From Mytilus edulis (taxonomy: Eukaryota), in contig NC_092346.1 in the NCBI RefSeq assembly GCF_963676685.1, positions 51,212,001 through 51,276,000 on the forward strand: DNA of 64,000 nt, read 5' to 3'. A program made the translations under genes and the position numbers. The notes below the pieces were generated by a model, which made no database searches, was not told the origin of the DNA, and saw nothing but the letters and a program-made list of their open reading frames with translations. Positions 1-64,000 of this stretch are shown here, piece after piece (the first letter of the stretch is position 1; each line of letters begins with the position of its first letter).

Positions 1-11300: not shown

Positions 11301-13417
11301 CTCGTTCGCTATGTCCGTTTCTGTATACGGACTTTTATTTTAAATTGAAGTACATAAATCTATTAGGAAAAAGTATGTATGGCTTTGTTTTCTGCTATGA
11401 CGGTTTTTAGTGCATTTTACAAGTTACTGATGTCATGTTACGTTCCGAAATGGATCTGGGGTAGAAAATGATACCGACTATTGTATACTGGATAACTTTT
11501 ACCAATTTTGACTATATCATTTAGATTCGAATACCAAATCATTCCAAATATTAAGATGGACACATAAATCAGGCACAATGGAATTTATATAGACTCAAAA
11601 TTTGCAGTGCATATAAATTTTACATGGGTTGTGTGCGTTTCCGTAATGCTGTGAATTTCTTACTAGTATATAATTTCTTACAACAATACAATAATCATTT
11701 CTTAGTATGATCATTTACCTTCAATGAGTTTTACAATGGTCGATCAGACGATCAGAAATTGCTTAACGTATCCCCATGACTAAGTCATACTACTAATGGA
11801 CAACCGTTGATAAAAAGCCATATCTATAAACTTATTAGAGTTACCCCTCTTGACATTAAGTTCAAGAAAAATACTGCATGTGTAGTAACATAAAAATTAC
11901 TGCAATGAAATCTTTGATATCATTCACAATTAAGAAGGAAAAAAGGACTTAAAATAAACACAATTTAAATTTACTCATTACAAAATTCATAAATAATATT
12001 GTTGAGAAAAGGTACCGCTAAAGATGCAGTACAAATAACGTTTCTTCAGAGTTTTTTTTTATTTTTCATTTGCAAACATTAATATAAGGGGTAAATATAT
12101 ATATTCCCAATACGCAGAAATGTAATGCGCCCAACATATCCTCGGCAGTTCATTTTTCCCCTCTAAAAATGACTTTAATTTCGATATCTTAAAATATTCA
12201 ATGATCTCCAAAATCTGTGGTCATGATATCACCTAATCAACATTCATATTAAAATCTTGATCGTGTGCACGTTATTAAGTCACGTGCTTTTATTACTTTA
12301 GTTACAAGTACATGTATGATATCTAAAATGATTTACGGGTTTGAACATCGGCAGCAGCTGCCTCTTGTTTATTTTTGTTAAAACCATATTGTGTAACATT
12401 GTTTTTAAAAAACGTTTTTATTCATGGTAGTTACACCCTAAAACAGCATCCAGTTTGTCATAAGGTTTAGCCTATTTTAAAAATATCTAACCAAAAGTTT
12501 ATCCGCTTGCCATTACCTTCTTTGAAAATCTCAGTCATGTTCTGGTTCCGTTCAAGACATTTTTATCATAACCTATCAAACGTCATTTTTGTAAAAAAAA
12601 TTATATATATCGTTATATCGTTTCGTTTCGTTTCGTAATTGTCATTGTGTTTCGATTTTGTTTCTCATTCAAGCACAACCCACCTAATGGTCCACGTAAT
12701 CGTCATTTAAAACGATGTCAGAACACTGCTTAAAAGATAATTGTAAACTTAATAATGGAATTTTTTAATGGAAAGTGCATCGATACTTGCACATTTTATG
12801 TAAAATATCTGTTTAAAACTAAATTTGTGAAACAAGTCATGATTGAGGTTCGTAAATTATTATCTTTCCTTCATATATTTCGAAGCAAGAGTAAAAAAAC
12901 AACGTTTTTATTCTATCTTGGTATGTATCTGTATCGACCAAGAACGTCTACGAATTGGAGATGAAACATGTTAAATTGTCTCAAGATATATTTGAATAAT
13001 AAAGGCAACAGTTGAAACTCGAACAAGACACCCATAAGAAAAAGTGACAATGACTGAGTTGTGTTATTCTAATCACTATGGTATATCTTGATTTAAAAGC
13101 TTTAATATTTTTTTACTTTTTTTTTAAAATGTATTGAAACTTTGATGATCAATTCAATTCCAACATGAGTGTTTTAACAGCCCAAGAATAATAACAGAAT
13201 CGGTACTCAAATGCCAAGCTTTTATTCAAAAGTGTTTATATGTAATGCGACCGTGCAAGTGACACGTGTATTTAACAAACAAGCATGCATATAAAAGAAA
13301 ATTACTAGATTCCCACCTGACCCATATAAAAAAAAAAGTCATAATTAATTGTACTTAATTGAAATGAAAACAATAAAATGATTTACTAGTATCCGAGCAG
13401 AAAGTTGATGAACCAGG

Positions 13418-14616
13418 CAGGGATGGGGTAATTGAAAATGCAATGGTAATTAAGTGTATTGCATTACAATTTTCCATGTAATTGGATGTAATGTGTTTTA
13501 ATTACATATAATGGTAATTTAATTAATTACAATAAAAAAAGCATGTAATGCTCAATTACTTTTGAATTACATTTCAATTACATGTACATTTATGGTATTA
13601 AGGATTTATATTTGATAATAAAATTGTAAAATTATATTTATTTTTCAAATATTGATATCACATATTTTTCAATATATGAAGTCTGTAATTTATTATGAAT
13701 TTTTTATATTATTTATTTGACCTACAGAATGTTTTTTTTCTAAATAATCTTATAATTTTGATAAGTAATTAATCACCTTGAAAACAAAAACAAAAAAATA
13801 TGTAAAAAATCGTTGGTAGACAGTTCATTTATAATTTAAAATCACTGCACACAATCATTTTGTCAAATTAGTATACACAAAAGGATTATAAAAATAAAAA
13901 GTAACAGCTGTAAAAACAAACAGCAATTAATCAAATTAAAATGTCAAGGGACAATGCAACTATTACATGTATTTTATCTAATTAGCAAAATGTTGCTAAT
14001 ATTTAGACATTATATACATTGTTTGTACTTAAAATTATTTTCAATATTGTGACAAACATCCTTTTTTATATTTTTGATTTAAAAATATACTTTTAATTTA
14101 TTTATCATTTTTTTATTTATACTATGTTTGATTTAAATGACTTAAAAATCTATTTCTGAGATGTCAAAATATCCGTTAATGTATTGGCAAGTTAATAGGA
14201 ACAAATTCCCTCTCCCATCAACACATCTTCTGATCATGGAAGTATAGTTCATGGAAGTATAATACGTCCATGTTCTGATCAAGCAATATCTGCCACATTA
14301 GCTCCTGTCGAAGGACTATTAAGATTTGCTGTCTGTCAAAGTGTTCAGACCAGAGAGATGCAGACTTAATGACAAAACATTAAAATTTCTAATAATAATC
14401 AAATGCTACTTACATGAATATTTTGCATATGCATTATACATACATGTATTATATTGTTAAAAAATGTTATGATAAAATGTAATGTGTAATTAATTAATTA
14501 CTTTAGTAAAGTAATTGTAATTTACTGTGTAATGTGTAATTAGTGTAATTGATCAATTTTGCAATGTAATGTATAATTTAATTAATTACATTCCAATGTT
14601 ATTGACCCCAAGTCTG
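13418..14616. mobile_element. hAT-type MITE, duplicate of 864-2062
   Basis: Same TIRs and GAACCAGG TSD. Confidence 0.85.
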
Positions 14617-15039
14617 GAACCAGGGTTATGTCAAGGAGCGTCTCTTCCTTTTTCTAAAAAAAAGTTCATCGGAAGATACCAAGACACTGTCGATAGTTAT
14701 TCAGTATCAACTTCACAACAAATACAAGATTGTACTCCTATTTTTGACATTTATACCTATTATCTCTGTTCGTTTTGTTCACACATCGTTGTCAATATAA
14801 TAGAATCGTATGTGATACAAGTGGGAGGTTTAGAAAGCTATTATAAAAACCAGGTTTAATCCACCATTCTCTACACAAGAAAATGCGTGTACCAAGTCAG
14901 GAATATGACATTTGTTATTAATTCGTTTGATTTCGCCATTTGGTTAGGGACTTTTCTTTTTGAATTTTCCTCAGAGTTCAATATTTTTGTGATGTATACA
15001 CTGTAAAATAACTGGTTAGTAACGAACTAAGCACTTTAT

Positions 15040-16317
15040 TTACCGAAGAAAGAAATATAAGGCACAACCAATGCCACCAAGGAACATAATGGTAATAATA
15101 GCAAAACCTGTTTTCCCACATTTACCTCTACAACACTGTTCACAATAAACTTCACATTTTACGTAACAGTTAAGACAACACTGACAATGACACAAATCAA
15201 ACAGAATTCCCCCGATAATTGTGAGCAGATAGCGAAAAGAAAAGCCAACAAAAAATACAATTAAAAAATATACCAATGCTGGACGATTCAAATTTAAGAA
15301 ACCGAAATATCCGCATAAAACAGCTAAAAGGATTGAACCATATCCGCCTAACACGTGCAAGGACACAATACGACAAAATTCTTTAGGACAAAGAATGTTT
15401 TTGCGTTTTGGAAGTAAACTGTGTAACACATAATAATAAAGAAAAATTGTTTCTATAGCAACCGATACTACCAGAGAAGCTCCACACGTTTTAAAAATAG
15501 CTTCCTCCGCGAGCTGTCCTGCCAAGTCACAGACAAACTTATTATACAAGAACTGCTTTGTTCCATTAAGATGCTGCTTGCTGCTTTGTTCTGCAATTCC
15601 GGATCTTGACTCCGCTACCTTAATTCTTGTCTCTGCTTCGTCAATTATATTTGCTCCTATCTTATTGCCACACTGGGGAACATGTTCTAGCGTCCCGACA
15701 CTATAACTGACGATCGCAGCAACAATAATTGTGACGTAAGCACGCCGAACTAATGAACCGGCAATAGCGCCTAATGATGATACTAGTAATGCCGCTCTTA
15801 ATCCTACTTCCCTCGAATCGATCAAAAAATTAAAACAATCTGCACGACATCGGTTATCATCCACCTGTTTACATGAACTTTTACCAGTAAGGATATACTT
15901 GACAACATGCTCACAATTATTCCAGGAAAGTTGATAATCTCGTTCTCCAAGTCGTTCGTAAAGGCGTTTCCATGCTTTGCTAAAATCGTCATCATTCTTT
16001 GGATAATCAGGGTTTTTAATTAAATGTAATCCTGGTATTTCTGTTGTGCCATATCCTAACAGATCATGATCACTTGAAATTGTCTGACATGTAAATTTTC
16101 CGGATCCTCTGCTGTCTTCGGATAAAATTTCTGCAGAACTTGTAAAATGGGCAACTGTGAATTCATCTGTTTTAACATTTTTATTGGGTATTCTTATAAC
16201 AATAAAGTGGTGATAATATTCTCCAGTGCAAAACTTGCCGCTTCTTCTTACTCTGAAGTGTGCAAATGGTGTTGCTTTGTCTTCAAAATCATTGTAATCT
16301 TTCACATGATATTCGTC
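15040..16317 (-). CDS. Duplicate of the LRAT-domain multi-TM protein terminal exon
   Basis: Translation identical to 2486-3763. Confidence 0.75.
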   Translation of the reverse strand, partial: DEYHVKDYNDFEDKATPFAHFRVRRSGKFCTGEYYHHFIVIRIPNKNVKTDEFTVAHFTSSAEILSEDSRGSGKFTCQTISSDHDLLGYGTTEIPGLHLIKNPDYPKNDDDFSKAWKRLYERLGERDYQLSWNNCEHVVKYILTGKSSCKQVDDNRCRADCFNFLIDSREVGLRAALLVSSLGAIAGSLVRRAYVTIIVAAIVSYSVGTLEHVPQCGNKIGANIIDEAETRIKVAESRSGIAEQSSKQHLNGTKQFLYNKFVCDLAGQLAEEAIFKTCGASLVVSVAIETIFLYYYVLHSLLPKRKNILCPKEFCRIVSLHVLGGYGSILLAVLCGYFGFLNLNRPALVYFLIVFFVGFSFRYLLTIIGGILFDLCHCQCCLNCYVKCEVYCEQCCRGKCGKTGFAIITIMFLGGIGCALYFFLR

Positions 16318-17361
16318 CTGAAAATAAAAAGGAACCGATAGCTGAAAACTGCAAAACAGCCGCCACTCGCATGCACATTTTGAAAGAAAAAATAAGTTCA
16401 TTGTTAGCAACTTATACTTCCTTTATTGTTAATAGATGGCCAATACCCAATAGTATTCTTTAACAACAAGAAGTCAGTGTAGTTATTAGAAACTTTAACT
16501 GGTATAAAGAAATTTTCCAGGGCCCTTATACGCAGTGGCTATTTTTGTCTCCATTTTAAAACAATTGGACAAGGGTGTTCCTGACTTTGATATGTACCTG
16601 TCCCAAGTAAGGAGCCTGTTATTCAATGGTTGTCGTTTGTTTACGTGTTAACTTTTTGTATTCGTTCTTTTTTTGTACACAAATAAGGCCGTTTGTTTTT
16701 CTTGTTTGAATTATTTTACATTGTCATTTCGGGGCCTTTTATAGCAGACTATGCGATATGGGCTTTAATCATTATTGCAGGCCGTACGGTGACCTATAAT
16801 CGTTAATTTGTGTATTATTGATTTTGGTGATCTTGCTGAGAGTTGTCTCATTTGCAATCGTCATTAATTTTTGTAATCTTGTCTTTCATCTTTTGTTTAT
16901 GTGCTTTGTCTATATTTTCCTGGGAGTTCAGTGCTTTTTGTGGTTTTACTTTTTTGTATATTAATACAAAATTTGACAAAACAAAGAAAACTAAATTATC
17001 ATTTCGAAATAAATCCCAATGCCATATCACAAACCTTCCAGCCGTTTGATCACAAAGACCCTTGTTCGTGTTAAACATTCCAAGTGTATAACATTTATTC
17101 AATCTATTCCGGGATACATACGAACATTGATATCAAGAAAGCCTCGCTTTTGACACCCTTACAGACTGGTGGATTTTAAAACAAAGGACATACTTAAAAA
17201 AAGAAAAAAATGCAGAATATTTTGATTGTTACAGAATACTGAAACCAATACATTATCAGCATTTGGGAAAAACAGTTTTGAGCAAACTTGTAATTCTTTG
17301 TCTTCGTATGACAATAAATAAACTCATCATAGCTAGATGCCAGGATTAAAATTTTATATTT

Positions 17362-17405
17362 ACGCCAGACGCGCGTTTCGTCTACAAAAGACTCATCAGT
17401 GACGC
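17362..17405 (-). ncRNA. Minimal type I hammerhead ribozyme (duplicate of 4808-4851)
   Basis: Same sequence as 4808-4851. Confidence 0.85.
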
Positions 17406-17849
17406 TCGAATCAAAAAATGTTTAAAGGCCAAAATAAAGTACGAAGTTGAAGAGAATTGAACACCAAAAGTTCCAAAAGGTTTTGCCAAAAACAGTTAAG
17501 GTAAATCTATTCATTAGGTAGAAAAGCCTTAGGTTTTGAAAAATTCAAAGTTTAGTTAACAGTTAATTTATAGTAATGAACATATCAATGATAACTCAAG
17601 TCAACACAGAAGTGTAAGCATATTTCATATCAACAGGATACAACAAAAATTCTAAAGTGAAATACTCAGACGAAGTGTGAAAAAATACCATGGAATTTGG
17701 GAAACTCTACAGAACAATTTGACATAAATGAAAATTGTGTATATGTCGGATTGGAACATTGAGACTTTTTAGGAGGCACATCTATTCTAGACGATCCGGT
17801 ACATAGTAAATTTGCTGGTTGGTCTTTTTTATAAACTTCTCTCTCTCTA

Positions 17850-19312
17850 TATATAACTCGTCTAAACATCAACCCAACAATGTTAGATCTGTAAATTTGC
17901 TTTCGCAAATCTTTTGTTCTTCACTCGCCGGGATTCGAACCCATGCTACTGAGATATCATGACACAAAATTGCCTGCACTGTAGCCGTCCCGCTAGACCA
18001 CACGACCACCTGGGCCAAATAATAAAGCTTCGGGCGGCCGTGTGTTACCTTTCCTCGTCAGTTTTAATCTAGCGGCGTACTACAGTACATGCTATATAAG
18101 GCATTGAGATGTTATTGTTACAGATCAGCTCAATTATCTATAGTAAAGGATCCTACAAATTAATGCAAGATACAGTTACAGAAAATAATTATGTTAATAA
18201 GTACGTCTGAGTCAGTTACGTCTGAGCCAGTGACAACTCTACAACAGACTTATCCATCGGATCACCAGCAGTGATGGTGACACATGGCTGTGTACATTAT
18301 GTATATACAAGTCGTCTAAACATCAACCCAACAATGTTAGATCTGTAAATTTGCTTTCGCAAATTTTTTGTTCTTCCCTCGCCGGGATTCGAACCCATGC
18401 TACTGAGATATCGTGACACCAAATCACCTGCACTGTAGCCGTCCCGCTAGACCACACGACCACATGGGCAACATAAAAATGAAGCTTTCGGTGGCCGGGT
18501 GTTACCTTTCCATGTCACTTTTAATCTAGCGTCGTACTACATTAACATGATATATAAGGCATGAAGATGTTATTCTTACAGATCGGCTAAATTATCTATA
18601 ATAAAGGATCCTACAAATTAATGTAAGATACAGTCACAGATAATAATTATAACTATAAGTACGTCTGAGCCAGTGACAACTCTACAACAGACTTATCCAT
18701 CGGATCACCAGCAGTGATGGTGATACATGGATGTGTACATTATGTATATGCAACTCGTCTCAACATCAACCTAACAATATGTTAGATTTGTAAATTTGCT
18801 TTCGCAAATTTTTTGTTCTTCCCTCGCCGGTATTCGAACCCATGCTACTGAGATATCGTGACACCAAATCGCCTGCACTGTAGCCGTCCCGCTAGACCAC
18901 ACGACCACCTGGGCTTCATAAAAATGAAGCTTTAGGTGGCCAGATGTTACCTTTCCACGTCAGTTTTAATCTAGCGTCGTACTACAGTACATGATATATA
19001 AGGCATGAAGATGTTATTTTTACAGATCAGCTAAATTATCTATAGTAAAGGATCCTACAAATTAATGTAAGATACAGTTACAGAATATAATTATATTTTA
19101 TAAGTACGTTTGAGCCAGTGACAACTCTACAACAGACTTATCCATCGGATCACCAGCAGTGATGGTGATACATGGCTTTGTACATTATGTATATACAACT
19201 CGTCTAAACATCAACCAAACAATTTGAACATCGGTATACTACTGTTGCCTTTATTTAGACCTGTACATTTGCTTTCGCAATTTTTTTGTTCTTCCATATA
19301 TATATATATATA
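17850..19312 (-). repeat. Array of three full plus one partial ~445-bp tRNA-derived, self-complementary units bounded by (TA)n
   Basis: Unit anchors at 17861, 18315, 18758 and 19203 (spacing 454/443/445); A and B boxes on the minus strand. Confidence 0.9.
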
Positions 19313-19864
19313 TAAAAGCCAGGTAACAAATTTAAACTCTTCAGCAGTAAACTACCTTTAAAAAAACCTGTCCAAAAAGTCAGTTATAAAGCTTCAACAG
19401 CAATAAATAAACAACGACCTGATTTATGATAAAACAAACGAACAATAAGTATAACAGACAACCCAGGACTGAATTACCTTTAACGGTTTAAGTGTTTATA
19501 ATTAACGTATACTTACATCATTGCTTTTACATGCAGCATTTCTCTTGTCTTCATTTTGTTTTCCTACACTATCGTCACTATATTTCTTTTCTGCATTTCC
19601 CAAATATGCACTTTGAACTTTCCCCTCTTCATTCTTTTGCTGTTGTTCATCCTTCCATTATAAAATATATAAGAATAATAGAAACTTATTTATTCAGCTG
19701 ATGTAATGACTTAAATGAGGTGAACTATTATTCTTCTTTGCAACCAAAAATCTAAAATTTGACTACAATTTCTTATAACTATGACCTTGACGCTAAACGT
19801 AGATAAGGTATTATAGCTAGCTATAAAATCAGGTTTAATTTAACATTTTTACGTAAGAAAATCC

Positions 19865-19995
19865 CTGTCAGGATTATGACAGTTGTTGTCCCTTCGTTTA
19901 ATGTGTTTGAGCTTTTGTATTTTGCAATTTGATTAGGGACTTTCTGTTTTGAATTTTCCTCGGAGCTCAGTATTTTTGTGATTTTACTTTTTGCA
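19865..19995 (+). repeat. Dispersed repeat family (relatives near 2340-2440, 20360-20490, 21220-21310, 27275-27390 rev, 52390-52530 rev)
   Basis: Shared ATGACAGTTGTT and TTTTCCTCGGAG...GTATTTTT motifs. Confidence 0.6.
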
Positions 19996-21375
19996 AAGAT
20001 AATGTTAAGTGCAACTACTAATTTCATAGAAAAGCTAACTTTAAAATAACTTCTTTCTATATATATTCAAGGAATTATACATTTCGTATAATAAATTTTG
20101 CAACCGTAAGTATTAAGGTAAATCAGATAGGTCAAATCGCATATTTCACCTAACAACTGTGTTTATCTAATAGCAAGAAAATCAAAGGACCAGTCAGAAT
20201 CATAAGTCTAAGAAGGACAATCAAAACGAAAAATAAAAAAAAACTATCAGCGATCTACAGTTACAAACTAACATATTAAACGGGAAACATAACAAAATTA
20301 TACACCATCGATACACTTCTATATAATTCATGGGGAAATATTATTCATATTGTCGGATATGTCAGGAATATGACAGTTGTTGTCCATTCGTTTTTGGTGT
20401 GTTTTGTCATTTGATTTTGCCATGTGATAAGGGACGTTCCGATTAAATTTTCCTCGGAGTTCGGTATTTTAGTGATTTTACTTTTTTTCAGAACAGAGAA
20501 TAAACAAAGCAAGTAGTATTACATACAGCACACAAACATTGTAACATTTCTTATTTGTTTATACCACAATGAAACCCCCACCCTGAAAAGTATGAAATCA
20601 GGTTCTCCAGGTGGAAACTAGTCGCATTTTTAATTCTCATTTTGGCAAGTGGTCAGTCAAATTCTTTCATAATCATGAGCATTGAAACGGTAAATAGAAT
20701 TGTAGCTACGACAACTGAAACATCACGGTTGTCATCTGTAACACAGATGGTTTCTATCAGTCAACCAAGTCATGATTACGCTGAGCCTCGCAAACTTTCA
20801 AATTTATGATTCAGTTTACCACCATGAACATTTGTTAAATTCCTTCTACAGAAATAACAATGCATCTATTAGAATCCCAGGTTCCAGTATATCATATTAC
20901 AACAACCTATCAAAGTTATGAAGCTTCCTTTTTTGCACTTACATGTGACAAACAAAACCGTTCGGCTGAAGACCAAATGCCACATAAAGAGCATTGGGCT
21001 AGGGACAAAAAAGTCGCAAAGATGTAACTGTGAGTAAAACCGATGAAATGCAATGTAAATAAAGTATGGTCGAAATTAAAATTGAGATAATTGCTTAAGT
21101 TCATTTCACGATCATTGAATTATTCCCCAAAGACGTTAAGCTTTGAAATTAAATGTATCGATGGTTTATAATATTGTCATGGTTCATCTTTTCCTAGAGA
21201 TTCCCAGTGCATGTATCAAGACAAGAATATGACAGTTGTTTTCCATTCGTTTGGTGTGTTTGAGCTTTCGAATTTTCCTTCGAGTTTGGTATTTTTGTTA
21301 TTTTACTGTTTATCAATCTGTTACTATGGATCGCTGATAGTTTTTTCGATCTTTCGTTTTGGTTATCCTTCTTAC

Positions 21376-21491
21376 CAATCTAATTAAAAACCGATCTCTC
21401 ATGCTCCCGTTTTCTGATATGTCGCGTGGGAGATCTCCCACGCGACATATCAGAAAACGGGAGCATGAGAGATCGGTTTTTAATTAGATTG
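21376..21491. mobile_element. Perfect 116-bp palindromic MITE with 9-bp TSD
   Basis: Two 58-bp arms, exactly complementary with no spacer (centre AGATCT); CCTTCTTAC at 21367-21375 and 21492-21500. Confidence 0.9.
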
Positions 21492-24400
21492 CCTTCTTAC
21501 AGTTATGATTTTGATTGTCCCTGCATGAAACGGTCTTTTGTATGTGTAATTCCAGCAAGCAGCAGACCTTTTTATATCTTCTTTTACTGATTATTATGTA
21601 TTAGCGTGGTACCCTTCCGGAGCAACTGAGATCACCACCAGTTTTGGTGGGGTTCGTGTTGTTTAGACTTTAGTTTTTTTTTATGTTGTGTCTTGTGTAC
21701 TATTATTTGTCTGTTTGTCTTTTTTTATCCTTTTTTAGTCATGGCGTTGTGTAGGGTTTGCTTGTATTAAGTCAATTATAATTTTATTATTCATATATTT
21801 TTAGAATAAATTGGACTCAAATATATCGTTGCTTCAAATTCTATAGTCTTTCAGCAATTTTTATTTTAAACTAAAAAATGTGATGGAATATAAAGTTTAC
21901 AATTAACTTGCTTTATATTTTTAACTTATGTTCTAGTTTTCCTTCTTGTATTTTATATTATATAAATGATTTTCAGTAATGCAACTCTATTAAAACGATT
22001 AATAAAATTGAGAATGGAAATGGGGAATGTCTCAAAGCGACATCAACCCGACCATAGAGCAAAAAAACAGCCGAATGCCACCAATGGGTCTTCAATGTAG
22101 CGAGAAACTCCCGCACCCGGAGGCGTCATTCAGCTGGCCCCTAAACAAATATGTAAACTAGTTCAGTGATAATGGACATCATACTAAACTCCAAATAGTC
22201 CATTATTTTGAATATAGCTAACAAAAAAAGATGAAAAATATTTAAATTAATATTGACATCTGTTAAAAAATAAATGGAGGTTATATTGCCCGAGTCCGGA
22301 CATGACATACCTCATCTTTTTTCCTAATAGTATGTCTTTTTTTAATCTTTTTTTGTTATTTGTAGAATAAGGTAACATATCATTGATTGCCTTGTATATA
22401 TTTTATATTTTTTGTTTGTACATTCTATCGACTCGAGACGACCTTGATATGATTATCAGCAGACAACCTGCATTTCTCATTTTATATTAAGATAATACTG
22501 TCTAATGTATTTATACATTTTAAAGACTCTAAACGACCGTAACATTAGCAGACCATCTGCATTTTTTTATTTTATTATAAGATGATACTGTCTTATATTT
22601 CATATGAACTCTAGATGACCTTGACATCAGTTTACAAATTGCATTTTATATTTTCTAATACGTTAATACCGTTTAATTTAATTTTAAGAATAGGATATTA
22701 GTCGAGGACATATGTCCGAGTGGTTATATCATATTTATAGTACTGTTCCTTATTAATCAGTATATTATATCATATATGAGCACTTATTTTGATAGCCATG
22801 CTAATTTTATGATATAACAAGGTATCAAATGTCACTGAACTGTCTGTGTACAGTATATAGAAATGCATATAAAAAGTTTATTTATAAGAGTAGACTTCTG
22901 TCGGTGCTTTGTGTATATTGTTTTAATGTTAGAATTTTATTTTGCTTTGTTGCATTCTGAAGAGTCCATCCTTTTAAACGGGTTTTTACTGTTTGTTCTT
23001 ATGTTGTGCTGCTTCACCATTGCTAAAGGGAAGATTTGCTCGCTCAAAAACTTGTTTACCCTGTACAAATTCTCCGGTGTCTGATATCATATATGAGCAA
23101 TTATTTTTTCTATACCCATTCCAATTTCTATGATATAACCAGGTAATAAATGTCACTGTCTCTGTATAGTAACTATAAACATCTATACATCTTATTTGAT
23201 AAGTGTATATCGGTGTTTTTGTCGTTTTAATGTTATATTATTATTTTACTTCGTGGCATTCTGATGAGTCAAACAATTTCACCAAGGTCAGGGGAGAGTT
23301 GCTCGCTCACAAGCTTGTTTAATCCCGTCACATGCTGTATTGCAAGACTGTACAGTAATTAAAGGTTAGAAAGTTGGGTGAGATTGTTTAGGTAGAACAT
23401 TTTCACATAGTATGTGTCATTTATCAAAACTATATGGCTTGCATTGTCCTGCATTTTGTAGGACAGAATACTAATCTTGATCCCGTCTACTCATTTCCAT
23501 TCATTAACATGCCATAAAAAAAAACACTTTGCAAAGCCCTATTTTACAAGGCATACATATATCTAACATGTCTAAATAGCTATATCAATAATTGTAGAAC
23601 GGTGGACTTGTGCATTCTACCCTAACAATTAACAATTTGGAAATTCGCGTACAAATAGTGAACGTTAAGTGTGTTATTATTGTGTGTAAATTTACTTTAA
23701 TATGTCATTTAATGATAAGCAGCCTTTATGGCACGATAAATATATAAACAAAAACGTGTGAGAGAGTTAACAATGGCACACTTAGTATGAAAAATAATAT
23801 ATTATATAACTACCTACCGTTTGGCATATATTCGTCAAATCAAAGTTGGTATTATCAGCCATGTTTAAACCAGAAAGAAGTTTGATACGGTTACAAACTT
23901 ACATTGATATTTAATAAGTGGACCGTTGCAAGAATTTTAAATGTTGCATATTTTTAATGTGAATTACAACAATTATTGATTGACCTACACCAAGAATGTG
24001 TATTTATGATAAATCAATTCAATACACAAAATCAGTACATGCACAGTAAAAAAACACAAAAGTAAAGGAATTTGTTTATGTCTTTCACCTAGCTCTTATT
24101 TGTGTTAAAAACTTTAAATAATATTAAGATTATATTTTCAGCCACATAATTTCTTACCAAAGATGAAGCTAGTCTGTATATCATGTATATTGAACGCTTG
24201 GTTTTGAAATTTAACCTTTTCAATCTTTATGTTTTATTACATTGATCTTTTTCAATTTTTTTTTATATGTTTCACATTTTTTTTCTCACATTGATTGCTT
24301 TCATATTGATACATTGTTCTATAATTCTGTCCGTTGGATCGTCGATTTTCAAAATAATTTTGTGTGAGATCAGTCAGTTGAAGGGTTAACATATATAACT

Positions 24401-24759
24401 TTTTTTAAACTGACCAAAATACTGCAAATTTCAAATGGCAAAATGTGATTTCACAATTTAACTAGATGACTTCTATTTGGCATATCAGATTATAAATTAC
24501 GTACGAAGTTATGAACCCCTAACTATGCACTAATTTCATTGACTATTTCTTGATGCAAGTACAAATATGGAGCAGACTTAACTTTATCTAACTTCATCTG
24601 CGGCATTCATACGGGAAAGATTCAATGCACATAGTCACAAAGCTTTGAATTGTTTAGTCAGAAGACATAAATATATAGAAAGCGGAACGTAGAAGTAAAG
24701 GAAAATGTTGTTTTTAAAAATTCTTCATGAGAAGGTCCTGTATGAAATCTGCCTAATTT

Positions 24760-24990
24760 ATTGGTTGATTGATTGTTGTTTAACGCTACTTTCAGCACTA
24801 ATACGCTATTTCGTGGCAGTAAGTTTTTACTGATGGAGGAAGCTTCAGTACCAGGAGAGAACCACCGACCTTCTATAGTAATACTGGCAATCCTTGTAAA
24901 TTAAGATTGGAGTCGAAGGCACCTGTCACATGCCGGAATCGATCTCACAACATTAGTGTTGACAGGCTAGTGATACATCATTTAGACCAC
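24760..24990 (-). mobile_element. V-domain-like tRNA SINE (relatives at ~35130-35330 +, 49865-50110 -, 59457-59700 -)
   Basis: Minus strand GGTCGGTGGTTCTCTCCTGGTACT resembles the V-SINE domain; degenerate B box; CAAT-type repeat tail. Confidence 0.55.
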
Positions 24991-25671
24991 CACCGCTCAC
25001 CCCCCCCCCCCCCCCCCCGCAAACCGGTCCAATGCAATTGATAAGTGGTAATGGTCATCCACCATTGTCATAGCTTAGAAGTAAGTGTGTATTTTACGAA
25101 TGAACGAATACTTAAGACTTTCCTCATTTTTATATTATTCATATTTGTCTTTGTAAATGTCTGGTACTGGTATTGTTTTCTGTATATCATCTTTCTCTTC
25201 CTGATTTATCCCATCTCTTAATTCTTTTATAAGCAACGGAACATTTCATGAGTTATAGTCATTTGTATTATTTTGTATAAGCATCATAACTATATTTTAA
25301 AGTATGCCATGCTTTTGTAACCATAACATTTCAATAAAAAATATTCCCACACTGCATGGCCAGAAAACAATCAAAATAGATTTTATGCTTGATTTTAAAT
25401 TGTTTTAATATCTCAATAAATACTTAAACATGTGTCATATTTATTAGAATGTTTACTATAAAGTACAACTTTATATAAAACTTACCAATATTATGATAAA
25501 AATTAAAGGGAAAACACTTTGAAATCGGTATAGTCATGTAAAAAGAAACCTGAAATAGTTTCAGAAATAACCACACTGGATACTGCATGGTCATTGGTTT
25601 GATACAAGTGCACAATAAGCTGTTCACAATTTGTTAACTCTAACTTAATCATGCTATTTCGTCAGATGTCT

Positions 25672-26664
25672 TTACATTTCACTACTTTTACAATTTTTGA
25701 AGAGCTTTTTCACTTCGTCTTGAAATAGTTTGTCGTAAAAACCATAAACGAAAGGATTTATTATATGATTCAGTATTGCCATTTCTCTGATTAACGATAT
25801 AACCGTTGTGTCCACTTCATATGTGTCAAATAAATATTTGCCATCCTTTATTTCCAAGAAAAGAATTATAAACTGTGGAATAACGGATAGTCCGAATCCT
25901 ATCGCAATTGCCAACAACATGTATGAAAATTTGTGTGAACATTTAAGGCAAAACAATGTTGACCCGTTAGTACCGTTGTTCTGGGCATGTTGGTTTGCGC
26001 AAGTTTGAAAACGTTGCCTCATCTTTATTTGATGATATATAGTTCTTCCGATAAGTCCATAAAATACTATTAGACCTATCAATATGATTAAGGCCATAAA
26101 TGATGCGTAACTAATGAAAACATAGAATTCTACTCCCATAGAATCTTTGATTAAAATGTCACAGTTACTTCCGGTGACATTTTGATGCAAATTTGATACA
26201 AGGATCTCCGAATTATAAAAGTTCAGTGGGATTGCTGCAACTATTGATAAGACCAATGTAAAAAGAAGAGCTGCTCTCTTACAACGTAAGGTCATCTGTT
26301 TTCAGAACGGTCGACATACTTTTAAATATCGATGAAATGCAATGACAAGTAACAATAGCATCGAGGAGAAAGAAAATATGTTGATAATCATCCAAATTAT
26401 TTTACAGTATTCAGTTCCTTTTTGCATGACCGGAAATGATTTTCTGGTGAGTTTAAAACACGATCGCATGGTACCTGCGAAGAAATCGAGCATGGCGAGC
26501 CAAGGAATGAAATACCGGTCTTCTTTTGTATTTAACCTAAGTTTGTACACAATAATAACCAACAGATTACCAGTAAATCCAACTATAATGTAGATAATCA
26601 GAAATAGTTTGTTTACAATAAATAATTTAGACACTTTTGAATTCCATTCGTCCACATTAGCCAT
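25672..26664 (-). pseudogene. Class A GPCR (intronless CDS) with one in-frame nonsense codon (TGA at 26302-26304)
   Basis: ATG at 26664 (MANVDEWN); GN, HRYLKVCRPF*KQMT and NPFVY are in one frame; paralogs read RPFG(K/Q)QMT. Confidence 0.85.
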
Positions 26665-29600
26665 TTTTCTTCTGATTACTTTGCGCGCAATAGTGTTGCA
26701 GTTATGTACTAAATTCAATATCGTTAAAGATTTACAACCACATCTATTTGTGTTGTCTTGGTTCACTACAATTTTAAAAGAAAGCAGACGACCCTTTATT
26801 ATATTAATGTTTTCTCAGTAGAATTTATTTTATGGCATGTATAGTCATGACTGGTGCAAATAATGTTTGTATTTTAACAGCATCATTCGAGTAATATTGT
26901 TTTGCTATTGTTCAGTCTAAAAACCCCAGAGAATAAGTCATGACAATCTGTTTATTTGAAAACATAATTTAGTAGATGCATTAAAATTGAGGCTTTCTTG
27001 GTGAAAAATTGCATAGTATTTTTTAATGTATTGTCCTCTTTTTAAATATTTTCAACAAAAGATAATTTGTTGCAACTGATGAAGCTATAACTTAGGTTTA
27101 TGACCGCCAATGTTTTAAAAACATTTATTTGATATCAGTTGTAATTGTCGTACGATCCTAGCGGAACGAAAACAACAAATATAAAGGTTCCTTCTTGAAA
27201 ACATTTAAAAAAAACACAAATATACTATATATGTGCATTGGTACATTGTCGGAAAATATAAAATGTATGTGTAAAAAGTAAAATCACAAAAATACTGAAC
27301 TTAGAGGAAAATCAATTCGGAAAGTCCATAATCACATGGCAAAATCAAATAACAAAACGCATCAAAAACGAATGGACAAGAACTGTCATATGAGCTTTAG
27401 AAACAGGACGAAAAGCGAGGCTGGTCGGGCTTTTCTCATGTTTTGTAGCGAATACACATAAATTCTATATTTTACGACAATGTGCATGATATATTATCTT
27501 TATCGTGAATTTTACTCCAAACAACTGACAATTTAGTTATTTAAATCTTAATCATTGTCTCCAATTTCTCAAAGAAATCGACACTGTTTAAGCGCGGACC
27601 GCGAAGAGAACGCCAAAATCAACTGGTACGGAAAAAGAAATGTCCACATTATCTGTAACTTGCTTAACATGGAAGCTGGGTAACAGGAGACTTTACTTGT
27701 ATAAGTAATTAAAAAGCACAAATTAATTTGTATTCCTGTTAGTTTTAGTAAGTCAAAATTACTGCAAGATATATAGATGAACGTTATATGTAAAAAGTGT
27801 CAATGAGACAACTGTCCATTAAAGTAACAATTTATAAAAGTAAACCATTATAGGTCAAGGTACGGCCTTCAACACGGAGCATTGGCTCACATAGAACAGC
27901 AAGCTACAAAGTGCCCAAAAAATTACTAGTGTAAAACCATTCAAACGAGAAAACCAACGGTCTTATCTATATAAAAAAGAGAAACGAGAAACAAATATGA
28001 ACTATATAAACAGACGACAACCACTGTATATAATACATCAGATTCCTGAATTAGGACAGGTGCAAACATTTGCAGCGGGATTAAACGTTTTAATGGTACC
28101 AAACCGTCTCCCTTTTCTGAAACATTGGTATAACATCACAACATAGAAAGAGACACTATAAAATATCATTTGGAAGGCTTAACTCAATAAAAAACAACGC
28201 AAATTAACACATTATGAACTAATAAATTTGATCTGTGGTACAATGCAAAATTAATGCATAGTTAATAGTTTGTCTTTATTAGAGAGAATAGCTGAATATG
28301 ATGCTTCTTAAAGAGGACAGACACGGAATATAACCTGATTAAAATGGAACCTATTATGTAAATTAGTTTACAAAGCTGATAATATATGCATTCCATTGGT
28401 GCTTTTTTTAAAGATATTAACACATTTTTAGAATTGACAAAAGAATGCTGATGTATCTGCTTAATGTGATTGATAATTGTTCCGTGTTATCTCCGATTAT
28501 GGTTTACTTTTTAGTACCAGGTTCATGCTATCAAAAGATGTTTCCTTGCCACGTGGTACAATGCACAGTATCCAAGAAAAAAAATTCACATATTTGTCTT
28601 GACTTTACAACTTGTAGGAAAATTCGAAAGTTTTTTTTTTTTTTCGAGCGTCACTGATCAGTCTGAAGTAGAAAAATGGGTGCCTTGATTACAAAAAATC
28701 TAAAGCCTGTATCTTTGATTTACACAGAAAATACAAGAGTTGGTTTAAAATATAAATACTCTCAATATAAAAAAAAATCTCCGAAGATTTTTGATTTAGG
28801 ATTTACACTTCGACTGTTATTCTTTTATTTGTATAAAAATGTTGGCATATGATCCTTTAATAGAAAGGACGAACATGCGTATTAATTTATGACGTAAAGA
28901 CACTAAAAGATATTGAGAAGAACAAAAGAACAGCAGCTTTTTCACTGTTATTCATTTGAAGTCATAGTGAGTGTTTCATGGAACAAGCTCAATACAGCCA
29001 TAACACCTGTTTGAGAGGGTTTTTTTGCTAGATGTTGGTAAAATCATGAAAGTATTATATTGTCAATATAATACTTTCATGGTCGAAGCTATAGCTGTGT
29101 ATTAAAGAAAATGAGTCTGTCCTACGATATATACAAATGTCTATTTGTCACGTCTTCACCGCTTAATAATCAATATATCCGTCTTGTTTATAAGCTGAAT
29201 AAACAATTTGTTGCAAAATATTTGTTTTAAGTATAATCACATGATGTATCTGTAACCGGGAGACTGGCTACTGATTTGAAGTTGATAACGAGCTGCAACC
29301 CACGACCGGTTGACTAGGATCTAGTCACTTGACTGAGAATACTCGCTTTAACTCCACTTGTAGAATTAGACACAAGTCCTATGCAGTAGTTAACAATTTA
29401 ATGATTCAGGATGAAATACGTGTAGTTTTACAAAATGATGTACTTTACTTAAACACATTGAATTTAACAGATTGATACAAATTGAGCGGATGTTGTCAGT
29501 ACGAATGCCCGACTCTCACTGAAGTTACAAACTTCGCCGTAATTGAAATGACTAAAGGATTAATTATTCTTTACGTAAGAAAACTTAAGACCTATGTAAA

Positions 29601-30192
29601 GCTGTGACTTTATCTATTACTTACAAAAAGAATTATCTTGAAACAAATTTCTGACTTTGTGAAAATATACTTGACACTTAATTATTACTTATAATACAAA
29701 AAGCTTTACAAAGAAAAATCGTTACATCATAATGAAATTACTTTGACGGACAAATATTGCAAATAAAATTATTTCGATAAAATAATGAATAGTTTAACAA
29801 TATAATGACATTTTATGACCGAACAGTTTGTCAATGAAAGTTCAAAAGTATCATGTTTATGAAGAATACCCTTTTCAAATAGTTCCAAATGAAGATGCAT
29901 AATTTACACAAATCATCCCTATCACATATCAATCGAATTGGTCATCTAAAACATATAACTACTGTAACACTTTATAATGTTACATATTGCGTAATCAGCA
30001 ATCGAAGCCATACACACATACATTTTGACATAAAATATGAGATTTCATAGAATAATTGTCCGATTTAAACCAAATAATTTATCTTTCCTATTCCCATGTG
30101 ACAAGAATCACCATAATTCCAATCCATTTTGCACTTTATTTATCAATTGTTGATTTAGTTTTTAGCTGGATAAACGATACAACGGTTCACAA

Positions 30193-31224
30193 ATGGAAAA
30201 CAAACTGCAAGAATGGAACTGGGAAATTGCAGATCGATACATTGTTAATGATATATTTCTCATTATCTACATCATAATTGGAATCTTAGGGAACTTTTTA
30301 GTGATAATTATATATGAATTTAAATTGAAAACAAACCGTGACGACCGTTATTTCATTCCATGGTTGGGTTTACTTGATTTATTTGCCGGTACTCTAAGGT
30401 CATCATTTGAGTTGATCCGTAAAATTTATCCGGTGATGCTCCGTGGGACAATATTTTGCAAATCAGTTTGGATGATAATTGATGTATTCGCATTCTCATC
30501 AACGTGCCTTTTGTTGGTGATCGCGTTTCATCGTTACTTGAAAGTGTGTCGACCTTTTGGACAACAAATGACACTACCATTGAAAAGATTATCACTTGTC
30601 TGTACATTTATCTTATCACTTGGGATGGCAGTGATTTTAAATTCATTCAATTCTGAAATTCCTGTTCGAAGTGACAAATTCAACGTTACTGGTTGGACGT
30701 GTGATATTGATATAAATTATTCCATGGGAGCTACATTTTATGTTTTTGCGAGTTTTGCGACAATAATGACTTTAATTATTGCAACGGGACTTGCTGTTTT
30801 TTACATCTTGATTGCAAGAAGAATCTGCAAACAAATCAAAGCAAGAAATAATATGAAATCTACTAATTCTAACAACATGAAATCAAGTGATCTTAACAAA
30901 GAAACAAGACATTTAGATGACTATAACTGTAAAAAATGTATACAGCTTTCACATACATTTTCATTCATGCTAATGGCCATGGCAGTGGGATTTGGAATAT
31001 CTTATATTCCCCAGTTTGTAATATTGTTTCTGACAATAAACAATGGTCGGTTTTTGTTTGACAAGTATGACTCTGAAACCATATGGATATCCTTCTTTAG
31101 AGAGATGGCGATAATTAATCATATCATAAATCCTTTTATTTATGGATTGTATGACAAGGTTTTCAGATTGGAGGTACAAAAAATCATGTCATGCCATAGA
31201 AACGAGGACATTGCTTGTATTTGA
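30193..31224 (+). CDS. Rhodopsin-like (class A) orphan GPCR, intronless CDS, 343 aa
   Basis: 7 hydrophobic helices; GN (TM1), LLD (TM2), HRY, TM3/ECL2 Cys, SYIP, NPFIY, helix 8 FR. Confidence 0.92.
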   Translation: MENKLQEWNWEIADRYIVNDIFLIIYIIIGILGNFLVIIIYEFKLKTNRDDRYFIPWLGLLDLFAGTLRSSFELIRKIYPVMLRGTIFCKSVWMIIDVFAFSSTCLLLVIAFHRYLKVCRPFGQQMTLPLKRLSLVCTFILSLGMAVILNSFNSEIPVRSDKFNVTGWTCDIDINYSMGATFYVFASFATIMTLIIATGLAVFYILIARRICKQIKARNNMKSTNSNNMKSSDLNKETRHLDDYNCKKCIQLSHTFSFMLMAMAVGFGISYIPQFVILFLTINNGRFLFDKYDSETIWISFFREMAIINHIINPFIYGLYDKVFRLEVQKIMSCHRNEDIACI

Positions 31225-32926
31225 TTTATATTGGAAACTTAACACGAAACACTGAATACTAAAAGTAAATACGATTTAGAATGAAATGTCCATGTTTTTT
31301 AATGTTCTGTCGCTTCTCTGTAACTATAACACTGATATAAGAAGAACGATTTTCGATTTTTTCAAGTTTTTCATATTGCCATGCAATTATCGGTCTTTAT
31401 CGTTTGAAATATAAATTATTAATTTTATTAATTGAGATGTGCATTATAAATAAGGATAAGCGATTCTCACTAATTTTCGATCTTAGTATTATGTAATAGT
31501 AACTTTAACTTAATACAGTATTAACTAAATAAATATTAATGTTCGTGCACACAGTGGCCGATCCAAGAAGTCCGCCTCCCTTTTTGATCGGCAAAACAAA
31601 TAAAATCTCATGTTTTTTTACGATATATGTACATTTTTTGTATGAAATCGTCATGAAATATTTTTTGACTCGCTCCGCTCGGCGGAATATATTCAATAAT
31701 CGTAAATTAAACCTCTCTCCTTTGTTAAATATCCAGGACCCCCCCCCCCCCCTTGCTTGTTATTTGTTTGTCATTTATGATACTTGTACTATTGTAGCTG
31801 GTATCATAGAGTTAAGTGCTTTCTTTTGTTTTGTTTTTAATGTGCAGACGTCCTATTCAAATGCCATATACACCAGACTATGTTTTCATTCTCCAGAGAT
31901 ATCAATAATGACTTTTGTGAGCTATGTTCAATTATCTATACATATTAGACCGTAGACATATAAATGGGACAGTTGAGACTCAGTGGTAAATGAAACTTTG
32001 ACTATTCACATTTATCATGTAACGAATAAACCAGGTTCGCTTTCTTTGTTTTAAGTTTTCTTTATACAGTTTAGTAGGTCTAGAGAAAGGTATCCTACTT
32101 CAAGTCCTATTCCATCGGTTGAGAGGCATGTGCTGTATAAATAGGAATTCAATTCTGACGGGATGGGACCATCAACTCCTATGACCCATGTAAAATAAGC
32201 ACAGAGTCCTCTGAATATAACAAATCTCTGAGTTGTTCACAAGTTTTCAGTTGCAAGTTATTCAACGTAAATCAAGCTTCATCTTGAAAGAACCTTCATT
32301 ACACAAACTTTACTTCTATTTTATTTGTCTATTTGTTCTCGTTCTAAATTTGAAATAAAAATTGTGAATGGACATTTATACCATTTCAAACTTCGTGGTT
32401 ATGTTTCAAAATGATAATGTGCCTCATAAGTGATGTTTTATATCTTTATTAATCATTCTGACAGAAAAAAAATACCAATTACAAACTAGTATGAGATAGG
32501 TCTGAGGAACATGAACAAGTTTTCGGTTTTGTTTAGTGGTTGTATGAATTGTTTGTCTTGAATTAGATTGTTTTCCTAACTTTTCTTTGGTAATAAGATA
32601 TAATTATTAAATTAACAACACTTTTGAATTTGCCAATCACGTCATTGATATATTTTAAAGCAGTGGTGCAAATAATATATAATAGAATACTGTTTAAGAT
32701 AAGGGTGAAGGTTGGTACCTATGAAAACGGTTAAACCCGTTGCATTTGTTTGCACTTGTCCTAAGCTAGGAACATGATGTTCATTAGTTGTCTTTTGTTG
32801 GTGTGATTCATGAATGTTTCTTGTTTCTCGTTTTTTATATAGAATAGACCGTTGGTTTATCTCTTTTAATGGCTTTACACTAGTCCTTTTGGGGGCCCTT
32901 TATAGCTTGCAGGTTCGGTGTGAGCC

Positions 32927-33248
32927 AAGAATCCGTGTTTAAGACCGTACTTTGACCTATAATGGTTTACTTAAGACTCCGTGTTGAAGACCATACTTTG
33001 ACCTATAATGGTTTACTTAAGACTCCGTGTTGAAGACCGTACTTTGACCTATAATAGTTTACTTAAGACTCCGTGTTGAAGACCGTACTTTGACCTATAA
33101 TGGTTTACTTAAGACTCCGTGTTGAAGACCGTACTTTGACCTATAATAGTTTACTTAAGACTCCGTGTTGAAGACCGTACTTTGACCTATAATGGTTTAC
33201 TTAAGACTCCGTGTTGAAGACCGTACTTTGACCTATAATGGTTTACTT
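32927..33248 (+). repeat. Minisatellite, 7 x 46 bp, inside a dispersed repeat copy
   Basis: Unit AAGACTCCGTGTTGAAGACCGTACTTTGACCTATAATGGTTTACTT. Confidence 0.95.
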
Positions 33249-33984
33249 TTACAAGTTGTGACTTGGATGGAGAGTTGTCTCATTGGCACTCAAACCACAT
33301 CTCCTTATATCTTTTAACTAAACAAAATTTTTAAAATAATGTCTGTACTTAAAGAAATCTGCATACTTAATATCTAGTCCTAGAACACAATTATTTCGTA
33401 GTGCATTTCTATTAGACAAAAAAAAACGCAAATTTATAAAATCGCATCTGTTCTCTCCAAAAAACGTTTTTTACAGTGTAGTGTACTACTTTTTGGACAA
33501 ATAATGTCAAAGTTATAGAAAAATATAATGTGGACAATTTTAAGTTAAGTTAGATGCAATTCAGTTTGACCTCTTCAGACATACTTTTTGTTTACCTTTT
33601 AAGACAGGACCAAATTACTACTTTATTTAAAAATGCATGGCCCATTTTTTTTTTTTTACATATAATTTCATCCCTACATTAGAAAGGTGTATGAAAATAA
33701 TGCGATTTTTGCAGAGTCCACACTTAGGACTCTATGTCTCCGGACCTAATAGGATAAAAAGACTGGACCAATTTTAATAAACATGGCATGATCCAAGCTT
33801 AGGGAATTATAAGACATTTTGTTTTTATTTTCATGATAATAGCATATATATTGAATGCCATATGGTCATTCTTATATTTAAAATTTTGGCATATTTTTTA
33901 CGTTTTAATTGAACAATTTTAACTATTAAGATGTGAGCCTTCAAAATTTAAATGTTGCAAATCATTGCACTTTAAATGCCTAAA

Positions 33985-34431
33985 TAGAATGAAATTCAAA
34001 ACAGTGTGGCTGTGGCCATTGATTGACACATTAAATTCATCCATTGACTGGGACAATTTACGTGAACGTTTGTCTGTAACGACCACTGTTCACGACGTAC
34101 CTACGATAGACATTTAAACTGTGGGGTCACCATAGGTTTCTTAACGCCTTTAATTATAAAATAATTCGAAAAAATAATCAGGAATAACCTTTATGTTTTG
34201 ATTTATATAATTAGTATAAATCAAAACATCGTGTTATTTCTGATTAATTTTTCGAATTACTTTATTAAGGTGTTGTGAACCTTTGGTGACCCCATAGTTT
34301 AAGTGTCCTTAAAAAGTACATAGTGAGCAGTGGTCGTTACATACAAACGTTCACCTAAATTGTCCCAGCCAATGGATGAATTTAATGTGTCAATCAATAG
34401 CCACAAGCACACTGTTTTGAATTTCATTCTA
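33985..34431. mobile_element. ~450-bp foldback MITE (partial copy at ~38243-38317)
   Basis: Near full-length imperfect palindrome TAGAATGAAATTCAAAACAGTGTG...CACACTGTTTTGAATTTCATTCTA; TA at both ends. Confidence 0.85.
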
Positions 34432-35413
34432 TATGTAGCATGTATTTAAAGTAGCTGAACACTCGGACACCGAAAATCAAAGGATGATAAACATGTGCCC
34501 GGACCTTCTGCCTCTTTTTCTCTCTTTCCTGCATCTTAAATAGGTCTGTACGTGTGACCTAGTACTTGCTAATCTAAAAAGCATCCACTAGATACCAAAT
34601 GACAAGGTGTACGTTTTGATTCTAAGATAACTGGAAAGGTCAATAAATTTCAAATCCCTGCTACAATATACAGAAGACTTTATACTGCAACTAGTTGTGT
34701 TTATTTCCTAAATATAGTAACACAGCTATATTTTGTGCAATGTCAATTTCACCATGGAACACTTTTTCCACAGTAGATATCAAAGACGACGAAAAGCAGC
34801 ATTTTCATGGAGAAATTAATATTTCAAATAAGAATATCAATCTTTTGGGAGAACTGTGGTATTTAATTTCCATCTCTGTCTGTTTTCGAGTACGTCTGGA
34901 TATTGTTACAAAAGATTTTATTGCTTGTTATTTGAGACATTTTCTAAGCCATACAATCAGTGTAATAAACGTATCTAATATGATACCATTCAATTTCAAA
35001 TTCATTACTCTCGAATGACAAAAAAATCTATACATTTTAATCCAATATCTCTTACTACGATTCAGAGTACAAGAGAGCATCTTGTTTGTTTAATTTTCAT
35101 CATGAAATCTAGTATTCTAAGTTGTTCATGTACTGTATCACTGAGGTTGTGAGTTTGAAACCATGCACGAGGCAGTTGCGTCCGTCACCAATAATAATTT
35201 TTTTTTTAGAATGAATGCCAGTTATCCTGCACGAAGGTCTGTGGTTCTCACCGAGTACTCTGGCTTATCTGCACGATTTAGGCAATGGTGCTGAAAGTGA
35301 AAGTAGTGTTAAATAACAGAAATCAATTGATCAATCCAAATTCATATAAATCAATTCCATCTTCGTGCTATAAATATCATATACTGTGTTACATTGTATT
35401 GTTTTAAATTAGT

Positions 35414-35680
35414 CTAGGTGGACGGGTGGTCTAGAGCGATTGATACAGTGCACGTGGTGTTGTCTAGAGCGATGGATACAGTGCACGTGGTGTTGTCTAG
35501 AGCGATGGATACAGTGCACGTGGTGTTGTCTATCTAGCGACGGATACAGTGCACGTGGTGTTGTCTAGAGCGATGGATACAGTGCACGTGGTGTTGTCTC
35601 GATATCTTCATAGCATACGTTTGAATCTGGACGAGGAAAGAACATAATTTGCTTCAGCAAATTTGCAGATTTAACATATA
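35414..35680 (+). mobile_element. Degenerate monomer of the tandem-family tRNA-like head with an internal 5 x ~33-bp expansion (35431-35598)
   Basis: Colinear with the reverse complement of the 445-bp unit head and tail; unit CTAGAGCGATGGATACAGTGCACGTGGTGTTGT. Confidence 0.7.
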
Positions 35681-36703
35681 AAATATTTCATAGGAATAAA
35701 AAAACAAAGTGAGGAGATTTCAAGACTAAAAGCTATACATAGATTAATGCCACCCTTTGACGTCACGAGAAAATTGGTGCTTGATCAACACTAATCCCTC
35801 TACATCGTTCAAAACCAAGACTTTAGCATCGTGAAAGGGGAAAAAAGTCTACGCCTTCGCAAATAAATTTCGGGGATATGTCGTCTGATTATTACGGCAG
35901 AATCTTTTACAAACCAATGTTTTAAAATCCCTCGTGTCTTTTGAAATAAATGTATGAAAACTATCATAAGGATTTAGATGTTTTTTTAATTAATAAAAGA
36001 GTTTATGATAGGCCAGTTGCTAGGTTTAGAAATTTTCATGACACTCAAAGCGTTTTGTGTTCGTACCGACATAAAACGTATCCCACAATTGATTAAGGTA
36101 TAACGTTGATACAACACAAAAATTAGGAAATAAGAATTTTGTTTCATTGAAAGTCGTTTAAAAAAATCTCATCTAAAGGATGGTTCTGAATATTTGAAAG
36201 TTTTGATTATATACTTTTTTCCATGGACTGCACTAAAACCTGTCACATATCGTTTCATTTCGACACCTATTGAGTATTATTCATCTCTTAGGATCTGCTC
36301 ACTCTTCCGGAGCACCTGAGATTATATATGCATGTATTGGTTCAAAGTTAGAATTACCCCCCAAAAAAATCGTATCATCAGACTTTTAATCCATGATGCT
36401 TTAGCCTTAATGATTCGATATGTACAAACTGTGTGTTATGTTAATATAAAATAAAGCTATAATAATTGAAGTATTGACGATTTGCAATATGGTATACGTT
36501 ATACACAAAGATACACAACAGCACATACAATCATTTATTTATGTCATTTTCTTTATTCTTTATATTTATTTATGTCATTTTCTTTATTCTTTATATTTAT
36601 TTATGTCATTTTTCTTTATTCTTTATACTTATTTCATTCTACTAAATATAATATACGTTTTTTAAAGTAAATTCTTACTAAATTGCTACGAATGACGAAT
36701 TTT

Positions 36704-37858
36704 TCATAAAGACATGGACTTTCTTGTTGAGCAACAACTACAAAATATTTCTGAAACTGCCTTGCGAAATCTTGTATCAAAAAAGGTATATATAAATGGA
36801 TTTATAGCATGATTTAAAAGGTACATCCTATAGAGGAACAATAATCCTGCAATTGTCTCATTAGGTTTGTTCCAAAAATTTGGATCAAGACTTTCCAAAA
36901 TCATCAGTGTTAATCGTGGTGTATAACCAACGATAAATAGTGCAGTGATTGTCATAAACATGTATGAGTATCTGTGCGTTCGAAAATGTTGTCCTATTGT
37001 GTAGAAACGTCCTTGGTCAAGGGTATCAGTGGATCCTCGTCTTAGTTTTTGTCTATATGAGTCGCATTCAACGAGATCTTTGATACTGTTAGCGCTTGAT
37101 CTTGAAACGTTATCTTTATCAACCGGTTCTACACTTTCCGCCTCCGTAGAGCTACTAGGTGTTTTGGTAAACTTTCCCTGTTTCATAGATATATGGAATC
37201 TTATAAATTTTTGATAAATTGTCTTTCCAATCAAAATGTACAGTATAATAAGAACAATGGAAGCAATCAATGCAAATACTGCAGCACTTATATCATGAAG
37301 AATGAAGTGTTCTTTGTAATGGACCGTATGTCCGCACCAGTATCCTGTAACATTAAGAATTGGATTGTACATTTCTACCACACCATAATAGAAAAATATC
37401 GGAACTGAAAATGCGCATCCAAAACTAAAAGCCAAAAAAGTACAAAAATATTTCATTTTCTGTGTAAAAATAAATGATGGCTTACAGACTTTAAGGTAAC
37501 GCTGCACTGCTATTATCATTAATAAACTTGCAGCTACAATTGTTACACCTTGAGAAACAAAGGACAGTGCTACACATGCAGATTCGTGTTTGAACTTTAC
37601 CGGTAAAAGGTTCCAAGTAAAGGCATACGATGCACCAATGAGACATGCTATAAAATCCACGGTCGCAAGCACCGGTATAAAAAATCTATCATCCCTTTTG
37701 ACCTTCATTTTAAAAACATATACCAAAATAACAGTTAAATTTCCAATTGTTCCTAGTATCAGGTATAGAGATAAAACAACGTTATTCGGAAACAAATATT
37801 GCATAACACTGTTGTTCCATTCGGTCAAACGTTCATCTTGTATTTTTGTTGACGCCAT
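36704..37858 (-). CDS. Class A orphan GPCR, intronless CDS, 384 aa
   Basis: 7TM; GN, VD, QRY, GYTP, NPFIY, FR, C-terminal Cys cluster. Confidence 0.92.
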   Translation of the reverse strand: MASTKIQDERLTEWNNSVMQYLFPNNVVLSLYLILGTIGNLTVILVYVFKMKVKRDDRFFIPVLATVDFIACLIGASYAFTWNLLPVKFKHESACVALSFVSQGVTIVAASLLMIIAVQRYLKVCKPSFIFTQKMKYFCTFLAFSFGCAFSVPIFFYYGVVEMYNPILNVTGYWCGHTVHYKEHFILHDISAAVFALIASIVLIILYILIGKTIYQKFIRFHISMKQGKFTKTPSSSTEAESVEPVDKDNVSRSSANSIKDLVECDSYRQKLRRGSTDTLDQGRFYTIGQHFRTHRYSYMFMTITALFIVGYTPRLTLMILESLDPNFWNKPNETIAGLLFLYRMYLLNHAINPFIYTFFDTRFRKAVSEIFCSCCSTRKSMSL

Positions 37859-38390
37859 TGATAGGAATATATATATATTTACTACAGCAAATACATTTTT
37901 TACACATATAAGTGAACAATTCTGTGGTAGATGGTAAATGATAATTTTCTTTACGAGTATAAAATAATTCGATTAATCTCTCTTAATCTTAAGGATCTGT
38001 ATTGGTGAACTACTACGGATATATAATTGAAAAATTATACGGATATATAATTGACAAATTATACGGATATATAATTGAAAAATTATATAAATTTCAACGT
38101 TACACGCAGAAAAAGACTCGCAATGATAGTAAGATAGAAAGTCGAGCAGTTATCCGTTTTGCTTCGACGCACCAATCAAACCTCAATTTAAAGACTGACC
38201 ATTTGTCTATTAAAAGAAGATCATATTGACATATCGTTTGTTAATTGTCCCAGTCAATGGATGAATTTAATGTGTCAATCAATGGCCACAGCCACACTGT
38301 TTTGAATTTCATTCTATAAAGCAAGATTGAAAAATGTATATAAATAATGTTTTATTTGTGACTCAAGACTTTGAAAAAAATGATAAGTTT

Positions 38391-38477
38391 ACGACACAGG
38401 CACTCGTCTCAGAAAAAAAATTCCTATACACATGAAAGGTATATAGGAAAAAAAATTCTGAGACGAGTGCCTGTCGT
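38391..38477. repeat. Short hairpin / MITE relic
   Basis: ACAGGCACTCGTCTCAGAA / TTCTGAGACGAGTGCCTGT plus inner TTCCTATA/TATAGGAA. Confidence 0.75.
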
Positions 38478-40269
38478 TTACGATCATTTTAGTTTTAATT
38501 TTACGGACTTTATATTTATACGGGTTGGTTAAAATCACTATCTGTTCCATCAAATTTTGCAATTTTCATAGCTTTCTAAATATTTTACCTTAAGTTTAAC
38601 TTCATAGAAACCTGGTATATCCTGAATTGTGCATTTATTAGCTTTCTACATGCCAATTTTCAACATAACTTAAAAGCCGTCTAAAAAAAAACCTGACCTT
38701 CAAACAAAGGTACTCCAAAAATAACCCCCGTTTTCCTGGAAATGTTAAATTAATATTCTATAGAGCGCATTAACCCTCAATTTGTAATGCAAACTCATAT
38801 ACAAGTTATTTGAATCAAAATAGTCTAAATATATTTCTCTTTCACCGAAAGTTTCATTTCTGCAAATTTGTTAGTTCAAGGACATCAAAAGCACATTTTT
38901 TTTTGTCAAAGTAGGGCTGCTTTTAGGTTCTAAATTGGAGGGAGTAACTAGTGGTCTGATACCTAAACAGTTATGGAATATTCATTTCACAGATATTTTC
39001 CGAATGTCGTTACAATCCCATCCTCTGTTCCCCGAATGTGACCTACCGAATTAGTCTTATTAGAATCTTTCGCCTCTCTTTTAGTGTTGGTTGATACCAG
39101 TGTGTTTGTTGGGTTTTTTTTTGTAGTAGGGACATATTTTGTCTAGAGGAGTTTGAATATGATGAGAAGAGTTAGGATCAGCTTATTTGCCATCAAAAGT
39201 ACAGTTAAAATATATGTGTTTCCATGATTTTGTAGAAGATATCAGTTTTTGCAAATTGTTTTCCAACGAACTGTTCAGTTTTGGCTTTAGGAATACTTAA
39301 TTTGAGTAATTGTGAATGATTATGTTTCTATTGTGGTTCTCGTATTTCTTTAATTTCATTCTAATTCATATTACTTTTACAATCATGGATCTCCAAATGG
39401 TTAGATGGCATACTAGCACTTTTTAATTTTGTTTTGTGAGGGTTATTATTTTCTTTTCTTTTTTTATCTTTTAAAAAACGAGTTTATCATTTATTTCCTT
39501 CTTTTTTTCTTTCTATTCATTTGCCAAAAAAAAGTCCACAATATTTATTTATTAACACACACATGCATGTACTTAATATACTCAACTGAAATTTACACCA
39601 ATTTTAGTTTTTGTAATAGATTTCGACTTCTGAATTTTGAGATGAAGGCCAACAATGTAACTTAAGGCACCTATCCTAAGTCAGGAGTCTGATGTTCAGT
39701 GGTTGTCGTTTTTTATGTGGTTCATAAGTGTTTCTCGTTTCTCGTTTTATATAGATTAGACCGTTGGTTTTCCCGTTTGAATGGTTTAACTCTAGTATTT
39801 TTTGGGGCCCTTTATATCTTGCTGTTCGGTGTGAGCCAAGGCTACATTTTGAAGGCCGTAACTTGACATCTTCCTATATCTATTAACGCATCAGATTGAA
39901 TGTGGCCAGGTACTTGTATATCCCAACAACAAGAAGACACTAAGTAAAGATCTGAGAGTACTAACAGTTACTGACAGCTAGTTTAAAACCACTTACAACT
40001 TTAAAAAAAATGCATCTTAGACTAAATTATCAATCAATAAACATCCAACATCCAACGGATTATTAAGATTAAAGACGTCATAAACAGTTAGAGACAAACA
40101 TTACCTTTACTGATAACAACAGTTGGATGGAGATTGGTCTAATTGGCACTTATATCACATTTTCCTATGTTTCCTATATGTATTAACGCACCAGATGGAT
40201 ACAAATAGAAATCCATATAACAATAAAAAAAAACCCAGATTGGACGTGGTCAGGTACTTGTATATCCGA

Positions 40270-41020
40270 ACAACACGAAATTTCTGGCTTAATGATTTAC
40301 CAGTAATACATAGATAACTTTCGTTAAAATCAAAAACGTCACAACAGACAAAGGCATTGAGAACGAGTTGTGAAAGATAAACACCGCAAGATGGTGCCAA
40401 AGGAACATCACCATCATAAAGGGAAAATTAACAATAGGGAACGTAACGTCGTCCCTTTTGTCGTAAATTTTAGTGAGGAGTTTCTCGTGTAAAACTGAAA
40501 TATCTTAATCTAGGAAAGGACAGTCATTACCTCTTGAATTTGATTTATTTAGAGTGAGTACAGTGACCTATAGTTGTTCATTTCTTTGACATTTGGGTCT
40601 ATTATGGAGAGCTGTCTACTTGGCAGTCATACCATATCTTCTTTTAATATCCTTTGGTAAATTTGGACAGTATATTTAGAAAATTCTTGATTATTTAACG
40701 AAAAATATCATCAAGATAACGGTAAGTGTTGTTGAATTATCAACTAAATGCAATTTAGACGGGTATTTACTGTGTTTGGTCATAAACTGTGATTCATAAT
40801 AGTACAAACAGGTCTGCTATCAAACCGACGCAATTACTGTCCATAGGAATACTTACAACCTGTTGATAAACTTTGTTGCCGAAACGTTCGTAATTATTAT
40901 CCAGGAGAAAATTAACAGCTTCATATATTTCATCACATCTCCAGTAAGTATATTGCATATTTACTTTTCTCATTAGAGAAAATTGGTTTAAATGATTTGC
41001 AGCAAATATATTTGCATTCA
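40270..41020 (-). mobile_element. Degenerate Penelope-like RT fragment
   Basis: FLLDN..RFGNKVYQQVVSIPMDSNCVGLIADLF and APSCGVYLSQLV; frameshifted. Confidence 0.75.
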
Positions 41021-41063
41021 ATTAGCAGCAATAACGAAAAACAGAACAATATTGATGATTAGG

Positions 41064-41148
41064 CAAATACATACAGACTAAATTTACACACAAATACATA
41101 CAGACTAAATTTACACACAAATACATACAGACTAAATTTACACACAAA
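41064..41148 (+). repeat. Minisatellite, 3 x 27 bp
   Basis: Unit CAAATACATACAGACTAAATTTACACA. Confidence 0.9.
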
Positions 41149-42388
41149 CGCAAAAGTTGTTGCTTTGCTGACATTTTTTTCCAGATAAATCTTGTATTCT
41201 TCTTTCTACGAGAAAATTTTTCATCTATTTTAAACTCTGAATAAAGTTATAAAGGTTGAAGAAATGGCGATATACAACATGGTATTTCTTATGTAAAAAA
41301 GGGTAAACATCAACGAGAGAGCAACTAAGCAGCACGTAAACCCAAACACAGGTGTACTTTATTGAACTTCATAGGGAGCAGGACATTTTAGCGAAAAAAA
41401 TTAAGTACTTGGGGAGGGGAGGGGGTCATTTTAGTGCATACATAAGATATAAAAAAAGAAGATGTGGTATGATTGCCAATTAGACAACTCTCTACAAGAG
41501 ACCAAAATGAAACAGAAATTTACAACTATAGGTCATCGTACGGCCTTTAACAATGAGTTCGAGCAAAGTCCATACCGCATAGTCAGCTATAAAAGGCCCG
41601 ATTAGAGCCCGTTTTAGCGAAATCTTACCTGGTTGAACAAAATTCACCTTACTGAAACCACAAATAGTTCCATGAAATTCATAGCAAACAAATAATGATT
41701 TAGAGTCGCTCCATTTCCCATAATTATTAGCAATTTCATAGATGTCACCAGCTATTAACGCTTTTCTTGACACTATCATCAAATTGCAAACAACATCATA
41801 TTATATAGATATACGAAGTATTAAAGACCACAACCTAGAAAAGATTAAGAGAAAGAACAGCAACTGTATTGTACAGGGGGTATATCCAGAGCTAGGATTT
41901 TTAACTTTTAACATTGTATTTCGTTGAGACTTTTAGTGCTTATCTTAATGGGATTGATCAGGATGATATTTGTTATAGTGTGCCTTCTATTTAAAAAAAC
42001 ATTATCATCTATTATTAAATGAGTTAAAAATATTGCGCTAAAATGGGAATTGATAATTTTAATTTTTATCATTGAATTCAGTAATTTTGATTGGCTAATG
42101 CATTACATTTTACTTTCGTATAAAATACAACAACATGCTATCCAAGACAACTATTTTGCAAAAGAAGAAAAAAAAACAAAGGATTAATTTTACTCGTTAT
42201 TTCATGATGTAGTTATATGCATTGAATGTTTCATTTTGTAATTAGGATAAAGGAGCCGTTAGAGCGCTGAACGTGCTCATAATTTTTAGTATAAAGCGTG
42301 GTCATACAAAATATCATTCCGTCAATGCTTTTACATTCCAATGCAAAGAGGAGCATTCAATTATAAAATTAACTGTACCAATTTTCTT

Positions 42389-42432
42389 GCACCAGATGCG
42401 CATTGCGCCAATACATGTCTCTTCAGTGATGC
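42389..42432 (-). ncRNA. Degenerate minimal type I hammerhead of a second family
   Basis: GCATCA-CTGAAGA-GACATGTATTGGC-GCAA-TGCGCA-TC-TGGTGC; GAAA changed to GCAA and stem II broken. Confidence 0.6.
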
Positions 42433-42672
42433 TCGTGGCCAAAATATTTGAAATCCAAAGCTGATATACATTTGTTCAATTAGGGGATGCCGTTGTCACA
42501 AAATATTTAATTCAAATCAATTTATCTCAGCATTTGTGTATTAAAGTATAATAATAAATACATAACAAATCTTAAAAGTAACTTATAAAAATTGATAATC
42601 TTAAATGCATGATAAATTGAACAACGTTACTTCTGAATAATGATAGTACTATTTTTACCAATGACGAGTTCA

Positions 42673-43836
42673 TCATAGCGACACGGATTTTCTCGTAGAA
42701 CAACAACAACAAAATATTTCTGAAACTGCTTTGCGGAATCTTGTATCGAAAAAGGTATAAATAAATGGATTAATAGCATGATTTAAAATGTACATCCTAT
42801 ACAGAAACAAAAATCCTGCGATTGCGTCATTAGGTTTGTTCCAAAAAGTAGGATCCATACTTTCTAAAACCATCAGTGCTAGTCGTGGTGTATATGCAAT
42901 GATAAATAGTGCAGTGATTGTCATAAACATGTATGAATATCTGTGCGTCCGAAAATGTTGTCCTATTGTGAAGAAACGTCCTTGGTCAAGGGTATCAGCG
43001 GAGCCTCTTTTGACTTTTCGTCTATATGTATCGCATTCGACGAGATCTTCGATACTGTTCGCTCTTGATCGTGAAGATCCGCTGTCTTTATCTTTATCAA
43101 CAGATAGTACACTTTCTAACTCCACCGAACTCCTGTGTTTTTTAGTATACTTTCCCTCTTTCACAGATTGTTGGAATACTATAAATTTTTGATAAATTGC
43201 CTTTCCAATCAAAATGTACAATATGATAAGAACAAAGGAAGCTATAACTGCTACGACAACGGCACTTATATCATATATAATCACGTGTTCTATGTTTTCT
43301 CTCTTTTGTCCACACCAAAATCCTGTAACATTCAGCTTTGGGTTATAAATTTCTACCGAACCATAATAGAAAAATATTGGAACTGAAAATGCAAATCCGA
43401 AACAAACAGCCAAAATAATACAAACATTTTTCATTTTCTGCGTAAAAATAAATGATGGCTTGCATACTTTAAGGTATCGCTGCACTGCTATTATTATCAA
43501 TAAAACTGCAGATATAATTGTTACCGCTTGAGAAACAAACCACAGTGCTTCACAGACAATTCCATTACTGAACTTTACTGGTATTATGTTCCAAGTAAAG
43601 GCAAACGATGCTCCAATAAGACATGCTATAAAGTCCACGGAAGCAAGCACTGGTATAAAAAATCGGTCATCTCGCTTTACTTTCATTTTGAAAACATATA
43701 CCAAAATAACAGTTATATTTCCAATAGTTCCTAGTATCAAGTATAGAGATAAGACAACGTCGTTCGGAATCAAATATTTCATAACACTGCTGTTCCATTC
43801 AGTCAAACGTTCATCTTGTGTCTTTGTTGAAGCCAT
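42673..43836 (-). CDS. Class A orphan GPCR, intronless CDS, ~387 aa; close paralog of 36704-37858
   Basis: Start set at MASTKTQ by homology to the paralog (an upstream in-frame ATG at 43863 also exists); QRY, AYTP, NPFIY. Confidence 0.92.
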   Translation of the reverse strand: MASTKTQDERLTEWNSSVMKYLIPNDVVLSLYLILGTIGNITVILVYVFKMKVKRDDRFFIPVLASVDFIACLIGASFAFTWNIIPVKFSNGIVCEALWFVSQAVTIISAVLLIIIAVQRYLKVCKPSFIFTQKMKNVCIILAVCFGFAFSVPIFFYYGSVEIYNPKLNVTGFWCGQKRENIEHVIIYDISAVVVAVIASFVLIILYILIGKAIYQKFIVFQQSVKEGKYTKKHRSSVELESVLSVDKDKDSGSSRSRANSIEDLVECDTYRRKVKRGSADTLDQGRFFTIGQHFRTHRYSYMFMTITALFIIAYTPRLALMVLESMDPTFWNKPNDAIAGFLFLYRMYILNHAINPFIYTFFDTRFRKAVSEIFCCCCSTRKSVSL

Positions 43837-45424
43837 TGATGAGAATTTATAATATAAAAACATTTATATATATATATATATATATACAGGTAATCGAAAA
43901 TAAGTTTTTCTACATTCAAAAAATAACGTATTCCTTGGTGAATGAAAATAATATTCTTTGAAAAAATATGAAATAAATCCTATTGTTTCATATCAGTTAA
44001 TCTAACTTAATCTTAAGGATCTGTATTGACGAACAAATACGGATATATTAATAAAAAAATCGTATCAATTTCACCTAATACATTGTTTACATAAAAAGAC
44101 TTTGCAATAATAGCAAAATCGAAAGTCAAGCAATAATCCCCCTAGATTCAGCGCATAAAAAGTACGCGACTCTGAAGTTTTGTCATCGTAAATCTGATAG
44201 GTCTACGATCTTGTTGATTAATTAATATTGGTTCATATACGTGTATTAGTTCTTCTTTCTTTTGTTGTTGCTGTTTTTCATCTTTCTGGGGTGGGGTGGG
44301 GGGAGGGATATACTTGGAATAGTTGTGGTCGGCTTATCAGTCGTTAAAACTAGTTCTGGTAAAATATTTGTGTTTCTAAGATTTTAATTTTAACGAATGT
44401 ATGCGAATTGTTCTGAGATGCATATCATAAATGATTATGTTTTTATTCTGGCGCTTTAACCTCTTCAGTTTCATTCTGGCATTCGTTTTAAATCTGTCAT
44501 GAACCTTTTGTATCATTTATCTTTAAATTAATCTTTCCAGTCCTATAGGTGTCTTTTCTCTTTAATATATAATAAATGAAGATTATTATAATTTCACAAT
44601 ATTTTTTTGTATAGAGATATATACTCGACTGACACTTCTTCAAAAATTTCACTCTCAATATCCTCTTTTTTCTTTTCTTTTTTAACTTTAGTATGTGTAC
44701 AAGATTTTTATTTCAGTTTATTGTAAGATGATAGGATAATATTTTGAATAGATTGTTAATTATGTAACAACTTTATAATCGTATTACTCTAAATACGTAT
44801 GTATTTACAACATATGGAAATATCCATTCGTTCATTAATCAAAATCGCAATATACTAAATACATGTACGTATGTATTTACACATATAGGAAATTGTCATT
44901 CAATTTTCGCACATGATCGTCTCGCATTATGATATCCGTTTAATTTCTTTGGATTGATAAGTTAATTGAATAAGGCCAATGTTAACCTTTTAAATGTGAA
45001 ATTTGATGTTGTTTTGACTCCTTTACGACCCTCTGTGTTTAAGTGCTCCGACTTTGAGATGAAGGACAGCAATAAAAGCCTTTTGCCTTTATTTTTTTTA
45101 TTATTTTTTTTTTGGGGGGGAGGGAAGGGATGAGAGGGTAGGGGTATGCTGTTATATCACTTGATATAGTGTGACCTTATCTACATGACGTGTATTTTTG
45201 CAGGAAGTCAAATACTTGCCACTGAACAAAAGTTCTGATAGGAATATAATGAGGTTGACAGCATTTACTTTTTTACAAAAGTATCGATTCCCCTTTTTTA
45301 AATCCAAATAAATGCTGATATTTAGTAAAACAATTGATAAGCGAGATTTACCTAGATCTATCAAATTCCATCTACGATTCTGAAGAAAAATGTTTTTTAG
45401 ACAGTTATTGGCTACTATTTCCAA

Positions 45425-45745
45425 ACTGATTGATTGTTTGATTGATTGATTGTTGTATGCTTAACGTCCAATGGCAAATATTTCATGCATATTCAGGACG
45501 AGAACAAGTTCACAATAAATACAATAGATAGGTCTTGTCATAATAGAGCCCATTTGGGATGATGGTCGGAGAAATTTGGATTGACACTGGAAAATAAGGG
45601 TATATTGGATAGGGACAGAAATTTTGCCTTGCAACAGGCCACCTACGGACCCCTCAGAGAGTTGTTGCAAGGGTTCTTAACGTGCAAAGAGCATGGCACT
45701 CTCTTTACACGAGACATCGGATTTAACGTTCCCAGTCTGACCGAA
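45425..45745 (-). mobile_element. 5'-truncated SINE with Deu/Nin-like motif and CAAT-repeat tail
   Basis: TGCACGTTAAGAACCC on the minus strand; TTGA repeats at the left end. Confidence 0.5.
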
Positions 45746-47493
45746 CATTAATCAGTGAATTCAATAAATGTTTATTTATGTCATGATTAAAAGAAAATTT
45801 GGGATATATGTCGATGAGACAGCAGCCATAACCCCATCAAATCTGAATGTCAAATGCCACCTTTCACAAAAAACATGTTTTTGAATAATTATGTCAAGCT
45901 CAAAATTGTTCAGAATCTAAAATTTTGAGAACCATTTGTAAGAACACCAATTCTTTACATAGCAAAACAAAGCATGATAAATAACATAAGATAACAAATG
46001 ACGAGATTATTAACTTTTACAATCATATTTGTGATCATCATGATTTAGTAAAGTCAGGTAATATCTGAGGGTCGGGGTGGTATTTACAGAATATAGAATA
46101 ATGGACAAAAGGTGAAAAATCAAGAGTAAAGCAAATTAAATAAAAAAAATCATAGGCAAACAAATAAAGAGCTGCGCTATAAGCGCATGACACGCCCGTT
46201 GCCCTTTTAGCTTGTCTTTATGCTTTGAATGATATTTTTGGGTACACTAATTTTAAAGCTGTTAGTTTTCTCATTTGAATTGTTTTACATTTGTCATTTC
46301 ATGGTCTTTTATAGCTGACTGTGCGATACGGGCTTTGCTCATTGTTGAAGGCCATACGGTGACCTATAGTTGTTAATTTTCTTTTATTTTTTGAAAGGTA
46401 GCTTAAGTTAGCAGATATAAACAATTTACCAAAGTTTCATAAAATTTTGTGAAAATGTTTATGAGTGATTGTCCTAAAACTGGGAAATCCCCCCATTTTA
46501 AGCATAAAGAATAGAGAATAAACCAACAAAGAATAGAGAATAATGGGCAAAATAAAAACAGACTAGAGAAAATGAATTAAAAATTCAGAAAGTAATGACC
46601 CGCATTCAGATCCTCATATCTGTTCCACACATTTACATGGATTTGATCCATTTTTGTAGTTGGAACTACTTTCTCCTTTCATATACTCCAACTGTAGAGA
46701 TTGTAGAGAATGTGTGTTTGAAAATTCAAAATTCAAAATTCAATTTACACTTAGACTAAGCTAGGATAAATTTCACATTGTGATACAATAATAACTCGTA
46801 TGGATAAAACAAAAACAAAAGTATATAATAGAACTATAATGTACAGTCAAAATCTAATGTTTAAGTATGTCGGTGACTTATAAAGACATCAATGGAACTA
46901 TAATGTTTGTCAAAGGTGTTGACATTCATACCATAAATATTTAATCCACATTTAAGATAAGGAAATGGTCACTCCTACCTTTGACTGTTCACACCTTTTA
47001 ATATTCTTGAAGTGGTCGTATATATATCCGGTATTAATTTTATTCAAAAGTGGAATACTTTGACTGATTCAGAAGTATGAAGAGCTATAAATAATTATCA
47101 ATGCTTTTCTATAGTCTAATCTTCATCAGTTTACCAATACAAATTCAAAATTTGTTCATTCATTTTCATAACAGCATTATTCTTTTATTTAAAAGAAAAT
47201 GTTGTTCTGATACTAACATCAATTAACTTTATTTATATCTAATTGCTTAATTGAAATGTTGTTTATTATTCAAATGTCGTCGCTGCAATATGTCCCGGAA
47301 GACAACAGGAAAAACCTAATAATTGTTTCACCGGAAAAATAAATATGTCACCCTTACCTAAAACGATTAATAACACATGATATTTTCGTATTTAAAATTT
47401 GTTGATTGTGGGATGAACTTATTTTTGTGGATACAGCATTGACACTGTGAAAGCATTTTAGATTTGTTTAATTTGATATACTAAGTTGACATT

Positions 47494-48657
47494 ATGAATA
47501 AAACTGACGAAGAAAAGCTTTGGGAATGGAATAATGAAATAGCTCAAATATACATAGTCAATGATATATTTCTTGTAATATATATCATTTTAGGACTATT
47601 TGGAAATGCAACTGTTGTAGCTGTTTATAGTTTTAAAATGAAATCGAAACGGGACGATCGGTATTTCATTCCATACCTTGCCGTAGTTGATCTTCTGGCT
47701 TGTACAACAAGATCATCATTCGAACTAGCCATGAATCTACTGCCAGTTAATTTCAGAGGCAGCATTTTGTGTAAAGTGCTTTGGTTTCCGGTCAATGTTA
47801 CTTCATTTTCATCAATGTTCCTTCTTCTAACCATATCCCTTCAAAGATATTTGAAAGTATGTCGACCATTTGGAAAGCAAATGACAATCAAATGGAAAAG
47901 ATTTGCTTTAGCAGTGACGTTAATTTCATCGTTTGCTCTTTCAATGCCTCTTAACATCTGGAATCAGGAGATACCAGTGGTTAACAAAGCGCTAAATATA
48001 ACTGGATATATGTGTGATGCAAAACTTGAAGGAAACATAGGGGCTGCTTTTATCATATTTGTTGTCTGTATCACAGTTCTTGCCTTAATTATTATGTTCG
48101 GAATGATCATATTCAATACTCTTATTGGTTTAACAATCTACAGACAGTTGAAACTGGAAAGAAAACGACAACAGCAAGTAGAACTAACGCGACATAGACA
48201 AGCTATAAGCAGGAAGACTATTACAGCCATTCCAAGCCATGTATCAGAACAATCAGAAGAACTAACACCGTCTTTGACTGCAAATGACGAATCTTCTACC
48301 GATATGAACACTGAAAAGGTGGATGATAAATTTAACAGAAATGAAGAATTAACACCAAAACAAAGAGAAAAAATGGAAAGGAAGCGAATGTTGTCCTCTC
48401 ACAGATATTCTTACATGTTTATGGTTATCGCTACAGCTTTTATGTTGTCATACCTTCCACAATTTCTCTTGCTTTTCGTAGGGATTGGTGATAACAATTT
48501 TTGGGTAAACCGAACAAATGCTGAGTTGACAATTTTTTCATTGATAAGAGAGATGAACGTCATTAATAATATCGTTAATCCATTTGTTTATGGGTTTTTC
48601 GATAGAACATTCAGACAAGAAACAAAGAAGTTTATTTCTTCATTGAAATGCTGGTAA
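47494..48657 (+). CDS. Class A orphan GPCR, intronless CDS, 387 aa, long ICL3
   Basis: 7TM; GN, VD, QRY, SYLP, NPFVY, FR; AATAAA near 48767. Confidence 0.92.
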   Translation: MNKTDEEKLWEWNNEIAQIYIVNDIFLVIYIILGLFGNATVVAVYSFKMKSKRDDRYFIPYLAVVDLLACTTRSSFELAMNLLPVNFRGSILCKVLWFPVNVTSFSSMFLLLTISLQRYLKVCRPFGKQMTIKWKRFALAVTLISSFALSMPLNIWNQEIPVVNKALNITGYMCDAKLEGNIGAAFIIFVVCITVLALIIMFGMIIFNTLIGLTIYRQLKLERKRQQQVELTRHRQAISRKTITAIPSHVSEQSEELTPSLTANDESSTDMNTEKVDDKFNRNEELTPKQREKMERKRMLSSHRYSYMFMVIATAFMLSYLPQFLLLFVGIGDNNFWVNRTNAELTIFSLIREMNVINNIVNPFVYGFFDRTFRQETKKFISSLKCW

Positions 48658-49287
48658 ATACATCACAAATAATTTGTTTGTAAATTAATAATATAGGTCT
48701 ACATTGTAAATACAAAACTGACACATGTAGCTCTTTGTATATTGATAACGTTAATTTGCTTTTTGAAATAAAACTAATAGTTGGCTGTCAAACGCAAATT
48801 GCAAGTGAAATATGAATTGATTTAATGTCATAACATGTTAACATAAGATTGTGGATTCGTTGGGGACTGCATATTGAGGACGATTGCATTTTTGTACATT
48901 GATATACCCCTTTTGAAATTAATATTGAAACCTCTTCGTGCGTCAATATTAATTAGTTCACCCATATAAAGTATATATGTCATAGATGACCACGCATTCG
49001 TGTCTGTTCCATTGGTCGTAGCCACCTTCCCTTCAAACTTTGTTCGTTGGTGTCGTCATCGAATAAATATGGTCTTCCGATTTTTAAATGTCTTTAATAA
49101 TGTGACAGGTACAGGAACTGATTACGGTCATCCGGATCGTCGAGGTTCAATGCCTGCTTTTTGCTCTATTTTTAGTTTATCTACGTTGTTTAATCTGGAT
49201 TTATAATCGCTCCCGTGTTTTCCCTTTCGGCCATTGCAATCTTCTAAATAAACTAATCATAGATACCAGGATTCAAATTTAATATTT

Positions 49288-49331
49288 ACGCCAGACGCGC
49301 GTTTCGTCTACAAAAGACTCACCAATGACGC
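49288..49331 (-). ncRNA. Hammerhead copy with mutated core (CTGATGA>TTGGTGA), probably inactive
   Basis: Otherwise matches 4808-4851. Confidence 0.7.
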
Positions 49332-49572
49332 TCGAATAAACAAATGTTAAAAAAGCCAAATAAAGAACGAAGATGAAGAGCATTGAGGACCAAAAATTCA
49401 TATTTTGATACTTTAAACACTTATAATTAAGGAGATTCTGAAACTTTAGATATGTACATATAAATAAATAAAAAAATGACTACAGATAAAAAAAAAAACA
49501 AAAAAAAAAAACAATTATACGAAATACTCAATATATCTAGAACAATTTACTTAATTGTTTTAATATCCCATG

Positions 49573-52500
49573 GACATCAAGTGGTTTATACTAATTATAC
49601 ATATCTACATCAATTGATATGTTATATTCAAACAAACCTCTAATCTACTTGTTGCACAAAGGAAAGGAACAATCAATGTTTTTGCGACCTTTTAAAATCC
49701 GTGAAGGGTCGGTTTTTACCGGTCTGATTTGATCATACAAAAGTAAATATTCTCGCTATGAACTTGCACCATATAAGTGCTATAACAAATGTTCTCTTTT
49801 TCTTTCTTTAAGGTAATGAATGTGTATAACCAAAATCACTATCCTTTAGTAATATACAATTGATTTATTGGTTGATTGTTGGTGTTTTAACGCCACTTTT
49901 AAGCGCCACACTTGGGCTATATCGTGGCGACCAGTTTTTATTGTTGGAAGAAGCCGGAGTGCCTGGAGAAAACCACGGACCTGCAATAGGAAAACTGACA
50001 ACCCTAGTCAACTTAGATTGAAGTCGGGTGCACCCGCACGGGCGGGTTTTGAACTCCCAACCTCAGTGTTGACTAGCTAGTAATTACATAAGTGGAACTA
50101 CTTAGACCACTTACTATTAATATGAAAAAGGACGACGAAAATATCTCGTCTACGTGGGTATTCTTTATATTTCTATTTCCTATGATCAATTTAAAAATGG
50201 ATTCGTCGTCTGATCCAACAGTGCTTTTCTACAGAAGTTGGAACCGTACAAACAAACTCGTGTTATTCTTTATTTTTTTATTATTATTTGTTTTAACCTG
50301 GAAACTCTTACTAAGAGAAAGATCACTCGGATTCCAAAAACAAATTGATATTCCAACAAACAGTTGGGTTCCAACCTTTTCTGTTGTACAGACCTATTAG
50401 CTGATTTGTGTACTCCTTTATGGCAGATTTCATACAAAAACTTCTATGAGAAAAAAGGAAAAAGGATCTTATAAAATTTCTTTCATGTCACTTTCAGATA
50501 TCTTGTCCACTCACTCAATACCTCCTCCACTTCCAGCGAGTGCTCGGTCAAATAACATATAAAAAGAATCAGATGAAGGATTTTCTCGAAAATTGGAGGT
50601 CTATACTACATTTTTTTTCTTTTCTCGATAGCCAGATGGACGACTAGAATACAAATGACAAAGTTGATGATTGGACAATCCAATCGTTAACTTTACATTC
50701 CTGTGCAGTAAAATACTCAAAGCACCCTCATATGTAGTTTATGATCTAATTGATACGCTTACTATCATGGATAGCGACATATTTTAGCGGGCTTAGACCT
50801 TAAAATACCGGAATATTGATATAATCTACCGTTTGTGACATTTTGCATGAGTATGGCATCGCATGGCGTATACAACAGCCATTGCACTCACGAGACGCTA
50901 ACTCTGTCGACGCAACCGATTTCGTTCCTTTCAATGTTCATACAATTGCAGCATTTTTTGTGTGTGTCTTTTTAGATATCTGGATTTGTCTATAAAATTG
51001 CTTAATGAGATTAGAACATCGGTGAACTTCTGTTGTAAATATGTAAATCATTCAAGTCCACAACTAAAGTTCGTTCAAGGAAGACAGTAAATGGATTAAT
51101 ATATTTATATTTGCAAAGTTCAGACAGCGGCATAACGTCCATGACTGTGAAGTTATCAACACATCAGTTTTGTCTTCTATTGACAAGCTGCGGTACACAT
51201 TCAGCATCACAGTGGCAGTAAATTTTGGAATTGAACTCCTACTTTTTTATTATGTGTTGCACGATGCCAAGAAAGAATAATCTAATAGTTTGTGAGCAAT
51301 CTTTAGATAGCTAACCAAATGATGGCATTTTATGTAAACACTTATCCCGGTATTGTGGTAGAGTATCTTTTACTTCTTTGACCTAGGCCGGCAGACGACC
51401 ATAAGCTTACCATGTCCAAGGCGGACTCAACCAACGGAATTTTTAATTTCTATTGATATTTATTTTCTTTCTGTCTATAATTTCAGGATGTTTATAGATA
51501 TAACATATTTTATTCATGAGTTTTGTCTGCTGAAGAGGGACAAATTAAAGAACAGTTTAGAATTGAATGTTGACAAAAAAAATCCTCAATATGTCTCCTG
51601 AAATGCCGTCGTTGATGTACAAAACTTGAAATAACCTTAGCTGTACTTGACAAAACGTTTTCTAATTTTAGATCCTAATCCTCTTCAACTTCGTACTTCA
51701 TTTGACTTCATGATGAATTACTGACATGATATGTCGCCTCACTGAAAATTAGAACATAAGATAATGCAAAAATAACAAGGTTTGTATTGTTCCAAAGTGC
51801 TTGGTATTGTTATTTTGAATTAAAGTGTGAATTGTTCTAAACAATACTAGTACCAAGCCATTTGAAACAATACATACCTTGTTTTTTTGTGTAATCTTTT
51901 GTTATAATTTTATATATCAAAAATATATTTATTTTTCGCTCCCCTCCTCAGAACCACTTTAGTCAAGGCGTTTTCTTTAGAGTAAAGTGTGAATTGTTCT
52001 GAAAAATGTCAAGCACTTTGGAACAATACAGACCTTGTTAATATAATAGCAGAATCTTATGTTATAATCTAATAAATCGAAAGTATATTTGTTTTCATAA
52101 GAGTAGGTACTTGGATGTAAAAACTGTCATCATTTTGCATTGTTTATTTATAAAGAAAGCAAAGAATATTTCTGATTTCATTTCTCTATTCTAAAAATGT
52201 AAAGTGATCTATAAAATCATTTAACGATTATATAAGTGTTATCTTTCTCATAACACCATATTGTACATTTTCATTTAATTAATTATTTTAGTAGAGAACT
52301 TTTTTTCTTGAAAACTGACGGCAACTGAAATTTCAGCTTTGCATTATTAAAAAGTAATCTATAAAATCATAAAACCATTATATAGAAAAAAAGTAAAATC
52401 ACAAAAATACTGAACTCCTTAAGTCCTAATTACATGGCAAAATCAAAAGCTAAAACACATCGAACAAATGGACAACCACTGTTATATTTTTGATTGGAAC

Positions 52501-53199
52501 AGCCATTTTCAATGTGGATTAAACCTGGCTTTATAGCTACATGTAACTACTCATCTCACTTGTATGACAGTTCCATAAAATTCCATTATATTGAGATCGA
52601 TCTGTGAAAAAACCAAACAGACATAATAGGTAAAAATGTCAAAACGTCACAAAAAGGGGTACATCAGTCACCATTGTGTCATTATCTTAATCACAATAAA
52701 ACAAACATATGTGTAAACAAACATTGACACAATAACACAATGACGGGATATGTAAGCACAGAGCCATGTGATATATACGAAAAAAACACAAAACGGCATT
52801 TAGACAAAGTATATTAGCAAAAATGAAATATATCAATACAAACACAGAAAACTAAAGACTAATCTTTGTGTAAATGATCACTACTTATCTTAAGGAGAGG
52901 CGAAATATACCAGAGGGACATTCAAACTCATAGATCGAAAACAAAACTGACAACGCCATGGCCAATAAAGAAAAAGATATGTATATATACAATCAAAAGT
53001 AAAAACGACACAACATTAAAAAAAACAAAGACCTAGCAGCACGAACCCCACCAAAAACTGGCGAGATCGCATGTGCTCCTGATGAGTGAGCAGATCCTGC
53101 TCCCCATGTGGCATCCGTCGTGTTGCTCATGTTATCAAAAACCCATAACATTGCAACTCAAAATGTACATTGCTTCCTATATTTTGAACTAATACTATT
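49573..53199 (+). repeat. Diverged segmental duplication, copy A (copy B = 59163-62971)
   Basis: Colinear, highly similar, with scattered SNPs and two large indels. Confidence 0.92.
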
Positions 53200-53847
53200 C
53201 GGTTATTCTAGTGGAAAGTTTTAATCTCGGCCGTTGCAGTGCTTTCCTTTATAAACTCATATGTAGTCGATAAGATGTATAGTGGTGACGTCAATTTGAC
53301 GTTAGCGTTCTTTTTAACTTTGAGCTGCAAGAGAACAGACGTGTATAATTACAGAGAGAAGTATTTTGAAAATATCAAGTAGATTACTATAGTGGATATT
53401 AAAGTTGGTATTTTATATATGTATAATATGCAAAGCGATATATGGATAATACAAAAAAAAATTGTTTTAAAAAAAATAATTGTAAAATAGTTAGAAATTG
53501 TTGAATTTCGAAACGGCGTGGCCGCCACGTGATGCCGAATATGAAATAAAAGAAAATTTATTTAATCACAATACGACTTAAATTAAAGAAATGATATTTT
53601 TGTTGTGACTTTATATTTGGTGAATAATTCACCCAGTGCGGAAGTAATTACTTCGTAGAATACGACATACTATCAATTCAACAAAAACGATACATACATC
53701 GTTTGAACGGCTACAGCTTTAAGATATATTGTCATTGATTAAAGACTTTTGGTTACACACACAAACAAAACGAATAAATTTGAAATAAGTAAATAAATAA
53801 ATTTAATAAAAATAAATGAATAAATAAATCTATTTGTGAGTTTCAGT

Positions 53848-55038
53848 ATGTTGAGAAGAGGTACCAGGAAGCGTACAGCATCGGCGAGAGCTGGAGTAAG
53901 AAGGACCCCGGTGGTGTCGAAGGGAGTTTCGTCACGGGCGTCAGTACAATCATCTATGACGGTTACAAGGCCTGAGGCTATCTATACATCTGGACATGAC
54001 GGCGCTGCCATACCAACAACTGCAACAGTATCAACGACAAGAATGTTGATGCCAACATTTTCTAGCAATCAGGACAACTCCGTCCACATTCCGGACATGA
54101 TACCATGGCAACCAAGACGAGCAATAGACCTCCAGTCAACTGTTGATAACACACAGTTTGTGTCACAAACAGGTAATGTGACCAATAATGATTATGTACA
54201 AATTCCCAATAGAATTGAAAGTGTTCATGAGAATCTAGGCATAAATGTAACACAGTCAATTAAAGAAAAAATATTGAAAGGGGAATTCATAGATTTAGCT
54301 TGTCTATTAAATAATTCAGTCAACACGGGTTCTGACAAACAAAAGTTGACATGGGCTCAAGGGGAATTCATTTTACAACCCATTTCTCAACAATCAAAAA
54401 TTACAAATATTGAATAGTGGACAGATGCTTTCATCATTTTTATTTATATTTATTGTGCTGTGCACGTAAACCGATTTAAGGAACTGTTAAAATACATGCA
54501 CATAATACGCCTTGGGGCTCAAAGAAACCAAGGTATGGGTTGGAAAAATTATGATGAGCAATATAGACTAAGAAAAGCTCATGAACCATCCAGTTTATGG
54601 AGTAATATAGACAATGAGCTTTGGTTGTTATATATGCAACAAGTGAATACTATCTCAAATGTGTCCTTAAATGTATCTAATAGTAATATTCAAGACAGTA
54701 GTGGTCATGGGAACAAATGCTATAGTTATAACTATGAGGGAAGCTGTTGGAAAATACCTTGCTTTTATAGCCATTTGTGTTTAAGGTGTAATGGTTCACA
54801 TCCAATTATAAACTGTCAAAGACAACTGGGAAATGTGAGACCACATGTTGGTAATACACAATATAACACGGGCTCTCAGTTTCAGTTTCGGGCACCCGGG
54901 GCTCAGTATAGAGCAGGGCCCCAGTTTCAATTTCGCCCAAGGATCGCCAAGTCAAGAGTGAGATTTTCCCCAAGAAATGCCACACAGTTCACACAAGCAA
55001 GATCTAGACCAAATATCAGAACTATGGCGACTTGGTAG
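53848..55038 (+). pseudogene. gag: gag-like ORF with one in-frame TAG (54415-54417)
   Basis: I+.GEF+D and NIE*WTDAFIIF..IY...LLKY motifs, W..YDEQYR, Cys/His finger CYSYN..C...C...HLCLRC..HPIINC. Confidence 0.8.
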
Positions 55039-56635
55039 AACCCCTATTAAGATTGGTGTTTTGAAAAATATGCTGAGGGCATATCCGCATGCAGGTGTAG
55101 CAAAAGAATTATATGAAGGATTTTTATGTGGTTTTCGTTTGAAATATTCAGGTCCGAAAATTTCTTTTATTTCCAAAAATTTACAGTCGGCAAATTGTCA
55201 TAAAGTTGAAACGTTGGATAAGTTAGATCAGGAGGTAAAAGCGGGTAGGATGGCTGGTCCCTTTTTAGAAAAGCCGATTTCTACTCTTAGGACTTCTCCT
55301 ATCGGTCTAGTACCAAAAGAGAAAGGTTGGAGGTTAATATCTCATTTGTCATATCCGGAAGGTTCCGGGGTCAACGATTTTATTGATCGCGATGAATGTT
55401 CCGTTCAATATGCATCTTTTGATGAAGTTATACAAATGGTCAGCTCACTCGGAAAGTCTGCATTGATTGGGGTACGCGACATAAAGTCCGCTTTTCGTTT
55501 GCTGCCAGTGCACCCATCAGATTTTGAATTATTAGGGATTTATTTTGACGAAAAGTTCTTTGTAAATAAAAGTATGGCTATGGGATGTTCAATTTCATGT
55601 AAGTTTTCAACCTTTTTACACTGGTTAGTAGTTGAACGGAGTGGAGTGAAATCACTTGTGCATTATTTGGATGATTTTTTATTTGGAGGCCCTGAGGATA
55701 CACCTGTATGTAAAATGATGCTAGACACTTTTTCAGATATTTGTGAGGAACTAGGTGTTCCGATTGCTTCGGAAAAATCAGTTGGACCTGTAACATCTTT
55801 GAAATTTTTAGGATTGGTCATTGACACTGTTGAAATGGTTGTCAGAATACCACAAGACAAATTGTTAAAGCTAAAGTCCTTACTTGAACCGATTTTGTTG
55901 AATAAAAAGATTACACACAAGGACTTAGAATCAGTAGTGGGTTTGATGGCTTTCTGTTCAAGGGCGATTACTTCGTCTAGGGCTTTCCTTCGCAGGTTTT
56001 ATGATGTCATAGGGTCTATAAAAAATAAAAAGCCTTTTTATTCAATTATAATAAATAATGATCTCAGAGAAGATGCAAAAATTTGGCTGATTTTTCTGGA
56101 ACATTTTAACGGAGATTGTTATCTATCAGAAAACACGTGGATAACAAATGAAACGTTGCATTTGTACACTGACAGCTGTGGTAACTCTGATTTAGGTTGC
56201 GGTGCATATTTTGATGGTAAATGGGCACAATATAAATGGCCGGAAGCATGGTCAAATATGCCAATCATGAGGGACATTACTTTTTTAGAGTTAGTTCCAA
56301 TTGTTTTAGCTATGTTTATATGGGCATCAAATTTCCAAAATCGAAAGATTTTATTTCGAATTGACAATATGGCATTAGTTAGCATTATCAATAAAAGAAC
56401 TGCCAAGTCGAAGCGTGTGATGGCATTTATTCGTCCCCTTGTTCTTTTTACAATGCAGCACAATATTCAGTTTAAAGCACAACATATTGATGGTTGTAAA
56501 AATGAAATTGCAGACTCGATTTCTCGTTTTCAGTTGAAGAGATTCCGGGAACTAGAACCCGGGGCCGAGTCGGTTCCAGAAAACAACCCAGAAGAGTTCA
56601 GAGATTTGATATTGAGTCTGAAACAAACAGAATAA
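54977..56635 (+). CDS. pol: RT + RNase H of the YR retrotransposon
   Basis: SPIGLVPK, WRLISHLS, DIKSAF, YLDDF, FLGL; RNase H TDS...ELVPI...DN...ADSISR; overlaps gag in another frame. Confidence 0.92.
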   Translation: MPHSSHKQDLDQISELWRLGRTPIKIGVLKNMLRAYPHAGVAKELYEGFLCGFRLKYSGPKISFISKNLQSANCHKVETLDKLDQEVKAGRMAGPFLEKPISTLRTSPIGLVPKEKGWRLISHLSYPEGSGVNDFIDRDECSVQYASFDEVIQMVSSLGKSALIGVRDIKSAFRLLPVHPSDFELLGIYFDEKFFVNKSMAMGCSISCKFSTFLHWLVVERSGVKSLVHYLDDFLFGGPEDTPVCKMMLDTFSDICEELGVPIASEKSVGPVTSLKFLGLVIDTVEMVVRIPQDKLLKLKSLLEPILLNKKITHKDLESVVGLMAFCSRAITSSRAFLRRFYDVIGSIKNKKPFYSIIINNDLREDAKIWLIFLEHFNGDCYLSENTWITNETLHLYTDSCGNSDLGCGAYFDGKWAQYKWPEAWSNMPIMRDITFLELVPIVLAMFIWASNFQNRKILFRIDNMALVSIINKRTAKSKRVMAFIRPLVLFTMQHNIQFKAQHIDGCKNEIADSISRFQLKRFRELEPGAESVPENNPEEFRDLILSLKQTE

Positions 56636-57516
56636 TTAATTGTTCGCTTGCTCCTAATACAATTCAAGCTTATCAACGAGCCTTAAATGCTTTGGCTAAA
56701 TTTAGGGATAGTTTTGATTTAGATCATAGTTTTCCAATACCATTGAACCACATTACTCAGTTCATTGCATACATGTCTTGCTTGGACATGGCTCCATCTA
56801 CGGTGAAATGTTATATCTCAGCTATCAGTTTTTATAATAAGATTAATAATTACGAAGATATGTCTCAATTATTTGTTGTAAGGAAAATGATTGATGGGAT
56901 GGCAAGGTCAAAGTTAAAGAGACCTGACAGTAGATTACCTATTACTTTAGATCTGTTAAAAAATATTATAAAGATTTTGCCCGCATTTTGTAGCTCCAGA
57001 TATGAAGCTGTCTTATTTTCTAGTGCTTTTTCAATGGGATTTTTTGCATTTCTGCGAGTTGGTGAAATGACAACTGCATGTGGCAGGGAAGGGTCTAATC
57101 ATGCCATTAAAATTGAAAATGTGGAGGTTACTAATCATAATATAAAAATATACTTGGCGTCTTCAAAAACAGACCAGCTAGGTCGAGGGATTTCAATTTT
57201 TGTGGCCCGACAATCAAATGTTGGAATTTGTCCGGTAAAATTACTGCAAGAATATTTAAAGATTCGACCTCGAATTAGTGGTCAATTATATTGCCACTTT
57301 GATGACTCTCCGATGACTCGATATCAGTTTTCAGGAATTCTAAAACAAGCCCTGGGGTATATTGGTTTTGATCAATCAAAGTATGGGACGCACTCATTTA
57401 GAATCGGTAGTGCTACTTCAGCAACTATGCTTGGTTTTTCTGACGAGCAAATTAAAGTAATGGGTCGTTGGAGTTCTGATACTTTCAAAAGTTATATACG
57501 AATACCACAATTTTGA
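56534..57516 (+). CDS. Tyrosine recombinase; frame open from 56506 with no N-terminal ATG, start uncertain
   Basis: SLAPNTIQAY N-terminus; catalytic motifs FLRVGE, SKTDQ, HSFRIG, GRW, SYIR. Confidence 0.9.
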
Positions 57517-57586
57517 ATAAATTTCGTTGAATTTGATGGTCAATTTAGAATATTTCATGTCAATACATACATGTATTAAATTGTAG

Positions 57587-58209
57587 GCCAAGAAGTGTCA
57601 GTATGGATAGTAGGCTCATCTTTGATAAGAAATGCATTTGTACATGCAAGAAGTAAAACAGGTGGTGTTAATTTAGGTCTCCATAGAATAGGAGTTTAAA
57701 TTTGGTGGCAAGGGTATGGTGGCATGGGTATAAAAGATTTGGAATCAACAATAAAAAGACTGATGAAATATGAAAAAGCGCCGAAATATCTTTTCCTTCA
57801 TATTGCTGGAAATGATTTGGGGAAGACAAAACTAGGGTTTTTAAGGAATGAAATCAAGACCACCTTGGAGAAGGTACAAAGTTATCTACCCAATAGTTCG
57901 ATTGTCTGGTCTCAAATTTTACCGAGAACAAATTGGCGTCATTCAATAAGTCAGGATAGCATGATGGCATGCAGAATTAGGATAAATAGTGCCATTGCAT
58001 CATTCGTGTTAAAGAATTGGGGACATTATATAAAGTATCCAGATATTCTTCCTAATAGTACTTTTTAAAGGAATTAAGATGGTGTTCATTTGACAGACCT
58101 CGGTAATGATATATTTCTGAATAATTTGCAAGGTGCGCTTGAAATGTTTATTTGTTCTGGTTCTTATACATATCCAGATACATTTGGTACTAGTATGTGT
58201 ATATCTTAA
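57587..58209 (+). pseudogene. SGNH/GDSL hydrolase ORF with in-frame stops (57697, 58066, 58075)
   Basis: Block I WIVGSSL, block II WQGYGG, block III IAGNDL and block V DGVHL all in one frame. Confidence 0.85.
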
Positions 58210-59162
58210 GTAATTTTAAAACAGTATTGGCCACAGTCCTATCGCAGCTTCATCCCCACTTTAGTGGCGGTTGATCCGGTACGGTTGAGTTTGACATATA
58301 CCGTACCTAATCAATTTGGCAACTTCGCTGCGTGTGATAAACTACAGTTACAGTTGTCTATATTTTAGTGATATTAAAAGTACATTTTGTGGATCGCTGT
58401 ATCCCAGGATCCAACAGCTAAGTTAGTTGATCGCTGTATCCCAGGATCATACATCTATCTATCTATATATATCTATCTGTAGGTTGCCAGAGGTAACCAA
58501 AAAATGATCTATACATCTATGAATCTAGTTATCTATGAATCTATCTAGTTGAACAATATATATCGTTGAATCTATATATGTACATATTTAAATTTGTGTT
58601 TAATAATAAAAAGCTGTGGTCAATACTGCCAATAAATCTTAGTTTTACAAGCCATCTCGAATAAGCTATTTTTTGTAATGTTTGTATGTAGTAAAGAAAT
58701 TATATTGGTCACAAAACCTACAACGGGAATTTCTCGCTACATTGAAGACCTGTTGGTGACCCTCTGCTGTTGTTTTTTATTTGGTCGGGATGTTGTCTCT
58801 TTGACACATTCCCCATTTCCATTCTCAATTTTAAATTTTAAAATTTAATTATAATAAAAGCATGACATGTTGCAAAAAATACTTTAAACGTCAATCGTTT
58901 AGCCGATTGATTTGGCGGACTTTTTGACGTTACGGACGACTGTAGCGCCACCTAATTAATTCCCCCTGCTATTGTTGCTGATAAAGCTTGACGACCACGG
59001 ACGTTACCAAGGACTTGCTTTCCAACTGTTTATGATCGTAAGATGAATAGATACGTAGCAATAACTGTAACGTTACGTTACATTAACAATAGTGTGCGCG
59101 AAAGTACGGGAAACAATTACATAAGATAACGTGCTAAAGTCTCTTGGCCTATATTCACGACA

Positions 59163-62100
59163 GACATCAAGTGGTTTATACTAATTATACATATCTACAT
59201 CAATTGATATGTTATATTCAAACAAACCTCTAATCTACTTGTTGCACAAAGGAAAGGAACAATCAATGTTTTTGCGACCTTTTAAAATCCGTGAAGGGTC
59301 GGTTTTTACCGGTCTGAATTTGATCATACAAAAGTAAATATTCTCGCTATGAACTTGCACCATATAAGTGCTATAAAAAATGTTCTCTTTTTCTTTCTTT
59401 AAGGTAATGAATGTGTATAACCAAAATCACTATCCTTTAGTAATATACAATTGATTTATTGGTTGATTGTTGGTGTTTTAACGCCACTTTTAAGCGCCAC
59501 ACTTGGGCTATATCGTGGCGGCCAGTTTTTATTGTTGGAAGAAGCCGGAGTGCCTGGAGAAAACCACGGACCTGCAATAGGAAAACTGACAACCATAGTC
59601 AACTTAGATTGAAGTCGGGTGCACCCGCACGGGCGGGTTTTGAACTCCCAACCTCAGTGTTGACTAGCTAGTAATTACATAAGTGGAACTACTTAGACCA
59701 CTTACTATTAATATGAAAAAGGACGACGAAAATATCTCGTCTACGTGGGTATTCTTTATATTTCTATTTCCTATGATCAATTTAAAAATGGATTCGTCGT
59801 CTGATCCAACAGTGCTTTTCTACAGAAATTGGAACCGTACAAACAAACTCGTGTTATTCTTTATTTTTTTATTATTATTTGTTTTAACCTGGAAACTCTT
59901 ACTAAGAGAAAGATCACTCGGATTCCAAAAACAAATTGATATTCCAACAAACAGTTGGGTTCCAACCTTTTCTGTTGTACAGACCTATTAGCTGATTTGT
60001 GTACTCCTTTATGGCAGATTTCATACAAAAACTTCTATGAGAAAAAAGGAAAAAGGATCTTATAAAATTTCTTTCATGTCACTTTCATATATCTTGTCCA
60101 CTCACTCAATACCTCCTCCACTTCCAGCGAGTGCTCGGTCAAATAACATATAAAAGAATCAGATGAAGGATTTTCTCGAAAATTGGAGGTCTCTACTTCA
60201 TTTTTTTTTCTTTTCTCGATAGAGACTCAGATGGACGACTAGAATACAAATGACAAAGTTGATGATTGGACATATAGCGACATATTTTAGCGGGCTTAGA
60301 CCTTAAAATACCGGAATATTGATATAATCTACCGTTTGTGACATTTTGCATGAGTATGGCATCGCATGGCGTATACAACAGCCATTGCACTCACGAGACG
60401 CTAACTCTGTCGACGCAACCGATCTCGTTCCTTTCAATGTTCATACAATTGCAGCATTTTTTGTGTGTGTCTTTTTAGATATCTGGATTTGTCTATAAAA
60501 TTGCTTAATGAGATTAGAACATCGGTGAACTTCTGTTGTAAATATGTAAATCATTCAAGTCCACAATTAAAGTTCGTTCAAGGAAGACAGTAAATGGATT
60601 AATATATTTATATTTGCAAAGTTCAGACAGCGGCATAACGTCCATGACTGTGAAGTTATCAAAACATCAGTTTTGTCTTCTATTGACAAGCTGCGGTACA
60701 CATTCAGCATCACAGTGGCAGTAAATTTTGGAATTGAACTCCTACTTTTTTATTATGTGTTGCACGATGCCAAGAAAGAATAATCTAATAGTTTGTGAGC
60801 AATCTTTAGATAGCTAACCAAATGATGGCATTTTATGTAAACACTTATCCCGGTATTGTGGTAGAGTATCTTTTACTTCTTTGACCTAGGCCGGCAGACG
60901 ACCATAAGCTTACCATGACCAAGGCGGACTCAACCAACGGAATTTTTAATTTCTATTGATATTTATTTTCTTTCTGTCTATAATTTCAGGATGTTTATAG
61001 ATATAACATATTTTATTCATGAGTTTTGTCTGCTGAAGAGGGACAAATTAAAGAACAGTTTAGAATTGAATGTTGACAAAAAAAATCCTCAATATGTCTC
61101 CTGAAATGCCGTCGTTGATGTACAAAACTTGAAATAACCTTAGCTGTACTTGACAAAACGTTTTCTAATTTTAGATCCTAATCCTCTTCAACTTCGTACT
61201 TCATTTGACTTCATGATGAATTACTGACATGATATGTCGCCTCACTGAAAATTAGAACATAAGATTATGCAAAAATAACAAGGTTTGTATTGTTCCAAAG
61301 TGCTTGGTATTGTTATTTTGAATTAAAGTGTGAATTGTTCTAAACAATACTAGTACCAAGCCATTTGAAACAATACAGACCTTGTTATTTTGTGTAATCT
61401 TTTGTTATAATTTTATGTATCAAAAATATATTTATTTTTTGCTCCCCTCCTCAGAACCACTTTAGTCAAGGCTTTTTCTTTAGAGTAAAGTGTGAATTGT
61501 TCTGTAAAATGTCAAGCACTTTGGAACAATACAGACCTTGTTAATATAATAGCAGAATCTTATGTTATAATCTAATAAATCGAAAGTATATTTGTTTTCA
61601 TAAGAGTAGGTACTTGGATGTAAAAACTGTCATCATTTTGCATTGTTTATTTATATAGAAAACAAAGAATATTTCTGATTTCATTTCTCTATTCTAAAAA
61701 TGTAAAGTGATCTATAAAATCATTTAACGATTATATAAGTGTTATCTTTCTCATAACACCATATTGTACATTTTCATTTAATTAATTATTTTAGTATAGA
61801 ACTTTTTTTCTTGAAAACTGACGGCAACTGAAATTTCAACTTTGCATTATTAAAAAGTAATCTATAAAATCATAAAACCATTATATAAAAAAAAAAGTAA
61901 AATCACAAAAATACTGAACTCCTTTTGTCCTAATTACATGGCAAAATCAAAAGCTAAAATACATCGAACAAATGGACAACCACTGTCATATTTTTGATTT
62001 GAACAGCCATTTTCAATGTGGATTAAACCTGATTTTATAGCTACATGTAACTACTCATCTCACTTGTATGACAATGACAGTTCCATAAAATTCCATTATA

Positions 62101-62971
62101 TTGAGATTGATCTGTGAAAAAAACAAACAGACATAATAGGTAAAAATGTCAAAACGTCACAAAAAGGGGTACATCAGTCACCATTGTGTCATTATCTTAA
62201 TCACAATAAAACAAACAAATGTGTAAACAAACATTGGCACAATAACACAATGACGGGATGTATAAGCACAGAGCCATGTGATATATACGAAATAAACACA
62301 AAACGGCATTTAGACAAAGTATATTAGCAAAAAGAAATATAGCAATACAAACATATACCATAGAGCAATAAATACAATGACATCATACGTAAAAGAAAAA
62401 CACAAAAAGGGATATAGGCAAAGCATTTTATGACTTTCAGACACTTTACAGTCAAAAGTCAAACAGCAGTTTTCTTATTCCGTGAAATTGTCCACATTAA
62501 CATTAAGATTACTTTGTAACCCGGATTTGTTTTCGCTTAATAGATTAAAGAGTATGGAACAGCGGAATACTGTTGTTACCTTTATTGATAGACAAACAAA
62601 CAGCAGTCTAAAAACGCAACATAGAAAACTAAAGACTAATCTTTTTGTAAATGACCACTACTTATATCAAGGAGGGGCGAAATATACCAGAGGGACATTC
62701 AAACTCATCGATCGAAAACAAACTGACAACGCCATGGCAAAAAAGAAAAAGATGTATATATACAAACAAAAGTAAAAACGACACAACATAAAAAACCAAA
62801 GACCTAGCAGCACGAACCCCACCAAAAACTGGGGGAGATCGCATGTGCTCCTCATGAGTGAGCAGATCCTGCTCTCCATGTGGCATTCGTCGTGTTGCTC
62901 ATGTTATCACAAACCCGGAACATTGCAACTCAAAATGTACATTGCTTCCTATATTTTGAACTAATACTATT
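59163..62971 (+). repeat. Diverged segmental duplication, copy B
   Basis: Matches 49573-53199; has an extra ~270 bp near 62350-62620 and lacks ~95 bp present near 50676-50770. Confidence 0.92.
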
Positions 62972-63499
62972 TGTATAGCCTGTAAATTTATAAAAGATCC
63001 GTGTTAATTTATTTGCCCTATGATTAAATTTATTTTCGCAGTTCATCAATAAAATCTTTGAATATTGTTTGTATCGGTTTTTATTTCAAAAGTGTAATAC
63101 TTAACAAAAAATAATATTAATTATTCTTGTAACTCTCATTTTCCAGCATCTCGCCAATACCTATATTTTATGAATATTTCAATTCAATTTTCTTTTTTTT
63201 TAGTTTTGCAGTTATGATTTCTTTACAATTATATTCTTGTTCTGATTGATAATTCATCGAGGAAATGATTGTTTACCTAAAAGTTTTGCTTGTAATTTAA
63301 TATGATATTTGTTAGTTCTGTTTAGGTTTTTTTAACAATCTCAAGAATCTGACTATTTTAAAATAATCGTGTGCTGATTCTCCACTTCCTTAGAAGACAG
63401 ATTGAATACTCACAATCGTGTTTGATTACAGGACATTCTTTATATGCCAAAGCTACGAAACTGTAGTCACAATGGTACTAAGTCGCCAGCTACCATTAA

Positions 63500-63715
63500 T
63501 GAGGGACGAAAGATATCAGAGGGACATTCAAACTCATAGCTCGAAAATAAACTGACAACACCATGGCTAAAAATAAAAAGACAAACAGACAAATAATAGT
63601 ACAGAAGACACAACATAGATAACTAAAGACTAAGCAACACGAACACCACCAAAAACTGGGGGTGATCTCGGGTGCTCCGCAAGGGTAAGCAGATCCTGCT
63701 CCACATGGGGCACAT
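63500..63715 (-). mobile_element. Isolated 3' end of the Penelope-like family (also ~21610-21750 +, 36290-36322 +, 52895-53145 -, 62672-62915 -)
   Basis: Colinear with 9785-10000. Confidence 0.75.
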
Positions 63716-64000
63716 AACTGTTTCTCGATATAGCTTAAATTAAACCATTAGTTTTCAGTTTGAAATTGTAGGATTTCGTTATCCCTGTGCTTATCATGAA
63801 TATGTTATTTGTATAAAAAGATAAAATATATTTATACACGTGCCATATGGACCAACTTCAAAAGGCAAACTAATTCTCTTTTCTAGCTCTGAAAAAGACA
63901 TAAAGATGCCGGAATAAATAAGGTCAGGAAAAGTTATCCAGTGGACTAACAATCGTGATTAATTTATCTGTTGTAACATTTATGTTTTTAAGAATTTTGG

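Follow-up and report, generated by a model that had tools for sequence, protein, structure and literature searches.

A Mytilus edulis tandem repeat family that inserts into (TA)n, is likely driven by Penelope-like elements and is likely present as circular RNA

The tandem array described here lies in a 64,000-nucleotide stretch of Mytilus edulis DNA (the window), and is one of thousands of dispersed copies. The interpretation we favour, and consider probable as a whole, is that the array is an old insertion of a non-coding element, present in high copy number, with (TA)n as its target and 5'-truncated tandems as its inserted form, and that this element is likely copied by the reverse transcriptases (RTs) of Neptune-like Penelope elements from a likely circular, likely Pol III-made RNA of ~441 nt.

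The array and its family

On the minus strand of the window ~3.2 units of ~443 bp follow one another head-to-tail (TRF period 445, 3.1 copies, 17848-19223), and both TRF and unit-by-unit alignment confirm the spacer-less ~445-bp tandem array proposed in the initial annotation. The array is bounded by a (CT)n(TA)n patch at ~17840-17855 and by (TA)n at 19297-19314. With window position 18914, the G of GCCCAGG, taken as unit 1, the insertion reads 5' to 3' as unit 93-133, a 31-bp foreign insert, 135-436, 1-436, 1-437 and 1-168, and then TA. Its ends, first described as circularly permuted, do sit in (TA)n, but neither is an arbitrary permutation. On the left the array stops at the family's most frequent fixed 3' end (unit 168-171), and on the right it is 5'-truncated at unit ~93 and interrupted by the foreign insert. 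At the left flank the tail of a Penelope-like element (PLE), PLE-911, and that of the array meet tail-to-tail at one common (CT)n(TA)n site. The features are as follows.

17782..17855, plus strand: 3'-terminal 74 bp of PLE-911, as far as the second of its fixed 3' ends (identity to the L230 end 90.5% over 74 bp, E=4e-23)
17848..18015, minus strand: terminal partial unit, unit 1-168 (head and commonest fixed 3' end), running into TATATA
18018..18469, minus strand: full unit of the old subfamily, with B box intact and a downstream junction without T4
18475..18914, minus strand: full unit of the old subfamily, 91.6% identical to the young unit
18650..18785 (approximate), minus strand: body, unit ~130-265, with both fixed 3' ends and weak homology to the PLE-911 3' tail
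18829..18840, minus strand: B box (GGTTCGAATACC in the window copy; GGTTCGAATCCC in most copies)
18897..18907, minus strand: A box (TGGTCGTGTGG), unit 8-18, from the sequence and its alignment to genomic tRNA-Leu(AAG)
18913..18930, minus strand: tip hairpin that spans the junction of two units and has its T5 loop at 18920-18924; in 4 of 6 pairs both sides have changed
18931..19028 (approximate), minus strand: antisense arm pairing with the head, with the bulge CTGACG(T/A)GGAAAGGTAACAC
18920..19223, minus strand: 5'-side partial unit, unit 135-436, from BLAST pieces
19224..19254, no strand assigned: 31-bp foreign insert within the first partial unit, from the gap between BLAST pieces and the sequence
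19255..19295, minus strand: 5'-truncated start of the insertion, unit 93-133
19297..19314, no strand assigned: (TA)n target repeat, from the sequence

The tip hairpin is predicted to serve as terminator/start and as joining site. The T5 run reported at its tip is present at 18920-24 and 18475-79 and absent from the junction near 18016, while the leftmost 450 bp, credited with a single other T4, hold two (17966-69 and 18182-85). All six stem arms that had been given coordinates, and four further motif pairs, were found as written.

Window positions 1-6015 and 12555-18569 are 100% identical over 6,015 bp, the first copy stopping at a 100-N gap; this is probably an assembly duplication, so that the array at 5294-6015 would not be a second insertion. 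Another old copy, on the minus strand at 7856-9495, is interrupted at unit 101; the insert of ~1.15 kb (8089-9235), with ends resembling ~22-bp inverted repeats, is probably a DNA transposon. A decayed piece of a 475-bp sister family (see below) lies on the plus strand at 7504-7786, an ancient-subfamily head at 35418-35677 contains a 33-bp tandem of about five copies, and a ~3.2-kb stretch occurs twice (49573-52844 and 59163-62353) with about 98% identity.

One 22-mer of the unit had 7,174 exact matches in the genome (1.37 Gb, 14 large contigs) and its reversed control had none. Diagnostic sites split the units into an old subfamily, to which the window array belongs, intermediates and a young subfamily. 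The same layout is found in an ancient subfamily (~75% identity) and in a young sister family (L187:1500-1974), the copies of which are 99% identical; units measure 441 bp in the family and 475 bp in its sister, and are both tandem and dispersed. The family is young and active, and the window copy is an old member of it. No description of it was found in the literature or the supplements searched; an earlier entry in a Repbase or Dfam library is possible.

Each unit has the tRNA-like A/B-box head that had been claimed for it. In alignment to genomic tRNA-Leu(AAG) the window, young and sister heads were equalled by 0, 2 and 0 of 1,000 shuffles, respectively, and the A and B boxes are kept in four lineages; the A-B spacing is ~14 nt longer than in tRNA-Leu(AAG), and neither ARAGORN nor Rfam called a tRNA on the head. 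Tandem tRNA-Leu clusters with a period of ~1.28-1.33 kb were seen in L274-L278, and in L278 ARAGORN also calls a tRNA-SeC on the opposite strand.

The head-sense strand folds better than shuffled sequences and than the other strand. Linear folding gave z=-3.8 (0/100 shuffles as good), and circular folding of the window unit gave z=-3.6 for the head-sense and -0.8 for the antisense strand, that of a young unit -5.1 and -3.25 (40 shuffles each). Of the rod that had been proposed, the predicted fold retains a long arm, but its middle is branched. Pairing was assessed on 34 distinct junction-spanning rows with a 37-pair arm-plus-tip structure, in which 91% of cells pair as against 27-45% when slid. 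Ten pairs change on both sides, four of them in the 6-bp tip, and the changes fall between four lineages; the compensatory changes called for by the initial annotation are in this sense present in arm and tip hairpin, with pair-level covariation counts not above those of shuffles (162/500). By inspection, what appears to be the clearest sign of maintained pairing is that the arm of the sister family matches its own, different head, with the register shifted by one column.

Insertion anatomy and a probable Penelope partner

The insertions show the anatomy of PLEs. We compared 117 pieces from loci chosen by the 22-mer, overlapping duplicates having been dropped, a choice that favours ends past unit 166. 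Their 3' ends fall at unit 160-182 in 73 cases, at 253-276 in 23 and elsewhere in 21; those of the sister family lie at unit 166 and 258. The 3' flank is TA-rich in 60 of the 117, compared with 76 of 2,000 background 20-mers. The 5' ends are scattered overall, most loci hold 0.3-1.5 units, 112 of the 117 pieces cross at most one junction, and inverted 5' pieces are common. These three traits (5' truncation, partial tandems and inverted 5' copies) are those that part of PMC8557442 describes for PLEs, and internal RT initiation at two sites is recorded in vitro for one PLE in a section of PMC11167929. Priming is internal, and 61 of the 117 pieces continue upstream beyond the head into the end of the preceding unit, so that SINE-style monomeric copying from the RNA 3' end is rejected; target site duplications (TSDs) were not discernible, and the likely partner is not of the LINE type that such copying entails. 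Nor do the insertions have the LTRs or fixed termini of TRIM/Helenus elements, their 5' ends being variable. Both fixed 3' ends coincide with UA-rich patches of the unit, and priming would therefore probably occur by pairing of the unit RNA with nicked (TA)n.

The driver is likely a Neptune-like Penelope element, a component that the initial annotation had missed. Several young PLE families came up in a GIY-YIG search; their intact ORFs (784, 791-799, 911 and 959 aa) encode an RT and a C-terminal endonuclease. These elements end in (TA)n and their ORFs carry a CX2-5CxxC linker, as in Neptune/Nematis; 'Neptune-like' is a tentative clade label. The 784- and 791-799-aa PLEs (L225:1154-2344, L228:5052-6320) contain, upstream, one more ORF (~400-420 aa), which matches nothing in Pfam. 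The unit and the PLEs have one target type, (TA)n. A young unit is adjacent at 8 of 14 PLE loci picked irrespective of the unit, and a unit lies within 300 bp of 11 of 30 PLE-911 ends, a co-location that the common target may explain.

PLE-911 and PLE-959 each have, like the unit, two 3' ends ~90-100 nt apart, each behind an AGAC motif, which at the PLE-911 ends takes the form AGAC-N-TATA, as in the unit. A profile of unit 95-275 (14 sequences) matches the terminal 130 nt of PLE-911 (E=0.0029 over 44.5 kb), the two 3' ends being colinear, and the sister unit aligned to this tail with a score of 51 versus 24.5 +/- 3.1 for shuffled sequences (0/500). The young and window units taken alone were not significant against it (47 and 135 of 500 shuffles), and loose-gap alignment of whole units to PLE UTRs beat no shuffles. 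Together these comparisons suggest a weak 3' similarity to an autonomous PLE. Chimeras of unit and PLE were found at L225, L234 and L237, with overlaps of 2-5 nt; they involve three different PLE families, one lies away from any TA site and one is an inverted hybrid. Their junctions are suggestive of trans-mobilisation by a PLE protein, and we consider it very probable that the family is Penelope-mobilised. Naiad was rejected as partner: an intact 1,053-aa Naiad ORF with an N-terminal GIY-YIG is present (L232:2867-6028), its start by eye like that of Naiad_Mgal, and shows no significant similarity to the unit, and four unit motifs had no relevant match in the Naiad supplement.

RNA, the T-run junction and the template

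Four RNA-seq runs, from other individuals, were mapped to a young copy with the junction central, 41 bp of flank and unit 221-264 missing; the alleles match the youngest subfamily and not the window copy. Two stranded runs from one study gave 4,727 reads in 8.7 M records and 6,022 in 8.25 M (about 540 and 730 per million). Over unit 265-400, 98-99% of reads (97% for the second run) come from one strand, and over the head about 91% do; with the usual library chemistry this strand should be head-sense. The abundant, strand-specific RNA (>90% head-sense in both stranded runs) supports the initial annotation on this point. Depth at the junction was ~950-1,070 and ~1,250-1,390, or 50-85% of that elsewhere, against 0-4 in the flank, and no start or end pile of molecules was called in these runs. 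The linear monomer ending at the T-run that the initial annotation had predicted does not describe most of the sequenced RNA; reads that cross the junction without an end pile indicate that the stable form is circular or multimeric. Loose ends at the unit 171 exit numbered 47 and 86, with a drop in depth of about 17%, so that such exits amount to at most about a fifth of junction crossings. A third, apparently unstranded run gave 433 reads in 12.7 M, 68% of them continuing into other sequence, and a fourth yielded contigs only. Several alleles occur at intermediate frequency in the RNA. The RNA is likely a closed circle; its reads are continuous over the junction, but short reads of this kind fit the circular RNA of a retrozyme and a long multimer alike.

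In the DNA, private variants occur in every unit of young arrays, including the first and last (19 of 19 heads in the longest array read), as one circular template predicts, and as DNA-level expansion also would; the 69T variant of the longest array is not strictly private, 23 of its 42 matches lying outside that array. Diagnostic sites agree in 934 of 1,077 comparisons within arrays versus 56% between arrays, and some composite sites or arrays mix haplotypes. Raw distance is modestly informative, at 0.055 within and 0.069 between arrays (lower within in 118 of 155 pairs). Taking RNA and DNA together, we regard a circular template as rather more probable than its alternatives combined.

The junction itself varies between insertions and is common within arrays. 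T7 is modal (563 of 1,106 youngest-type junctions), and among 61 insertions tallied by hand from the first 100 junctions listed, 34 had T7, 10 were length variants (T5-T10), 15 (25%) had an A in the run and 2 were of other kinds. In 12 of those 15 the A follows at least four T, mostly with the 7-nt loop retained. The flanking TCT and GAGA changed once among these 61. Within young units T>A changes occur at 18 of 427 loop sites versus 5 of 3,795 sites elsewhere, and nearby A5 and A4 runs are constant (65/65 and 42/43). Non-modal loops repeat across all junctions of an array (15, 4, 3, 3, 2, 2 and 2), with three discordant multi-junction arrays among those listed; junction variants may be inherited as sub-lineages, and hence not be independent events. 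The sister family has the same junction pattern. Insertion 5' ends fall at -5..-1 in 15 of 220 pieces versus ~3 expected (5 chaining artefacts dropped), and in 7 of 117 versus ~2 in an unbiased subset, a pile that TA microhomology can inflate; seven have their first base precisely at GAGA, ATGAA or GTGAA, on the purine that first follows the T-run. These junction and 5'-end data would fit a Pol III monomer, running from -4/-5 to a U-run, whose ends are joined before reverse transcription.

The following route would account for these observations. The internal A/B boxes would recruit Pol III to initiate 4-5 nt ahead of the head and terminate one unit on, in the T-run. The antisense arm and tip hairpin, in the predicted fold with its covariation, would hold the ends together, and the loop would be closed by a host ligase, in some cases once U or A has been added to the U tail. 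After a nick in (TA)n by a Penelope endonuclease, the Penelope RT would initiate internally on the RNA, at the UA-rich unit ~171 or ~265, where insertions are seen to end, circling the template until it drops off and so leaving 0.2 to several units with one common junction. Some arrays would later expand in DNA, as their higher-order repeats suggest. That the circle forms by joining of Pol III ends is, from the sequence patterns at hand, a tentative proposal to which we give somewhat less than even weight. Against it stand the RNA junctions, about 80% full T7 with only 2-3% carrying A at the listed position, which vary less than those in the DNA and less than random termination should leave them, and the T-run at the tip, which is not universal, the ancient subfamily having spread mostly without a T4 there; loop variants may, as noted, also be inherited. 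The young consensus also has a T4 mid-unit. In its strongest form the proposal would be of an animal circular RNA that needs neither ribozyme nor splicing. Ligation of the U-tail of a Pol III transcript to its start, the two being held by pairing, would yield a 441-nt circle, and this circle would have templated rolling-circle copying of a Penelope-dependent SINE class in at least four lineages and would remain active today; that this form holds in full is doubtful.

An unlikely explanation dispenses with circles: Penelope RT would copy long read-through RNA of longer arrays, made by Pol II or leaky Pol III, and unequal exchange would lengthen the arrays. Arrays of 15-19 near-identical units do exist, the L134 array has higher-order repeats, from which it follows that DNA-level duplication also occurs, and the uniform T7 of RNA junctions, as in DNA, and the rarity of the tip terminator in the ancient subfamily suit it as well. 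However, read-through of loci as short as these (1.4 units) should give exits at unit 171 at least as numerous as junction crossings, where the RNA shows about a fifth at most, so that the RNA is either circular or from long arrays. Host read-through further predicts both strands, in contrast to RNA that is >90% head-sense with several intermediate-frequency alleles; a T7 run should terminate Pol III; and the A enrichment specific to the junction is left unexplained.

The circle might instead be that of a retrozyme in disguise, in which an unrecognised ribozyme or a host nuclease makes one cut per unit in a multimer, with ligation to follow; we consider this quite improbable. Mussels form circles by the hammerhead route (in part of PMC7229834), the bulge word CUGACG(A/U)GGAAA stands hammerhead-like opposite a GUC, and AAGGUAACAC and GAA(A)G are kept across lineages. 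Against this, the bulge word is not kept in the two active families, reading CUGACGU in the youngest subfamily and CUUCCGUGAC in the sister. Rfam finds no ribozyme in the unit, though it also missed a minimal hammerhead in PLE-799 (L227:6720-6775) and so is insensitive; a hammerhead descriptor that finds this one (1 of 4 PLE UTR controls) finds none in six units on either strand, so that the type I hammerhead per unit of non-LTR retrozymes is not seen here. Self-cleavage and ligation should moreover be seamless, not A-enriched at a T-run. HDV-like, twister and hairpin ribozyme readings were dropped after comparison by eye with their consensus features. By eye, the PLE-959 3' UTR (L231) has a CCGAUGA...GAAA variant and that of PLE-911 (L230) a decayed form.

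Marginally less probable again is a linear Pol III monomer with paired ends, on which Penelope RT would jump from the 5' end to the adjacent 3' end, junction reads being products of the library RT. The pile of insertion 5' ends at -5..-1 and a tip hairpin that would hold the ends together accord with such jumping, but a junction depth of 50-85% without an end pile is too high and precise for a library artefact, and repeated jumps should vary, whereas odd loops recur exactly within arrays. Finally, although carried arrays are common in bivalves (part of PMC7492417), an internal satellite of a Helitron/Helentron or other DNA transposon is effectively refuted for the loci read, where flanks are unrelated except for (TA)n, no common or conserved flanking modules were found, and the insertions, with their inversions, fixed 3' ends and polar 5' truncation, look like products of reverse transcription.

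Known elements and significance

The family works like a non-LTR retrozyme but lacks the hammerhead, and has a SINE head but is not copied in SINE style. Metazoan non-LTR retrozymes, including a 350-390 bp family of Mytilus galloprovincialis (parts of PMC7229834 and bioRxiv 10.64898/2026.07.22.740005), likewise have short non-coding units, dispersed tandem arrays, abundant structured RNA and a proposed circular template and PLE partner. The retrozyme-like tandem insertion without a hammerhead that had been read from the window sequence is supported. The present family differs in its units (441/475 bp versus 170-400 nt), the lack of a detected hammerhead, its tRNA-derived A/B-box head, its antisense arm and its variable T-run junction. 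A Pol III promoter in a retrozyme-like repeat, as proposed in the initial annotation, is not unprecedented: Schistosoma Sm-alpha is a tRNA-derived, SINE-like repeat described as satellite DNA, but it also has an active type I hammerhead, together with a tRNA-Gln head (PMC2770079 and PMC6155905, in part). The available portions of the Sm-alpha descriptions mention neither an antisense arm nor a PLE-derived tail.

With PLEs (Neptune/Nematis/Naiad, and Chlamys elements such as MRC1) the family has in common 5' truncation, partial tandems, 5' inverted copies, microsatellite targets and internal RT initiation at two sites, according to parts of PMC8557442 and PMC11167929, and the non-autonomous Chlamys element MRC1 is, in the text available, also multicopy and head-to-tail with 3' similarity to its partner. 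Unlike PLEs it has no ORF and has a Pol III-type head. Its 3' ends lie ~94 nt apart rather than within a 30-40 nt tail (same sources, in part), and they are UA-rich patches matching the target, whereas Poseidon, in the portion available, primed without homology in vitro. Bivalve tRNA-derived SINEs also combine an A/B-box tRNA head with a 3' part related to a partner retroelement, but the Mytilus SINEs in 28 rows of PMC11481361 (245-418 bp, with TSDs, ATC-type tails and Nimb/CR1 partners) all differ from the family in both length and tail. Helenus/TRIMp3 elements are tRNA-derived, non-autonomous, able to form tandem arrays and present in Mytilus; Helenus-1_MyGa, as given in part of PMC10886601, has 183-bp LTRs, a 125-bp interior and 4-bp TSDs, whereas the present family has no LTR termini and no discernible TSDs.

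If the proposed route is correct, Penelope elements would join the SINE partners with sequence evidence, retrozyme-like circles would require no ribozyme, and a host activity that joins Pol III ends would be indicated. Being short, abundant and naturally optimised, the unit RNA would also lend itself to work on internal initiation and tandem formation by Penelope RT, a step that the relevant parts of PMC11167929 and PMC8557442 leave open. With its youth and copy number, the family is relevant to genome variation in mussels.
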